A stretch of DNA of 64,000 nucleotides from a candidate division WOR-3 bacterium (GCA_965649295.1 CBFGKH010000004.1:32001-96000); one strand, 5' to 3'; counted from the first letter of the stretch, positions 1-64,000 are shown. The notes: generated by a model from the letters alone, not told the origin. Translations and numbers: made by a program.

Positions 1-486
1 CATCCCGGCTCAAACCAGCCCGGAGCCGCAGTTCTCGAAGCTTGCGGCCCAATGCTGCCTCGAACCGAAACGAATCAGCAGTCCGTTTCACAAGGCGATG
101 CTAACAGAGTGCTGCACCCATTTCAAGGTGCACAACCCAGTAACGCCAGTAGGACCTAAGCAATCTTCTGATCATCAGATAGCCAACTTTGCCTCAAACC
201 ACCTCCCCTGTCCCCCGGATTACTCCCAGCGCTCAATCCCAAACTCATCACTAACAGGAATGCCAATAGCTGTCTTCGTCCCTTTTGGGGAGAGACTGAA
301 CAAGTGCTACGGTTACCGTCAGTGCCGGAGCTATCAACGAGGCTCCCAACTGTGCCACCCAGCATGCCGTCGCGGCTGAGTTGACTTTGGCCTGGCGCTG
401 AATCTCAATTGGTGCCTAAAGGAGAGTTCAGCGACAGCAGTAATAGCCAGCTTGCACTACTGCCACCAAAGCTTATCATTGAACGG

Positions 487-1092
487 ATGAAAGAAATCTG
501 TATCCGTTGCGGCCGCAAGGCCCAGCGTTTCTGTCCGGCGCAGAACAACCGCATCTGCTCCCAGTGCTGCGGCCGGTCGCGTGGCCGCACCATCATCTGC
601 CCTGATACCTGTTCCCACTTTGTCACCGGCGCCAGGACAGCATTGCGTCGGCTGGCCGAACTGTCGTCGGAGCCAAGGGTCGAACTCGACTACTCAGACC
701 TGCTCCATAACTTACGGCTGGTTCTTGTCCAGCTCCGCCGCACCCGCCTAGCGAACATGACCGACGGCGAAGCCCAATCCGCACTCAACAACGTAGCTGA
801 TACGATGCGTACCCGTCAGAGCGGCCTCATCTACGAGTTTCGCTCGCCTGATCCTCGCATCCAGTTACTGACCGACTCACTGCTCGACGTTGCCGGCCGG
901 CACGAACGCGGTGAGGGCGGACTCCGTCGCTACGGTGTCGCCGATATTCGACGCTGCCTACTCCATCTGGTCCAGCAGATAAAACAGCTTGGCGAGCGCG
1001 GCAGCGGCTCGACAGACTGGCTTGAACTCATCTCTCAAACCGTCGGGCATAAGTTCACCGCCAATCCTGGGACATGGCTCGTTCAAAGATAA
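487..1092 (+). CDS. Hypothetical protein with N-terminal Cys-rich (8 Cys) putative metal-binding domain
   Basis: ORF 409..1092; ATG at 487 lies 7 nt after a TTGCAC-16-TATCAT promoter-like motif; N-terminus CIRC..C..CSQCC..C..C. Confidence 0.7.
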   Translation: MKEICIRCGRKAQRFCPAQNNRICSQCCGRSRGRTIICPDTCSHFVTGARTALRRLAELSSEPRVELDYSDLLHNLRLVLVQLRRTRLANMTDGEAQSALNNVADTMRTRQSGLIYEFRSPDPRIQLLTDSLLDVAGRHERGEGGLRRYGVADIRRCLLHLVQQIKQLGERGSGSTDWLELISQTVGHKFTANPGTWLVQR

Positions 1093-1355
1093 CCGGCGAC
1101 ACGCCGATTGAGCTCATCCTCAGCCGCAATCCCGACGCAGCCCGGGTTTTTGTCCGACTCGGGTTGCCATGTTTTGTCTGCGGCGAACCGGCCTGGGGCA
1201 CAGTCGCCGAGCTCTGCCAGCGCCACCGAAAGGACCTAGAAGAGGTCTTGACTGAGCTCAATCGAATCCCGACTGCCGCTGGCCAGGAAACGAATGCGGC
1301 CGAATCGGCGTCTGATAAGACTGATGCCAAATCAGCAAAACCGCGGCGCCGCTGA
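1074..1355 (+). CDS. DUF1858-domain small protein (CxxC)
   Basis: KITGDTPIELIL..PDAARVFVRLGLPCFVC..TVAELC..H..DLEEVLTELN is the typical DUF1858 pattern. Confidence 0.8.
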   Translation: MARSKITGDTPIELILSRNPDAARVFVRLGLPCFVCGEPAWGTVAELCQRHRKDLEEVLTELNRIPTAAGQETNAAESASDKTDAKSAKPRRR

Positions 1356-1385
1356 TCGGTGCCGACACAATTCGGAGGAATCAGT

Positions 1386-2897
1386 ATGAACCGCCGAGTC
1401 TCCCTACGTCTCGTCGGTGCGATCCTAGCACCGGCTGTGCTTGCTGCTTTCGTGATTGGCCTGATTGTCGCTGGTGTGCTCAACCTGATGCCAAGTCGGG
1501 CCGCCGAGACAACCAACGTCACTGTCGCCGGGCCAGGACTTGCCCCGACTGAACACAGCCCGTTCGTTCAGGTTGCTGAGCTGGTTCTGCCCGCGGTTGT
1601 CAATATCTCGGCTGAGAAGACAGTCCGGCCTACACGCCGTTCCGACGGAAGCTTCGAACCTCGTTCGCCACTCGAAGAGCTGTTTCGTGACTTCTTCCGT
1701 GAATGGCCAGAGGTCCCCGAGTCAAGACAACAGAACTCACTCGGGTCCGGCGTTATCATCTCACCGGATGGCTACATTGTTACCAACAATCACGTTATCG
1801 CTGGCTTCGACAAGATCGTCGTTCGCCTCGCTGACGACACCGAATTCAAAGGCAAGGATGTCCGTGTTGTCGGTCGTGACCCGAAAACCGACCTAGCCGT
1901 CATCAAAGTCGAAGGAAAGAAGTCGCTGCCCAGTCTCAAGCTCGCCAACCCCGAACAAATCAAGGTCGGTGACTGGGCCATTGCGGTTGGCAATCCGTTC
2001 GGTCTTTCTGGTACGGTGACGGTCGGCGTTGTCTCAGCCAAAGGTCGGTCCGGCCTGCCCCTACCTGAAGGTCCGACCTATCAGGACTTCATCCAGACCG
2101 ACGCCTCAATCAATCCTGGCAACTCCGGTGGCGCCCTGGTGAACATCAAGGGCGAACTGATGGGCATCAACTCCGCAATTCGCTCACCGGTCGGCGCCAG
2201 CGTCGGCATCGGTTTTGCCGTGCCGGTGAACATTGTCAAATCGGTAACCGACCAGCTAATCCGTACCGGCAAAGTCGTGCGCGGCTACATGGGCATTCGT
2301 CCGCAGCCAGTGACTGACGCAATCCGTCGCGCTATGAATCTACCCGACACCAAGGGCGTGCTTGTCGCCGATGTCGTCGAAGGCGCACCGGCGGACAAAG
2401 CCGGTCTCAAGGCTGGTGACGTCATCGTTGCCGTCAACGGCCAGAAGACCGAAGGAGTCGAACAGTTCCGCCAGCAGATCGCCGATTTTGCACCCGGCAC
2501 CAGAATCTCGGTTTCGCTGGTACGCGACGGCAAGAGACTCACCCGCGAGGTGCGGCTCATCGAGTTTCCTGAAGACGAAACCACCACCGAGCCGGCAACC
2601 GGCGAAGAAACTGATGCCTGGCTCGGATTGTCGGTCCGCTCCCTGACAGTCGATGAGCGGCGTCAGGCTCGGGTCAGCGGCGGCGTCCTAGTCACTGCTG
2701 TCGAACCGGGCAGCGATGCAGCCGAAGCCGGCATCCAACGTGGCGACATCATCCTCGAAGCCGGCTCGCAGCCGATTGAAACCATCGCTGACTTCAATCG
2801 GGTAGCCCGCACTTACTCACGCTCTCGCCAGCCAATTCTCTTCCGCGTCAAACGTGGCAGCAGCCGCCTATTCATCGCGGTTGAGCCAACCAAGTAG
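1386..2897 (+). CDS. degP: HtrA/DegP-family periplasmic serine protease with two PDZ domains
   Basis: GSGVII, TNNHVI, DLAVIK, IQTDASINPGNSGG motifs; N-terminal TM; GGAGG SD before ATG 1386. Confidence 0.93.
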   Translation: MNRRVSLRLVGAILAPAVLAAFVIGLIVAGVLNLMPSRAAETTNVTVAGPGLAPTEHSPFVQVAELVLPAVVNISAEKTVRPTRRSDGSFEPRSPLEELFRDFFREWPEVPESRQQNSLGSGVIISPDGYIVTNNHVIAGFDKIVVRLADDTEFKGKDVRVVGRDPKTDLAVIKVEGKKSLPSLKLANPEQIKVGDWAIAVGNPFGLSGTVTVGVVSAKGRSGLPLPEGPTYQDFIQTDASINPGNSGGALVNIKGELMGINSAIRSPVGASVGIGFAVPVNIVKSVTDQLIRTGKVVRGYMGIRPQPVTDAIRRAMNLPDTKGVLVADVVEGAPADKAGLKAGDVIVAVNGQKTEGVEQFRQQIADFAPGTRISVSLVRDGKRLTREVRLIEFPEDETTTEPATGEETDAWLGLSVRSLTVDERRQARVSGGVLVTAVEPGSDAAEAGIQRGDIILEAGSQPIETIADFNRVARTYSRSRQPILFRVKRGSSRLFIAVEPTK

Positions 2898-2909
2898 TAC
2901 GATGACGGC

Positions 2910-2943
2910 AAGGAGCGCTGGCTCGTTGCAGCCAGCGCTCCTT
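2910..2943 (+). terminator. Intrinsic terminator-like hairpin after degP
   Basis: Perfect 14-bp inverted repeat AAGGAGCGCTGGCT-cgttgc-AGCCAGCGCTCCTT; weak U tail. Confidence 0.7.
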
Positions 2944-2963
2944 CTCCGTTATGCAGCCAGCTA

Positions 2964-2991
2964 TTGACCAAGCCTTGGTTTTGGGCAGAAT
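2964..2991 (+). promoter_or_regulatory. Putative sigma70 promoter for folD-ispA-dxs-sprA
   Basis: TTGACC-16 nt-CAGAAT. Confidence 0.5.
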
Positions 2992-3152
2992 AATCCATAA
3001 TAAAGGAGCTAGCTAGCGCGCATTCTGTTCTGAGTGTCGCCCCAACTTGTTGACACAGCGGCAGCGAGTAGGCTGCTATTCATCTATCAAACTGGCCACG
3101 TACCCGGTTGCGGGTTACTTGATGTTCAAGACTCATCGCAGGTGACTAAGCA

Positions 3153-4001
3153 GTGATTCTTGACGGCAAAGCACTGGCTCGCCAAATCCGCTCTGAGCTA
3201 GCAGTCACTGTTCAGGCACTAACTGCCCGCGGTCATCAACCCGGCCTACGGATTCTGCTGGTCGGCGACGACCCACCATCCCAAGTCTATGTTCGCAACA
3301 AGCTAAAGGCTGCATCCGCAATTGGCATTGATGCCCAGGTCTGCCACCTACCTGTCGGTACCGACGAGACGACCGCCGCTCAGGTCATCGCCGACTGGAA
3401 CAGAAATCCTCGCGTGAACGGCATCATCGTCCAACTCCCGCTGCCCGAACCGCTTGACGGCGAGCGGCTGATTAGCCAGATTGCACCGTCCAAAGACGTT
3501 GATGGCCTGACACCAACAAGCATCGCTGGTTTGGCTTCCGGCCGACCCAGCTTCCTACCCGCAACTCCGGCCGGCATAATCGAATTGCTCGTCCGTAACG
3601 GTATCACTATTCCAGGCAAGAGAGTTGTAATAGTTGGCCGTGGCGAACTGGTTGGTCGGCCACTGGCGCAGCTACTGCTGCTGCGCGGCGAGCGTGGGGA
3701 CGCAACCGTCACCGTCTGTCACACTAAGACCCGGGACCTTGGTGCGATTTGTCGTGAAGCCGAGATTCTCGTGGCGGCAGTGGGCCGACCCCAGCTGATT
3801 ACTGCTGCAATGGTGTCGCCGGGCGCAGTTGTTGTTGACGCCGGCACAAGCGAGGTTAACGGCCGGCTGGTTGGCGATGTTGACTTCGCCGCCATCGAAC
3901 CTATCGCCCAAGCGATCACACCAGTACCGGGTGGAGTTGGGCCAATGACAGTAGCAATGCTGCTTGTTAACGTGGTCAAAGCCGCTCGCCTTCAAGAATG
4001 A
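3153..4001 (+). CDS. folD: Bifunctional methylenetetrahydrofolate dehydrogenase/cyclohydrolase
   Basis: ILDGKALA, YVRNK, GIIVQLPLP, KDVDG, ITPVPGGVGPMTVAMLL motifs. Confidence 0.96.
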   Translation: MILDGKALARQIRSELAVTVQALTARGHQPGLRILLVGDDPPSQVYVRNKLKAASAIGIDAQVCHLPVGTDETTAAQVIADWNRNPRVNGIIVQLPLPEPLDGERLISQIAPSKDVDGLTPTSIAGLASGRPSFLPATPAGIIELLVRNGITIPGKRVVIVGRGELVGRPLAQLLLLRGERGDATVTVCHTKTRDLGAICREAEILVAAVGRPQLITAAMVSPGAVVVDAGTSEVNGRLVGDVDFAAIEPIAQAITPVPGGVGPMTVAMLLVNVVKAARLQE

Positions 4002-4846
4002 CGGAGATTCGGGTCAGAATGACGGCAGACCGCCGGCTCATCAATCAGGCTCTAAGCCAGACGCTCAATCTGGGCAGGAAGGTTCCGGCCCGACTGCGCC
4101 AAGCAATGCGCTACGCCGTGCTCGGTCCAGGCAAGCGTATCCGGCCACTGCTATTACTCTGGGCGTACCGGGCTGCTGGTGGGCGCACCCTGCACCCAGT
4201 ACTGCCGTTCTGCTGTGGTATCGAGTTCATCCATGCCTTCTCCCTTGTTCATGATGACCTGCCGGCAATGGACAACGACGACTTCCGTCGCGGCCGACCC
4301 AGTCTCCATCGTCGCTTCGGCGAATCAACCGCCATTCTAGCTGCTGACGGCCTATTTGCGCTCGCCTTCGAACTTTTTGCTCGGTCCTCGGCTACTGCTG
4401 AGCGACGTCTTGCCGCAATCACGACCATTGCTGCAGCAGTCGGCCCAGCCGGCATGACCGCCGGCCAGTTCACCGACACGACAGCTGGAACGCAAATCTC
4501 CACCCAACGACTGCTGCGCACGCAGGAACAGAAGACAGCCGAGCTGCTCGCCGCTGCGCTGGTCGCCGGCGCGATACTCGGCGGCGCCGACCAGCACTGT
4601 CAGCGACAGTTGCGGCAGGCCGGGATACACCTTGGCCGACTCTTCCAGATAACCGATGACCTACTCGACGCTGAACAAGCAAGTGACAGTCGTGTTGCCA
4701 CCATGGTCTCGCGATATGGCCGCGAAAAGACCCGCCATCTCGCTAGCCTCGAAGCAACCAAAGCAACTACCATCTTTAACGGACTTGGTGCCAGTTACAA
4801 GCTACTGGCCAGTATTCCTGCGCTGATTCTCAATCGCAAGACCTGA
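3998..4846 (+). CDS. ispA: Polyprenyl (farnesyl/geranylgeranyl) diphosphate synthase
   Basis: GKRIRP, SLVHDDLPAMDNDDFRRGRP, FQITDDLLD motifs. Confidence 0.9.
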   Translation: MTEIRVRMTADRRLINQALSQTLNLGRKVPARLRQAMRYAVLGPGKRIRPLLLLWAYRAAGGRTLHPVLPFCCGIEFIHAFSLVHDDLPAMDNDDFRRGRPSLHRRFGESTAILAADGLFALAFELFARSSATAERRLAAITTIAAAVGPAGMTAGQFTDTTAGTQISTQRLLRTQEQKTAELLAAALVAGAILGGADQHCQRQLRQAGIHLGRLFQITDDLLDAEQASDSRVATMVSRYGREKTRHLASLEATKATTIFNGLGASYKLLASIPALILNRKT

Positions 4847-6700
4847 ATGGGAGTACTCGAAAGAGTCAACTCACCGGCAGACATCCGCCGCCTGCCACTG
4901 GCCAAACTGGCCGAACTCTGCACTGCAATTAGGCAGCTAATTGTGGAGACGACTGCTGCAAACGGCGGTCATACCGCGCCTAGTCTTGGCGTGGTTGAGC
5001 TAACCATCGCTCTCCACTACGCCTTCAACACTCCGGAAGATCAGATTATCTGGGATGTCGGGCACCAGTGCTACGCCCACAAAATAGTCACCGGCCGTCG
5101 CGACCGGTTCTCGACCCTGCGCCAGTTGGGCGGCATCGCTGGATTCCCTAAGCGTGCCGAAAGTGAATACGACGTCTTTGACACTGGGCACGCCGGCAAC
5201 TCGATTTCTGCGGCATTGGGCATTGCCATCGGTGACCGGCTACAAGGACGTAACCGCAAGGTCGTCGCGGTGATTGGCGATGGTTCGATCGTCACCGGGA
5301 TGGCACTTGAGGCTCTGAACCACGGCGGCTGCTTGAAACAAGACCTCATTGTCGTCCTTAATGACAACGAGATGTCAATTGCCCGTAGCACTGGCGCCAT
5401 GGCCACCTACCTTAATCGCATCATCACCGGCCGGATGTACAACCGGCTCAAGGCTGACATCTGGAATCTACTCGGTCATCTGCCAAAGGAAATGTCCGGT
5501 GTTTCCCGCCAGGCCGCTCGCAAACTCGAAGAAGGCATCAAGAACCTAGTCGTGCCCAGCCTTCTCTTTGAGGAACTCGGTTTCCGCTACATCGGTCCCG
5601 TCAACGGCCATTCGTTGCCCGAGCTTATCGAGACATTCCAGCGGGTACGGCGATTGCCCGGTCCAACACTTGTGCACACCGTCACCCGCAAAGGTCAGGG
5701 CTATCCGCCAGCGCTGGCCCATCCTGAACACTTCCACGGCACTGGCCCATTCGACATAGCCACTGGCCGGCCCCGTCCCGCCACCGACCCCAGCTTCACC
5801 GCCACGTTCGGCAAGACACTTGTCCGGCTTGGCGAACACGATAAACGAATTGCTGCTATCACTGCCGGTATGTGCCTCGGTACCGGTCTTGATGAATTCC
5901 GCAACCGCTACCCTCAGCGTTTCTACGATGTCGGCATCTGCGAGCAGCATGCCCTGACATTTGCTGCCGGCCTAGCCCAAGCTGGAATGAAACCGGTTGT
6001 TGCCATCTACTCGACCTTCCTCTGCCGCGCTATTGATCAACTGATTCAGGACATCTGTCTGCAGAATCTGCCGGTGGTTGTTGCTGTGGACCGCGCCGGT
6101 CTTGTCGGTGAAGACGGTCCAACCCACCACGGCATGTTTGACCTCAGCTACCTTTCAATGATTCCGCGTCTTGAGGTGATGGCACCAATGGACGAGCCCG
6201 AACTCGCAGCGATGCTGGAATACGCAATAGGCCAAGCCAATGGCCCGGTTGCCATCCGTTACCCGCGCGGTGGCTCAGGGCTGAAAGCTAGCTCCCACCA
6301 ACCGCTGCGGCCGATGCGGGCCGAACTCATCTGCGAAGGCGACAACGGCTGCGTCATCGCTATCGGCTCAATGGTCGGTCCGACACTTGCCGCCTGCCAA
6401 GGACACGGCATTGCTGTAGTCAACGCCCGCTGGGCTAAGCCGCTGGATGACGAACTGATCGCCGAAACAAGCCATCGCTTTCGGCGCATCGTAACGGTCG
6501 AAGAGAATGTCCTTGCCGGAGGATTCGGGTCAGCCGTTGAACTCGCACTATCCCAGACTGGTTATCAAGGTAGGCTGATGCGCATTGGACTTCCTGACCG
6601 ATTCATCGAACACGGTCCCCGCTCCACGCTGCTCCAATCGGTCGGCCTCGACCCATCCGGCCTTGCCCAGCGTTTTGGCACTTTTTTTACCAAGGATTAG
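4847..6700 (+). CDS. dxs: 1-deoxy-D-xylulose-5-phosphate synthase
   Basis: GGHTAPSLGVVELT, WDVGHQCYAHK, DRAGLVGEDGPTHHG, IRYPRG motifs. Confidence 0.96.
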   Translation: MGVLERVNSPADIRRLPLAKLAELCTAIRQLIVETTAANGGHTAPSLGVVELTIALHYAFNTPEDQIIWDVGHQCYAHKIVTGRRDRFSTLRQLGGIAGFPKRAESEYDVFDTGHAGNSISAALGIAIGDRLQGRNRKVVAVIGDGSIVTGMALEALNHGGCLKQDLIVVLNDNEMSIARSTGAMATYLNRIITGRMYNRLKADIWNLLGHLPKEMSGVSRQAARKLEEGIKNLVVPSLLFEELGFRYIGPVNGHSLPELIETFQRVRRLPGPTLVHTVTRKGQGYPPALAHPEHFHGTGPFDIATGRPRPATDPSFTATFGKTLVRLGEHDKRIAAITAGMCLGTGLDEFRNRYPQRFYDVGICEQHALTFAAGLAQAGMKPVVAIYSTFLCRAIDQLIQDICLQNLPVVVAVDRAGLVGEDGPTHHGMFDLSYLSMIPRLEVMAPMDEPELAAMLEYAIGQANGPVAIRYPRGGSGLKASSHQPLRPMRAELICEGDNGCVIAIGSMVGPTLAACQGHGIAVVNARWAKPLDDELIAETSHRFRRIVTVEENVLAGGFGSAVELALSQTGYQGRLMRIGLPDRFIEHGPRSTLLQSVGLDPSGLAQRFGTFFTKD

Positions 6701-6703
6701 CCA

Positions 6704-9700
6704 GTGAGTACTCCTGCCCACCGTCTTCTTCTCCTCCTCTTTCTTGTCACAATTGCCGCTGCCGACCCAACGCTCTACGAACCAATCCGGTTCGTCGCCC
6801 GTCCTGACTACGAACTAGGCTACGTCTTCATCGAGCGCTGGCGCGGTAACCAATACATCGGCGTCGAACGGGTCGTAACAATCAGTGACTATCTTGATTA
6901 CGAGCTGCGTCGCTCAGTCAGTGAGACCTGGCGTCAGAAGGTTGAACGCACTCAGGAGCGCCGCGAAATCGAGGCCGACGCTTCCGGACTGATCCCGGAC
7001 ATTGTTCTTCCTAAACTGCCTTTGTTTGGCGAAGGCAGCCGCATCGATATCTCTGGCCGCGACCGGATAACTCTCGGCGGCCGGCAGACATTTGTTCGCG
7101 GCGCCTATCTCTCCTCGGGCAGCCTTTTCCCGGAGCTCAAGATGGAGCAACAGCTCTCGGTTCTGCTCAACGGTACGATCGGTGAGCGCACCAAGGTAAC
7201 GATTGACTACGATGTTGAGCGACGCAGCAGTGACAACAAGGTACTGCTCGCCTACACCGGTACCGAGGACGAAATCGTCCAGACTGTCGAACTCGGCAAC
7301 ACCCGTCTTTCGATTCCCGCTACTGCCTATACCGGTGACCTGCCCGCCCGCAAGGGACTGTTCGGTGCATCGGCCCGGGGGCGGCTTGGCGGCATTGACA
7401 TCTATGCCGTTGCCTCTCGTGAGGAGTCACAGGGTCAAACCCAGACCTTTACTGGCCGACGCATCGTGAACACTGACACGATCTACTGTGGCCAATATCT
7501 GCCCCGGCGCTTCTATGTCCTGCCCGTACCTGAGACCACGACGGTTCGCTCAGTTCGCGTCTATATAGATGACAAGAATCAATCAAACAACCAGACCTCA
7601 GAACCAGGGATTGCCACAGTTTGGCCAGACCAACCTGACCGTCTGCCTGACTCGACTAACTGGACCTACGACCGCGCACCTGGCGCCTTCGATCCCCGCA
7701 TCGCCAACAAGGACTACATCATCCACCCCGGCAACATCATCGAGTTCACCACCACAATTGACAACAACAATGTCATCGGCCTCATCATTGAAACCGCCAC
7801 CGACACTATTGGCGGCAGCTACTACCAGGACTCGCTCGTCCTCCTGTTGCTCAAACCGGAACGTACCGACACATCATCACTCACCTGGGACAACGAGATG
7901 CGCAACATCTACAGCCTGCGCCGCAACGACGTCAGTCTGCAGAGCTTCCGACTCTACCGGGATTCAACTGGCAGCGTTGATCTCGAGTATGAAGACCAAG
8001 GCCCCAATGCCGGTCGTCGTTTCAGCGAAATCCTCGGCATTGACCCAGACGGCGATGGTCGAATTGACTATCCTTGGTTCGAGGCTAAGACCGGCCTCAT
8101 TCGCTTTCCTGGCCGGAAGCCATTCCAAGACCCCGGTCTGAGCGTTCGCGAATCAATCATCTACCGGAAGGAGCCGTCTCAGCTCCGCCCCGACGAGGGC
8201 CGCAAGTATTTCATCGTCGCCACCTACACTAGCACCACTGAGAAATACTACCTCGGGCAACCCGATATCACCGAAAACTCCGAACGGGTAATGGTCAACG
8301 GCGAGGTCTGGCGCAGGGGTGATGACTACACGATTGACTACCGAGCTGGCACCATTAACTTCGTCCGGCCGCTCCTGCCCGACGCCAACATCCAAGTTAC
8401 CTACGAGTATCAGCCTATTTTCTCGATCAGTCAGAAGTCGCTCGTCGGCACACGCGCAGAATGGAATCCGGCGCCAGCGACCCGCGTCGGCACAAGTCTG
8501 TTCTTCCGCGGCGAGGGCACCGCCGACGAACGACCTCAGCTCGGCACCGAACCGTTCAACCGCGCCATCGCCGAGGCTGATGCTGCCTATGCCTGGACAT
8601 CCGACGCAGTCACCGCTTTCATTGACCGACTGCCGGTGATTCGCGCCTCCAATCCCACTCGCTTCGATGCTGCCGGCGAGGTCGCTCTCTCCCTACCTGA
8701 CCCCAATACCCGCGGTACAGCATGGCTCGATGATTTCAGCGGCACCACCCTGACCAGCGACGTCTCAATCACCAGCGGACTCTGGTCCTGGGCCTCGGTA
8801 CCGGTAGAAAAGGACACTGCCGATTTTGCCACCCGACCAATATTCTGGCGCAACGCCCGCCGCGGCCAGCAGGTACCGATCGACTCCGTCTTCGGCCCCC
8901 AGACCGGCCGCAGCGGCGAAACACACGATTACCTACGTGTCATCTACCAGCCTGATTCCAACAATCCAAACAGTTGGGCTGGCATAATGACTGGTATCAG
9001 CGGCGGCAGCAATCTGTCCGACTTCGAGAATTTACAGATTGTGCTGCGCTCCCGCCGTCGTAGCGGCCGCATCCACATTACTGTCGGCTATTCGATTGAT
9101 GAGGACGCACCGCGACGTAACCGCGCTGGCCGTATCGTCGGCTATGACGGTATCAATAACACTGAAGACCGCAACGGCAACGGAATCCTCGATGCCGACG
9201 AGGATACTGGACTCGACGGCATCTTTGGCGATGACAGTAAGTGGAACCCGGACTCCGCCGACGACGGCAACGACGACTTCGATGAAGAGATCAATCCGAA
9301 CGGCACTGAAGGTAATCGTCGCACGACACCCGACGCCGAGGACCTCGACCGCTCCGGCTTCAGCCGCTACAACCACTACTTCGAATGTGCCATCAATCTC
9401 GACGACGCCCGCTGGCTGCAGCCGCTCCATCGGGACTGGCAACTGCTCCGCGTTCCGCTCAAGGACTCCACCATTTTCCGCGCCACTGGCCGGCCACGTT
9501 GGGAAGACGTCCGGCTCGTTCGCATCTGGTTCGACAACTTCATCGCCACCGACACAATTGACTTCTACTCTATCGAGTTCACCGGTTCACGCTGGGCTAG
9601 CCCACGACTGACCACGCTCACTGGCCAGCCGGTCCGACCACCAAAGCGTGACACACTCACTCCGATTTGGCATCATAACACTGCTAGCGACACTGTCGAT

Positions 9701-12295
9701 CGTGTTTGGGTTCGGATGATATCACGTACCACCGACCCAGGCATCTATACTTCACCATATGAACTCAGGAAAGACGCGCAAGGACGCCTTGAAGAGGAAG
9801 CAGCATTACTACTGGGCTATCAACGCCTACGGGCTGACCGGCGGGCGGTCATTACCCGCGTCGCTGCCGACCGGGACGACTACCGCGACTACCGCGAACT
9901 CCGCATCTACGTTCACGATGACGGCAACTCGCTCAGCTTTCTTCTTCGCCTTGGGTCCGACTCACTCAACTACTACGAGTATCGGGCTCCAATAACTGCC
10001 GGACGACTCGTGCCTGGCCGCGATGACCGGTGGTATGAGTTCGCAATCCCCCTCGACTCGTTGCCGATACTCAAGGTCCTCAAGGCCCAGCGTGACTCAC
10101 AGACTACGCCAACCGATACATTCAGCCGCGGCCAGTATCGCCTTCGCGGCAACCCGACACTGGCCGACATCCGCTACACCGCCCTTGGCATCGAGAACGA
10201 AACTAACGATTTGATATCCGGGGCAATCTGGTTCAATGACATGCGACTGTCCGGGCCTCGTCGCGAGACCGGCTACGGTGCCCAGGCTCGAGCCGCTCTG
10301 TCCCTTGCCGACTTTGTCACTGCCAGCGCCAACGTCAACTACTCAGATCCAAATTTCCGCCGATTCAGTGAGGGGCGTGAGGTCAAAATTGGTGGATTCG
10401 GTACCCAGCTGGCCGCGAGCATCCGTACCAACTTTGACCGGCTGCTACCCTATAGTTGGGGACTCTCGATACCACTTCTCTATCAGGTTTCAAGGCAGGA
10501 AAACCTGCCGAAGTACTCAACTGACTACTCTGATCTGCGCACAGCCGGCACAATTGACAGTTTGGAACGGTCATTTGGCCGAACTGAGGAATTTGCCATC
10601 GAGAACGTCCGCAAGCAGCGATCAGGCAGTCGGTTACTCAACTACACGGTTGAAGCTCTGACTTTTTCCGGCCGCCGCCGCAAGGCCACCAACCAAGGCC
10701 CACTCGGCACCGACACCTCGACGAGCACAACTACCCAACTTGCCTATGCAATCGCGCCCGCCTGGCGAATAGGGGTCTGGGGCGACGAAGAACTATCCCT
10801 CCTGCCCCAGAACATTCGTCTTGCCGCCGTCCAAACCCAGCGCCGAGATTTCCGACGCACTTTCCGTCCCCGGCTCGACTCAACCTTGGTGCGGGCCGCA
10901 GTTCTCAGCACCGATGCCAGCATTGACTACTCACCGTTTGATGAGCTGGACTTTGGTCTTGACTTCCAGTCCGAACGTGACCTGCTGCCTGATTCAGCTC
11001 GGCCGTGGTACCAACGAGTCGGAACCGAGGCAAGTCAAGACCAGAGTTTCGATGCTGGCTACGAGATTGAACTTGGCGACGTCCTAACGCCGAGTATTGA
11101 CTTCAGTAGCTCCTACTCACACGACCGGCTCAAAGCTGGCAACCAATACCTGTCGGTACGCAACATGAACAACTCCGGCGATGTTGACCTGTCGCTTGGC
11201 CTGGATATTCCCGAGATTCTCGAACGACTTGGCGCTGAACCAACCCCTAGCCGCACCCGAGCGGCCGCTGAGACTTCCAGTGTTCCCAGCCGGGCCGCAC
11301 CGAAGACAGGAACTGCGTTGCGTCAGCGTCTCGGTCGAATCGCCCGCTATATCGAGCCCGTTGACATCGCCTACTCCTATTCCCGCGGAAGCGACCTTGT
11401 TGCCGTGTCGGGCGATGCTCCGATTGCCTATCGGTTCGGCATCGTCAACTACTTCACTACCAGTGAATCTGCCCCGCCGACAAGCATCACCCGTGACCAG
11501 GACAATACCTTGCGCGCCTCTTCCGGCCTGCGCTTCGGCGAAGTGTCCAGCCGGGTAGCTTTTGACGCCACTGGCGGCCGGCAGTATCGCATCATTTCTC
11601 GCAACCAAAGTGCAGTACTAGATAGCACCGTCACTTGGCCGGACCTGACACTGAACATCGGTAAAGTACACAACCTGTTCAAGGAGCTTGCGACCAGCTC
11701 GACTCTGTCCTCGCGGTTTGCGCTACGTCGTGTTTTGTCTGGCGAACTAAGACGAGATACACTGGACCGAGAGTATCTCGCTGTCTATGGCCGTACGGAA
11801 ACCAACCGGGTCGAATTCAGTCCTCTGCTCTCCTGGCAGACCAGCTGGAAACGACGGGTGACGACCACACTGTCGGCTAACTACACCATGGCGCGAGCAA
11901 CGAGTTTTCGCAACGAGACAGGAACAAACAAAGGAGAATCGGATACGCGCACACGCGGGGCCGAACTTTCACTTGCCTATTCGTTTGCGGCGCCTCAAGG
12001 TATCAAACTGCCGTTTCTATCCAAGGTCCGCTTCTCATCCGACCTAAGCCTGACCTGGTCCCTGCGCTACTCCAACAGCCTGCGCCGCGATCGGCTAATC
12101 ACCGACCAGAACCAAAACCCAAACTGGACCGGGCTGCAGAACGATAACTCGGTAGCAACCACCCTCTCTGCTTCCTATCGCTTCTCCCGCTCAATTGAAG
12201 CAGGATTGCAAACCGGCTACTCTCGGGCAAAAGGGCTGGCCCCGCAAACGACCGAGACGCTAGACCTCAATGTCTGGGTGATGTTCCGGTTCTAG
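6704..12295 (+). CDS. sprA: SprA/Sov-like type IX secretion system outer-membrane translocon
   Basis: 1863 aa, signal peptide; L.Y.G.EDEIVQ.VELGN, GLFG....GRLG, DYTIDY..G.I.F, W.WAS.P, EDTGLDG, FLLRLGSD..NYYEY, GNPTL..IRY, IWFNDMRL blocks recognised from SprA; C-terminal aromatic beta-signal (VMFRF). Confidence 0.85.
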   Translation: MSTPAHRLLLLLFLVTIAAADPTLYEPIRFVARPDYELGYVFIERWRGNQYIGVERVVTISDYLDYELRRSVSETWRQKVERTQERREIEADASGLIPDIVLPKLPLFGEGSRIDISGRDRITLGGRQTFVRGAYLSSGSLFPELKMEQQLSVLLNGTIGERTKVTIDYDVERRSSDNKVLLAYTGTEDEIVQTVELGNTRLSIPATAYTGDLPARKGLFGASARGRLGGIDIYAVASREESQGQTQTFTGRRIVNTDTIYCGQYLPRRFYVLPVPETTTVRSVRVYIDDKNQSNNQTSEPGIATVWPDQPDRLPDSTNWTYDRAPGAFDPRIANKDYIIHPGNIIEFTTTIDNNNVIGLIIETATDTIGGSYYQDSLVLLLLKPERTDTSSLTWDNEMRNIYSLRRNDVSLQSFRLYRDSTGSVDLEYEDQGPNAGRRFSEILGIDPDGDGRIDYPWFEAKTGLIRFPGRKPFQDPGLSVRESIIYRKEPSQLRPDEGRKYFIVATYTSTTEKYYLGQPDITENSERVMVNGEVWRRGDDYTIDYRAGTINFVRPLLPDANIQVTYEYQPIFSISQKSLVGTRAEWNPAPATRVGTSLFFRGEGTADERPQLGTEPFNRAIAEADAAYAWTSDAVTAFIDRLPVIRASNPTRFDAAGEVALSLPDPNTRGTAWLDDFSGTTLTSDVSITSGLWSWASVPVEKDTADFATRPIFWRNARRGQQVPIDSVFGPQTGRSGETHDYLRVIYQPDSNNPNSWAGIMTGISGGSNLSDFENLQIVLRSRRRSGRIHITVGYSIDEDAPRRNRAGRIVGYDGINNTEDRNGNGILDADEDTGLDGIFGDDSKWNPDSADDGNDDFDEEINPNGTEGNRRTTPDAEDLDRSGFSRYNHYFECAINLDDARWLQPLHRDWQLLRVPLKDSTIFRATGRPRWEDVRLVRIWFDNFIATDTIDFYSIEFTGSRWASPRLTTLTGQPVRPPKRDTLTPIWHHNTASDTVDRVWVRMISRTTDPGIYTSPYELRKDAQGRLEEEAALLLGYQRLRADRRAVITRVAADRDDYRDYRELRIYVHDDGNSLSFLLRLGSDSLNYYEYRAPITAGRLVPGRDDRWYEFAIPLDSLPILKVLKAQRDSQTTPTDTFSRGQYRLRGNPTLADIRYTALGIENETNDLISGAIWFNDMRLSGPRRETGYGAQARAALSLADFVTASANVNYSDPNFRRFSEGREVKIGGFGTQLAASIRTNFDRLLPYSWGLSIPLLYQVSRQENLPKYSTDYSDLRTAGTIDSLERSFGRTEEFAIENVRKQRSGSRLLNYTVEALTFSGRRRKATNQGPLGTDTSTSTTTQLAYAIAPAWRIGVWGDEELSLLPQNIRLAAVQTQRRDFRRTFRPRLDSTLVRAAVLSTDASIDYSPFDELDFGLDFQSERDLLPDSARPWYQRVGTEASQDQSFDAGYEIELGDVLTPSIDFSSSYSHDRLKAGNQYLSVRNMNNSGDVDLSLGLDIPEILERLGAEPTPSRTRAAAETSSVPSRAAPKTGTALRQRLGRIARYIEPVDIAYSYSRGSDLVAVSGDAPIAYRFGIVNYFTTSESAPPTSITRDQDNTLRASSGLRFGEVSSRVAFDATGGRQYRIISRNQSAVLDSTVTWPDLTLNIGKVHNLFKELATSSTLSSRFALRRVLSGELRRDTLDREYLAVYGRTETNRVEFSPLLSWQTSWKRRVTTTLSANYTMARATSFRNETGTNKGESDTRTRGAELSLAYSFAAPQGIKLPFLSKVRFSSDLSLTWSLRYSNSLRRDRLITDQNQNPNWTGLQNDNSVATTLSASYRFSRSIEAGLQTGYSRAKGLAPQTTETLDLNVWVMFRF

Positions 12296-13461
12296 TTGCG
12301 GAGCGCTGCCAGCAGCGTGTAGGCCGCGAGACGCGGATTGACTCCGTAGCGCGAGCAATCGTCCTTTCTTGCTAACAGATACTTCACTGCTCGTCGCAGA
12401 TAATCCGGCTGCAGATTATCAATCCGACGGCGCGCAGCAGGATTTCGCTCGATGAAATCTGAACCGGCGCCTAGCCGGTAGCGCATAGCCTGGCGGTAGA
12501 GAAACAGGAAAGTACCAACGACTATCGGTGCCGGCGTATCTGCGAGTTCTTCGAGCAGTTGAAGTGGTTGGCCAGTCCCCTGACAGAAGTAGTCGACAAT
12601 CGACTGACTCAGCACCGCCTCTGGCTCGGTTAGGAACCGGTCGGCCAGTCCAAGCGATCCCGCCCCAAACAATCCAGCCAGCGCGGCCTGTTCAGGATTG
12701 GCCTGCCGATGGGTCATTAGCCACTCCTGGATGACCCTTGCCGTTAGGTCGCCAAACCTAACTACCGCACAGCGTGAGCGGATCGTGTCGGGGACTGCCC
12801 ACAGGTTATCGGTGGTGAGAACGAAAGTGGTCTGCTCCTGAGGCTCCTCCAGTATCTTAAGCAAGGCATTAGCGGCCACCTCGTTCATTCGGTGCGCCAT
12901 GAGAATAATGACGAACCGCTGACGAGCGGCCAGCGGCGCCCGCGACATCTCGCTACGAAGCCAGCGAATCGTGCCAATGTGAATCTGATGACGCGGATCC
13001 GGTACCGGCTGCGACCTGCCGAGGCAGTACTCAGGATACCGACTCGTTGTTTCCGAGGCGTACTCCTCTGGCTTGGCGTCATCGCCACTCAGTGCCTTGA
13101 TCGGAAAAACAAGCTTCACATCGGGATGTGTAAGGGATGCAATACTGCGACATGCTCGACAATCACCGCAGGGATTGAAGGTCGGTTCCTGGCCGCCCGC
13201 GGCATCTCTTGGGTCAAATGCCTTCTGTTCTTGACAATTCGCCGCCTGGGCCAGTCGCAGGGCAGCGGTTCGCTTACCGACTCCAGCCTGACCAATGAAA
13301 AGTAGTGACTGCCGGTGGTCGGCAGCTAACCAACGACCAAGCACCCGCACGACCCGATCTTGCCCGACGATCAAAGAACCGGGCTGTGAGCTCGAAAGCC
13401 CAAAGGTCAAGCTTACTGATTTGGAATTCGAGATTCGCGGGCCGGACCTAGCTCTAGCCAT
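12292..13461 (-). CDS. holB: DNA polymerase III subunit delta-prime-like clamp-loader subunit
   Basis: LLFIGQAGVGK, PCGDCRAC zinc site, HPDV, AANALLKILEEP, TIRSRC. Confidence 0.85.
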   Translation of the reverse strand: MARARSGPRISNSKSVSLTFGLSSSQPGSLIVGQDRVVRVLGRWLAADHRQSLLFIGQAGVGKRTAALRLAQAANCQEQKAFDPRDAAGGQEPTFNPCGDCRACRSIASLTHPDVKLVFPIKALSGDDAKPEEYASETTSRYPEYCLGRSQPVPDPRHQIHIGTIRWLRSEMSRAPLAARQRFVIILMAHRMNEVAANALLKILEEPQEQTTFVLTTDNLWAVPDTIRSRCAVVRFGDLTARVIQEWLMTHRQANPEQAALAGLFGAGSLGLADRFLTEPEAVLSQSIVDYFCQGTGQPLQLLEELADTPAPIVVGTFLFLYRQAMRYRLGAGSDFIERNPAARRRIDNLQPDYLRRAVKYLLARKDDCSRYGVNPRLAAYTLLAALRN

Positions 13462-13464
13462 TTC

Positions 13465-14625
13465 TCACTTCCCGAGCCATATCATCGGGTCCACTGGTCT
13501 GCCGTCCTTACGCACCTCAAAGTGAAGGCTCTCACCAACAGTTCCGATTGGTGTGTCTTCACCTACCTCGGCACCGACCCTTGCCGCCATCTCATCAAGG
13601 CCACCGTAGAGAGTGTAATACCCATCACCATGATCGATGATTATCAGATTACCATAACCCATGAAGCGGTCGGCATAGGCCACTCTGCCAGCCGCCACCG
13701 CCTTCACCGGTTCTCCTGGCTTTGTCTTGATGTCTATGCCAAGACTGGTTGTTCGCGTACCATAGCGCGGATCGGTCTGGGTACCGAATCCAGTAACTAC
13801 GGTCCCTCGCACTGGCCACGGTAGCTTGCCACGCAGGGCAGCCAGCCCCCCGGCGCCAGTCCAGTTTGCCCGCTTCGCTTCCAGTTCGAGCACAAGGGCC
13901 GTGAGTCGGTCAGCCGCTGCCTGCAGCTGAGCGCGAACTGCCTCTCGCTCTGCGCTCTGTGAACGCACCGAACGCAGCAGAATCCGCTCCTGCTCCTGCG
14001 CTTCGGCCAGACTTGCCTGCTGACGGGCTTGTTCCTCCTGCAACCGACTGATTTCAGCTTGAGCCGCCTCGAGCCGAGCGCGTTGTCGGCCCAGGTCAAG
14101 TTGCAAGACAGTCATCTCGTCAGCCAGCCTCTGATCAGCTCTGGCAATCCAACGCAGATAGACCATCCGACGATAGAAACTGGTCAGACTCCGTGTCGAG
14201 AGTAATGCATCAAGAGCAATGGTTCGTCCGTACTTGTAGATTGCCACGAGACGCCGACCAAGATCACGCTTGCGCTGACTGATGCGGTCAGTTATTCTTT
14301 CAATCTCACGGGCAACCGCGGCCACTTCGCGTCGCCGCGCCTCGGCCTGGGCCGAAAGCCCAGCCAAGTAGCGTCGAGTCAGTGCAATTCGCTCAGCATA
14401 GGCATCAATCTTCGCTAACGTCATCTGTTCCTGCTGGCCCAGTTCAACAAGTTGCTGTCTAACCTGATCAAGCCGGGCGCGTGTCGAACTTAATTCAGCC
14501 TGGTTCTTGGCAATCAGCGAGTCAAGAGCAGCTGCGCTGGTATCAGCCAGCCCAATCGAGTCGAGCGGCTGTGCTGTAAGCTGTGTCGACAGCAGTAGTA
14601 ACCAGCAAGCCAACCACCTGTTCAT
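13465..14625 (-). CDS. envC: EnvC-like murein hydrolase activator (coiled coil plus degenerate LytM/M23)
   Basis: Signal peptide, long coiled coil, GKLPWPV, GIDI, YGNLIIIDHG, LHFEVR; follows ftsEX. Confidence 0.85.
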   Translation of the reverse strand: MNRWLACWLLLLSTQLTAQPLDSIGLADTSAAALDSLIAKNQAELSSTRARLDQVRQQLVELGQQEQMTLAKIDAYAERIALTRRYLAGLSAQAEARRREVAAVAREIERITDRISQRKRDLGRRLVAIYKYGRTIALDALLSTRSLTSFYRRMVYLRWIARADQRLADEMTVLQLDLGRQRARLEAAQAEISRLQEEQARQQASLAEAQEQERILLRSVRSQSAEREAVRAQLQAAADRLTALVLELEAKRANWTGAGGLAALRGKLPWPVRGTVVTGFGTQTDPRYGTRTTSLGIDIKTKPGEPVKAVAAGRVAYADRFMGYGNLIIIDHGDGYYTLYGGLDEMAARVGAEVGEDTPIGTVGESLHFEVRKDGRPVDPMIWLGK

Positions 14626-14655
14626 TGCTGTCCGACCAGCAGTAGCTGCACCTGG

Positions 14656-15555
14656 CTAGCCCCTGGCTTGAGGCTTCGGTCTTGAAGACCGGATCTTCGG
14701 CTGGGGCAACTGCTGTATCCGGCCGAGCGCAAGTGCCGCTCCCAGCAACCCAAGCAATGTCCCAAGACCGAGGTTGACCCCAAGCACGAGCGACAACGGG
14801 AATAGCGGTACAGCAACAACCGCCGCTACCAATCGATAGAACACAAAAACAAGCAGTATCGATGTGATTCCACCGGCCAGTCCCTGTACCGCGCCTTCGA
14901 TAATAAACGGCAACCGTACCGTCATCCGTTCGGCACCAACAAGCTCCATCACTGCAATCTCATGCCGACGGGCAACAATCGAGCTATCAACGGTCTGGAA
15001 CACAATGAAGGCGACAGCTATCGAGACCACGACTAGCATCATGATATCCACCGCCACCGCCGTTCGAGTTATCTGAGTGAGTCGATCAATCATCTCCTTC
15101 CCGGACCAGACCTCAGCCACGCCCGGCAGCAAGGCAATCTTCTGCTCAATCTCGCCGATCCGATCAGCGCTGGCATAGTCGGGATGGATTGTTACCCTTA
15201 CCGAAGCTGGCAACGGGTTGTCTCCCAGAGCTGAAAGCAAAGCCGTGTCCTCACCGAGCTCAGTCGCAAGTTCAGCCAACGCCTCTTCCTTCGAAACGAA
15301 CCTAGTACCGGTGACCCCTTCAATTAGGCCAATCCGTTCGGTGAGACGACTGCCCGCTGCCGGTTCGAGAAGAAAAACGTCTATCTCCGCCTGCCGGCCC
15401 GCGACCCGCACCAGCGCTACCACGTTGACAGTCAACAACGCGAAAAGCGATAGTACCATAAGACAGACACCAAGCACCGCTGCCGACAACAAGAAACCAT
15501 TCCGATTGCGGAGAATACCCAATCGTACCGAGTCGAGAAGGTAGCTAGCCCTCAT
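14656..15555 (-). CDS. ftsX: Cell division ABC permease FtsX
   Basis: FVSKEEAL, NPLPAS, RRHEIAVMELVGA...VRLPFIIEG; ATG 15555 overlaps ftsE end. Confidence 0.92.
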   Translation of the reverse strand: MRASYLLDSVRLGILRNRNGFLLSAAVLGVCLMVLSLFALLTVNVVALVRVAGRQAEIDVFLLEPAAGSRLTERIGLIEGVTGTRFVSKEEALAELATELGEDTALLSALGDNPLPASVRVTIHPDYASADRIGEIEQKIALLPGVAEVWSGKEMIDRLTQITRTAVAVDIMMLVVVSIAVAFIVFQTVDSSIVARRHEIAVMELVGAERMTVRLPFIIEGAVQGLAGGITSILLVFVFYRLVAAVVAVPLFPLSLVLGVNLGLGTLLGLLGAALALGRIQQLPQPKIRSSRPKPQARG

Positions 15556-16240
15556 CGCGCACCACCCTGCCAGCATCGAGTGTTACCCGTCGCCGCCGGG
15601 TCCTCTCGGCCAAATCAGCATCATGGGTTGCCATGATCACGGTTGCACCGGCGTAGTTGATATCCTTGAGGATATTGAGAATGTCGGCTGCCGCCTTAGG
15701 ATCAATGTTGCCGGTTGGTTCATCCGCTAAGAGCAGCTCAGGTTCCTTGACCAACGCTCGGGCGATTGCTGCCTTCTGCTGTTCGCCGCCGGAGAGCTCG
15801 TGGGGAAAGTTGTCTTTCTTGTGAACCAGTCCAAGCCGCGTCAGCGTACCTTGAATCCGGCCCGGTATCTGCTCTGCCGGCGTGCCAATTACCCGCAATA
15901 CAAACTCGAGGTTCTCATAAACCGTCCGTTCCGCCAGCAGCCGAAAGTCCTGAAAAACAATCCCGATCCGACGACGCAGTTTGGGCACGTCACCCGGTCC
16001 AAGCTGATTTACGTTCATCCCCAGCACCCACACCTCACCAGCATCAGCTATGTCCTGTCGATAGAGCAGACGTAGCAACGTTGTCTTGCCAGCACCGGTC
16101 GCACCCAACAGAAACACGAAGTCACCCTTGTCCACTACAAAACTTACATCGGTCAGAGCCGGCCAGGCGCCACCATAGAGGCGTGAGACCCCTATGAGCT
16201 CAACTGCCCGAATAGTCTCTTCACCGGCAACCTTTGTCAT
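15545..16240 (-). CDS. ftsE: Cell division ATP-binding protein FtsE
   Basis: GATGAGKTT, LRRRIGIVFQDFRLL, LSGGEQQ, LLADEPTGN. Confidence 0.94.
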   Translation of the reverse strand: MTKVAGEETIRAVELIGVSRLYGGAWPALTDVSFVVDKGDFVFLLGATGAGKTTLLRLLYRQDIADAGEVWVLGMNVNQLGPGDVPKLRRRIGIVFQDFRLLAERTVYENLEFVLRVIGTPAEQIPGRIQGTLTRLGLVHKKDNFPHELSGGEQQKAAIARALVKEPELLLADEPTGNIDPKAAADILNILKDINYAGATVIMATHDADLAERTRRRRVTLDAGRVVRDEG

Positions 16241-16261
16241 CAGTAGCTCACCCTCACCCTT

Positions 16262-16921
16262 TCATCGGAAATACCACTTGAGCAAATACCAGCAGGCCAT
16301 AATTCCGTCTCGCGGACCAATCTTCTTGCCCTCAGTGCGGGCGTTATACCGGATTGGCCGCTCAACAATCCTGGCTCGTTTACGCAGCAACTTCACAGTT
16401 ATCTCTGGCTCGATCTCGAAACGGCTAGCAGTCAGCTCAAGACTCTGAAAAAGCGGTCGGCGAATGACCTTATAGCAAGTCTCCATATCAGTAATCCGGC
16501 CGCCAAACAGAATGTCAGTCCAGAATGTCAAGAAGTAGTTGGCCAGCCGACTTAGCAACAGAAACCGACCTCGCCCACGAAAACGCGAGCCGTAAACCGC
16601 ATCCACGTGCGGATCGGCAAACGGCGCAAGCAGCTTCGGATAATCGTCCGGATCGTATTCAAGATCAGCATCCTGAATCACCACCACGTCACCGGTCGCA
16701 TGCTTCAGCGCGGTGCGGATTGCTGCACCTTTGCCTTGATTAGTCGAATGAGCAAACACCCTGATTCCCGGTATTCGCTTCAGCACCTCAAGGGTTCGGT
16801 CCTGCGAATGATCGTCAACAACGATTATCTCTTTGTCAACTGGCACGGCCTTGACGCGGGCAATTAGCTGCTCAACCGAAGCTTCCTCGTTATACACCGG
16901 GATGAGGACCGACAGTTTCAC
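16262..16921 (-). CDS. GT2 glycosyltransferase, polyprenol-phosphate (DPM-synthase-like) type
   Basis: SVLIPVYNE, VDDHSQD, NQGKGAA, IQDADLEYDP, GSRF, TDMETCYK. Confidence 0.9.
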   Translation of the reverse strand: MKLSVLIPVYNEEASVEQLIARVKAVPVDKEIIVVDDHSQDRTLEVLKRIPGIRVFAHSTNQGKGAAIRTALKHATGDVVVIQDADLEYDPDDYPKLLAPFADPHVDAVYGSRFRGRGRFLLLSRLANYFLTFWTDILFGGRITDMETCYKVIRRPLFQSLELTASRFEIEPEITVKLLRKRARIVERPIRYNARTEGKKIGPRDGIMACWYLLKWYFR

Positions 16922-17889
16922 GCCCCACCTACTGTTGCTGCCACTGCCACTCCGGTGAACGATTCCTGATTTCGGACCGCCGTTCGATCAGCCTCTACCC
17001 AGCCACCACGGCCCGCTGCCGAGCGGGCCAGTGCGACAAGCCAACGACTGACTGCTAACCCCAATTCGCCGTCACTTACTGGCCTTGTGCGCCCAAGACA
17101 GCAACGACAGAAATCGAGCACCTGCCTGCCCAGCGGTTGTTCACTAATCAATTCCTCGTCAGTTCGGTCGCTGTGCCCGCCACCTCCATCAACGAACACG
17201 ACCGTTCCTGCACTACCGACAACCCGCAGTCGCCTGACGACTGACGCCGTCTGCCACGCAGCCCAGCCTGTCGCAGTCGCGCCATCGTCAAACTGAAGCT
17301 GATATGACACCGCTCCGGGCCGCAGCTTGGCCCGCCCTGCTCGTGGCTCAGATTTTAGCCTGATTGCCATTGCGAGGTCATGCACGACGAGGTCAGCAAT
17401 CACGTCAGTCTTGTCGCTGACTTGCCCGGTTGAACTCCTTGCCATTACTAGTCGCCTAATCCTGCCCAGCGCACCCGCAGCGCAGGCCGCCTGCAACCGG
17501 GCAAACTCAGGATGGTAGAGCATTGTAAACCCAACCGCCAGCACCAGCCCGCGCTCACGGGCTAACCAGACGAGTCGCTGCGCCTCAACCAAATCCAGAG
17601 CCAGCGGCTTCTCCACCAGTACATCCCTACCCGCTGCCAACGCCGCCGCTGCAATCTGATAGTGAGTCTCGCTCGGCGTCGCCACTATCACTGACTGTAC
17701 TGCTGGTAGCTCAAGCAGCTCGTGCACCGTCCGAACCCTAATCGGTACGCTAACCGCCTGAGCCAAAGCGCCCGGGTCCTTGTCGGCAACCGCTACCAGC
17801 CGACACGCCGGCAGACCAGCGATTGTCCGATAGTAATTCCGCCCCCACCGTCCTAGACCGACCAGACCGATTCCAGTCCTCTCCGCCAT
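16918..17889 (-). CDS. Gfo/Idh/MocA-family NAD(P)-dependent oxidoreductase
   Basis: GLVGLGRWG Rossmann motif, VATP...H, VLVEKPLA, DLVVHD. Confidence 0.88.
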   Translation of the reverse strand: MAERTGIGLVGLGRWGRNYYRTIAGLPACRLVAVADKDPGALAQAVSVPIRVRTVHELLELPAVQSVIVATPSETHYQIAAAALAAGRDVLVEKPLALDLVEAQRLVWLARERGLVLAVGFTMLYHPEFARLQAACAAGALGRIRRLVMARSSTGQVSDKTDVIADLVVHDLAMAIRLKSEPRAGRAKLRPGAVSYQLQFDDGATATGWAAWQTASVVRRLRVVGSAGTVVFVDGGGGHSDRTDEELISEQPLGRQVLDFCRCCLGRTRPVSDGELGLAVSRWLVALARSAAGRGGWVEADRTAVRNQESFTGVAVAATVGGA

Positions 17890-18911
17890 CAGCTAGCCTG
17901 CTCTCGAAACCACTCAATCGTCATGGCCAAACCGTCAGCGAGTCGCACCTGCGGCCGCCAGCCGAGCAAACGCCGTGCCCGGCTGATATCTGGCCTTCTC
18001 CTTTTGGGGTCATTCTCCGGTAGCGGCTCGAACCGCAGCCCGCTCCTCGTCCCGGTCAGTTTCTGCACTAGTCGAGCAAACTCCAGAATTGTGAACTCAT
18101 CCGGGTTACCAAGATTGACCGGCCCAGGTTCAGAGCAGCCAGCAAGTCGATAGAGTCCTTCAACGAGGTCGCTGACATAGCAGAAGCTTCTCGTCTGCCG
18201 TCCCGAGCCGTAGATTGAGAGCGGCTGACCGTGTAGTGCCTGATAAATCAAGTTCGGTACAACCCGACCGTCGTCCAGTTTCATCCGTGGCCCATAGGTA
18301 TTGAAAATCCGTGCAATTCTGGTCGCGAGACCAAACTTACGGTGGTAGGCCATCGTCAGCGCCTCAGCATAGCGCTTCGCCTCGTCATAAACCGACCTGC
18401 CGCCAACCGGATTGACATTGCCCCAGTAACTTTCTTTCTGCGGATGCTCGAGCGGATCGCCATAGACCTCAGACGTTGAAGCCATCACAAAAACTGCCTT
18501 ATGACGGCAAGCTAGGTCAAGTAGATTCCGGGTGCCCAGCGCGCCCACCATCAACGTCTCCAGCGGATAGGCATAGTAGTCTTTCGGCGAGGCCGGCGAC
18601 GCCAGATTCCAGACTACGTCAACGCGACCACGGACCGAGACCGACTGGGTGATGTCGGCGCGAATGAACTCAAAGCCTCGCTGCCCCAGTAGCGACCGGA
18701 TGTTCGCCTCACTACCGGTCAGCAGGTTGTCAACGCATACGACTCGAAACCCTCGCCGAAGCAGATACTCGCAAAGGTGCGAACCGATGAATCCTGCCCC
18801 GCCTGCTACTACCGCTCGCATTGGCGTTGGCGACTGCCGAACTCCCAAACTGCTCACCGACGATTGACACTTCTGCCCGGCTCGCGACGAGCCGCGCTTA
18901 GTCTGGTTCAT
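17889..18911 (-). CDS. UDP-glucuronate decarboxylase (UDP-xylose synthase family SDR)
   Basis: [55 protein letters not shown]; alternative start at 18821. Confidence 0.9.
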
Positions 18912-18981
18912 CCGCGCCTCATCCTACTCTTGGCAACAGTTCTCAATTCGGCACTCGCGTCGCCGGTTCTTGGCCGGTCAG

Positions 18982-20271
18982 TTAGCGGCCGACTCCGATA
19001 TAGGTAAATCCGGCCTGCTCAACCTCGCTCCGCTCAAAGAGGTTGCGACCGTCGCAGATAATCGGTAGCCGCATGCGCCGTTTCAGCTCGCCCAGGTCGA
19101 GCTTGCGAAACTCCGGCCACTCAGTAAGGATTGCCAGCAGATCGGCACCGTCTGCGACATCGAGCGCTGTCTTACAGAACTCAATTCCAGGAATCACCTT
19201 CTTCGCCCGTTCCATCGCCTGCGGGTCAAAAGCTCTGACCAGCGCGCCCTCGCGCACCAGCTCAGCAATAATATCAATTGACGGAGCGAACCGCATATCA
19301 TCAGTATTAGGCTTGAATGCCAGGCCCAGTACACCAATCCGCTTGCCACGCAGATTCCAGAGCACCGACTGAATTTTACGACAGAACCGCCGTTTCATAT
19401 CCTCATTCACAGCTGCGACCTCTTTCAGCAACCGAAAGTCGTAGCCAAGCTGCTGGGCAATGGCAATAAACGCAGCCAAGTCCTTCGGAAAGCAGAATCC
19501 GCCATAGCCGATGCCAGCCTCCAGAAACGCCGGTCCGATGCGCTTGTCCATCCCCATCCCTCGCGTCACCTGCCGCACATCGGCACCAGCCGCCTCACAG
19601 ACAATCGAGAGGGCATTAGCAAAAGAGATCTTCATCGACAGAAAGGCATTGGACGCGTGCTTGATCAACTCGGCAGACGCAATGTCAGTGAAGATAATCG
19701 GAGCATCAATCGGTGCATAGATCTCCTGCATAATCTGCCGCGCCCGTTCGGTTTCGCAACCAACTACAATCCGGTCTGGCTTGAGGAAATCATCAACTGC
19801 TGAACCCTCACGCAGAAACTCGGGATTCGAAGCGACATCAAACGGCGTCTTTTCTCGGTTATATCGCTCAATCGTCGTCCTCACCCATTTACCGGTCTGC
19901 ACCGGCACCGTTGACTTCTCAACAACCAAATGGTAGTCCTGCATTGACTCGGCGATATCACGAGCTACATGCTCAACATAGACCAGGTCCGGCTCACCGG
20001 TCTCACGTGGTGGAGTTCCAACCGCAATAAAACAGACCGTTGAGTCACGCACCGCCGCTTTGATATCGGTTGTAAAGCTCAGTCGGCCCGCCTTGCGAGA
20101 TTCAGCGATGATTTCCGCAAGCCCTGACTCATAGATGGGCATCTCACCTCTTTCAAGCATCGCAATCTTTTCCGCGTCATTGTCCACGCAGTGAACATGA
20201 TGCCCAATCTTAGCCAGACAGGCCCCTGAAGTTAGGCCGACATAACCCGTACCAATCATCGCAATTCTCAT
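18982..20271 (-). CDS. ugd: UDP-glucose 6-dehydrogenase
   Basis: GTGYVGL, KSTVP, SNPEFLREG, GYGGFCFPKD, GLAFKPNTDDMR; start set at ATG 20271 after TTGACT-16-TAAGCT. Confidence 0.95.
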   Translation of the reverse strand: MRIAMIGTGYVGLTSGACLAKIGHHVHCVDNDAEKIAMLERGEMPIYESGLAEIIAESRKAGRLSFTTDIKAAVRDSTVCFIAVGTPPRETGEPDLVYVEHVARDIAESMQDYHLVVEKSTVPVQTGKWVRTTIERYNREKTPFDVASNPEFLREGSAVDDFLKPDRIVVGCETERARQIMQEIYAPIDAPIIFTDIASAELIKHASNAFLSMKISFANALSIVCEAAGADVRQVTRGMGMDKRIGPAFLEAGIGYGGFCFPKDLAAFIAIAQQLGYDFRLLKEVAAVNEDMKRRFCRKIQSVLWNLRGKRIGVLGLAFKPNTDDMRFAPSIDIIAELVREGALVRAFDPQAMERAKKVIPGIEFCKTALDVADGADLLAILTEWPEFRKLDLGELKRRMRLPIICDGRNLFERSEVEQAGFTYIGVGR

Positions 20272-20980
20272 AGTCCGTAAGCTTATTTCTCTGCCCTGCC
20301 AAGTCAAGCTACCAAAAGACAATTCCTTGCAGCGGCTGTGCCGACCGAGCGTCACGACCAGTGCTTCTCCCGCCTTCCCGCAGACGAACACAACGATAGC
20401 AGCCTTGAGACCATCTCCTAGACCTCAGCTAGAAGTTCTATCGGTAATCTTGGTGGCTCAGCTACAATTGCTTTTGGAATCCGGTTCGGATGCAGGCAAA
20501 CAAACAGGTCACCAAGGAGTCTAAGCAACAACCGCGGAATCCGGTTCGAAACAAGCCTGGATGACAGGGCCCGGAGCCTTGTGCCCAGCGCTTATCCTGA
20601 CAGCCATGGTAACTATCCCGGGAGTGGTCCCCCAAAAAACGATTGTTACGCTCAACTTATTGTCCGTCCGCAACTTCAGCCCCAATCGAACCTCAGTAGT
20701 CTGTATACTACAAAGTACACAACCTCAGTTCGCCCAAACCTTATCAATTGGTCGTACGATCAGACTGTTTGCGCACTTCGATTTGTCAGCGCATATAACT
20801 ATTCGGTGAAGCTATTTCGGATTACTGGGTATGCCACTCGAACCAACAGTCCGGCTACTGCTTGCTGCCTGCCTCTCAGCAACTCGGTCACTATCCGCCG
20901 AGCTTATCAAATTTACTGCCAGCCACTCATCACAACCGCCCGTCCCTTGCGCCGCCGTCTGACCAAGCTATGATTCCTGC

Positions 20981-21334
20981 GTGGATGAACTGCTTGAACG
21001 CGACCCCCGCTATCGACTCGAGGCCTATCTCTTTGTCCACGCTGCCCTACCGCGAGCCCAGCAGATTGCCAAGAAGGCCAAACACGTCACCGGCCCTGAA
21101 CTACTTGAAGGCATCCGCCAACTGGCGCTCGAGCAGTTCGGTCTTCTGGCTAAGGCGGTGCTTAATTCTTGGGGTGTTTACACCACTGATGACTTCGGCA
21201 ACATCGTGTTCAACTTGGTGAATGCTGGATTCCTGAGCAAGACTGAAGAAGACCGAATTGAGGACTTCCATGCGGTCTACGACTTTGATGAAGTCTTTGT
21301 CCAAGGCTACTCATTCGGTCCCGATGTTGGCTGA
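20981..21334 (+). CDS. Conserved hypothetical protein, Minf_1886 (Verrucomicrobia/Planctomycetes-type) family
   Basis: DPRY..EAY.FV, HVTGPELLEG, FG.LAK.VL..WGV.TTDDFG.IVFNLV, DRIEDF pattern; GTG start 6 nt after TATGAT. Confidence 0.75.
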   Translation: MDELLERDPRYRLEAYLFVHAALPRAQQIAKKAKHVTGPELLEGIRQLALEQFGLLAKAVLNSWGVYTTDDFGNIVFNLVNAGFLSKTEEDRIEDFHAVYDFDEVFVQGYSFGPDVG

Positions 21335-23321
21335 TTTTTCGGCAAGCAGGATATTTGGACCAGATGGCAAGCTCGCTGCTACCCTGCCCGACTTCGAATA
21401 CCGTCAGGAGCAAGAGACGATGGCTGCTGCAGTCTGGCAAACGCTCTGCAACGGGAACAAGCTAGCAATCGAAGCTGGCACCGGCGTGGGCAAGAGTCTT
21501 GCCTACCTTGTCCCAGCCGCTATCTGGGCAACTCGCCAGCGCCGAAGGGTTGTCGTATCAACCTACACCCGTCTGCTCCAGTATCAACTTCTCTCCCGCG
21601 ATGTACCGCTGGCGCTATCGGTCGTTGACGACCCGCCACCGGTAAGCATTGCCTATGGCCAAGACAACTACCTGTGTCAGTTTCGACTCAAGACCCAACT
21701 GGGCCGTGGGCTGTTCGACTCCCGTGAGGAAGCGGTCAGGGTCGAGCAGCTAATCAAGTGGGCGACTGCGACGAGGAATGGAATCATCCTCAACTATCCA
21801 GACATCCTCCCGCCGTCAATCCAGCGCCGTGTGACCCGCGACTCAGGTGCCTGCCGTCGCGAGCGTTGTCCCTATCGGCAGAGCTGCTGGTACTGGCAGG
21901 CCCGCGCAGAGTGGGATAGGTCCGGCATCATAATCACCAACCACTCGCTCTACTTCGCCAGCGTCGTCGGGTCAACCGACATATTGCCGGAACACGCAGC
22001 AGTCATCTTCGACGAAGCTCACCGACTCGAAGAGGCCTGTGTCCGTCACTTTGGCACGGACCTGTCGCAGCGCGCAGTTGAACAGTTGCTCGACGATATC
22101 TCCGCTCCGGGTCAGGCCGGACTTTCAAGACTATTACCAACACAATCAGCCCTACGCCGCGACATCGATGCTACGGTCGTCGAAAGCCGTAAGGCGACCC
22201 AGCGTTTCTTTCTCGAAGCCGCCACCCACCTACCTCAAGGCCAAGAACGCACTCGCTTGAGCCAACCGCTTGCCAGTGATGAACCAGGCCAGGCTATCGG
22301 CCGACTGGCAGCACTATTGACCGAAGCTGCCTCCAAGCTTGATGATGAACTGCTGGCTGCCGAGTTCGCCGGTGTTGCCCGTCGGCTGAACGCAACTGCC
22401 GCCGCCTTTGCTGCCTTTGCGTCGTTCGATACTGAGAACTCGGTCTACTGGGCTGACGCGGGCGCGCCAGAAAACCTCGCCTTTGTTTCGGCACCACTCA
22501 ACGTTGCGCCAATGCTCAAGTCTCACGTTTACGACCGAGAAATGCCGACAATCCTGACCTCAGCCACGCTGACTGTTGCTGGAAGCTTCGATTTCTTTCA
22601 ATCCCGACTCGGAGTTACCGAATTCCAACAGATTCGTCTTGACTCCCCCTTCGACTACACCCGGAACAGCCTGCTCTTCATTCCTTCCCGCATACCGCCA
22701 CCCACAAGTGGCACCGCCTTCATCTGCGCCGCTGCTAAGACGATCAAAAGAATCCTGGACTGCTCGGACGGTCGCGCCATGGTTCTATTTACAAGCTACG
22801 ATATGCTCAACGCTGTTCGCACCCTGATGCCAAAAACTAAGTACGCGGTGCTTTGCCAGGGCGAACAGCCAACCAACCGACTGCTCGCCGAGTTCCAACA
22901 GGATATCCATTCAGTGCTCTTTGCGACCCAATCGTTCTGGCAGGGAGTAGATGTGCCGGGAGAATCGCTGTCGTGCCTGATTATCTGCCGGCTGCCGTTC
23001 GAAGTCCCTGACGACCCGCGTCTTACAGCGATTGCCGAGAAACTAAAACAGGAGGGTGTTGATCCATTCACTGTATACCAATTACCGACCGCGGCACTCC
23101 GTTTCCGTCAGGGATTCGGTCGCCTCATTCGCTCAACGACCGACCGCGGTGTTGTCTGTGTGCTTGACCGCAGGATTACCGATCGGCCTTACGGTCGGGT
23201 ATTTCTAAACTCGCTACCACCAGGAATACCTGTCACGTTCAACCTCACTGATGTCCGAGACTTCTTTCGGTACCCCGACCGTTTGACCAAGACCGTCGAC
23301 CATCTGACTGGCCAGGATTGA
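21324..23321 (+). CDS. dinG: DinG/YoaA-family Fe-S ATP-dependent DNA helicase
   Basis: YRQEQ, EAGTGVGKSLAYL, Cys cluster, FDEAH, LTSATL, FWQGVDVPG, QGFGRLIRS. Confidence 0.9.
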   Translation: MLADFSASRIFGPDGKLAATLPDFEYRQEQETMAAAVWQTLCNGNKLAIEAGTGVGKSLAYLVPAAIWATRQRRRVVVSTYTRLLQYQLLSRDVPLALSVVDDPPPVSIAYGQDNYLCQFRLKTQLGRGLFDSREEAVRVEQLIKWATATRNGIILNYPDILPPSIQRRVTRDSGACRRERCPYRQSCWYWQARAEWDRSGIIITNHSLYFASVVGSTDILPEHAAVIFDEAHRLEEACVRHFGTDLSQRAVEQLLDDISAPGQAGLSRLLPTQSALRRDIDATVVESRKATQRFFLEAATHLPQGQERTRLSQPLASDEPGQAIGRLAALLTEAASKLDDELLAAEFAGVARRLNATAAAFAAFASFDTENSVYWADAGAPENLAFVSAPLNVAPMLKSHVYDREMPTILTSATLTVAGSFDFFQSRLGVTEFQQIRLDSPFDYTRNSLLFIPSRIPPPTSGTAFICAAAKTIKRILDCSDGRAMVLFTSYDMLNAVRTLMPKTKYAVLCQGEQPTNRLLAEFQQDIHSVLFATQSFWQGVDVPGESLSCLIICRLPFEVPDDPRLTAIAEKLKQEGVDPFTVYQLPTAALRFRQGFGRLIRSTTDRGVVCVLDRRITDRPYGRVFLNSLPPGIPVTFNLTDVRDFFRYPDRLTKTVDHLTGQD

Positions 23322-23323
23322 CG

Positions 23324-23352
23324 TTGACAGTCAATGCCCGGCTGTCGATACT
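23324..23352 (+). promoter_or_regulatory. Putative sigma70 promoter (leaderless, GTG at 23358)
   Basis: TTGACA-17 nt-GATACT, then 5 nt to an in-frame GTG. Confidence 0.6.
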
Positions 23353-23357
23353 TTCAT

Positions 23358-24761
23358 GTGTCCATTCTCGGCCACCTGCTACTAGGCGTTAGCCTCGTTG
23401 GTGCCTGGTCAATCTTATCAGACGCACCGTTTGACCAGCAGGCTCCAACAATCGCCACGACCGCCACCGGTTTTGTCGTCGCCTGGCAGGACAATCGCAA
23501 CCTGTCCCAGAATCAGCCACAGCAAATCTATGCCTGCCGCCTCGACAATAGCGGGCGGCTCATTGACACTGCCGGGATTCGGCTCTCGTCAGACAGCGAA
23601 GCAGACGACGCCGGACCAAAGGTCTCAGCTAGCGACAGCCACTGCCTTGTCATCTGGCATCGCGGTTGCTGATTCAACCGCGATGTGCTCGGTGCCCGGG
23701 TGGCACCAGACGGAAACCCTGGCCCCACGATAATTATCAATAGCCAGCGTCAGGACCAATTCGTCACCAGCCTGGCATGGAACGGCGCCCAATACCTAGT
23801 CGCTTGGCAAGATCGCCGCTGGAGCCCAATGCGGATTGCTGTCACCCGCTTGACGCCTGACGGTACAGTCCTCGACACGGTCGGCTTGCCGCTGAACGGA
23901 CAGGACACCCTGGCCCTCCAGACCGGCCCAGCAGTGACCAGCAACGGGACTGACTGGCTGGTCACCTGGCTCTCGGACGGGCTTGACGTCTGTGCATTGC
24001 GGATTGCCGCCAACGGCACCCAGCTCGATAGCACTGTTCTTTCTCTTGCTCCTGGCCAGCCGTTCGAATACGCTGTTGCCGCTGCAGCCGACAACAATAA
24101 CTATCTCGTGGTCTGGGCTGGCGACTCGCCTTCTGGCCGCGGCTCGGACTTACTCGGTATTCGCCTCGCGCCTGATGGCACAGTTCTCGACCCTGAACCA
24201 TTCGTGATTGCCAGCCATCAGGCCGAACTGAGCTCGCCGGCAGTTGCCTACGCTGACGGTCTCTATCTTGTAGTTTGGACTGACTGGCAGGTTGACGGCG
24301 ACATCTGTGCCAGCCGTGTGCTGCCATCAGGAATCGTGCTTGACCCTGACGGCTTTACGGTCTGTGCTGACATAGGTGTCCAGCGCCATCCGGCCGTAGC
24401 TGCCGGACACGGCCGTTTTGTTGTTGTCTGGTCTGGAGTCGGCGCTGATTCTAGCTACGACATCTATGCTGCTGTTCTCGACAGCCTCAATCCGACCGCC
24501 CTGAACAGGGAACCTCAAGAGCCGCGGACATTACTTGCATCACTCGTCAGCCCATTACGTGTCGGCAGGCCGATCACACTCTCTGCCATATTGCCTTGCT
24601 CGATCCAACTCCACCTCTTGGATAGCAATGGTCGTGTTGTCCGCAGCGCAGCCAGCTCGAACAACCTTATCGATACCGAGGGCCTGCCCCCCGGCGTCTA
24701 CTTTCTCATCCTGGCAGGAGGCAAAAAGACTGCCGCCACTCGGGTTCTTCTCATCAAGTAG
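23358..24761 (+). CDS. Secreted beta-propeller-like repeat protein with T9SS-type CTD, with one in-frame UGA at 23670-23672 (candidate selenoprotein; alternatively a nonsense pseudogene)
   Basis: ORFs 23334..23672 and 23685..24761 are in the same frame; xLVxW..D(I/V)xxxRxxxxG repeat continues across TGA (WHRGC*FNRDVLGAR); N-terminal signal-like peptide; C-terminal LPPGVYFL...RVLLIK. Confidence 0.7.
23685..23711 (+). promoter_or_regulatory. Putative bacterial SECIS hairpin
   Basis: GGTGCC-CGGGT-GGCACC (23691-23707), extendable by GT/CT : AG/AC pairs with single bulges; loop begins 24 nt after UGA and has G at position 2. Confidence 0.5.
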
Positions 24762-24808
24762 CTTCTGGCAAGACTTGTCCCATCCGAGTCGAGTCGCTAT
24801 AGTAACTA

Positions 24809-26545
24809 GTGCATCGTTCCCTTACAGTAGCCGCATTGCTCTTTGGTCTGACGCAGGCTAATATCATCGTCAACCCGGGTTTTGAAGACTGGGCGAACGA
24901 TTCGACTCCGGCTGGTTGGCGCATCGAGTCCCGCTCGCGTACACGAGTGACCTGTGAGCGTGACAGCGTTAGAACCGGTGCCGCTGCCTGCCGTCTGACA
25001 CGAATGGTGAGTGGCACCGGCAACAATAGCGGGCTGTTACAGCAAGTTGCGGTTGCTCCCAATACCCGTTACTATTTCGGATTCTGGTGTCAAGACAACT
25101 CGCCACTCATTGCCGCTGGCATGATGGTGACCTGGCGTCGACAGGACTCAAGCTATCTTCGCTCGACCAGCATCAAATACTCAGCCGATGCACCGGGTTG
25201 GCAACTAGTCCGCGACTCGGCTGTGGCCCCGGAGAGCGCGGCACTAGCTGATGTTATCATCCGCACCTACGGTACTAACGGAGCGCCTGCCGGTACGAGC
25301 TTAGTCTGCGACGATGCCTCATTTGCCAGTACACAGCCCCAGCTTGAAAGTATCCGAGTCTGGTTCGTCCAGGATAGCCTAGCGCAACGACTGATTGCCT
25401 TCTTCGACTCCGCCACCGCTTCCATCGACTACTGCTGCTACAACTCCTCGCGTCCAGACGTCACGCTAGCACTGATTCGTGCCCACAATCGCGGTGTGCG
25501 CGTTCGCGTCATCACCGACAACACTCGACTAACCAATCAGTGGGTGAGCTACCTGCGGGGATCTGGTATCACAGTCTGGTCCGACTCAGGCAGTACTGGC
25601 TCAGGCAACTACATGCACAACAAATTCGCGATTCGCGACCTCGCCGACAACGACACAACTAACGACCGAGTCTGGAACGCAAGCTACAATCCGAATGATG
25701 GTGAGACCAATGCCGACTATGGCATGGAACTGCCCTCATCTGCCCTGGCTCAGGCCTATCGCCTTGAGTTCAATCAGATGTGGGGTGACACCGGCATGAC
25801 GCCGAACCCAAGCCGAGCCCGGTTTCACAGCGCCAAAACCGATCTCCTGCCAACTCATCAATTCACAGTCTGCGGCGCACCTACCTACCTCTACTTCTCT
25901 CCCCAGAACCGTGTGGTGGATACAATCGAGGCATTTGCCCTGCGGGCTGGCCGCGAGATTGGCTTTGCAGTCAATGCCTTCACCTACAACGACCTTGGCA
26001 TTGCCCTCCTTTCGCGCCACAGCAGCGGTTGCCGTGTCTTCGGCACTTTCGACCGAGCCAACGTTGGCGACTCAGCGTCTGAATATCACCGGCTGCGTCA
26101 ATATGGCGTACCAGTCCTAATCGACTCGGTTCCATTTGGTACTGGCACACTGCACGAGAAAATCATGGTGATTGACTCAGAATATGTAGTATGCGGCTCG
26201 GCTAACTGGTCCAACAACGCCAACTACTCCAACGACGAGAATACCCTTATTATCAGGTCGCCAAACCTCGCCCGTCTCTTCATGGCCGAGATTATCCGAC
26301 GCTACCTGGAAGCCGGCGGCACTTACCCGCCAGGAATCCTCGAACAGGAAGTCTGGCCCTGCCCGACACCATGGTCGCAACGACGACAGACTATTCTACG
26401 GCTGGCAGACATTGTCACTCAACCTACCGACCTCTGCTTCTACGATGTGACTGGGCGCCAAATCGACCGGACTCTCGTCAGACCTGGTATCCACTTTGTC
26501 CGAAGACCCAAGACTCAACTGAAAGCACTGATAATCGCCAATTGA
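24809..26545 (+). CDS. Secreted phospholipase D-superfamily protein (two HKD motifs) with N-terminal CBM-like domain and T9SS-type CTD
   Basis: Signal peptide; NPGFEDW..P.GW CBM4/9-like domain; HNKFAIRD and HEKIMVID..GSANWS..N.EN; C-terminal YDVTGR...PGIHFVR. Confidence 0.82.
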   Translation: MHRSLTVAALLFGLTQANIIVNPGFEDWANDSTPAGWRIESRSRTRVTCERDSVRTGAAACRLTRMVSGTGNNSGLLQQVAVAPNTRYYFGFWCQDNSPLIAAGMMVTWRRQDSSYLRSTSIKYSADAPGWQLVRDSAVAPESAALADVIIRTYGTNGAPAGTSLVCDDASFASTQPQLESIRVWFVQDSLAQRLIAFFDSATASIDYCCYNSSRPDVTLALIRAHNRGVRVRVITDNTRLTNQWVSYLRGSGITVWSDSGSTGSGNYMHNKFAIRDLADNDTTNDRVWNASYNPNDGETNADYGMELPSSALAQAYRLEFNQMWGDTGMTPNPSRARFHSAKTDLLPTHQFTVCGAPTYLYFSPQNRVVDTIEAFALRAGREIGFAVNAFTYNDLGIALLSRHSSGCRVFGTFDRANVGDSASEYHRLRQYGVPVLIDSVPFGTGTLHEKIMVIDSEYVVCGSANWSNNANYSNDENTLIIRSPNLARLFMAEIIRRYLEAGGTYPPGILEQEVWPCPTPWSQRRQTILRLADIVTQPTDLCFYDVTGRQIDRTLVRPGIHFVRRPKTQLKALIIAN

Positions 26546-26595
26546 AAACCCCTCGTCGTTTGACTTCAGTAACCCCAAAGCTAGACTCAGGGTTA

Positions 26596-27684
26596 ATGTG
26601 GATTCTGGCCATCAATCCAGGCGGCGGGTCCACTAAGGTTGCGGTCTTTCACGGTCCCAAATCGGTCCTTTCTGAAACCATCGAACATCCGCCTGCCCAG
26701 TTGGTGCGGTTCGGCCATATCCTCGATCAGTATAGTCTGCGCAAAGATGCGGTACTTGCCGTTCTTGCCCGTCACCACTTCGACATCAGCCGCATCGAGG
26801 CAATCGCTACCCGCGGTGGCCCGCTACTACCACTGCCGGGCGGCGTTTATCGGGTCACCGAACGACTCGTGGCTGACATTCACCGCGGTGCCTATCAGAC
26901 TTTGCACCCTTCCTTGCTCGGCCCGCTCGTCGCTTGGGAGCTCTCCCAGGAACTAGGCGTGCCTGCCTGGTTCGTTGACCCAGAATCTACTGACGAGTTC
27001 TCGCCAGTTGCTAGAGTGTCGGGGCTCAAAGGGATCGAACGGATTGCTCTCTCCCATGCCCTAAGCTGTCGTACCGTCGCTCAAGCCGCTGCCCGACGTC
27101 TTGGACGGCCTTATTCACGCTGCAACCTCGTAGTCGCCCATCTCGGCACTGGCATCACCGTTGCCGCTCACGTTCGCGGCCGCCAAGTTGATGCCTCCAA
27201 TGCTAACGATGAAGGCCCATTCTCACCGCAGCGAACCGGCTCACTACCGCTCAGCGCTCTGATACGGCTCTGTTTCTCCGGTCGCTATACCGAGAAACAG
27301 GTCCTCGATATCTGCCAGCGCCAGGGTGGACTCTACTCGTATTTCGGGACTGACGACATCCGACAGATCGAGTCGGCTGCCACCCACGGCAACAAGCAGG
27401 CCAATCTGCTACTACAGGCGCTTGTCTATCAAATTGCGAAAGAGATTGGTGCCTATGCCGCGGTCTGTGCCGGCAAGGTTGACGCGCTAGTCATAACCGG
27501 TGGCCTGGCCAAGTCCAAGCGAATTGTCCGCCTGTTACGCGCCCAGGCCGGTTGGGTTGCCAAACGGGTCTTCGTCTTCCCAGGCGAAGAAGAGATGGCC
27601 GCGTTAGCCAACCGGCTGCTGCTCGTATTAACCAAAAAGGAACAGGAACGCAATTATGACGCAGAAGTTGCTCTCCGGCGATGA
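26596..27684 (+). CDS. buk: Butyrate (branched-chain acyl) kinase
   Basis: ILAINPGGGSTK, RGG.L.P..GGVY, SHAL, VAHLGTGI, EGPFSPQRTG, PGEEEM; start at ATG 26596. Confidence 0.9.
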   Translation: MWILAINPGGGSTKVAVFHGPKSVLSETIEHPPAQLVRFGHILDQYSLRKDAVLAVLARHHFDISRIEAIATRGGPLLPLPGGVYRVTERLVADIHRGAYQTLHPSLLGPLVAWELSQELGVPAWFVDPESTDEFSPVARVSGLKGIERIALSHALSCRTVAQAAARRLGRPYSRCNLVVAHLGTGITVAAHVRGRQVDASNANDEGPFSPQRTGSLPLSALIRLCFSGRYTEKQVLDICQRQGGLYSYFGTDDIRQIESAATHGNKQANLLLQALVYQIAKEIGAYAAVCAGKVDALVITGGLAKSKRIVRLLRAQAGWVAKRVFVFPGEEEMAALANRLLLVLTKKEQERNYDAEVALRR

Positions 27685-29374
27685 AGCTGTCGCTCGTGGT
27701 GCCTGGGAAGCAGGCTGTCACGTTGCTGCCGCCTACCCTGGCACACCCTCAACCGAAATCCTCGAAGCGCTCGCCGGTTTCAAAGATGTTTACTGCGAAT
27801 GGTCGGTGAACGAAAAAGTCGCTCTCGAAGTCGCACTTGGCGCCTCGATTGCTGGCGCCCGTGCTCTTTGCGCCATGAAACACGTGGGCCTGAATGTCGC
27901 GGCTGACCCACTTTTCTCAGCCGCTTACATTGGTGCTCGCGGCGGATTAGTCGTTGTCTCGGCCGATGACCCTGGCCTCCACTCGTCCCAGAATGAACAG
28001 GACAATCGCTACTACGGTCAGAGCGCCAAGCTACCAGTGCTCTGTCCGTCCGACAGCCGTGAGTGCCGTGAGTTCACCCGCCGGGCGTTTGCCATCTCCG
28101 AGGAATTCGACATTCCGGTGCTACTACGCCTAACCACCCGCGTGGCGCACTCAAGTGGCGTCGTCGAAGTCGGTGACCGTGAGTCACGACCGGTCAAAGG
28201 CTACGAAAGGGAGATAACAAAGAACATGATCCTACCGGCCTTTGCGCGGGTCCGTCACATTGACCTCGAGAACCGACTCGACCGCCTCAAGGCCTGGAAC
28301 AATACTAGTGAGCTCAACCGCATCGAAACTGGATCGACTGAACTCGGCGTCATCAGTGACGGTGTGGCTTACCAGTATGCTCGCGAGGTTTTCCCCGAAG
28401 CAAGCTTCCTCAAAATTGGCATGGTCTGGCCATTTCCCGACGAACTGGTCCGTGATTTCTGCCACGGGCTGAAGAAAGTTCTGGTTGTTGAAGAAGTTGA
28501 CCCCTTCATCGAAACTCAGGTCCGCGCTCTCGGCATTAGCTGCATAGGCAAAGACCGACTCCCTCGCACCAATGAACTCAGCCCCCGTGTCATCCGCGTC
28601 GCTATGTCACAGCCAGTGCCAACTATTAAGCCCGAGCCCGACCTACCGCAGCGACCACCAGCTCTCTGCCCCGGCTGTCCCCATACCGGTATCTTTTTTG
28701 CCCTGCAAAAGCAACCAGTTATCATCGGTGGCGACATCGGATGCTACACCCTCGGTGCCCTCCCGCCGCACAACGCCATGGACACCTGCGTTGACATGGG
28801 GGCCTCAATCACCATTGCTCACGGCATTGACAAAGCTCTCGGTGAACAAGACAAACGCATCCGCGTCGCCTTCATCGGTGATTCGACATTCTTCCACTCC
28901 GGCATCACTGGTCTCATCAACACTGCCTATAATCAGGCCAACGTCATTACGATAATCAGCGATAATCGCACAACCGGCATGACCGGCCACCAACCCCACC
29001 CCGGCACCGGCCAGACATTGATGGGCCAACCAGCACCAGCAATCGATCCAGCCGAGATTAGTCGTGCTTGCGGAATCAAGAATGTTGTCATTGTTGACCC
29101 CTACCGAGTTAGTGAAACCCGCAAACAGGTCCGGGCCTTGCTCAAACAAGGCGGTCCGGCTGTAATCATCTCTCGCCGCGCCTGTGCCCTGCATATCAAA
29201 CTACGCAATCCGCCGAAACAAGTCGACAAAGAGAAATGCGTCGGCTGCAAGACCTGCATCGGTCTAGGCTGTCCGGCCCTATCGTTCCGAGATGGCAAGT
29301 CCCACATCACCGCTACGGTCTGCGTCGGCTGCGGTATGTGCGTCGATGTCTGCCCCAAGGAGGCAATCGCATGA
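27656..29374 (+). CDS. iorA: Indolepyruvate:ferredoxin oxidoreductase alpha subunit
   Basis: GDEAVARGA, YPGTPSTE, MKHVGLNVAAD, RPPALCPGCPH, DIGCY, GDSTFFHSG, C-terminal 2x[4Fe-4S]. Confidence 0.95.
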   Translation: MTQKLLSGDEAVARGAWEAGCHVAAAYPGTPSTEILEALAGFKDVYCEWSVNEKVALEVALGASIAGARALCAMKHVGLNVAADPLFSAAYIGARGGLVVVSADDPGLHSSQNEQDNRYYGQSAKLPVLCPSDSRECREFTRRAFAISEEFDIPVLLRLTTRVAHSSGVVEVGDRESRPVKGYEREITKNMILPAFARVRHIDLENRLDRLKAWNNTSELNRIETGSTELGVISDGVAYQYAREVFPEASFLKIGMVWPFPDELVRDFCHGLKKVLVVEEVDPFIETQVRALGISCIGKDRLPRTNELSPRVIRVAMSQPVPTIKPEPDLPQRPPALCPGCPHTGIFFALQKQPVIIGGDIGCYTLGALPPHNAMDTCVDMGASITIAHGIDKALGEQDKRIRVAFIGDSTFFHSGITGLINTAYNQANVITIISDNRTTGMTGHQPHPGTGQTLMGQPAPAIDPAEISRACGIKNVVIVDPYRVSETRKQVRALLKQGGPAVIISRRACALHIKLRNPPKQVDKEKCVGCKTCIGLGCPALSFRDGKSHITATVCVGCGMCVDVCPKEAIA

Positions 29375-29952
29375 ACATACTGATTGCTGGAGTTGGCGGC
29401 CAGGGAGTGCTTCTCTTCTCTGATATACTCGCCAATCTCGCGCTCGCTTCTGGTCTCGATGTCAAGAAAAGCGAAGTCCACGGCATGGCCCAACGTGGCG
29501 GCAGCGTCGTCAGCCACGTCCGTTACGCACCGCGTGTCTATTCGCCGCTCATTGAAGAAGGTACCGCCGACCTCCTCGTTGCTTTCGAGGCACTGGAAGC
29601 TGTTCGCTACCTGCACTGGCTTGCTCCCAACGGCAGATTGGTCTATGATCCCCACCGCATCGATCCCTTGCCGGTGTCTATCGGCCTGATTGCAAGACCT
29701 GACGACAAGTCCCTAGCTGAACGCATTCAGGAACGAGTAAGACAAAGCGTGGCCGTGCCTGCGTTCGCCCGGGCAATCGAACTAGGCAATGCCCGAGTCC
29801 AGAACGTTGTGATGCTTGGCGCTGTCTCGCGTTTCCTCGAGTTTCATCCTGACACTTACCGTGCAGCAATCCGTAACACAGTCAAACCGACGGCAGTCGA
29901 ACTGAACCTGACCGCGTTCAATGCCGGCCGCGAGCTAGTGGCGCAAATGTAG
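29371..29952 (+). CDS. iorB: Indolepyruvate:ferredoxin oxidoreductase beta subunit
   Basis: GVGGQGV, SEVHGMAQRGGSV, NVVMLGA; ATGA overlap with iorA, SD AAGGAGG. Confidence 0.93.
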   Translation: MNILIAGVGGQGVLLFSDILANLALASGLDVKKSEVHGMAQRGGSVVSHVRYAPRVYSPLIEEGTADLLVAFEALEAVRYLHWLAPNGRLVYDPHRIDPLPVSIGLIARPDDKSLAERIQERVRQSVAVPAFARAIELGNARVQNVVMLGAVSRFLEFHPDTYRAAIRNTVKPTAVELNLTAFNAGRELVAQM

Positions 29953-30042
29953 TCGGCGGGACAGAAATCCGTTGGGCGAGTCGGGGTTCAAACGACAGGT
30001 CGGCCACGCGTAACCAGCCTGACCAGTCGACCAGAGGCACTC

Positions 30043-30070
30043 TTGACTCACGCTTGAGTCTGGCTATTCT
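30043..30070 (+). promoter_or_regulatory. Putative sigma70 promoter of gap-pgk-tpi
   Basis: TTGACT-16 nt-TATTCT. Confidence 0.55.
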
Positions 30071-30189
30071 TCTCCTGTCCACAACTAACAGTCGAGTGAC
30101 CAGCCCGAGTCTTGACCGGCTCGGCTCAGGACCACCGACCCAGGCAATACCATCTGCTACGCAGGACGCAAAGAAATCAGGAGGTTATC

Positions 30190-31200
30190 TTGGCAGCAAG
30201 ACTGGCAATCAATGGTTTCGGCCGCATCGGCCGACTCGTCGCAAGACTGGTCGCCAAACATTCGGAGCTTCAGCTCGTGGCCATCAACGACATTACCGAT
30301 GCAGCAACGCTCGGCCACCTGCTGGAGTTCGATTCGGTCCACCGTCGGTTCAATGACGTCAAGGTTGAACCCAATGCACTTGTTATTGCCGGCCGCAAGG
30401 CGATCGTCACCGCCAGCAAAGAACCGACGGGTCTACCCTGGAAAGAGCTTGGCGTCGACATCGTCATCGAGTCAACCGGTCTGTTCACAAGCTACGAAAA
30501 GGCTTCGGCTCATCTAACTGCTGGCGCCAAGAAGGTCATTATCTCAGCTCCACCCAAGAGTAGTGAGAAGCCAGTCAAGTCGCTAGTGATGGGTGTCAAT
30601 CACGAGACCTACAACCCAGCCGAAGACCATGTCATCTCTAACGCCTCTTGCACAACAAACTGCATCGTACCAATTGCCAAGGTTCTCCATGACAACTTCC
30701 AAATTCGACAGGGCTACATGACCACAGTCCACGCCTACACCAACGATCAACGCATTCTTGACCTGCCGCACAAAGACCTCCGCCGCGCCCGAGCTGCCGC
30801 ATTATCAATGATTCCTACCTCCACTGGTGCTGCCAAGCTCATTGGTGTCGTCTTCCCCGAGCTAAGCGGCAAGATAGACGGCGTCGCAATTCGCGTGCCC
30901 ACTGCTGATGTCTCAATTGTGGATTTCGCTTGCGTAGTCGAAAAACCGACCAAGGTTGAAGAAGTCAACACCGCGTTCGCGGCAGCTGCCGCTGGCCCAC
31001 TCAAAGGCATCATCGAATACGAATCCCGGCCGTTGGTTTCCATTGACATGACTGGCAATCCGCATTCGGCGATTGTCGATGCCGGCCTGACCGCGGTTGT
31101 TGACAACAGGCTGGTCAAGGTCTTTGCCTGGTACGATAACGAATTCGGATATGCCAACCGACTTGTTGACCTATCGGCGTACGTCGCTGCCCGACTGTAA
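30190..31200 (+). CDS. gap: Type I glyceraldehyde-3-phosphate dehydrogenase
   Basis: INGFGRIGR, SNASCTTNC, WYDNE; TTG start after AGGAGG. Confidence 0.96.
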   Translation: MAARLAINGFGRIGRLVARLVAKHSELQLVAINDITDAATLGHLLEFDSVHRRFNDVKVEPNALVIAGRKAIVTASKEPTGLPWKELGVDIVIESTGLFTSYEKASAHLTAGAKKVIISAPPKSSEKPVKSLVMGVNHETYNPAEDHVISNASCTTNCIVPIAKVLHDNFQIRQGYMTTVHAYTNDQRILDLPHKDLRRARAAALSMIPTSTGAAKLIGVVFPELSGKIDGVAIRVPTADVSIVDFACVVEKPTKVEEVNTAFAAAAAGPLKGIIEYESRPLVSIDMTGNPHSAIVDAGLTAVVDNRLVKVFAWYDNEFGYANRLVDLSAYVAARL

Positions 31201-32385
31201 GTGATGAACAAACTATCGGTTCGTGACATTACGGTAACCGGTAAACGTGTCCTGGTTCGTGTTGACTTCAATGTCCCACTGCAACCCGATGGTTCCATTC
31301 GTTCTGATGCCCGCATTCGTGCAGCCCTACCAACGATCCGGTTTCTCCTCGAACGCAAAGCAACAGTAATACTAATCTCTCATCTGGGCAAGGCTAAGGG
31401 GCAACCCGACCCTGCTTTCAGCCTGCGTCCCGTCGCTATCAGACTGCAAGAATTGCTCGGCGAGCCGGTACGATTCCTGTCCGAGCCAATCGGACCTGAA
31501 GTAAGAGCAGCGATTGCCAAGTCACCCCCAAGTTCGATTCTGCTGCTGGAAAACCTGCGGTTCTACCCAGGCGAAACTGCCAATGACCCTGACTTCTCTC
31601 GGCAACTCGCTGAACTCGGAGAAATCTACGTTAACGACGCATTCGGCGTTGCCCACCGCGCCCACGCCTCGACCACCGGCGTCGCTCGATTATTCGCTCA
31701 GCCCTGCGCTGGTCTACTGCTAGAGAAGGAAATCGACTTCCTGAGCCGAGTTACCGAATCACCGCGAAAGCCCTATGTGGCAGTCATCGGCGGTGCCAAG
31801 GTCTCAGATAAGGCTGGCGTTATCGCCAACCTTCTGCCCAAAGTAGACCGGATGCTGATCGGCGGCGGCGCGGCTTTTAGCTTCTTCCGAGCCTGGGGAC
31901 TGGCCATTGGCAAGTCTATCTGGGAGCCGGAACTCGAAGCCACGGTGCGCCCGCTTGCCACCAACCCCAAGCTGTTGCTGCCGACCGATATCGTCGCCGC
32001 GCCAGCGATCGACGCCAGTGACAAGGCAACCGTGGTTCGTGCCGATTCTATCCCAACCGACCAAGCCGGGTTCGACATAGGGCCTGATTCCTGTCAGCAG
32101 TTTGCCGCTGCTCTGGCCGACGCCGAAACGGTGGTCTGGGCCGGTCCGCTCGGCGTGTTCGAGATCGACGCATTTGCCCATGGCACTGCGGCAGTAGCCC
32201 AAGCAATCGCGACCGCCACTGCTCGCGGAGCTACAACCGTGGTCGGTGGTGGCGATACTGGTGCAGCCGTTGCTCGTTTGGGTCTCGCCAACCAAGTTAG
32301 CCACATCTCAACGGGCGGTAGCGCCTGTCTCAAGTTTCTCGAAGGGACAGCCTTACCGGCAATCGCAGCCTTAGCCGACAAATGA
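31201..32385 (+). CDS. pgk: Phosphoglycerate kinase
   Basis: RVDFNVP, LLENLRF, NDAFG.AHRAHAS, GGAKVSDK, HISTGG. Confidence 0.96.
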   Translation: MMNKLSVRDITVTGKRVLVRVDFNVPLQPDGSIRSDARIRAALPTIRFLLERKATVILISHLGKAKGQPDPAFSLRPVAIRLQELLGEPVRFLSEPIGPEVRAAIAKSPPSSILLLENLRFYPGETANDPDFSRQLAELGEIYVNDAFGVAHRAHASTTGVARLFAQPCAGLLLEKEIDFLSRVTESPRKPYVAVIGGAKVSDKAGVIANLLPKVDRMLIGGGAAFSFFRAWGLAIGKSIWEPELEATVRPLATNPKLLLPTDIVAAPAIDASDKATVVRADSIPTDQAGFDIGPDSCQQFAAALADAETVVWAGPLGVFEIDAFAHGTAAVAQAIATATARGATTVVGGGDTGAAVARLGLANQVSHISTGGSACLKFLEGTALPAIAALADK

Positions 32386-33140
32386 ATCCTGAACGTCTTC
32401 CGTTGATAGCCGGCAACTGGAAAATGAACAAAGGCCCTGCCGCAGCCGGTGAATTTGCTCAGGCTCTTGCTCATAAGTTGAGCACTATTGATGACCGTGA
32501 AGTTGCTGTCTTCCCGCCGTTCACTGCCATTCCGGCGGTCGCGGCCCAGCTACGCGGCTCAACCATTGCCTGGGGTGCTCAGAATATGCACTGGGGAGAC
32601 TCGGGCGCCTTTACCGGCGAGATTGCTGCAAGTTTCCTAGTCGAACTCGGCTGTCGGTTTGTCATCGTCGGTCACTCTGAACGCCGAACCATCTTTGGCG
32701 AAAGCGATACCGACTGCAATCGCAAGATACTGGCAGCACTGCAGGCGGGCCTTGTACCCATCCTCTGCGTCGGCGAGTCACTAGCCGAGCGTGAAGCTGG
32801 AACAACTAGCGCCGTCATCGAACAGCAACTCGCCGCCGGCCTGGCTAGTGTCAATCCAAACGCCGAGCTGGTTGTGGCCTACGAACCGGTCTGGGCAATT
32901 GGTACCGGTCGCACTGCGACACCCGCCCAGGCAGCGGCAGTTCACGCCCAGATACGCAACTGGCTCAGCCGACAAATCGCTGGCGGTCTGGCCAGCCGAA
33001 CGCGCATTCTCTACGGCGGCAGTGTGACTCCTGAATCGATTGACGCACTGATGGCCGCATCTGAGATTGACGGAGTGTTGGTTGGCGGTGCCAGCCTTCA
33101 CATTGAACGGTTCTGTCGGATTGTCCGTTTCCAGTCATGA
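32382..33140 (+). CDS. tpiA: Triosephosphate isomerase
   Basis: AGNWKM, GHSERR, AYEPVWAIGTG, YGGSV, LVGGASL. Confidence 0.96.
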   Translation: MNPERLPLIAGNWKMNKGPAAAGEFAQALAHKLSTIDDREVAVFPPFTAIPAVAAQLRGSTIAWGAQNMHWGDSGAFTGEIAASFLVELGCRFVIVGHSERRTIFGESDTDCNRKILAALQAGLVPILCVGESLAEREAGTTSAVIEQQLAAGLASVNPNAELVVAYEPVWAIGTGRTATPAQAAAVHAQIRNWLSRQIAGGLASRTRILYGGSVTPESIDALMAASEIDGVLVGGASLHIERFCRIVRFQS

Positions 33141-33207
33141 GCTTCCCAGTGCGACTTGACTTCGTTTCCAGCAATAGTAAGCTAGGCTGAATCAAGGAGA
33201 ATCACCG

Positions 33208-33510
33208 ATGTATGGAGTTCTGATCTTCTTCCACCTGCTGGTTGCGGTTCTGCTGGTACTGGTTGTCCTCATACAGCAACCGCAGAAAGGTGGCATGGCA
33301 TCAATTCTTGGCGGCGGCGAGAGCGTTTTCGGCGGTGGCGGCGCTGCCCCGTTTATGGCCAAAGTGACTACCGGCCTGGCAGTTGCCTTCATGGTCACTT
33401 CCCTTGGGTTGGTGCTGATTTCTGCACGACGAGCTCGGCCCAACGTTGTTCCCCGTACTACCCAGAGCCAGCCAACACCCGCTCCCGCCGAACAACCGAT
33501 TGGGAGGTAA
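33208..33510 (+). CDS. secG: Preprotein translocase subunit SecG
   Basis: Two TM helices flanking Q..KGG...GGG..FG; follows tpiA; SD AAGGAG; upstream TTGACT-16-TAAGCT. Confidence 0.9.
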   Translation: MYGVLIFFHLLVAVLLVLVVLIQQPQKGGMASILGGGESVFGGGGAAPFMAKVTTGLAVAFMVTSLGLVLISARRARPNVVPRTTQSQPTPAPAEQPIGR

Positions 33511-33513
33511 CCA

Positions 33514-33828
33514 ATGTATGCGGTCGTCCGTGTCGCTGGAACCCAGCACCTAGTAAAGGAAGGTGACGTTCTACTAGTCCCCCACCAGCAGGCCGAGCCT
33601 GGAACCACATTGATACTTGACGACATCCTCGCGCTCCACAACGACAAGAGATTCACTATCGGTCAACCACGTATCCCTAGTGCCACAGTTGAGGCTGTGG
33701 TCGTCGATCAACCCCGACTCCCCAAAGTGACAACGATCAAGTTCATTCGTCGCGAGAACTACCGCCGGCGCAAAGGCCACCGTCAGCAAGTGACCAAGGT
33801 CCGCATAACCAGCATCAAAACCGGTTAG
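33514..33828 (+). CDS. rplU: 50S ribosomal protein L21
   Basis: MYAVV..G.Q..V.EGD, IGQP, RRENYRRRKGHRQ..T.V.I. Confidence 0.93.
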   Translation: MYAVVRVAGTQHLVKEGDVLLVPHQQAEPGTTLILDDILALHNDKRFTIGQPRIPSATVEAVVVDQPRLPKVTTIKFIRRENYRRRKGHRQQVTKVRITSIKTG

Positions 33829-33858
33829 ACTAGACAATGGCTTCTTTAGGAGTAACCA

Positions 33859-34710
33859 ATGAAGAATAGTGTCTTGCTTAGTACCTTGGCTGTACTGTTC
33901 TGCTTTCTCCCTGTCAGCGCTCAGAATTTGTTGCTGAACGGTCAGTTTTCGTTCTGGAACGGACCACGCCAACCCTTGGGTTGGACGGTGGAAAGTCTGT
34001 CTCTCGCCGGCGTTGACCAGGACAGCTTAACAACCTACTCCGTGCCATATTCCGCACGAATTACCCGCAACGTCGCTGGCACCGGCAGCAACTTCGGGCT
34101 CCGGCAGTACGTTTCGGTCGTCCCCAACACCCGATATACCCTTTCCGCTTGGTGTTACGATGACGACCCCAACGCGCGCGGCGGCATCCTTATTACTTGG
34201 ACACGAGCTGATTCGACATCGCTTGGCAGCACAGCCCCGATCTACAGCGACTCAGCAGTTCACGGTTGGCAGCTACTGTCCGGTAGTTTCACCTCACCGG
34301 ACAGCGCATCCCTGCGCTTTGCGAAAGTATTGATGCGCATCTACGGTTTCACTGGCGGTCCAGCAGGCGGTGTCGTGTACTATGATGACGCCAATTTCGC
34401 AGTCTCAGCGATTGCTGAAGAAAGAGCTTCTATCCTGCTACGCCCCGAATTGAGTATCGGTTCGTCAATCAGCTCTGGCCAAATTCGTGTATCGGTCAAC
34501 CTTCCCCAATCGGCTACCATCACCATCGCTGTCTACGACCTGACTGGAACCCGACGTGCTGAACTCTTCTCCGGCCGTCTGACCACTGGCCACCATGACA
34601 TCGCGATCAGTGCGACGAGCATAGGGGCCCTAGCCAATGGCCTCTATTTCGTCGTAATGGAAGGGGCAGCGCCAACAGCGATCGTCCAGAAGCTTGCGCT
34701 GCAACGGTAG
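33859..34710 (+). CDS. Secreted CBM-like (galactose-binding fold) protein with T9SS-type CTD
   Basis: Signal peptide; NLLLNGQF..W..P.GW; C-terminal VYDLTG...LANGLYFV..QKLALQR. Confidence 0.72.
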   Translation: MKNSVLLSTLAVLFCFLPVSAQNLLLNGQFSFWNGPRQPLGWTVESLSLAGVDQDSLTTYSVPYSARITRNVAGTGSNFGLRQYVSVVPNTRYTLSAWCYDDDPNARGGILITWTRADSTSLGSTAPIYSDSAVHGWQLLSGSFTSPDSASLRFAKVLMRIYGFTGGPAGGVVYYDDANFAVSAIAEERASILLRPELSIGSSISSGQIRVSVNLPQSATITIAVYDLTGTRRAELFSGRLTTGHHDIAISATSIGALANGLYFVVMEGAAPTAIVQKLALQR

Positions 34711-34716
34711 CCGGAT

Positions 34717-36282
34717 ATGAAGCATCTTTCGCTTCTTATCGCCATATTACTTGTGCTACCTGCACAGGCCCAGCCACAGGGCACACTACTCTGGTCGTTC
34801 GAAGGCAACGACGGCATCTACGCGACGATTGCCATACCCGATGTTGACGGCGATTCGCTACCTGACGCAGTCGGTGCAATCTACTACAGCGCCTACCCAT
34901 CTGACCCACGTAAAGTCTACTGCCTTGCTGGACAAACCGGTGAAACACTCTGGGTCAATCGAACTGCTTACGGCACCTGGGGTAACAAGGGTCTTACTCC
35001 CGCGGCCGATTTCAATCACAATGGGCACCCCGACATTCTGCTCGGAACAACCGGTATGTCCGTGCCACCGGGGAGGTCGTGCATCGCCATTGACGGTCTT
35101 ACCGGACAGAACATCTGGGTCTATTCTCGTGGTGACACTTGGGGCTGGGTCTACTCGGTAAGTAGGTTCGTTGACGTCGACAGCGACGGAACCGACGATG
35201 CCCTTGCTGGCGTTGGTGGTACCTACAATGACCGGTCTGGCCATGCTGTGCTAATCTCTGGCGCCACTGGCCTCCCGATTTGGACATTTCGCATACCTTT
35301 TGACGGGTGCCAAGACATTGCAACGCTATCCGACATCAACAGTGATTCGGTACCAGAGGTTCTTGCCGCGGCTGGCGGCAACAGTCTTGACAATCGCGTC
35401 TTTTGTCTCAGTGGTAGAACCGGCACACCACTCTGGCAGTTTCAGACCAGTGCATCTGTCTCCGATGTATCAGCTATCAGCGACCTGAACGGCTCCGGAA
35501 CACCTGACTGCGTCAGTGGTGGCTGGGATTACTACGTTCGCTGTCTCGAAGGTTCTACTGGCGCGCTGATCTGGAGTTCATACCTCGGGTCGGGTCGTAT
35601 CGTGATGGAACTCGTGCCGATACGCGACGTCAACTCCGACGGGCTGGACGATGTTGTCGTTGGTTCGTGGAGCAACCAAGTTACCGTACTTTCCGGTGCG
35701 AACGGGTCAGCTATCTGGTCAGGCATTGTCGGCGCTGATGTCTGGACAGTTGACACTCTTGCTGACGTAACTGGTGATTCGATCCCTGAAGTCGTGGCTG
35801 GCTGTCTCGGCAGCGGCAACGGCGTGGTCAAAGTATTTGACGGTACCAATGGAGTCGCGCTCTGGCAGTACAACTTCGCTGAACGTGTCTACGATGTTAC
35901 TGGTGCACCTGACATGAACGGCGACGGTTGGCCTGATGTACTCGTTGGTCTCCAGGACCACGAGAACCTAGCTGACCATTTCTACTGTTTCAGTGGCCGG
36001 CCGCCGACCGCCACCAACGAAGCTGACATTTTCTCATTGCGTTTGACAAGCAGCCCAAATCCCACCCGTCAACCAATGCTGGTTCTCAACGTTTCCGCGC
36101 CGATCGAGTACAGAATGACCGTATTCGATCCGACTGGAAGACAACTCGCTGTCACCACGGGAACTGCCAACGTTGGTACCGATTCAGTGATTCGGCTCCC
36201 AGCCACTGGTCGCGGGACGCGTTTTGTTCAACTAACTCTAGCTGATGGCCACAGGGCCACAGTCAAATTGATTTCGCCATGA
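34717..36282 (+). CDS. Secreted FG-GAP/PQQ-like beta-propeller protein with DxDxDG loops and T9SS-type CTD
   Basis: Repeated D(V/I)(D/N)xDxxxD and G.TG..(L/I)W motifs; SPNP...VFDPTGR C-terminus. Confidence 0.75.
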   Translation: MKHLSLLIAILLVLPAQAQPQGTLLWSFEGNDGIYATIAIPDVDGDSLPDAVGAIYYSAYPSDPRKVYCLAGQTGETLWVNRTAYGTWGNKGLTPAADFNHNGHPDILLGTTGMSVPPGRSCIAIDGLTGQNIWVYSRGDTWGWVYSVSRFVDVDSDGTDDALAGVGGTYNDRSGHAVLISGATGLPIWTFRIPFDGCQDIATLSDINSDSVPEVLAAAGGNSLDNRVFCLSGRTGTPLWQFQTSASVSDVSAISDLNGSGTPDCVSGGWDYYVRCLEGSTGALIWSSYLGSGRIVMELVPIRDVNSDGLDDVVVGSWSNQVTVLSGANGSAIWSGIVGADVWTVDTLADVTGDSIPEVVAGCLGSGNGVVKVFDGTNGVALWQYNFAERVYDVTGAPDMNGDGWPDVLVGLQDHENLADHFYCFSGRPPTATNEADIFSLRLTSSPNPTRQPMLVLNVSAPIEYRMTVFDPTGRQLAVTTGTANVGTDSVIRLPATGRGTRFVQLTLADGHRATVKLISP

Positions 36283-36322
36283 GAAGCAAAAAAGCTCACC
36301 GACCAACTCGAAAGGAACTCCA

Positions 36323-36823
36323 ATGGAACAGACTGCTCTTGCCAAGATAGAAAAACTAGGGAAGGCGGTCCTGAACATGACTCAGGCCGACCTTGCTCGT
36401 GCCGTCGGCGTCTCGCGGGAGAGAATCCGTCAGTTGCTTCCGCGCATGAAGATCAAGCCTGGCAAACGTGTCCGCGCTTGGCATCGATCGGTGTCTCGCA
36501 AAGTCTGCGAGGCCATGGCCCGACTTCATGACCAAGGCATGTCACTTACCGCCATCGGCAAGCGCTACAATGTCAGTGACTATCACGTGCGTGAGGCCAT
36601 TCGTCAGGTTCGCCCCACCATCGACCCTGCCGGTCGCATTCAGCGTCAGGTACGTCAGCGCCAGATTCGCGAGCTCCTTGACCGAGGCCTAACTTTTGAA
36701 CAGGCGTGCGACAAGCTTGGTTTCAGCGGGTTACAGCGCCGACGCTATCGCCGCCAGATGGGCTTTAAGTGGCAGGGTACCAAGACGGTCGCCGCGACAC
36801 GCCCAAAGTCCCGACGCAGCTAA
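36323..36823 (+). CDS. Basic multi-HTH DNA-binding protein
   Basis: TQADLARAVGVSRERIRQL, GMSLTAIGKRYNVS, GLTFEQACDKLGFS; SD AAGGA. Confidence 0.7.
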   Translation: MEQTALAKIEKLGKAVLNMTQADLARAVGVSRERIRQLLPRMKIKPGKRVRAWHRSVSRKVCEAMARLHDQGMSLTAIGKRYNVSDYHVREAIRQVRPTIDPAGRIQRQVRQRQIRELLDRGLTFEQACDKLGFSGLQRRRYRRQMGFKWQGTKTVAATRPKSRRS

Positions 36824-36842
36824 CACTCCGAATAGCTATCCA

Positions 36843-36872
36843 TGGCGGCCCGCGATAGTTTGCGGGCCGCCA
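36843..36872. terminator. Hairpin between convergent HTH gene and tRNA-Val (possibly bidirectional terminator)
   Basis: TGGCGGCCCGCG-atagtt-TGCGGGCCGCCA. Confidence 0.65.
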
Positions 36873-36882
36873 GATACCACAG

Positions 36883-36956
36883 TGGGCGATACTAGAGTCG
36901 AACTAGTGACCTCTGGTATGTGAGACCAGCGCTCTAACCAACTGAGCTAATCGCCC
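36883..36956 (-). tRNA. tRNA-Val(CAC), CCA not encoded
   Basis: GGGCGATTAGCTCAGTTGGTTAGAGCG-CTGGT-CTCACAT-ACCAG-AGGTC-ACTAGTTCGACTCTAGT-ATCGCCC-A cloverleaf. Confidence 0.95.
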
Positions 36957-36970
36957 TCGTTTTGATGAGA

Positions 36971-36998
36971 ATTGTAGTCGACCAGTGTAACCTGTCAA
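36971..36998 (-). promoter_or_regulatory. sigma70 promoter of tRNA-Val
   Basis: TTGACA-16 nt-TACAAT on minus strand. Confidence 0.7.
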
Positions 36999-39001
36999 TC
37001 TGTCGGCGGCTGCTCATCCAACACGTTGATCGCCCGCCCGGCCCCCGGTAGCTGCGCCAGGGCGGCGTTCACACGTTCGATGCCGCGCCGGTCATCAAGA
37101 CGAACAAAGATTCGCAATGAACGCTGCAATCGGTCGCGAGCGCCTTCGACATCTCCCAGTTCGAAGAGAACCTGGGCCAGTTCAATCAGCAATCCGGCCC
37201 GCAAGCGGTCTTCACCCATCTCATCACAGAGCCGCAACGCTCGCTGGTAATTGTCCTTTGACAGACCGTGTTCACCTCGCACTCGATTCAAAGAGCCAAT
37301 TTGTCCGAGAATGTGCGCCTGCATCAATCGGTCACCAGCACTGTACGCTAGCCGTAGCGCATCCTCTAGCCGTTCACGAGCCTCATCGAGCCGACCAGCA
37401 TTCTCCAGCGCCATTCCAAGGCTAACCAAGTCACGGGCCTGGTGGAAACGATCATTGATTCGTCTATGACGTTCCAAAGCTACGGCGTAGGCGGAAACTG
37501 CGGCCTCCCAATCACGTTCGGCACTCTTGACCTCGCCAAGCTCAACATAAGCCGCGGCCAGCAACCGATCATCGCCGGCGCTCGCGGCAATCGATCGACT
37601 ACGTTCAACACTAGTAATCGCAGCTGCAAGCTGACCTGAGGCACGCTGCGCCCGAGCCAGTTCGAGCAATTGTTCGGCCTCAACAATCTCATCGCCAATT
37701 CTGCAGGTGACTGCCAAAGCCTGCTTAAGGCTGGCTACGGCTGCCTGTGCGTCGCCTCTACCAACCTGGGCACGGCCAATGCCCGCCAGGTCCTGACCAA
37801 CCTCCCGGACACGTCCGGCCCGCTGGTCGAGGTCGAGGGCCTCGTTGTAAAGCTCGATTGCCCGGTCGTACTCATTATGATCGCAGCAACTGCTAGCCAG
37901 CCGACGCAGGTCACAGCTGACCATTTCGTCGTCACCAGCAGCCCGTGCTACTGCCAGGGAACGTTCAAAGTACTCATCGGCTGCCTGCTGTTCATGGGCC
38001 TGGAGATGAAACAATCCGAGCTCGTGCAGCACACGCCCCAAACCGACCTTAAGCTGCAGTGCCTCATATATGCGATGCGCCGATTCTAGCAATTCCCGTG
38101 CCCGCCGGAGATCGTTCAGTTGACGCCAAATGCTGCCCAAGGCCAGTAGTCGATCAGCTTCTGCTTGTCGATCATTGCTCTGCCGCGCAAGCCGCAGTCC
38201 GGTTTCGTGTGCAGCTCGCGCCTGCACGACGTCACCTAACGATAACAGCAGATTCCCAATAACCCCTTGTTGTCTGGCGGCGCGTGAACGCTCACCACTG
38301 CGCTCTAAAACCGAGGCAATCCGACGATGATAGCTAAGTGCCTCATCGAAGTGCTTGTTTCTCTCGGCATCGGCCGCAAGCCGACCAAGTGCTTCAACCT
38401 CAAATTCGACCAAATCTAGCCGCCGCGCCAAAGCTGCCGCCTCACGGAGGCGCCGCCGAGTCTCGTTTTGCGAGGTCACCGCCAGAGTCGACGTCGAGCT
38501 GGCGAGTAGCGCTGCGCAGGTAGCTGAAAGATCGATGCCGGCTCGCGCTTCCCGCAGCGCTGTCTCAAGCTGAACAACAGCTTGACTATTGTGCCCGAGG
38601 TGAGCTTCACATGCCGCCACCAACAACCGTAACGCGATTCTCTCGGAGCCACGTGCTTGCTCACTGGCGGCAAGCCAACGGTCACGGGCCCGGTCCCATT
38701 GACCTCGTGACACCAACGCAACCCCATCCTCAAATGAACTCAATAGACCATGATCGCTAGTAGCCGGCAATCCGTCCAAGAAGAGCATGCCGAGTACACG
38801 ACGGACGGCTGCCAGTCGTTCAACATACTTGCGGCTCACGCTAACTTCGAGACGAGCAAGTCGCACAAGTAGATCATGAGCCGCGCCTGCAGCATGCCTG
38901 CGGCCAAGCATGTAGAAACAGCAGCTGCTGGCCGCCCCCAGAATCAACCCAAGAATGACTACGAGAACCATCCTAGCTCCGGCTGTCGAGGAAAATGCCA
39001 C
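36995..39001 (-). CDS. Membrane-anchored tetratricopeptide-repeat protein
   Basis: N-terminal TM helix, then about 12 ~40-aa TPR-like repeats (A..L..LG......G....A...Y..AL); start could be ATG 38971. Confidence 0.82.
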   Translation of the reverse strand: MAFSSTAGARMVLVVILGLILGAASSCCFYMLGRRHAAGAAHDLLVRLARLEVSVSRKYVERLAAVRRVLGMLFLDGLPATSDHGLLSSFEDGVALVSRGQWDRARDRWLAASEQARGSERIALRLLVAACEAHLGHNSQAVVQLETALREARAGIDLSATCAALLASSTSTLAVTSQNETRRRLREAAALARRLDLVEFEVEALGRLAADAERNKHFDEALSYHRRIASVLERSGERSRAARQQGVIGNLLLSLGDVVQARAAHETGLRLARQSNDRQAEADRLLALGSIWRQLNDLRRARELLESAHRIYEALQLKVGLGRVLHELGLFHLQAHEQQAADEYFERSLAVARAAGDDEMVSCDLRRLASSCCDHNEYDRAIELYNEALDLDQRAGRVREVGQDLAGIGRAQVGRGDAQAAVASLKQALAVTCRIGDEIVEAEQLLELARAQRASGQLAAAITSVERSRSIAASAGDDRLLAAAYVELGEVKSAERDWEAAVSAYAVALERHRRINDRFHQARDLVSLGMALENAGRLDEARERLEDALRLAYSAGDRLMQAHILGQIGSLNRVRGEHGLSKDNYQRALRLCDEMGEDRLRAGLLIELAQVLFELGDVEGARDRLQRSLRIFVRLDDRRGIERVNAALAQLPGAGRAINVLDEQPPTD

Positions 39002-39287
39002 ATGATCGTAACTCCCTGCCCGCTACATCTGCCCCAGTGCCAACCTCCGTATCGTCGATGCGAAAAATCAGGCTTAGCTCTTGACGAGCCAAGGATAAAT
39101 CGACAGAACATTGCTAGATGATCGCCGTGGTACAATGCCCAGACCGGTACTTGGCCATGCGACCAGCGGCCAACAATGTCCACTCCAGTTATCACTATCA
39201 CCTCAGCCTAAACCTCACTGATATCTCCATTACGGCTAATCCATCTTGTTTGGCTTGACTGACCCGCTTTCCGCTCTACACTGACTC

Positions 39288-39665
39288 ATGAGTCAGAAAC
39301 ACATTATGGTGATTGATGATGACCCAGGGGTCAGGATGCTGCTGCGCAAAATGCTTGAATCGGCGGGATATCGCGTAACCGAAGCAAAGAACGCTCTTGA
39401 GGTATTCTCTGCTGACCCGAAGAATCCCCCGGACCTGCTGATACTCGACATTCAGATGCCCGGTATCAGTGGCCATCAGGTACTCTCAAGTTTCAAGGGT
39501 GACCCGAACTTTCGCGCCCCGATTATTGTCCTAACGGGATTAGCTGATCCCGAACATGGACGGGCAGCTTTGCGCGAAGGCGCAGATGCCTTCATGACCA
39601 AACCCGCCAACCGCGAGCAACTCCTGGCCAAGATTCAGGAACTTCTCAGCCGCAGTTCGACATAG
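39288..39665 (+). CDS. Single-domain response regulator (CheY-like receiver)
   Basis: VIDDD, LDIQMPGISG, LTG, FMTKP; ATG 5 nt after TTGACT-16-TACACT. Confidence 0.92.
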   Translation: MSQKHIMVIDDDPGVRMLLRKMLESAGYRVTEAKNALEVFSADPKNPPDLLILDIQMPGISGHQVLSSFKGDPNFRAPIIVLTGLADPEHGRAALREGADAFMTKPANREQLLAKIQELLSRSST

Positions 39666-39714
39666 ACCAAAAGAAACGACAGCGGTTTTCATCGGAGTCA
39701 GATCAGTAGAGTAG

Positions 39715-40845
39715 CTAGGGGTTTACCGTTGCAACGTACACCTGCCCCTCCTTGGTGTACTGAAGCACTACAGCGCTCTTGATCGGATTGCCCTGCGCAT
39801 CGAAGGTGATGCGTCCCGACACGCACGGGTAGTCGGTTATCCTCTGAAGCGCTGCTCTAATGGCATCTGGTTTCGGTTCCGGTGCTGTACGAAGTGCCTC
39901 GATTAACAAACGAGCCGCGTCATAGCCAAGAGTAGCTAGCGCGTCTGGCCTGCGACCATATTTGGCTCGATACTTCTCAACCCAGTGTTGGACCTCGCTC
40001 CGTGGATCGTCTGGCGAATAGTGATTCGTGAAGTAACCACCCAGTATCGCTTCCCCAGCGATCTGAACCATCTCTTCGGAATCCCAACCATCCCCCCCCA
40101 GCAGCTTCGCACCAATTCCAATCTGGCGAGCCTGTTTAGCAATCAGCCCAACCTTGTTGTAATAGTCAGGCAAAAACAGAACATCAGGGTCAGCCAGCTT
40201 TACTTTGGTCAATATAGCCGAGAAATCAACATCATCCTTGGCATAAGACTCAAAGACTAACACTCGCCCTCCACCGGCAGTGAACGCCTCGCGGAAGTAA
40301 TCAGCAAGCCCTTTCGAGTAATCATTGCCAACGTCATAGATAACCGCCGCTGTCTTCGCGTTGAGGTTATCAAGAGCGAAACGTGCGCCGACTGTCCCTT
40401 GGAAGGGATCAATGAAACACGCCCGGAACACAAACTCTTTGCGTTTGCCGTCTTCAGCCACCGTTATCTTTGGGTTCGTTGAGGTTGGCGTAATCATTGG
40501 TATCTTTGCCGACTGACACTTATCCGACAACGGCGCTGAACATTTGGAGGAAACCGAACCCAGGATCGCCACGACCTGGTCCATATCGATAAGTTTCGCC
40601 CCGGCATTCGACGCCTCTGTTGGATCGTTCTTGTCATCGGCTGCGATTACCTGAATGCGACGCCCGCCCACGCCGCCTCCCGCGTTCGCTTCGTCGAAAG
40701 CAAGCATCGCCCCGTTGCGGGTAGATTCACCAAACGTCTTAACATCGCCGGTGAGTGGCACGACAAGCCCAATCCTAATTGTCTCACTACCACCACAGGA
40801 TACCACAGCAACCGTAGCGATCAGCACGATCAGTATTCTATACAT
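39715..40845 (-). CDS. Branched-chain amino acid ABC transporter substrate-binding lipoprotein (LivK/LivJ family)
   Basis: Lipobox VVSC; IRIG...PLTG, FRACFIDPFQG, DFSAILTK, LGGDGWD. Confidence 0.9.
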   Translation of the reverse strand: MYRILIVLIATVAVVSCGGSETIRIGLVVPLTGDVKTFGESTRNGAMLAFDEANAGGGVGGRRIQVIAADDKNDPTEASNAGAKLIDMDQVVAILGSVSSKCSAPLSDKCQSAKIPMITPTSTNPKITVAEDGKRKEFVFRACFIDPFQGTVGARFALDNLNAKTAAVIYDVGNDYSKGLADYFREAFTAGGGRVLVFESYAKDDVDFSAILTKVKLADPDVLFLPDYYNKVGLIAKQARQIGIGAKLLGGDGWDSEEMVQIAGEAILGGYFTNHYSPDDPRSEVQHWVEKYRAKYGRRPDALATLGYDAARLLIEALRTAPEPKPDAIRAALQRITDYPCVSGRITFDAQGNPIKSAVVLQYTKEGQVYVATVNP

Positions 40846-40847
40846 CT

Positions 40848-41999
40848 CTACTCCTCATCTAGTGCTAGAGTATCGGTACCCGCCGTATCGGTTGAACGAT
40901 ACCGAGCAAGAAACCGATTGCTCCATTCTCTTACACAGCCATCAAGCAGAGCAGACCTCACTCCTTTCATCAAACCCTGGTAGAAACATATGTTGTGCAG
41001 AGTTAACAAGCGAGGCCCAAGCGCCTCACCAGCAATAAAGAGATGACGCAAATAGGCTCGCGAGAATGTGCGACAGACGTAACAATTGCAGTTCCCATCA
41101 AGCGGAGCTGAATCAGTGGCATAGCGAGCATTACGAATGACAACGCGCCCACCACTTGTGAATGCTGTACCGGTGCGACCGTTGCGAGTTGGCAAAACAC
41201 AGTCAAACATGTCTATTCCCTCGGCAACTGCTGTCAAGATATCTTCAGGATAACCGGCGCCCATCAAATAGCGGGGGCGGTCAGTGGGTAGAAACCTCAC
41301 TGTTTCACTGATAATCTCATAAGTAACGGTTGGTGGCTCACCCAGGCATAACCCACCTATCGCATAACCAGGCAAGTCAATATCAACCAACTCAAGAGCG
41401 CTCTGACGCCGCAGGTCCCGATAGGTCGCACCTTGTACAATACCAAACAGATTCGTCTCCGCAGCCACCACGGCCGCACTTGCCCGCGCCCAAAGTGTAG
41501 TCCGCGCCACCGACTCTTCAGCAACAGTTCGTGACGTTGGAAACGACGGGCACTGATCAAGGCACATTGCAATATCTGACCCCAGCGTCTCCTGAATTCG
41601 AATCACGCCCTCGGGGGTGAAGAAATGGCGACTACCGTCAATGTGAGACTGAAACAATACCCCCTCATCAGAAACCCGGCTGAGGCTAGCCAGTGAATAA
41701 ACCTGAAAACCGCCCGAATCTGTCAGCACCGGTCGACGCCAGCCACTGAACCGTTGAATGCCTCCAAGCGCCCGGATACGCTCGGCACCAGGCCGCAGAT
41801 GCAGATGGTACGTGTTACAAACAATTATCTCGGTGCCCGATTCCACTAGCTCGTTGGGTGTCAGAGTCTTGACAGTTCCCTGAGTAGCCACAGGCATGAA
41901 ACAAGGCGTGTTAACTATTCCATTGGGCAGAAACAAGACACCCAGTCGTGCAAAGCAATCTGTCGCGGTACGCGTGATCGAGAAACCTAATGTCGGCAT
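40848..41999 (-). CDS. tgt: tRNA-guanine transglycosylase
   Basis: TPCFMPVAT, NTYHL, TDSGGFQV, GIVQG, DMFDCV.PTR, CNCYVC zinc site. Confidence 0.95.
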   Translation of the reverse strand: MPTLGFSITRTATDCFARLGVLFLPNGIVNTPCFMPVATQGTVKTLTPNELVESGTEIIVCNTYHLHLRPGAERIRALGGIQRFSGWRRPVLTDSGGFQVYSLASLSRVSDEGVLFQSHIDGSRHFFTPEGVIRIQETLGSDIAMCLDQCPSFPTSRTVAEESVARTTLWARASAAVVAAETNLFGIVQGATYRDLRRQSALELVDIDLPGYAIGGLCLGEPPTVTYEIISETVRFLPTDRPRYLMGAGYPEDILTAVAEGIDMFDCVLPTRNGRTGTAFTSGGRVVIRNARYATDSAPLDGNCNCYVCRTFSRAYLRHLFIAGEALGPRLLTLHNICFYQGLMKGVRSALLDGCVREWSNRFLARYRSTDTAGTDTLALDEE

Positions 42000-42011
42000 C
42001 GACGAACTGAG

Positions 42012-42992
42012 CTAACCAAGCTCTAGTTCCGAGAACCCGCCCAAGTTGAGTCGACGAGGATTCTCACGTACAATCGACGACTCGCCTAGAATAGAAGCCG
42101 ATAGCAGCGAGTGCTCGACAATGACCCGGTCGTTGATGATGGAATCACTAATGACGGACCCACGAATCTCCGCTTCAGCACCAATCGAAACATGTGGGCC
42201 GACAACCGAGTTCTCCACAATTGCCGAATCGTGAATGAAAACAGGCGGGATGAACACGGTCCCAGGTCGCGGCCGGTATTGGCTGACACGCTGAAGCAAG
42301 TATCGGTTGGTGGCAATCAACGCTTCTCGAGTCCCGCAGTCCAACCAATGCTCCACTGTCTTGGCCCACAGGGTTGCACCAGCTTCGAGCATAAGCTGAA
42401 GAGCATCGGTTAACTGATACTCACCCTTGGTAAGGCGCCGCCCGGCGATCAGTCGTCCGATGGCCTCGAACAACTGGGAAGCATCATGTAGATAGTAGAC
42501 ACCAACGATGGCTAGGTTGCTAACCGAAACATCCGGCTTCTCGACTAACCGCGTCACACGTTTGCCATCAGTCTCAACGATACCGAATCGGCGTGGGTCC
42601 GATACTGGATGGACAGCCAGCATGCTCTCACCACCAATCATCTCGCGGATATCAGTATCGACGATTGTATCACCAAGCACGATCAGTACGCTGTCGCCCG
42701 GCCGAAAGAAAGGACTCGCCCGATTCACAGCATCACCAAGTCCACAGGGGTCGTCTTGACGGACGAAACGAAATCGACAACGGTAGCTGGATTCCAAGTA
42801 GGCACGGACCTGATCGCCCTGTGTACCAACGACGACAATGACCTCATCTGGCTCGGTTGGTAACAACCTATCCAAAATATGACCGATTATCGGCTTCCCT
42901 GCAACCTGCAGTAACACCTTTGGTGTTGCAACAGTATGTGGTTTCAGTCGCCGTCCTTCGCCAGCAGCCGGCAGTATCGCCTTGTAGCTCAT
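42012..42992 (-). CDS. Sugar-1-phosphate nucleotidyltransferase with C-terminal left-handed beta-helix
   Basis: PAAGEGRRL.P.T...PK, GLGDAV, LGD, EKP, GEYQLTDAL, WLDCG. Confidence 0.88.
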   Translation of the reverse strand: MSYKAILPAAGEGRRLKPHTVATPKVLLQVAGKPIIGHILDRLLPTEPDEVIVVVGTQGDQVRAYLESSYRCRFRFVRQDDPCGLGDAVNRASPFFRPGDSVLIVLGDTIVDTDIREMIGGESMLAVHPVSDPRRFGIVETDGKRVTRLVEKPDVSVSNLAIVGVYYLHDASQLFEAIGRLIAGRRLTKGEYQLTDALQLMLEAGATLWAKTVEHWLDCGTREALIATNRYLLQRVSQYRPRPGTVFIPPVFIHDSAIVENSVVGPHVSIGAEAEIRGSVISDSIINDRVIVEHSLLSASILGESSIVRENPRRLNLGGFSELELG

Positions 42993-44002
42993 AACAACGC
43001 CATCCGTTTCTTCAGTGCGTCGATCCGCGGTATTGCCATAGAATCAACGCCACGCAGTCTGGCCAGTTCAACACTAACATAGTCGCCCAACATTACGAGG
43101 GAGAGAAGGCGCGCCAATGGAGTCTGGCCTTCTGCTTCCAAGCAAACCATTCTGCACCCTGCCTGACGAGTCAAGGTACGCACAAGCTCAAGTCGTCGGA
43201 CATTCCTAGGGTGAGCGTCAACATCGCTGAGCGCAACAATCACGACTTTATCAGTCAGGAAACGTGGCCCACCCAAGCCAACGATCTCGTTGTGGTTCTG
43301 TTCCGGTAGAACGTGGGTGTGACAGAGGACCTTGGCATTCTCATTTAACTGAGACTGCCATCGCAAGACAACAGGGTCTAGCAGTCTTGTAGTCGAGTAG
43401 ACTACTGGCAACCGGTCGTGCAACGAATTGGCTATCGCCCGGGCCTGCCGCTGCCAAAAACACCTACGTGCCAGCATCAACGCGCTTGCCTCAGCAACTG
43501 CCTCATCTTGAGGTGGGCAAAGTCGCAACTGATCAAACAGACCAATTATTGCACCAAAGAGAAAACCCAGTGCAGCCCGCGGGGGCATGCCAGTCGGTAC
43601 AAGTACCAACGGACAGCCGCGTTTCCGACCTAGACGCGCTAGCTCCCCACCACCAGCGATGACCACTGTCTTGCAGCCCCTTTCCAACGCCCGTCTGAAT
43701 GCCGTCACCGTCTCTTCAGTATTGCCTGAGTGGCTGACAGCTACGCACAACGTGTGTTTTCCCGCACAGGCTGGCAGCGAATAGTCTTGACTGACGAGCA
43801 ACGGTACGGCCATAGTCTCATAAAACAAGCCAGCCGCCAGCCGACCACCGATACCCGATCCGCCCATGCCAGTGACTAGGACCAACCGCACGTCACGACT
43901 ACGACTGACTGCATTCATACGTCCGAGACGGAAACCTACGAGCAATTGCTCGGGCATGGCCGCTATCAGCTGTTCCATTCTGGTATTGTTATCGTCGCTC
44001 AT
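42989..44002 (-). CDS. Bifunctional phosphoglucose/phosphomannose isomerase (SIS, archaeal-type)
   Basis: GMGGSGIGG, SHSGNTEET, PRAA, NENAK, PEQNHNEI. Confidence 0.88.
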   Translation of the reverse strand: MSDDNNTRMEQLIAAMPEQLLVGFRLGRMNAVSRSRDVRLVLVTGMGGSGIGGRLAAGLFYETMAVPLLVSQDYSLPACAGKHTLCVAVSHSGNTEETVTAFRRALERGCKTVVIAGGGELARLGRKRGCPLVLVPTGMPPRAALGFLFGAIIGLFDQLRLCPPQDEAVAEASALMLARRCFWQRQARAIANSLHDRLPVVYSTTRLLDPVVLRWQSQLNENAKVLCHTHVLPEQNHNEIVGLGGPRFLTDKVVIVALSDVDAHPRNVRRLELVRTLTRQAGCRMVCLEAEGQTPLARLLSLVMLGDYVSVELARLRGVDSMAIPRIDALKKRMALL

Positions 44003-45764
44003 TGACTGATGCAAAAAGCGAACTAGCTAGTTGCGGAAAACGCCTATCGAGCTCACGCCGCAACAAACGCTGTACCTCGAGTGCAGTTGATTGCTTCATT
44101 GCCAGTGCTGCAACCTCTGCAGCAACATCGGTATCGATCGAACGAATTATGTTCTTCGCTTCGGGTAAGGCACCAGGACTGGTTGATAACTCATCAATAC
44201 CAAGCCCAATCAAGAGAATTATACCCAACGGATCGGACGCAAACTCACCGCACAAACCAACCCAAATACCACGCCGGTGGGCGGCGTCTATCGTCTGCTT
44301 TATAAGCCGCAACACTGCCGGATGGAAATGGTCAAAGAGTTTTGCCACCCGCTCATTACCACGGTCTACGGCAAGCGTGTACTGAGTAAGGTCGTTGGAA
44401 CCGATCGATAGGAAGTTACACTCTTGGGCAAGACGGTCGGCCATTATTGCTGCTGACGGGATCTCGACCATTATTCCGTACTCAAAGTTCTCGTTAAAGG
44501 CCCGACCTTGGGCCCGTAGCTCACGCTTGGCCCGCTCAATCAACAGACGGGCGCGACGTACCTCTTCGATCGTTGCCACCATTGGCAACATCATCTTGAC
44601 ATTGCCGTGAGCCGAAGCCCGCAGAATCGCTCGGATTTGGGCTCCAAAGAGATCCGGGTTCTCGAACATGAGCCGAATGGCACGGAATCCCAAGAACGGA
44701 TTGGACTCAGTGTACCCGGGTAGTACTTTGTCGCCGCCGAGATCGAAGGTCCGTATCAGAACAGGGTGAGGTCTAAAGAGCCTGGCAACCTCAGCGTAGG
44801 CTGCATACTGCTCATCCTCCGTCGGAGCACGCCGACGGGCAAGGTACATATACTCAGTCCGATAGAGCCCAATACCGCGAGCGCCATGCTGCTTAGCGAC
44901 ACGGGCCTCTGCCAAAAACTCGATGTTAGCAGACAAGTCTATCGTGCGGTTATCGAGCGTCACCGGTTCGAGCTCATCGAGTTTTGACAGGTCAGCGACA
45001 TGAGCGGCCCGCCGGTCAATCTCTTCGTCATATGAGCGTAGCCGATTTGAAGAGGGATTGACAATGACCAGTCCTCGGAACCCGTCAACGAAGACTGGAT
45101 CGCCAGCTGCTATTCTTTCGCTAATCGGGCCCACCCCGACAACTGCAGGAAGCTCCTTGGCTTTCGCCATGATTGCGGTGTGCGAAGTCTTACCGCCAGC
45201 CTCCAGGACTAAACCGACCACCCGCCGCGGATCAAGCAATGCAGCCTCCGATGGAGGCAGGTCACGCGCCACCAGAATTGTCCCCGGTTCGACATCAAGC
45301 AACGACGAAACTGCCTCGCCGAGCAAATGTCGCAACACCCGACCAGCAACATCGGCTATGTCCAGGGCTCGTTCACGCATAAGTACAGCCTTGGAATCGG
45401 CAACCGCAGCGGCAGCTCGGTTAAAGACCCGCGCAAATGCGAATTCGGCATTGCGGCGCTTTTCTCGTATGAACTGCTCGGTATCACGCATCGCGTCCGG
45501 GTCAGCGACAAGTGCCAGCTGGACTGCAATGAACTCGGCAAAGTCGGCACCCATTTCGCGCTTGACTCGGCCATGAAGCATGCGAAGTTCCCGCTCGGCC
45601 GCCCGCACCGCGCGGTAGAACTTTCTGACTTCGTTCTCGACAGCGCCCGCCTCGATCTCCCTCTCACTCACAGCCGGACACTGAGGTCGGTACAGAAACG
45701 CCTGGCCGAGCACAAATCCGGCCGAGACCGAAATGCCACGCAGAATCATCTCTTTCTTACGCAT
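43989..45764 (-). CDS. ptsI: PTS enzyme I (phosphoenolpyruvate-protein phosphotransferase)
   Basis: GGKTSHTAIMA, GIGLYRTE, RTFDLGGDK, ESNPFLGFRAIR, SIGSNDLTQY, GLCGE. Confidence 0.95.
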   Translation of the reverse strand: MRKKEMILRGISVSAGFVLGQAFLYRPQCPAVSEREIEAGAVENEVRKFYRAVRAAERELRMLHGRVKREMGADFAEFIAVQLALVADPDAMRDTEQFIREKRRNAEFAFARVFNRAAAAVADSKAVLMRERALDIADVAGRVLRHLLGEAVSSLLDVEPGTILVARDLPPSEAALLDPRRVVGLVLEAGGKTSHTAIMAKAKELPAVVGVGPISERIAAGDPVFVDGFRGLVIVNPSSNRLRSYDEEIDRRAAHVADLSKLDELEPVTLDNRTIDLSANIEFLAEARVAKQHGARGIGLYRTEYMYLARRRAPTEDEQYAAYAEVARLFRPHPVLIRTFDLGGDKVLPGYTESNPFLGFRAIRLMFENPDLFGAQIRAILRASAHGNVKMMLPMVATIEEVRRARLLIERAKRELRAQGRAFNENFEYGIMVEIPSAAIMADRLAQECNFLSIGSNDLTQYTLAVDRGNERVAKLFDHFHPAVLRLIKQTIDAAHRRGIWVGLCGEFASDPLGIILLIGLGIDELSTSPGALPEAKNIIRSIDTDVAAEVAALAMKQSTALEVQRLLRRELDRRFPQLASSLFASVNERR

Positions 45765-46017
45765 CACTACTCTCAAGTCTCGCCTTCAGCACTGCAAAAG
45801 CCTGCTCCTCATCACTGCCGCTGACTTCAAGCAGCACCTCACTGCCTGACTCCGCCGCCAGAGTCAGTAACGCCAGAATACTCTTGGCGTTCACTCGCAT
45901 ACCGTCCTTAGTCAACCGAACATCACTGGCGAACTTCTCGGCCTCACGCACAAACGCCGCAGCCGGTCGCGCGTGTAAACCAACGGTCCCGCCAATTACA
46001 ACTTTTGCTCTAATCAT
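45757..46017 (-). CDS. ptsH: PTS phosphocarrier HPr
   Basis: GLHARPAA (His15), VNAKSIL (Ser46), G.DE..A; start at ATG 46017. Confidence 0.93.
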   Translation of the reverse strand: MIRAKVVIGGTVGLHARPAAAFVREAEKFASDVRLTKDGMRVNAKSILALLTLAAESGSEVLLEVSGSDEEQAFAVLKARLESSDA

Positions 46018-46187
46018 AGCAGCAACCCGTCTCCAAGCAATATTGCTAGTCCACCCAGCAGTAAGAATGACGCATGCCCGGCTAAAGAGTAAACAAACAA
46101 CTGACATACCGTGCCGGCGGCGCCACTGACAAAGACGCCGCAGCACCAACGACCCAAACGGCCAGCCCACCGCTCAACACTTCGCAT
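46014..46187 (-). CDS. Possible 57-aa hydrophobic small ORF coupled to ptsH
   Basis: MRSVERWAGRLGRWCCGVFVSGAAGTVCQLFVYSLAGHASFLLLGGLAILLGDGLLL; TGA overlaps ptsH ATG (ATGA); upstream TGGACT-16-TATTAT. Confidence 0.3.
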   Translation of the reverse strand: MRSVERWAGRLGRWCCGVFVSGAAGTVCQLFVYSLAGHASFLLLGGLAILLGDGLLL

Positions 46188-46242
46188 ACCACGGAGTCAT
46201 AATACCCACTGACTTAAGAAAGTCCACCTCCACACCACGCCC

Positions 46243-46874
46243 TAGCAAACCGCAGCGATTCTATAATACCGCCACCGTAGCGAAAAACGTCATGAAGACT
46301 CCGCTTCGGGCGACACTGCGGCACGTGCCTGTCGGGCAGTTGCACGGCTGCTATCGCCCCGGCTCGCTCGTGTCGGACGCGGATTGAGCCGTCAACCCAC
46401 TCCTGAACGGAAACCCGGGAACCGGCGATGGCAGTGCTGCGGGTGTTGGGTTTGAGCTGGTAGCTGCGTCCGTGGTAGCTGATGGTGTTGTTGTTTTGGA
46501 TATCGCGGGTTGGACTTGGCGCAGAGGACGGTGCGCAGCTCAAGACCCGCGGGAATCGGTCGGAAGACTGGGCTGGGGTCTCGCGGCGGCACTCCGAAGC
46601 GTCAGGCGTAGTTGGGGATGAAGACCCGATAGCGGTAGTCGGTGTCTTGGGCTGAACCGGTGATGCGCTGGTCGAGTTCTGCGACCAGTCGGCCCCGGAA
46701 TGTGCCGTTGATGCGTTCGTTGCGGCCTGCGCCGATAGCCACGAGAAGGTCCGATGGATGACGGTGAGCCGTCTCACTTCCGGCTTCGTGAAATGCGCGC
46801 GTTCCAACACGCAACCAGCATGCCGTCAGTCAGCGCGTTACTGTCAATATGACATTTTTCGCTGCCGTTTCACA
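46243..46874 (-). mobile_element. Internally deleted, frameshifted IS1202-family (former ISNCY/IS481-related) insertion sequence relic
   Basis: Left end TGTGAAACGGCAGCGAAAAATGTCA; related inverted copies near 46243-46293; transposase fragments GRNERINGTFRGRLVAEL, FIPNYA*RF, NNNTISYHG..YQL, V.VQEWVDGSIRV across several frames. Confidence 0.75.
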
Positions 46875-46926
46875 AATCCCATACTTGCGGCTTGACTCGC
46901 CAAAGGTGGTCTCTAGAATGGCGGCT

Positions 46927-48114
46927 ATGGACCTCTTTGCCAAGTGCACTGAGTACTACCAAATTGTCGCAGCTGCGAAGCAAGCGGGCTACTATCCCTA
47001 TTTCATACCACTCGATTCGGAACCGGATCGCCGTGTCACAATCCACGGCAAAGAACTGCTGATGCTAGGCTCCAACAACTACCTCGGACTCACGACTCAC
47101 CCCAAGGTGAAAGAGGCAGCCGTTGCCGCCATCCGCAAGTATGGTACTGGCTGCACTGGTTCGCGCTTCATGAACGGAACTTTGGACTTGCATGTTAAAC
47201 TCGAGCATGAACTTGCTCGTTTTTATCGCAAAGAAGCCTGCCTCGTTTTCTCAACTGGATATCAAACCAGCCTCGGCGTCGTCTCTGCTCTCGTTCGTAA
47301 GGGGGATGTTGCCATTACTGACAAACTCGATCACGCCTCGATCATGGATGGCTGTCAGATGTCGCATGGCACGGTGAAACGTTTCCTCCACAATGACCCA
47401 GTATCGTGCGAACGCGCCTTCACCCATATTCCCAGAGAAGCTGGCAGGCTCATCGTGGTCGACGGCGTCTTCTCAGTTGAAGGTGACCTGGCTCCACTCG
47501 ACAAGCTCGTCCCGATTGCCCGCCGCCACAATGCTCGGTTAATGGTTGATGATGCCCACTCTGTGGGCGTGGTCGGTCGTCACGGTCGCGGGACCGCGGA
47601 GCATTTTGGTGTCGAACGAGATGTCGATCTCATCATGGGAACATTCTCCAAGTCGTTCGCAACAATTGGCGGTTATGTTGTCGGCGAAGAAAAGGTAATC
47701 ACCTACATCCGCCATAACGCCCGGCCGATGCTTTTCTCCGCCGCCATCCCGCCGACCGCGGCTGCGACCGTACTGGCGGCCCTGGAAGTGATTAGGACCG
47801 AGCCTGAGCGTCGCGAACGACTCTGGCAGATTGCCAATAAGATGCGCGATGGGCTGCGGTCGATGGGCTATGATATCGGCACAAGTGTCACTCCCATAAT
47901 CCCGCTACACATTGGCGAGATGACGAAGACCCTACAGTTCTGGCGACGCCTCTACGACGCCGGGATATTCGCCAACGCATTCGTCCCACCCGGTGTACCA
48001 CCCAATCGCTCCTGCATTCGCACAAGCTACATGGCTACCCACACTGATGAAGACACCGACCTTGCTCTAGACATCTTTCGCCGGGTCGGCAAGTCTGCCG
48101 GTGTGATTCCATGA
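46927..48114 (+). CDS. spt: Serine palmitoyltransferase-like alpha-oxoamine synthase (PLP)
   Basis: YPYF, GSNNYLGL, GSRFMNGT, DHASI, DDAH, GTFSKS (SPT-type PLP-lysine motif); ATG 7 nt after TTGACT-16-TAGAAT. Confidence 0.75.
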   Translation: MDLFAKCTEYYQIVAAAKQAGYYPYFIPLDSEPDRRVTIHGKELLMLGSNNYLGLTTHPKVKEAAVAAIRKYGTGCTGSRFMNGTLDLHVKLEHELARFYRKEACLVFSTGYQTSLGVVSALVRKGDVAITDKLDHASIMDGCQMSHGTVKRFLHNDPVSCERAFTHIPREAGRLIVVDGVFSVEGDLAPLDKLVPIARRHNARLMVDDAHSVGVVGRHGRGTAEHFGVERDVDLIMGTFSKSFATIGGYVVGEEKVITYIRHNARPMLFSAAIPPTAAATVLAALEVIRTEPERRERLWQIANKMRDGLRSMGYDIGTSVTPIIPLHIGEMTKTLQFWRRLYDAGIFANAFVPPGVPPNRSCIRTSYMATHTDEDTDLALDIFRRVGKSAGVIP

Positions 48115-49232
48115 GCAGCGTCACGATCCGGCGAGTAACATCAAACCGCGACCTCGACAGCTTTGTCCGTCTACCATTTCAGCTTTATGAGAATGACCCC
48201 AACTGGGTTCCGCCGCTGGTAGCTGACCTCCGCAACGCCCTTACTCCTGGCAAGGGCCCATTCTGGAATCATGCTGAGCGGGAACTCTTTTTGGCTGAGA
48301 AGAGTAACGGGGTTGTTGGTCGCATTGCCGGCATCGTTGACCACAACTACAATCAAGTGCGCGGGTCACGCACTGGCTTCTGGGGCTACTTTGAATCGGT
48401 CAACGACGTGTCGGTTGCCGCCGCGCTATTTGCTGCAGCGACCGACTTCGCACGCGACCACGGCTGCGATCGCATACTCGGACCGGCCAACCCTTCGCTC
48501 AACGACGAATCCGGCTTGTTGATCGCTCCGTTCGATTCACCACCGATGATCCGGATGAGCTACAATCCACCCTACTACCCTCGACTTGTCGAAGCTTGCG
48601 GTTTTGCCAAGGCGAAAGACCTCTACGCGTACGTCATCGATGTAGCTATACCAATACCCGAAAAGTTACAACGAGTAATGACCCGACTGAAGCAACGGCC
48701 AGGCGTCTCTGTCCGCCCGATTGACTTATCCCGCATCCGACGCGAGCTTGCTCTCATTAAGGAAGTCTATAATGACGCCTGGTCACAGAACTGGGATTTC
48801 GTTCCTATGACCGACGAGGAACTCGACGACCTCGCGCGACAACTGAAGCCCCTTGTCGAGCCTTCGCTCTGTCCTTTTGTCTTCTATAATGGCGAAATCG
48901 CCGGCATCTGCATCGCTCTTCCCGATTATAACATCGTCTTGCGTCACCTTGGTGGTCGGCTGGGACCAGTCGAGATGGTCAAGTTCCTGAGGCTACGGCG
49001 GAAGATCGACCAGGCCCGGCTTTGGGCGCTTGGCGTCAAGCGCAAGTTTCACAACCTTGGGCTCGATTCGCTGCTATACTACGAATCCTTGATTGCTGCC
49101 CGCCAGCTCGGTTACCGCCGCGGCGAAGTATCCTGGATCCTTGAGGATAACGTCCACATCATCCGGCCAATCCAGATGATGGGCGGCCGCATCTACAAAA
49201 CCTACCGCATCTACGAACGCCGAGTCAGGTAG
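48111..49232 (+). CDS. GNAT-fold N-acyltransferase, YghO/bacterial ceramide synthase (bCerS)-like
   Basis: F..LP..LY..DPNWVPPL, VGRIAG, GF.G.FE, YNPPYY, YNDAWS.NW.F.P, LPDYN, E.SWILEDN, KTYRIY; ATGA overlap with spt. Confidence 0.75.
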   Translation: MSSVTIRRVTSNRDLDSFVRLPFQLYENDPNWVPPLVADLRNALTPGKGPFWNHAERELFLAEKSNGVVGRIAGIVDHNYNQVRGSRTGFWGYFESVNDVSVAAALFAAATDFARDHGCDRILGPANPSLNDESGLLIAPFDSPPMIRMSYNPPYYPRLVEACGFAKAKDLYAYVIDVAIPIPEKLQRVMTRLKQRPGVSVRPIDLSRIRRELALIKEVYNDAWSQNWDFVPMTDEELDDLARQLKPLVEPSLCPFVFYNGEIAGICIALPDYNIVLRHLGGRLGPVEMVKFLRLRRKIDQARLWALGVKRKFHNLGLDSLLYYESLIAARQLGYRRGEVSWILEDNVHIIRPIQMMGGRIYKTYRIYERRVR

Positions 49233-49980
49233 TTCGGCGCTGACGAACAGTGAGGGTGTGACGCACCATTTGGACACATTTCATCGGATTGTGCCAAATC
49301 TCGCCACCAGAAAACCGCAGCACGTGCCAGCCCCCCGCGTTCAGTGCGTTGTCGCGCCGCCGGTCCTGTGCTGCCTTTTCTCGACCAGAATGATAGGCCT
49401 CGCCATCGCACTCAATTGCCAGTTTGCGCCCCTTGGTCACAATTGCCATATCAAGCATGAACCCCTCTCCCTGTTCACGCACATAGTACTGACGCTCAGA
49501 TTCAATACCGGCTCGGCGCAGCGCATCGTACAACCTATCCTCAATCGGACTCGACCGAAACAGGTCATTAATCTCATCCGCAACCAGCAACCGTTCCATA
49601 GTAGTCGGAATGAAGACTATGCGACGCAGTCTGCGGCTGGGAATCGGCGCCGGCAGCGGTACGAGCTCACCAACCTGAACCTGCCAGTACTCGTCCTCAG
49701 CCCGCGGATGGTCCGGCTCGTCAGGCAACAGTTCTTTTCGAGTTCGCCTTCTCATCCCTAACACCAGCGCATACCAATTCACTGACCACTTCTCGCTGCC
49801 GAAAGCTCTAGTCTGGTAGAAAGCCAAGTAACGTGCCGTCGCCAACTCTGGTGGTGCTGTCCTCACTGGAACCCGGTACCAGTGCTGCTCACGCAACAAT
49901 CGCCAGTCTTTGGGACGAGTCACCACACAGACCAGTGCTGGTGCTTCTCTTCCCCAAGCACAATTCCGACGCGCTGCCAT
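49225..49980 (-). CDS. DUF559/Vsr-like endonuclease with N-terminal putative PUA/EVE-like domain
   Basis: C-terminal SPIE..LY..L, Q..V, F.LD, AIECDG..YH, DRRRD..L...GW.VLRF; N-terminal WYRVP, YLAFYQ; ATG 6 nt after TTGACC-16-TACAAT. Confidence 0.75.
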   Translation of the reverse strand: MAARRNCAWGREAPALVCVVTRPKDWRLLREQHWYRVPVRTAPPELATARYLAFYQTRAFGSEKWSVNWYALVLGMRRRTRKELLPDEPDHPRAEDEYWQVQVGELVPLPAPIPSRRLRRIVFIPTTMERLLVADEINDLFRSSPIEDRLYDALRRAGIESERQYYVREQGEGFMLDMAIVTKGRKLAIECDGEAYHSGREKAAQDRRRDNALNAGGWHVLRFSGGEIWHNPMKCVQMVRHTLTVRQRRTT

Positions 49981-50415
49981 TTCGCAATTGTAGATACTAC
50001 CCACGCATGGTCAACACCAGCCGATTGGCAAGCACTGCGCAAAAGAACGCAGCAAAATCTTCTAATCACTATCTGATCAGCACTCGGAAGCTCACTCAGA
50101 CGCCGCCTGCAAGCATCCCAGTCCAGACACTTGGCAATCCAGTCATTCTTGTTGAAGCCAAAGTCGCCGGAACACTTGCGCGCCATCGCACCGTAGAACA
50201 CCTACCGTGCTCTCTGTCCTTCGGTATCGTTGATAACCTGGCGAATGCCTCCAATATGAGGCCCTCAACCTATCGCGAAGCCCCATCCGCCTGCTAACCA
50301 CGAGGCTTTCCCGTCCCCTGCATGCAACCAACAGCTCTCGCCCTTCTGGCCAGCAGAAAATCGGCCGTCACTTGACGGCACTGCAGCGACCTCCCGCCAG
50401 CTGGTCTGGTTGTGG

Positions 50416-53292
50416 CTACGGCTGCCGGTCAAGAAGCAAACGGTACTTTGTTTGAACGAATTCGTCACCTTCCTCTTCACGGGCAGCAACCAGGATTGCC
50501 CGCAACGAATCGTCAAGAAGCTTGCCCGCAGCTTCAACCGCGACCAACCGCACAAACGGAACCGGTGCCGTGACGTGAGTGGCAATCTTATCACGCACAA
50601 CCGGTAGCAACGTGTCAGTCGAGTCAAACTTCGTAGCAATAGCGCCCAATGCTCGCACGGCATGACCAAGTGCCGGCGCCTTCATCTTTGACATTGCTGC
50701 CAGTAGCGGCGTAACACTCGAACTACCGATAGCAACCAAGGCCGCCTCCGCCGCGCTCCGTACCGTAAACAACGAATCAGCGAGGTTACGAATTAGCGCG
50801 GGGACAGCCGCTGGGTTCTTCAGTTTACCGCAGGCCTCAGCTGTCACAATCCTCGACGGCTGAAAAGTATCCTGCAGCAGATAGAGAATCTTGGGAACAA
50901 TCAGCGAATCCCCGATGTCGCCAAAAGCTTGAGCGGCCCGCCGGGGTGAGATACGTCTCGTCTTGAGCGCCGAGTAGATTGAGTCAACTGCATCAATGGC
51001 ATTGCGGCCAAGCTTGCCAAACAGGTAAGCTGCATTCTGACGGACGAGATAGCGTTCGTCACGGAGTGCCCGAAACAGAAAGGGTTTAGCCGAATCTGGC
51101 CAGGCCTTGACCAGTGCCTCGATCGCTTCGAGCTCAAGTCCACTCTTGGTGTCAGCCTTCTTCTCAAAAACGTAAGCAAGGGCAGCCGTGCCCAGCCTGT
51201 TGAGCTGTTTGCGTGCCCGTTTCACTCGCTTCTGTGCGTTACCAACCGCCCAGGTTGAGGCAATCTTGAAGACGGAATCGACCGGCAGGGCGATGGAATC
51301 GATGCCGGAATCAGTAGTATCAACATCTGGCTCCTCGTCAACGACGCTGGCCAGCCGTGGCAGGTCAAGGCCTGAACCATAGGTGCCCTTGGTCCAGCGT
51401 GTCTCATCATCTGCGGTATTGCCGATGCTGTACTTGTCCTTGCCCGCCAGATCACAGAACACGCCCATTCCGCCAAATCCGCGTGCCCAGTTGCTCGATC
51501 CATGACAAATGAGAGATTCAGTGCACGTATAGGCATCGTTGCCGTCTGCATCAACAAACAGGCCGACAGAATTGGTCAGGCCGATTCCCTGGCCACCTGA
51601 GCAGTAGTAACTGTCGTCGCCCTGACGGTCAACAAGCACACCCACTGAGAGGTCGTGCCCCTCGCCCTGACTTGGCCCCAGCCGAGAATGATAGGCATCA
51701 TTGCCGGCCCCATCCACCAACGCGCCGACTGAAAGATGAATGCCGGCGCCCTGCGAGTACTGAGCTGCACTATACTTGTCAAATCCAGCCCGATCCCAGA
51801 GCATCCCTAGCGAATACCAGTAGCTTGTACCCTGGCAGAACACTTCAGCGTTGTAGAAATCGTTGCCGTCAGTATCACAGAGGAAGCCGATGCCGCCGCC
51901 TGCGTCAGGCCGTTGACCGATGGCAAATCCTTGGGCAAACGAACGGTATTCGTGCGGTAGTAGTGGCTCGTGCCGAACCCGACCGCCAGCATAGTAGAGG
52001 TCATTGCCACCGTGCTCGAGCAACAAGCCATAGCCCCAGGTGCCGGCGAAAGCCTGACAGTAACCGAGACTGCGATAGGTGTCGTTGGCCTCTTCGTCAA
52101 CCAGCGCAGCTGCACCGTACATTCCCGCGCCCTGAGCAAAGAATCCACCATCGTAGAAATCTGCGCCACGCTGGTCCCAGAGTAAACCGGTGCCGTAGAT
52201 GGCTGCTCCCTGACAGTAACTGACTGAACGATAGATGTCGTCACCTGCGCAGTCAATCAGCACACCGGCTCCAAATAGGGCAGCACCCTGACTGAACAAC
52301 CGGTCAGAGTGGTATAGGTCATTGCCGTCCAGGTCAATACACGCCCCGAACCCTGAACCGATAATTCCGACCCCACCTGCAACGCGACCCAGATATCGAT
52401 CATTGCCACCGATGTCAATAATCAGACAGTAGCTTCCGCGATAGCAGTTATCTGCTGACCCGCCAATGACTAACTTTCCCCATCTGGTATCGCCAACAAA
52501 CAACACTTTACCATCAACACCTGGCACAGACTGACCGTCACCATCATGCGAGAGCTGGGCCGACGCATTCATTAACAATCGGCGTGCCTCGGTAACAGCC
52601 ATCACTACTGCCAGTCCTGACTTCGCCAGTGCCTTGCGGTCCAGCCGACGTGCATAGGCCAGCAGAGTCTCTGGCTTCACATCCTGCGACGTATCGTAGG
52701 TTCTGCCAAACTCGGCGTGCAGCACGCCGGCCAGCGACTTCAAGGTCGAATCATCAGAGTCTCGCCAGTAGTCCGGCGCCAGCCCAAGCATCCGGTCCAG
52801 CTCCTCTGGTTTCAAATTCGCCACCGCTTGATCAAGATACCTCTGCCCAATCTCAAACCCAGCCAACGCAGTTACAATCACGTCAACCAGCGGGCGCGAT
52901 AAATGTGCGGGACTCGAAAACGGTCTGCGAGCTGCAAGCACCTCTTGCCATAACCGAGCTGAGTCGTGACGGCTCCAGCCGAGATCAAGCCGTTCTAGTT
53001 GATACCCGAGCAGACCAACCGGCAGGGTGTCCAGGCATGACACTCGGGCCGCCGCACTCTCAACGTGGCCCACAACATCAAGCGGATGATCAAGCAGCCA
53101 GTCCACGGTCTTCAACCGAAAGAAGCTGTCGACTGCCCACTGTTTGTAGTAGCCAAGTTCATCGACACCGACGCCCTGGATCTGCAGACCCAGACCTATC
53201 GTCGCCATAGCTAATGAATCTAGTCCAACCGCGGGCGATGATGCCGCCATCCCAATGCCGAACAACATAAGCAACACACAGGCCATCCGCAC
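50416..53292 (-). CDS. Exported protein with Gly/Asp-rich DxxGxDxY repeats and C-terminal HEAT repeats
   Basis: Signal peptide; more than 10 G.G.L.D..G.D.Y...QG.G repeats; VR..AA..LG HEAT motifs. Confidence 0.78.
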   Translation of the reverse strand: MRMACVLLMLFGIGMAASSPAVGLDSLAMATIGLGLQIQGVGVDELGYYKQWAVDSFFRLKTVDWLLDHPLDVVGHVESAAARVSCLDTLPVGLLGYQLERLDLGWSRHDSARLWQEVLAARRPFSSPAHLSRPLVDVIVTALAGFEIGQRYLDQAVANLKPEELDRMLGLAPDYWRDSDDSTLKSLAGVLHAEFGRTYDTSQDVKPETLLAYARRLDRKALAKSGLAVVMAVTEARRLLMNASAQLSHDGDGQSVPGVDGKVLFVGDTRWGKLVIGGSADNCYRGSYCLIIDIGGNDRYLGRVAGGVGIIGSGFGACIDLDGNDLYHSDRLFSQGAALFGAGVLIDCAGDDIYRSVSYCQGAAIYGTGLLWDQRGADFYDGGFFAQGAGMYGAAALVDEEANDTYRSLGYCQAFAGTWGYGLLLEHGGNDLYYAGGRVRHEPLLPHEYRSFAQGFAIGQRPDAGGGIGFLCDTDGNDFYNAEVFCQGTSYWYSLGMLWDRAGFDKYSAAQYSQGAGIHLSVGALVDGAGNDAYHSRLGPSQGEGHDLSVGVLVDRQGDDSYYCSGGQGIGLTNSVGLFVDADGNDAYTCTESLICHGSSNWARGFGGMGVFCDLAGKDKYSIGNTADDETRWTKGTYGSGLDLPRLASVVDEEPDVDTTDSGIDSIALPVDSVFKIASTWAVGNAQKRVKRARKQLNRLGTAALAYVFEKKADTKSGLELEAIEALVKAWPDSAKPFLFRALRDERYLVRQNAAYLFGKLGRNAIDAVDSIYSALKTRRISPRRAAQAFGDIGDSLIVPKILYLLQDTFQPSRIVTAEACGKLKNPAAVPALIRNLADSLFTVRSAAEAALVAIGSSSVTPLLAAMSKMKAPALGHAVRALGAIATKFDSTDTLLPVVRDKIATHVTAPVPFVRLVAVEAAGKLLDDSLRAILVAAREEEGDEFVQTKYRLLLDRQP

Positions 53293-53366
53293 GATTCGCC
53301 TCCTGTCTTTCTAGTTACTGACCAATTGTGCCGACAGCATTCGGCTACTCCCAGAGCAACATTGGC

Positions 53367-53897
53367 TCACTGCGGGGCCAGCCATTCCTGGGGATCAACC
53401 GACCTAGCACCAACCCGGAATTCAAAGTGAAGTGTATCACCGGCAATGCCGATTGTTTCGCCTGCCCGGATTGCCCGACCCGGGCTTGTGCTGACTTCAG
53501 CCAGCCGTGAATAGACCGTGTGAAACCGACCGCCATGGTCAATAATCACCATCAGCCCATAGCCCATGAAACGGTCAGCATAGCTGACTTTCCCACTGTC
53601 CACAGCCCGCACTAGCTCGCCGCGAGTGGTTGCGATGTCCCAACCGGCATTCTTTGTTGCCGTCCCATACTTGGGGTCAACAATGTTGCCGAACGGCCGC
53701 ACCAGTGTGCCATTGACCGGCCACGGCAATCGGCCTTTTTTGCCTTCCATCGGATGCTGGACGGGCGGTTCTGGACTAACAAGTTCGCTGCCACGATGTC
53801 GCCGGCCGTAACGGGGGTTGTCAGTCCACAGCCAAGAACAACCTGTCAGCAACAGGCAAGCTGCCAGCAGCACGACTGGCCACGCGTGACTGGACAC
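53367..53897 (-). CDS. Lipoprotein with degenerate LytM/M23 domain (EnvC/NlpD-like)
   Basis: Lipobox LTGC; GRLPWPV.G, GWDI, YG.MVIIDHG, LHFE. Confidence 0.82.
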   Translation of the reverse strand: MSSHAWPVVLLAACLLLTGCSWLWTDNPRYGRRHRGSELVSPEPPVQHPMEGKKGRLPWPVNGTLVRPFGNIVDPKYGTATKNAGWDIATTRGELVRAVDSGKVSYADRFMGYGLMVIIDHGGRFHTVYSRLAEVSTSPGRAIRAGETIGIAGDTLHFEFRVGARSVDPQEWLAPQ

Positions 53898-53976
53898 CGA
53901 TACTTTCTAGCCGATTGCCAGTGATGAGTCAATTGCAGTCAAAGAAAACTGCTACCGGGGTATAACGGCAGCAGCA

Positions 53977-54325
53977 TGGAGGCGGCGGGAATCGAACCCG
54001 CGTCCGGAGAGTTCGGCGCCAGGAATCTACATGGTTAGTCAGCCGATGGGTCTCGTCTGTCCGTTAGCCGGCTGACGGGCGCGGACAGACCAGTCTCAGT
54101 GATAATCCGGCCTACGCCCTGAGACGCAACGCTGGCCTTTATCGCCCTGTTAGACCCTGATCCGGCGCCGGGCGCACTCGCCGGTCAAGGGGCTACCGCT
54201 AATTAGGCAGCCAGTGCGTAGCTGTTGTTGGCAGCTGTAGTTCCTTTGTCGGGAGTACGAGGTGACAAAGGACCCTCGCCATGCACTCTGGCCCCTCAGG
54301 CACTCCGTCGAAACCAGTCGCCCCC
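53977..54325 (-). ncRNA. ssrA: tmRNA; tag reading frame 54232-54203 encodes (A)ANNSYALAA
   Basis: 5' GGGGGCGACTGGTTTCGAC; 3' GACGCGGGTTCGATTCCCGCCGCCTCCA; tag ends YALAA-TAA; CCA not encoded. Confidence 0.96.
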
Positions 54326-54371
54326 GCACACGGAATCGGCCTGAGCTGGCCCACTCCTGATTGTCGCTCAA

Positions 54372-54400
54372 ATTGTAGAACCTATTGGAGCTTAAGTCAA
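54372..54400 (-). promoter_or_regulatory. sigma70 promoter of ssrA
   Basis: TTGACT-17 nt-TACAAT. Confidence 0.7.
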
Positions 54401-54406
54401 TTGACG

Positions 54407-56251
54407 CTAGCCAGCACTGGAACTGCCACCGCCGCCGCCACCGCCACCGCCACCGGAAAAACCGCCACCCGACGAAGTCGCCGTCGAAAAAGAACCAATC
54501 ATTCCTGACAAGTTGCTGGCAAAAGCAGCGAAGTTGGACAGCCCCTCACCAATCGAAGCCATCCCCGCTCCACCGGGGGCGGCAGCAGCCAGATACCACG
54601 CTGGTTGACTCAGAGCCGCGCCGCGTTCGGCAGCTAACCTGGCAACGTGCTTCAAGAACCGGTCAGCAACTCCTAACGCCACAGCAAAAACGTAGTACTC
54701 TTCCCAGATTCCCAGCAACGTAACCGGTGCCTGCTCGATTGCCGAGAAATCAACGAGAAACTTACGAAAGTTCTTCCACCGACGGTGCTCGATGTAGGCG
54801 GCCGGCGTCCAACGTACTATCGAACTACCAAGCCCGGCGAAAACGAAAGCAAGGACCGCGGCAACGCTCAGTGCCACTGGCAACATCGCCTTATCTGGTA
54901 AGCCGACGATGGCGGCCAAGCCGTTTGCCAGCGCCAGCGCCCCGAGCAATGAACTGAGCGCGGTTATGACCACGTACCAGCCACTTGCCGTAACGCTGGC
55001 CCGTTCTACGAACCCGCCACCTAACTCGGCCCGCCAGCGTAGCATAGCGGCGTCAAACACATCCCCGAGGAAGGAACGTACTACTGTCGGATTGTCTTTG
55101 ACAAACTCCTTCACCATCTTCTCATCAAAAGAGCCAGTGCCCTTGCCAATGTTGTCAAAAAAGAAACTAACGCAGGCCTTGTCAAAGTCATCACCGTTCG
55201 CCACCACGTCAGAACGCACTAGCCGGAAAAGGTGACTTGTTCTATCTCTTTCCCGCACTTCCTGCACGGTTACCGCACCGCGGCGGGCCATTGCCAGCAG
55301 CGTGGCCATCATTCCGCCAAAGAGAGGCTGGTACATTGCCGACTTGGATGGACGCTGATGGAGTATCAACGGTACCATTACAGGCGGGACCTTACGGGGC
55401 GGTTCGTGCTCATAAATTGCTTCATAACTAAGCTGAGGTTCGCGACCGAAGCGCCGATGCATCGTCAAGAGCAACAACAATGGCACGACGACAAGCAGGA
55501 CGATTGCGATGGGTATGAGGAAATGTCTGCGGAGATTCGCCTTCAGAAAATTCTCTCTCTCTTCCTTGAGGATACGTTCGTATGCCGAATCCCGAAGCTG
55601 CGCTGCCAGTGGATAGAGACCCGATTCGGTGAGTACTCTGATTTCAACAAATCTGTCCTTGGCAATGCTGCGCTGATGGACAACTGCCGTGTCGAAATCA
55701 GTGGTGAAGACAAGCCTGCCCGGTGTGGCCGCCGAGTGGACATACACCTTGAACAAGGAGGGACTAGCTGCCGGCGGGACAAGTCTGATGACAATGCTCT
55801 CAATTCGGGCATGGTTATCCTCGATTACCTTCCAGTAGAACTCGGCAACGTCCTGGTAGCGACGAATCGCTCCTTTGATAGTATAGTCGAGCAGAAACCT
55901 TTTCTCCTCGTCCTGCGCTGAATATGACCAGCGGACATAGAGCGAACGTTCGTCACTTCGTAGCTCGGTCGGTTCGATGTCGCGCCAGCCACTGCCAGTG
56001 TACTCGGCCAGCCGCTGCAGAATTACATCAGCCGCGCCCTGTTTGCGCAAGTCAATGTCTGCCCAGGAAAATGTGCCGGCGAAAGAGTAAGTCCGCTCCT
56101 GCAGGATTCGAACGTCGCCGTTCGGTTGCAGCAGCACGGTCGTCACTATTTCGGGATGATAGTAGGACTTTGCAGCTACTGTTGCTGGCAAGGATGCAAC
56201 CAGTAGCCCAATCAGAACCCCTTCCAGCAACCGCTGGCCGCGGCTAAACAA
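54407..56251 (-). CDS. DUF2207-family membrane protein
   Basis: NGDV.I.E..TY.F.G.F, EFYWKVI, P.PP, W..F..FL, WEEY.V.AVALGV, Gly/Ser C-tail; start approximate (TTG 56251). Confidence 0.85.
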   Translation of the reverse strand: MFSRGQRLLEGVLIGLLVASLPATVAAKSYYHPEIVTTVLLQPNGDVRILQERTYSFAGTFSWADIDLRKQGAADVILQRLAEYTGSGWRDIEPTELRSDERSLYVRWSYSAQDEEKRFLLDYTIKGAIRRYQDVAEFYWKVIEDNHARIESIVIRLVPPAASPSLFKVYVHSAATPGRLVFTTDFDTAVVHQRSIAKDRFVEIRVLTESGLYPLAAQLRDSAYERILKEERENFLKANLRRHFLIPIAIVLLVVVPLLLLLTMHRRFGREPQLSYEAIYEHEPPRKVPPVMVPLILHQRPSKSAMYQPLFGGMMATLLAMARRGAVTVQEVRERDRTSHLFRLVRSDVVANGDDFDKACVSFFFDNIGKGTGSFDEKMVKEFVKDNPTVVRSFLGDVFDAAMLRWRAELGGGFVERASVTASGWYVVITALSSLLGALALANGLAAIVGLPDKAMLPVALSVAAVLAFVFAGLGSSIVRWTPAAYIEHRRWKNFRKFLVDFSAIEQAPVTLLGIWEEYYVFAVALGVADRFLKHVARLAAERGAALSQPAWYLAAAAPGGAGMASIGEGLSNFAAFASNLSGMIGSFSTATSSGGGFSGGGGGGGGGGSSSAG

Positions 56252-56264
56252 CGAGCGGCCTGCT

Positions 56265-57125
56265 TTAGTCAGTAGCAACTGTCCGCAATGGCCGCACCCG
56301 GCCAGTGAGGCGGGCCAAGAACCGGCCACGCTGTTCGTCTCGGCCTGGACAGCGCCGTGCCAGTGGCGGCGCACCGACGTAGAAGTAGGCATCTGGCGGC
56401 TCGTTGATTGCATTGAAGAAACCGTGGCCACAGCCGCGGATGTTCCCGATGTCGCCCGGCTCGATTGGCGGGCCGTTGCCGCACCAGACATCGACGATTG
56501 CGTCTCCCTCAACCAACGTTACCACATCCGGACCAAACACGCGCTCCGGCGCAATCGAATAGGCCGTATCATGCATCAGCGTGTCGAAGTAGACGTCGCG
56601 GCTGTCCCACTCGCTCAGTGAATCAAGATAGTCATACGTAATCCAGAGCGACAGCCAGTACCACTGGGCAGCCGGTGCCCGACGCCAGGTAATGACAAGC
56701 GTTGACTCAAGCCCCATGATGTAGTTGCCACGCGGCGTAGTGATACGAAAATCGCCGGGCATTGTCACTCGTGCGAATGCCTCACCCCAATAGTGCTTAA
56801 CACTAAGGTCAAACAGACTTAGCGGCAGATTGGGCTGGTCGTCGCCGTACTGATAGCGGGTGGCACTGTAGTAGTAGATGTAAACCGGCCAGTCATTGAG
56901 CGTGAGAATCGGAACCATTCGTAGTCCACGGGCGTCAACAACTTCAAAGTCACGCTGATAGTCGCTCGAACCATCGGCGTAGTCAATCTTGTACACATAA
57001 CCGTTGATGAATGGTTCGCTGTATTCGGGATGGAGTCCGGCAGGAGATTGGTCTTTACAGCCGGCAACCAGCAAACCGGCCAGCGCTACTAACACAAACC
57101 AGTCACGAGAAGGGAACAGCGTCAC
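56265..57125 (-). CDS. Hypothetical lipoprotein
   Basis: Lipobox LVAGC; abuts dnaN stop. Confidence 0.65.
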   Translation of the reverse strand: MTLFPSRDWFVLVALAGLLVAGCKDQSPAGLHPEYSEPFINGYVYKIDYADGSSDYQRDFEVVDARGLRMVPILTLNDWPVYIYYYSATRYQYGDDQPNLPLSLFDLSVKHYWGEAFARVTMPGDFRITTPRGNYIMGLESTLVITWRRAPAAQWYWLSLWITYDYLDSLSEWDSRDVYFDTLMHDTAYSIAPERVFGPDVVTLVEGDAIVDVWCGNGPPIEPGDIGNIRGCGHGFFNAINEPPDAYFYVGAPPLARRCPGRDEQRGRFLARLTGRVRPLRTVATD

Positions 57126-58219
57126 TAGTCGAGCCGAATCGGCATCAGCACATAGGTATCATCGCAGTCTGGCCGTTGCTCGGCCGGACGGAATAGGCCA
57201 GCAGCGAGCGGGTTGGAGAGCTCAATCACAACCTTTTCTGAACTGATACGACGCAGTATGTCAAGCAGGTACGTCACGTTGAATCCAATCCGGATCGGGT
57301 CACCGGTATACTCACAGTCAACCTCTTCCTCACTGCGACCGATATCAGGTGTCTCCGCCGTTATCCGCAACCGATTCTTCTTGAACTCAAGTGCTGCGAG
57401 TCGCCCCACCGGATGAGCAAAAATCAGTGCTCGCCGCAACACTGCTGCCAACGTGTCGATCCCAATTATGGCCCGGCTGGGATAACCCTTAGGGATGACC
57501 CGCTCGTAATCGGGAAACTGCCCCTCGATCAGCCGAGTAACAATCACCGTATTCTGGAATACAAACCCGACCCGGGTCGGGTCAAGATGGAGGGTAACCT
57601 TCTCTTCACCCCGTGGGAACAACGCGAACGGCTTGGTCGCGATGATGAACTTGGCCTTGGCTGGAAACTTGCCCTTTCTAATAACCAGCGCCAGCCGATG
57701 GCCGTCAGTCGCGACCATTCGCGCCTCAGTCTTACCAATTTCCCAATTCACCCCGCACATTACCGGCCGACCCTCATCTTTTGATACCGCAAACGCTACG
57801 CTATCGAACAGTTCCTGTATCGTCACCAGGGGTAGCTCAACCGTGACGCCCTCGGGTAGCTTGGGGTTGTCGGGAAACTCGGTCGGATCAACACCGGAAA
57901 GAATGGACCGAGCTCGACCAGTCTCAACGATTAGACTAAGGTCTTTGCCCTGAAGTACCACACGCTCACCACTAGCCTCGCGAACGACATCAGCTAGCTT
58001 GCGGCCGGACACTAGAAACGTGCCGTCCTCAGCCGCTGAATCAAGCTGAAACTCCTTCCGGACGAACGTGTCGAGATCGGTTGCCGCCAGCGCCAGTTTG
58101 CCGTCGGCAATGGTCACAAGGATGTTCTGCAACAACTGATGAGGCGTCCGCGCCGGAATGACGTTTACGACCCCAATCAGCATATCAGCCAGAATGTCAC
58201 GGCTAATCTCACAGCGCAT
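57125..58219 (-). CDS. dnaN: DNA polymerase III beta sliding clamp
   Basis: ATDLD, EFP, RP.M.GV, VATDGHRLA, RLIEGQFPDY.RVIP, IGFN..YL.D, YVLMPIRL; SD AAGGAG. Confidence 0.95.
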   Translation of the reverse strand: MRCEISRDILADMLIGVVNVIPARTPHQLLQNILVTIADGKLALAATDLDTFVRKEFQLDSAAEDGTFLVSGRKLADVVREASGERVVLQGKDLSLIVETGRARSILSGVDPTEFPDNPKLPEGVTVELPLVTIQELFDSVAFAVSKDEGRPVMCGVNWEIGKTEARMVATDGHRLALVIRKGKFPAKAKFIIATKPFALFPRGEEKVTLHLDPTRVGFVFQNTVIVTRLIEGQFPDYERVIPKGYPSRAIIGIDTLAAVLRRALIFAHPVGRLAALEFKKNRLRITAETPDIGRSEEEVDCEYTGDPIRIGFNVTYLLDILRRISSEKVVIELSNPLAAGLFRPAEQRPDCDDTYVLMPIRLD

Positions 58220-58392
58220 GGAATCTCCTTTGCATCAGGGGAGGCATGTTCCGGCTATACTTCTACCACAACCCGACCGACTGTCAAGCAAAGCCCCGAC
58301 CGGTTGCCAAAACACGGTAGGCTCATCCTAATCACCGCTCATCCTGCCAATCGCTGCCTTGACAGTCGGGCCTCCAAGCCGAGAATCGAACC

Positions 58393-58902
58393 ATGCGCTT
58401 GCTTACCAGCTATCTGGCCAGCATGGTCCTGACCGCTATCCTAATCCTGGGCTGTGGCTACTCCACCCACTCACTGCTGCCAGCCCACATCCGCAAGGTC
58501 GCCATCTTGCCATCCGAGAATACAACCACCCAGCCCGACCTGGCCGAAATACTGACCGACTCACTGATCGCTGCCTTTCGCACCGACCGCACCCTGCTCG
58601 TGACGAGTGAACCCGAAGCCCAGCTCACTGTCGCCACGACGGTAGCATCATACTCCCGGGACCCTGTCGCCTACACCGACGCACAGTCAATCAATCGCTA
58701 CCGACTAGCAGTCAGCGCCACTGTCCAGGCTGTGGACCGTACCCGCGACGAGACTCTTTTCGACGGCTCGATATCAGCCGACCTGACCTACAACCCCGAT
58801 TCGCTGCCTTCGACCGGACTAAGCGCTGAGGAAACCGCGGCCCGACGATTACTAGGCAAGCTGGCACGCGAGGTTGTTCGCCAAGTTCTGACCACGTGGT
58901 AG
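58393..58902 (+). CDS. lptE: LptE-like LPS-assembly lipoprotein
   Basis: Lipobox LGCGYS, LP.HI..V.I...EN.T, C-terminal LA..VV......W. Confidence 0.75.
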   Translation: MRLLTSYLASMVLTAILILGCGYSTHSLLPAHIRKVAILPSENTTTQPDLAEILTDSLIAAFRTDRTLLVTSEPEAQLTVATTVASYSRDPVAYTDAQSINRYRLAVSATVQAVDRTRDETLFDGSISADLTYNPDSLPSTGLSAEETAARRLLGKLAREVVRQVLTTW

Positions 58903-60215
58903 TCGAGCTCTATGTTGACCGTCTCGTGCAGGGTGGCGACGGCATTGCCGAACTAAACGGGCTAAAGGTATTCGTCCGTAACGCAGCCCCGGGTGAACTA
59001 GTCCGTGCCCACATCCGTGATCGGAAACGCGACTACTGGGTGGCTGACACCGTTGACATCCTCCAGCCATCGCCGGTCCGAATCACGCCCGCTTGCCCAT
59101 TGTTCGGCAAATGCGGCGGCTGTCAGTTGCAGCACATCAGTTATGAAGGACAGCTCGCTATCAAGCAACAGTTTGTTATTGAGGCAATGCGCCGCGTTGG
59201 TCATCTGTCAGCACCCGTCGGTGAAGTTATCGCTGCCCCAGCCCCTTTTCGCTATCGTAACAAGACCCAGTATCCGGTTGGTCCCGGTCCCCGAATCGGT
59301 TTCTACCGCCGGGCCACCCACGAGCTGGTCGATGTTCGTGTCTGCCTGCTCCATCCGGCAGGGTTTGACGACCTACGACAGACCATCAGCGAGGCGGCTG
59401 TCAGCAGCGGTGAGAACGGCTATGACGAGCAAACCGATTCCGGTAACCTGCGCCACATTATCATCCGCGAAAGCGGCAGCGCCGACCACCTACTGCTAAC
59501 AATCGTCACAAGACACAGCCGACTGAATAAGTCATTTGTTGACAGACTAACGCAGGCCAAGAGACTGGACGGCATCGTGCAGAATATCAATCCTCACCGT
59601 ACCAACCGCATTCTCGGCACCACCGAAAAGTTACTGGCTGGCAGCGCAACAAGCTGGCAGACCGTTGCCGGCCGCACTTTTCGTGTTTCTTCCTCTTCTT
59701 TCTTCCAGATCAACCGCGAGCAGACCACAGCTCTGACGAGTGAGGTCCTGCGCCTGGCCGAACCCAGCGGCAGTGAGACCGTGCTTGACCTATTCTGTGG
59801 CGTCGGGCTACTCGCGCTGCTGGTTGCTCCCCATGTTGCCCACGTTACTGGTGTCGAGCTCGACTCCGGAGCAATCGCTGACGCCCGATTCAATGCCCAA
59901 GCATTTGGCCTCGACAATGTCGAGTTCATCGCCGCCGATGTTGCCGAGGTAGTGACCAGTCTGCCCCGAGCTGACCTCGTTCTTCTTGACCCACCCCGCA
60001 AGGGCTGCCAGCCCCAGACAATTAGTCGCATTGCCGAGCTGCGACCGCACCGCATCATCTACGTCTCCTGTAACCCAGTAACCCTCGCCCGTGACCTTGC
60101 GATGTTTGCTCAGTTGGGCTATGCAGCCAAGGTATTGATGCCTGTTGACATGTTCCCCCAGACTTACCATATTGAAACGGTCGCCTGTCTCGACCGCGCG
60201 GCCCCGACCAGATGA
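58896..60215 (+). CDS. rlmD: 23S rRNA m5U methyltransferase (TRAM plus Fe-S)
   Basis: C..F..CGGC.LQH, YRNK, FFQIN, DLFCGVG, DPPRKG, YVSCNP.TLARD, DMFPQT.HIE. Confidence 0.92.
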   Translation: MVVELYVDRLVQGGDGIAELNGLKVFVRNAAPGELVRAHIRDRKRDYWVADTVDILQPSPVRITPACPLFGKCGGCQLQHISYEGQLAIKQQFVIEAMRRVGHLSAPVGEVIAAPAPFRYRNKTQYPVGPGPRIGFYRRATHELVDVRVCLLHPAGFDDLRQTISEAAVSSGENGYDEQTDSGNLRHIIIRESGSADHLLLTIVTRHSRLNKSFVDRLTQAKRLDGIVQNINPHRTNRILGTTEKLLAGSATSWQTVAGRTFRVSSSSFFQINREQTTALTSEVLRLAEPSGSETVLDLFCGVGLLALLVAPHVAHVTGVELDSGAIADARFNAQAFGLDNVEFIAADVAEVVTSLPRADLVLLDPPRKGCQPQTISRIAELRPHRIIYVSCNPVTLARDLAMFAQLGYAAKVLMPVDMFPQTYHIETVACLDRAAPTR

Positions 60216-61711
60216 AACTAACCGGCCGACTCATAAGTCACCCCAGCGCTGCACCAGTGCCAGCCGCAATCACGATTACCAACAGTCGCATCGCGCAAAT
60301 CGAACCCACCACGCTGCCGGCCGGTCCCTATATCCTTGCTGGCCTAATTGACTCTCACACCCATCCGCTCGAAGCCGGGCTTGCCGAACTGTATCCAAGT
60401 CTCACCGCCGTGACTTCCATCACTGAACTGCTCGATGCACTCAGCAGCAGTCTGAACGTCGGCAGAGATGCTGGTACCCTGCTGGCATTCAATCTCGAAC
60501 CTGATAAACTGACCGAAGGCCGCTATCCGACCCGCACCGAAATTGACAAAGTGACTGGCCAACTGCCAGCAATGGTCTATCGTGTTGACGGTCACTCCGC
60601 GGTGCTCAATTCGGCTGCCCTTAGACTTCTGGTTGATATACCTGCCACCGGGCTCGAACTCGGTGCGGACGAAAGGCCAACCGGCGTCATCCGTGGCCCG
60701 GCCTACGAATACGCCTCCCGTTTCTTCAAGCGCCGGCTCTCCCCGACAACGATCCATGCCGCTCTCGAACTGGCTGCCCGGCAAGCAGCCAGCCAGGGAG
60801 TTACCACGATTGGCGCATTTGTTGGTGACGACGACCTGACCGAATCTGCTTGGCAGGTGTTGATTGACGGCCTTAGCCGTCTGAACATCACCGCCATACC
60901 GTATCTTCAGACCTGGAATCTCTCTTGGGCCAGCCGTTTCGGACTGAACCAGCTTGGCGGCTGTCTGCTGATTGACGGCTCATTCGGCTCCCGGACCGCT
61001 GCCCTGGAACAGGACTATGCTGACGCACCTAGCAATCAGGGGCTGCTCTATGTGACCGATGATCGATTGGTTAGTTTCTATCAGGAGGCCGAAACGCTTG
61101 GTATCGCAACCGCTGTCCACGCCATCGGTGACCGAGCCATCGCCCAGGTCTTACGCTGTTTGGCTCGAGCCAGCGCAACCCGCCAGCGCCATCGGATCGA
61201 ACATGCCGAATTGCTGAACGATCAGCTAATCCTGCGCATCGCTGAACTGGCTGTTATCCTCGGCGTCCAACCGGTGTTCGAGCAAACCTGGGGCGGGCCA
61301 AATGGAATGTATGCCCGGCGCCTAGGCAGCCGCTGGCAGAATACCAATCCTTTCCGCGAACTGCTTGAACACGGCGTAACCCTCGCCGGTGGTTCTGACG
61401 CACCGATCACACCCATCAATCCTCTTGCCGGTATCAGAGCAGCGGTCGAGCATCCGAACCCGGTTCAGCGTATCCCACCCGAGCCAGCACTGGCGATGTT
61501 CACAACCGGCGCAGCCTTTGCCCTGCAGCTAGAGAAGCAGATTGGCACGGTCGAGCTGGCCAAGCAGGCTGACCTCACCCTGCTCACTGGCGATCCGCGT
61601 CACGATCACAATTGCGCTGTCATCGCCACAATCCACCAGGGCAGATTCATCTACCAGAATCGGGCGTTGATTGACCAATATGGAATCGCAGGCGAAAAGA
61701 CTGACTCCTAA
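60212..61711 (+). CDS. Amidohydrolase-3 (YtcJ-like) metal-dependent hydrolase
   Basis: GLIDSHTH, DGHS..LNS, DGSFGSRTA, HAIGDRA, RIEHA, GSDAP. Confidence 0.88.
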   Translation: MKLTGRLISHPSAAPVPAAITITNSRIAQIEPTTLPAGPYILAGLIDSHTHPLEAGLAELYPSLTAVTSITELLDALSSSLNVGRDAGTLLAFNLEPDKLTEGRYPTRTEIDKVTGQLPAMVYRVDGHSAVLNSAALRLLVDIPATGLELGADERPTGVIRGPAYEYASRFFKRRLSPTTIHAALELAARQAASQGVTTIGAFVGDDDLTESAWQVLIDGLSRLNITAIPYLQTWNLSWASRFGLNQLGGCLLIDGSFGSRTAALEQDYADAPSNQGLLYVTDDRLVSFYQEAETLGIATAVHAIGDRAIAQVLRCLARASATRQRHRIEHAELLNDQLILRIAELAVILGVQPVFEQTWGGPNGMYARRLGSRWQNTNPFRELLEHGVTLAGGSDAPITPINPLAGIRAAVEHPNPVQRIPPEPALAMFTTGAAFALQLEKQIGTVELAKQADLTLLTGDPRHDHNCAVIATIHQGRFIYQNRALIDQYGIAGEKTDS

Positions 61712-61720
61712 CCAAGACAT

Positions 61721-63475
61721 ATGGCAACAGAAACCTCCAGACAGAAGAATCAGGAACTGGCCGCCATCTTTGAACGGATTGCCGATGCCCTGACCATCAA
61801 AGGCGAGACCGGCTTTCGCGTGCTGGCCTATCGCAAGGCGAGCCGCGTGCTGAATGAGCTAACCGAGAGTATTGAGGACCTCAACCGCCAGGGACGGCTC
61901 GAACAGGTGCCGGGTCTTGGTGCCGGTCTAATCAAGAAAGCTCGCGAGTTCCTAGCGACCGGCCGGGTCGCCAAATTAGAAGAAGCCACCCGCGGACTGC
62001 CACCCGGTCTGTTCGAAATGCTCAAGATTCAAGGCGTCGGCCCCAAAACTGTCAAGCTCGCATTTGAACAACTCGGCATCACCGATGTTGAAGGCCTGAA
62101 AAAGGCAATTGCCGATGGCCGATTGGCCGGTCTGCCAGGAATGGGAGAGAAACGCTCTGCCAATATCCTGCAGGGCATCCGTTCTGGCGAACATGCTGGC
62201 GAGCGGATGTACTTGGACGAGGCCATCGCCCTCAGCGACAGTCTCCTCGACTATCTGCGCCGTGCGCCCGGAGTCAGCGAACTGGTCTGTGCCGGCTCGC
62301 TGCGCCGGGGTGCCGAGACTGTCGGCGACATTGATATTCTGGCCTGTGGGCGTTCCGGCCCAGCCATCATCAAACACTTTGTTCAGCACCCGGCAATCGA
62401 GCAAGTTCTGAGTGCCGGCGACACCAAGGCATCAGTCCTTGTTCACAGCCGACAGACACTCCGCCAGGTTGACCTGCGGGTCCTGCGCCGTGCCGAATAC
62501 GGTGCTGCCCTCCAATATTTCACCGGGTCCAAGGAACACAATGTCGCACTGAGGACGCTTGCCCAGAAACGCGGGCTCAAGCTTTCTGAATACGGCCTAT
62601 TTCGCAGCGACCGACGCATTGCTGGCCGCACCGAAACCGGTATTTATCGAGCGCTTGGCCTGCAGTACATCGAACCTGAGCTGCGCGAGAACCGTGGCGA
62701 AATCGAGGCCGCCAGCCAGCACCGGCTACCTCGGCTTGTTACCCTCGCTGACATCCGTGGCGACTTGCATATGCACACGGCCATGTCGGACGGCCGTTCA
62801 AGCTTTGCCGAGATGGTGGCTGCGTGCCGGCGCCGTGGCTACCGCTACATGGCTGTCGCCGACCATTCGGTCTCAGCCAACTATGCCGGCGGCCTCTCCG
62901 CCGATGCCCTGGAACGACACTGCGACGCCGTTGACCGACTGAATGAAAAGCTGAGAGGCTTCCGTGTCCTCAAGGCCAACGAAGTTGATATCACGTTGAG
63001 TGGCGAGCTTGACTATCCCGACCGCATTCTGCAACGGCTCGACTACGTCACCGGCTCAATCCACCAGGGCTTTCGTAAGGACGTCACGCGTCGCATCTGC
63101 GCTGCTCTCGCCCATCCGCTGCTGCACGCTGTCTCCCACCCAACCGGCCGCATCATTGGCCAACGTCCAGGCTACGAGGTTGACATCGAACAGGTAATCG
63201 AAACCGCAGCAAGATACGGTAAGCTACTGGAAATCAATGCGTTCTATGCCAGGCTCGACCTTAGCGACATCTGGGCTCGCCGCGCTGCCCAGCAAGGCGT
63301 CCGGCTTGTCATCAACACCGACGCCCATTCTGTTGCCGACCTCGAATGGATGCGCTATGGCGTCTTGACTGCTCGCCGTGCGTGGCTCACCAGCGACGAT
63401 ATCGCCAATACCCGGCCACTTACCGGTCTGCTACGACTCTTACGGCAAATCCGCGAGGGAAAGAAATCCGACTAG
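61721..63475 (+). CDS. polX: DNA polymerase X with PHP exonuclease domain
   Basis: AYRKA, HhH GVGPKT, GSLRR..ETVGDIDIL, VDLR, YFTGSKEHN, DLHMHT..SDG, NTDAH. Confidence 0.94.
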   Translation: MATETSRQKNQELAAIFERIADALTIKGETGFRVLAYRKASRVLNELTESIEDLNRQGRLEQVPGLGAGLIKKAREFLATGRVAKLEEATRGLPPGLFEMLKIQGVGPKTVKLAFEQLGITDVEGLKKAIADGRLAGLPGMGEKRSANILQGIRSGEHAGERMYLDEAIALSDSLLDYLRRAPGVSELVCAGSLRRGAETVGDIDILACGRSGPAIIKHFVQHPAIEQVLSAGDTKASVLVHSRQTLRQVDLRVLRRAEYGAALQYFTGSKEHNVALRTLAQKRGLKLSEYGLFRSDRRIAGRTETGIYRALGLQYIEPELRENRGEIEAASQHRLPRLVTLADIRGDLHMHTAMSDGRSSFAEMVAACRRRGYRYMAVADHSVSANYAGGLSADALERHCDAVDRLNEKLRGFRVLKANEVDITLSGELDYPDRILQRLDYVTGSIHQGFRKDVTRRICAALAHPLLHAVSHPTGRIIGQRPGYEVDIEQVIETAARYGKLLEINAFYARLDLSDIWARRAAQQGVRLVINTDAHSVADLEWMRYGVLTARRAWLTSDDIANTRPLTGLLRLLRQIREGKKSD

Positions 63476-64000
63476 CGGGACTTAGTCTTATCCCGCAGCC
63501 AGCGACAGGCAGTCAGTAGCTCCCGCGCCGAGCCCGGGGCGTGCTCGCCTGGAGTCAGAACCAGCTTCGTCACCAGCCCTTTGCTGTTGAATAGCTGCTG
63601 CATCTGCTCGTTCTGCACCCGATTCCAATCCTTCTGACGCGAGACCAGATAGACATAGCGGTTGCCCAACCTCTCCCAGTCTGCCAGCGGCACCGCTCCG
63701 GCATGGGCACAAGTCGCAACCACACCCCGAATCAGCTCTGGCCAGCAGAACAAGGCGGCCAGCGCTTGCACACCCTGGCCGGAAAAACCAAACACGAAAA
63801 CCCGTGTCGTATCAATTGGCAGGCTGCGCAGCTTCCCGAGCGTCTTCCTGATACTCTGATTGTTCAGCTCGCCGGAACGGTGGTTCCTGGTGGCGTGACA
63901 GGTGGCCAATACCCAGCCCAGCGAGTCAGCAACAATCCGACAGGTGTCAACATCAGTCGCGGTCGCACCGGTACAGGAAAGAATCAGCAACGCCGGTGCT
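63472..64000 (-). CDS. Alpha/beta-hydrolase (esterase-like), N-terminus probably outside the window
   Basis: GFSGQG nucleophile elbow after D..RVFV; C-terminal GEH. Confidence 0.65.
   Translation of the reverse strand, partial: APALLILSCTGATATDVDTCRIVADSLGWVLATCHATRNHRSGELNNQSIRKTLGKLRSLPIDTTRVFVFGFSGQGVQALAALFCWPELIRGVVATCAHAGAVPLADWERLGNRYVYLVSRQKDWNRVQNEQMQQLFNSKGLVTKLVLTPGEHAPGSARELLTACRWLRDKTKSR

Follow-up and report, generated by a model that had tools for sequence, protein, structure and literature searches.

A conserved in-frame UGA that very probably encodes selenocysteine in a family of predicted seven-bladed beta-propellers from uncultured bacteria

Selenocysteine (Sec) genes of bacteria that depend on SelB and a SECIS element have fdhF of Escherichia coli as their prototype. 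According to the bacterial SECIS consensus, the loop of the hairpin lies 16-37 nt from the UGA and carries a G among its first two bases. Insertion of Sec in bacteria competes with termination, and splitting at the TGA is the usual fate of selenoprotein genes in gene callers. Catalogues of bacterial selenoproteins have been built mostly from pairs of Sec- and Cys-containing homologs and, to our knowledge, nearly all selenoprotein families have a Cys form, although having one is customary rather than part of the definition. A Cys directly before the Sec is a context familiar from Sec redox centres; in mammalian thioredoxin reductase the C-terminal Gly-Cys-Sec-Gly cycles between the selenolthiol and the selenenylsulfide.

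Cell-envelope selenoproteins have been predicted before, a TonB-dependent receptor of the outer membrane by deep-Sep (PMC12013277) and a beta-barrel of the MtrB/PioB family in a table of PMC9312934. As far as the portions of these two sources considered here go, both resemble the present protein in being assigned to the envelope and predicted by computation alone; however, both are barrels with Cys homologs, whereas the protein described here is predicted to be a soluble propeller exported by the type IX secretion system (T9SS), for which no Cys homolog was found in the sets searched. The family itself was not found in the full-text literature on selenoproteins with type IX secretion, WOR-3, FG-GAP or beta-propeller. 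Similarly, the terms secretion, T9SS and propeller led to nothing relevant in the consulted portions of the deep-Sep and BSepDB papers and of two reviews (PMC13188914, PMC12013277, PMC13326102, PMC9312934), the supplementary tables of which could list candidates. The authors of deep-Sep state, in the portion of PMC12013277 considered here, that selenoproteins without Cys homologs may be missed by their method, and such a blind spot would explain why the family was overlooked.

The gene lies in a stretch of 64,000 nucleotides (the window) from a WOR-3 genome of 19 contigs, 100% complete by marker genes. Like fdhF and the genome's own selD genes, it has an in-frame UGA followed, within the coding sequence, by a hairpin with a G-containing apical loop, and as in other SelB/SECIS-dependent systems the genome holds selA, selB, selD and tRNA-Sec. 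The family is related to no catalogued selenoprotein among the Pfam and NCBIfam models scanned, and Cys-form orthologs were not found in the searches reported below. On the plus strand, a frame that may start at ATG 23334 or GTG 23358 runs to the TAG at 24759-61, and the TGA at 23670-72 is its sole interruption, in the setting ...CLVIWHRG-C-TGA-FNRDVLGARVAPDG. Mechanical ORF calling cuts this frame into 23334-23672 (112 aa) and 23685-24761 (358 aa, GTG start), which agrees with an earlier reading of the sequence alone that took GTG 23358 as the start and had noticed two ORFs in one frame parted by a single TGA. The features of the locus, together with those elsewhere in the window and genome that bear on it, are collected in Table 1.

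Table 1. Positions of the predicted selenoprotein gene, its parts and other features; positions are those of the window unless a contig of the source genome (G000) is named.
Feature	Position	Strand	Basis or remark
Whole predicted selenoprotein gene	23334..24761	+	475 codons + TAG; orthologs alignable end to end
Hydrophobic signal-peptide-like N-terminus, about residues 1-27	23334..23414	+	By eye
Seven-bladed beta-propeller (predicted), repeats 'P.VA..G..YLVVW.D.R....DIYGARV...G..LD'	23421..24488	+	Model and Foldseek
Cys codon TGC immediately 5' of the Sec codon	23667..23669	+	Cys in 11/12 orthologs, Ser in 1/12
In-frame TGA, very probably read as selenocysteine, residue 113	23670..23672	+	Conservation across homologs
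SECIS-like hairpin	23691..23707	+	Arm GGUGCC 23691-96, loop CGGGU 23697-701, arm GGCACC 23702-07; covariation and control
T9SS type A C-terminal sorting domain, residues 415-472	24576..24749	+	TIGR04183, 28.7 bits, above the cut-off of 23
SprA homolog, 1864-aa open frame	6842-12298 (= G000:C4:38842-44298)	+	TIGR04189 in several pieces
tRNA-Val(CAC) gene	36882-36956	-	ARAGORN
tmRNA gene, tag peptide ANNSYALAA	53977-54325	-	ARAGORN
selD, first gene	G000:C1:318451-319377	-	Context AAG-U-AAKV
selD, second gene	G000:C1:355394-356299	-	Context CAG-U-ASKL
selB	G000:C1:356367-358244		Directly beside the second selD; 345.3 bits

The TGA is conserved well beyond the source genome. In a six-frame search of 60 relatives, the 11 best non-self matches, which are 30-45% identical and span several genera and families, contain exactly one TGA each, while the weaker ones are TGA-free paralogs some 850-1200 aa long. 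The codon occupies a single alignment column in all 12 read-through orthologs, which align at 30-42% identity, show coding conservation on both flanks of the TGA and share the motif W[HQ][RE]G-[C/S]-U-[FGD]x-R-[DN]. Within the order, full-length orthologs (600-737 bits) were recovered from 13 genomes out of 66, again with one TGA in every case; the matches that follow, from 296 bits downwards, are again long paralogs (about 850-1200 aa) that lack it. Amongst the 272 genomes of the phylum, nine more have relatives of 440-510 aa in which a TGA is likewise present, and these form two further subfamilies with the motifs ..[FY]GC-U-G[FL]GDIHGVRVTP and ..[SH]C-U-[SGT]xx[DN][IL]xGVRVTP; the family is present in at least 22 of the 272, plus many metagenome contigs. 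Closest amongst database proteins are those labelled 'candidate division WOR-3 bacterium'. Two Sec-propeller genes of the GCU-GFGD subfamily were also seen side by side in tandem (L160 and L161; genomes G095 and G094), and one tandem copy in G094 carries an in-frame TAG besides the TGA.

Metagenomes were scanned with a pattern made of a Cys codon, TGN, a spacer and the codons of G-[AV]-R-V-[AT]-P, which places no constraint on the third base of the critical codon. At least 119 stretches were matched, of which 80 were read with their DNA, and amongst these 80 listed matches the critical codon is TGA in 73, TGC in five, TGT in one and TGG in one. The seven matches other than TGA do not represent Cys forms: five of the loci belong to a GDSL-like protein, one to an unrelated protein and one to a long multi-blade paralog with CC in a loop, and the matches reading CC and CW were rejected as candidates since they are not orthologs. 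Cys-form orthologs were found neither in the best 120 database homologs, nor in the 272 phylum genomes, nor among the 80 metagenome loci listed. Two TGA-free relatives of 460 aa (G252) have an ordinary loop at the place of the Cys-Sec pair. Hence, amongst the expectations that came with the sequence-only reading, conservation of the TGA at its column holds throughout the aligned orthologs and the order, in the further subfamilies of the phylum and in 73 of the 80 metagenome loci listed, and no homolog has Trp there, which would have spoken against the proposal; alternation of the TGA with Cys, on the other hand, did not appear. Among 59 full-length members, taken without redundancy, Sec is retained at its column in 100% and the preceding Cys in 98%, and the predicted Cys-Sec pair is the most conserved feature of the family.

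A lone TGA with a hairpin after it is unremarkable and proves little. A relaxed genome-wide scan yielded 1101 'TGA + hairpin' sites in the 2.28-Mb genome and was set aside as evidence for being too unspecific, and the local fold at the present site yields a z-score of just -1.58. It is conservation and covariation, not the single sequence, that carry the weight here. The hairpin GGTGCC-CGGGT-GGCACC was located where the earlier reading had placed it: its arm begins 18 nt past the UGA, its loop 24 nt past, and G stands at loop position 2, a geometry that fits the bacterial SECIS consensus as outlined above. On an ungapped alignment of 27 TGA contexts RNAalifold, unprompted, proposed a single helix, in which columns 31-36 pair with 42-47. 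Paired cells amount to 98.1% as against 78.2% in shuffled alignments, none of 500 shuffles being as high, and to at most 69.8% when the 3' partner was slid. Pair 33-45, which joins two third-codon positions, occurs as CG (8), GC (6), AU (6), UA (5) and UG (1), the one remaining context being mismatched; CG (19), GC (7) and UA (1) are seen at pair 36-42, likewise between third-codon positions, so that the hairpin covaries at synonymous sites. At pair 35-43, UA (15) alternates with CG (10), and an Ala/Val choice in one arm is thereby coupled to an Ala/Thr choice in the other. Retention of the hairpin through compensatory changes, which the earlier reading had put forward for checking, is thus seen directly in these columns.

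The metagenome matches agree with this picture. All six pairs are formed in 69 of the listed TGA matches and five of six in the other four, as compared with three to four of six in the matches other than TGA, although three of the six pairs are set by the scan pattern itself. The three pairs which the pattern leaves free are formed in 111, 115 and 114 of all 115 distinct contexts, where the loop reads CGUGU in 63 and CGGGU in 52. As a control for the peptide G[AV]RV[AT]P, the six pairs were counted in TGA-free blades that encode it and were found in only 1 of 96 distinct cases, as against 23 of 24 stretches after a TGA. Covariation and control together indicate that selection acts on the hairpin as an RNA structure. 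Another hairpin, a perfect one of 8 bp at 23661-23682 (+), CGCGGUUG-CUGAUU-CAACCGCG, holds the UGA in its 6-nt loop and is the minimum-free-energy feature of the local fold; it was rejected for want of conservation across the family, since it derives from Arg codons of the 'HRGCU..R' subgroup and the 'QEGCU' orthologs do not form it.

The machinery required for selenocysteine, which the sequence-only reading had named as a check, is complete in the source genome. Along with selB, there are selA (575.6 bits), tRNA-Sec (72.9 bits against a gathering score of 47) and two selD genes of the Sec type with one in-frame TGA each (363.8 and 340.6 bits), and the matches for all four components are above curated cut-offs. 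Across the order, selA was detected in 61 of 66 genomes; in two of the 13 genomes holding orthologs, with completeness of 92% and 76%, no match to selA was obtained. TGA also serves as an ordinary terminator, ending the upstream gene (TGA 23319-21) and 4 of the 12 orthologs. With the UGA conserved, the hairpin covarying and the machinery present, we consider it very probable that the gene is intact, belongs to a new family and encodes Sec at its UGA.

Foremost amongst the alternatives is a read-through of the UGA that uses no selenium, whether by a near-cognate tRNA (Trp or Cys), through another recoding signal or following a lineage-wide change of the code, the hairpin then merely slowing the ribosome. 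Such a view would sit well with the failure to find Cys-form homologs in the sets searched and with a stem as short as 6 bp. It would also accommodate the two selD genes, where the UGA is followed by hairpins that look different from the family hairpin and have no obvious sequence in common with it, so that the likeness to SECIS elements of the genome's known selenoproteins, which the sequence-only reading had proposed to look for, is not apparent. Nevertheless, a changed code is difficult to reconcile with TGA ending the upstream gene and a third of the aligned orthologs, and the genome not only has the complete Sec machinery but uses in-frame TGA in its selD genes themselves. Moreover, the hairpin keeps a fixed spacing of 18 nt and a conserved CG[GU]GU loop, and the UGA codon comes straight after a conserved Cys, as in Sec redox centres. 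We regard read-through of this kind as highly improbable.

The predicted structure of the product bears on one of the two remaining alternatives. The AlphaFold2 model, obtained with a 12-row alignment (pLDDT 80.1, pTM 0.80), is all-beta and has seven 'LVxW' blades, where about six copies of the repeat had been counted earlier. Its N-terminus is poorly defined, with pLDDT below 50 for residues 1-23 and a helix at 10-18. Foldseek against the PDB returned propellers with probability 1.00, CylK (7ron) being the top match (E 4.9e-10, TMq 0.58), followed lower down by sialidase-like and glycoside-hydrolase propellers, lectins and TolB, with PorZ (5m11) at rank 29. Pfam gave nothing over threshold for the protein, and NCBIfam only the T9SS tail. 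In the 'YLVVW.D.R.G..DIYGARV' repeat, the fold and the sorting domain, the protein resembles propellers that are T9SS cargo (PorZ, PDB 5m11) and the paralogs of 850-1200 aa; unlike those paralogs, which have no TGA, no Cys-Sec loop and no hairpin in their DNA, the selenoprotein family consists of single seven-blade propellers of 440-510 aa. Blade 2 spans the TGA, confirming that the repeat continues in register across the stop as had been claimed. The blade repeat itself is widespread, and the records that contain it carry labels such as Myxococcota, Actinomycetota and Acidobacteriota. Within the source genome, several paralogs of about 880-930 aa have this blade repeat without a TGA, for instance G000:C2:111438-113837 (-), C6:171836-174271 (+), C2:232534-234558 (-) and C14:15796-16986 (-).

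One could still suppose that the locus holds two genes or undergoes a regulated truncation, producing mostly a 112-aa exported peptide while the downstream part is translated from GTG 23685; that codon does lie only 12 nt past the TGA, and Sec insertion in bacteria does compete with termination. A boundary within blade 2 of the propeller is, however, hard to explain in this manner, the equivalent position in the other subfamilies reads GAT-ATT-CAC and so offers no start codon, and the downstream part lacks a signal peptide just as the upstream part lacks a sorting tail, in line with the earlier remark that neither half is complete alone. A division of this sort is accordingly very improbable. 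Weakest of all is the notion of a dead or misassembled gene whose TGA would stem from a nonsense mutation or a miscalled base: although two ORFs are called and database orthologs exist only as fragments, it has hardly any chance of being correct given that the TGA column is kept in all orthologs examined, across lineages of only 27-45% identity, and in 73 metagenome loci listed, that coding conservation continues on either side, and that independent contigs of two studies keep the TGA. The database fragments are of 357 aa and begin just past the TGA. As for the contigs, Logan assemblies from four hot-spring metagenome runs of the two studies cover the TGA site, are 95-99% identical to the window and have no change at 23670-72 or in the hairpin among the differences listed, there being 32 less supported differences besides; they contradict the possibility, raised with the sequence-only reading, of an assembly error or a strain-specific mutation.

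Our preferred reading is thus that of a single selenoprotein, and several features point to its export. A hydrophobic N-terminus was recognized by eye in 12 of 12 orthologs. The T9SS-type C-terminal domain claimed for the downstream part was recovered with TIGR04183, whereas the Pfam model Por_Secre_tail scores 21.5 bits, under its cut-off of 27. TIGR04183 is matched in 5 of the 12 orthologs at E <= 0.01, and most of the remaining ones match FlgD-Ig-like models or tails of other T9SS cargo models. From the combination of a signal-peptide-like N-terminus, a propeller and a T9SS type A tail, the protein is likely to be exported, and the product would most likely be displayed on the cell surface or released from it. 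Candidate genes for this route are present in the genome: the SprA homolog in the window sums to 445.8 bits against the TIGR04189 cut-off of 200, two PorU-like genes align over the full length of the model at 369 and 340 bits (under the cut-off of 420), and one of them is adjoined by a PorV-like gene at 87 bits (under the cut-off of 250). Taken with the sorting domain, these genes make export by T9SS likely.

In the predicted model, Cys112-Sec113 forms a two-residue tight turn of blade 2 between strands 104-112 and 115-123, which we take to be the B-C loop; the B-C loop usually lines the functional face of a propeller. Invariant in the 59 non-redundant members are D53, R55 and R69 of blade 1 as well as G120, R122 and V123, the last three of which fall in the stretch that also encodes the hairpin. 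We infer the following course of events. On arrival of the ribosome at the UGA, the 6-bp hairpin with its 5-nt loop, 18 nt downstream in the coding sequence, would recruit SelB with Sec-tRNA(Sec), and selenocysteine would be inserted in place of termination to give a selenoprotein of 475 residues. Together with D53, R55 and R69, the Cys112-Sec113 pair would most likely form a reactive selenolate/thiol centre, for which cycling via a selenenylsulfide and binding of a chalcophilic metal are both conceivable.

The vicinal Cys-Sec after a Gly recalls mammalian thioredoxin reductase, and one subfamily reads exactly G-C-U-G. Nevertheless, the resemblance is confined to the dipeptide: whereas the reductase is a flavoenzyme that bears its pair on a flexible C-terminal tail, here the pair lies within the chain, at a beta-turn of a propeller blade; FAD and NADPH domains are absent, and an extracellular location is predicted. 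Accordingly, a redox or capture role of the predicted Cys-Sec centre is put forward tentatively, at somewhat less than an even chance. The fuller proposal of a working extracellular selenenylsulfide/selenolate redox or capture centre on a T9SS-displayed propeller, possibly with sulfur, selenium or chalcophilic metals as substrates, is more doubtful and on balance unlikely; hot-spring and sediment habitats form the setting of the substrate idea. Within 1.5 kb on either side no gene is common beyond closely related genomes, and the neighbourhood therefore offers no hint of a partner.

The recoding machinery is of a known bacterial type, and the protein family is very probably new, apparently undescribed and widespread in uncultured bacteria. 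Its recognition corrects the annotation of split genes and extends the predicted use of selenium to an exported propeller scaffold that does not look like an enzyme. The hairpin is a compact SECIS variant with good covariation, suitable for training predictors, and the family offers a testable case of selenium chemistry at the bacterial cell surface. If the proposed extracellular redox or capture centre were true, these proteins would be the first surface-displayed selenoenzymes of bacteria, and they would constitute a Sec-only family, invisible to selenoprotein finders that work by homology.

Some observations concern possible selenocysteine codons outside the family. In the source genome, a TGA with a downstream hairpin near 82600 of contig C9 (+) reads '..VVDDC-U-MGRPEAKV' and is open for 196 codons upstream and 451 downstream, and another near 61248 of C8 (+) reads '..GWYRC-U-GDNCTIAQ' and is open for 100 and 228 codons, respectively; both may belong to other selenoprotein genes. 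A record titled uncultured Ignavibacteria (L086:538-609) contains a 904-aa frame of a multi-blade paralog with 'GG-TGA-GF' in a blade loop, and 14 nt past this UGA lies a perfect 8-bp hairpin, GAUCCGCG-GUU-CGCGGAUC, unlike that of the family. This paralog may represent an independent acquisition of Sec within the repeat family.
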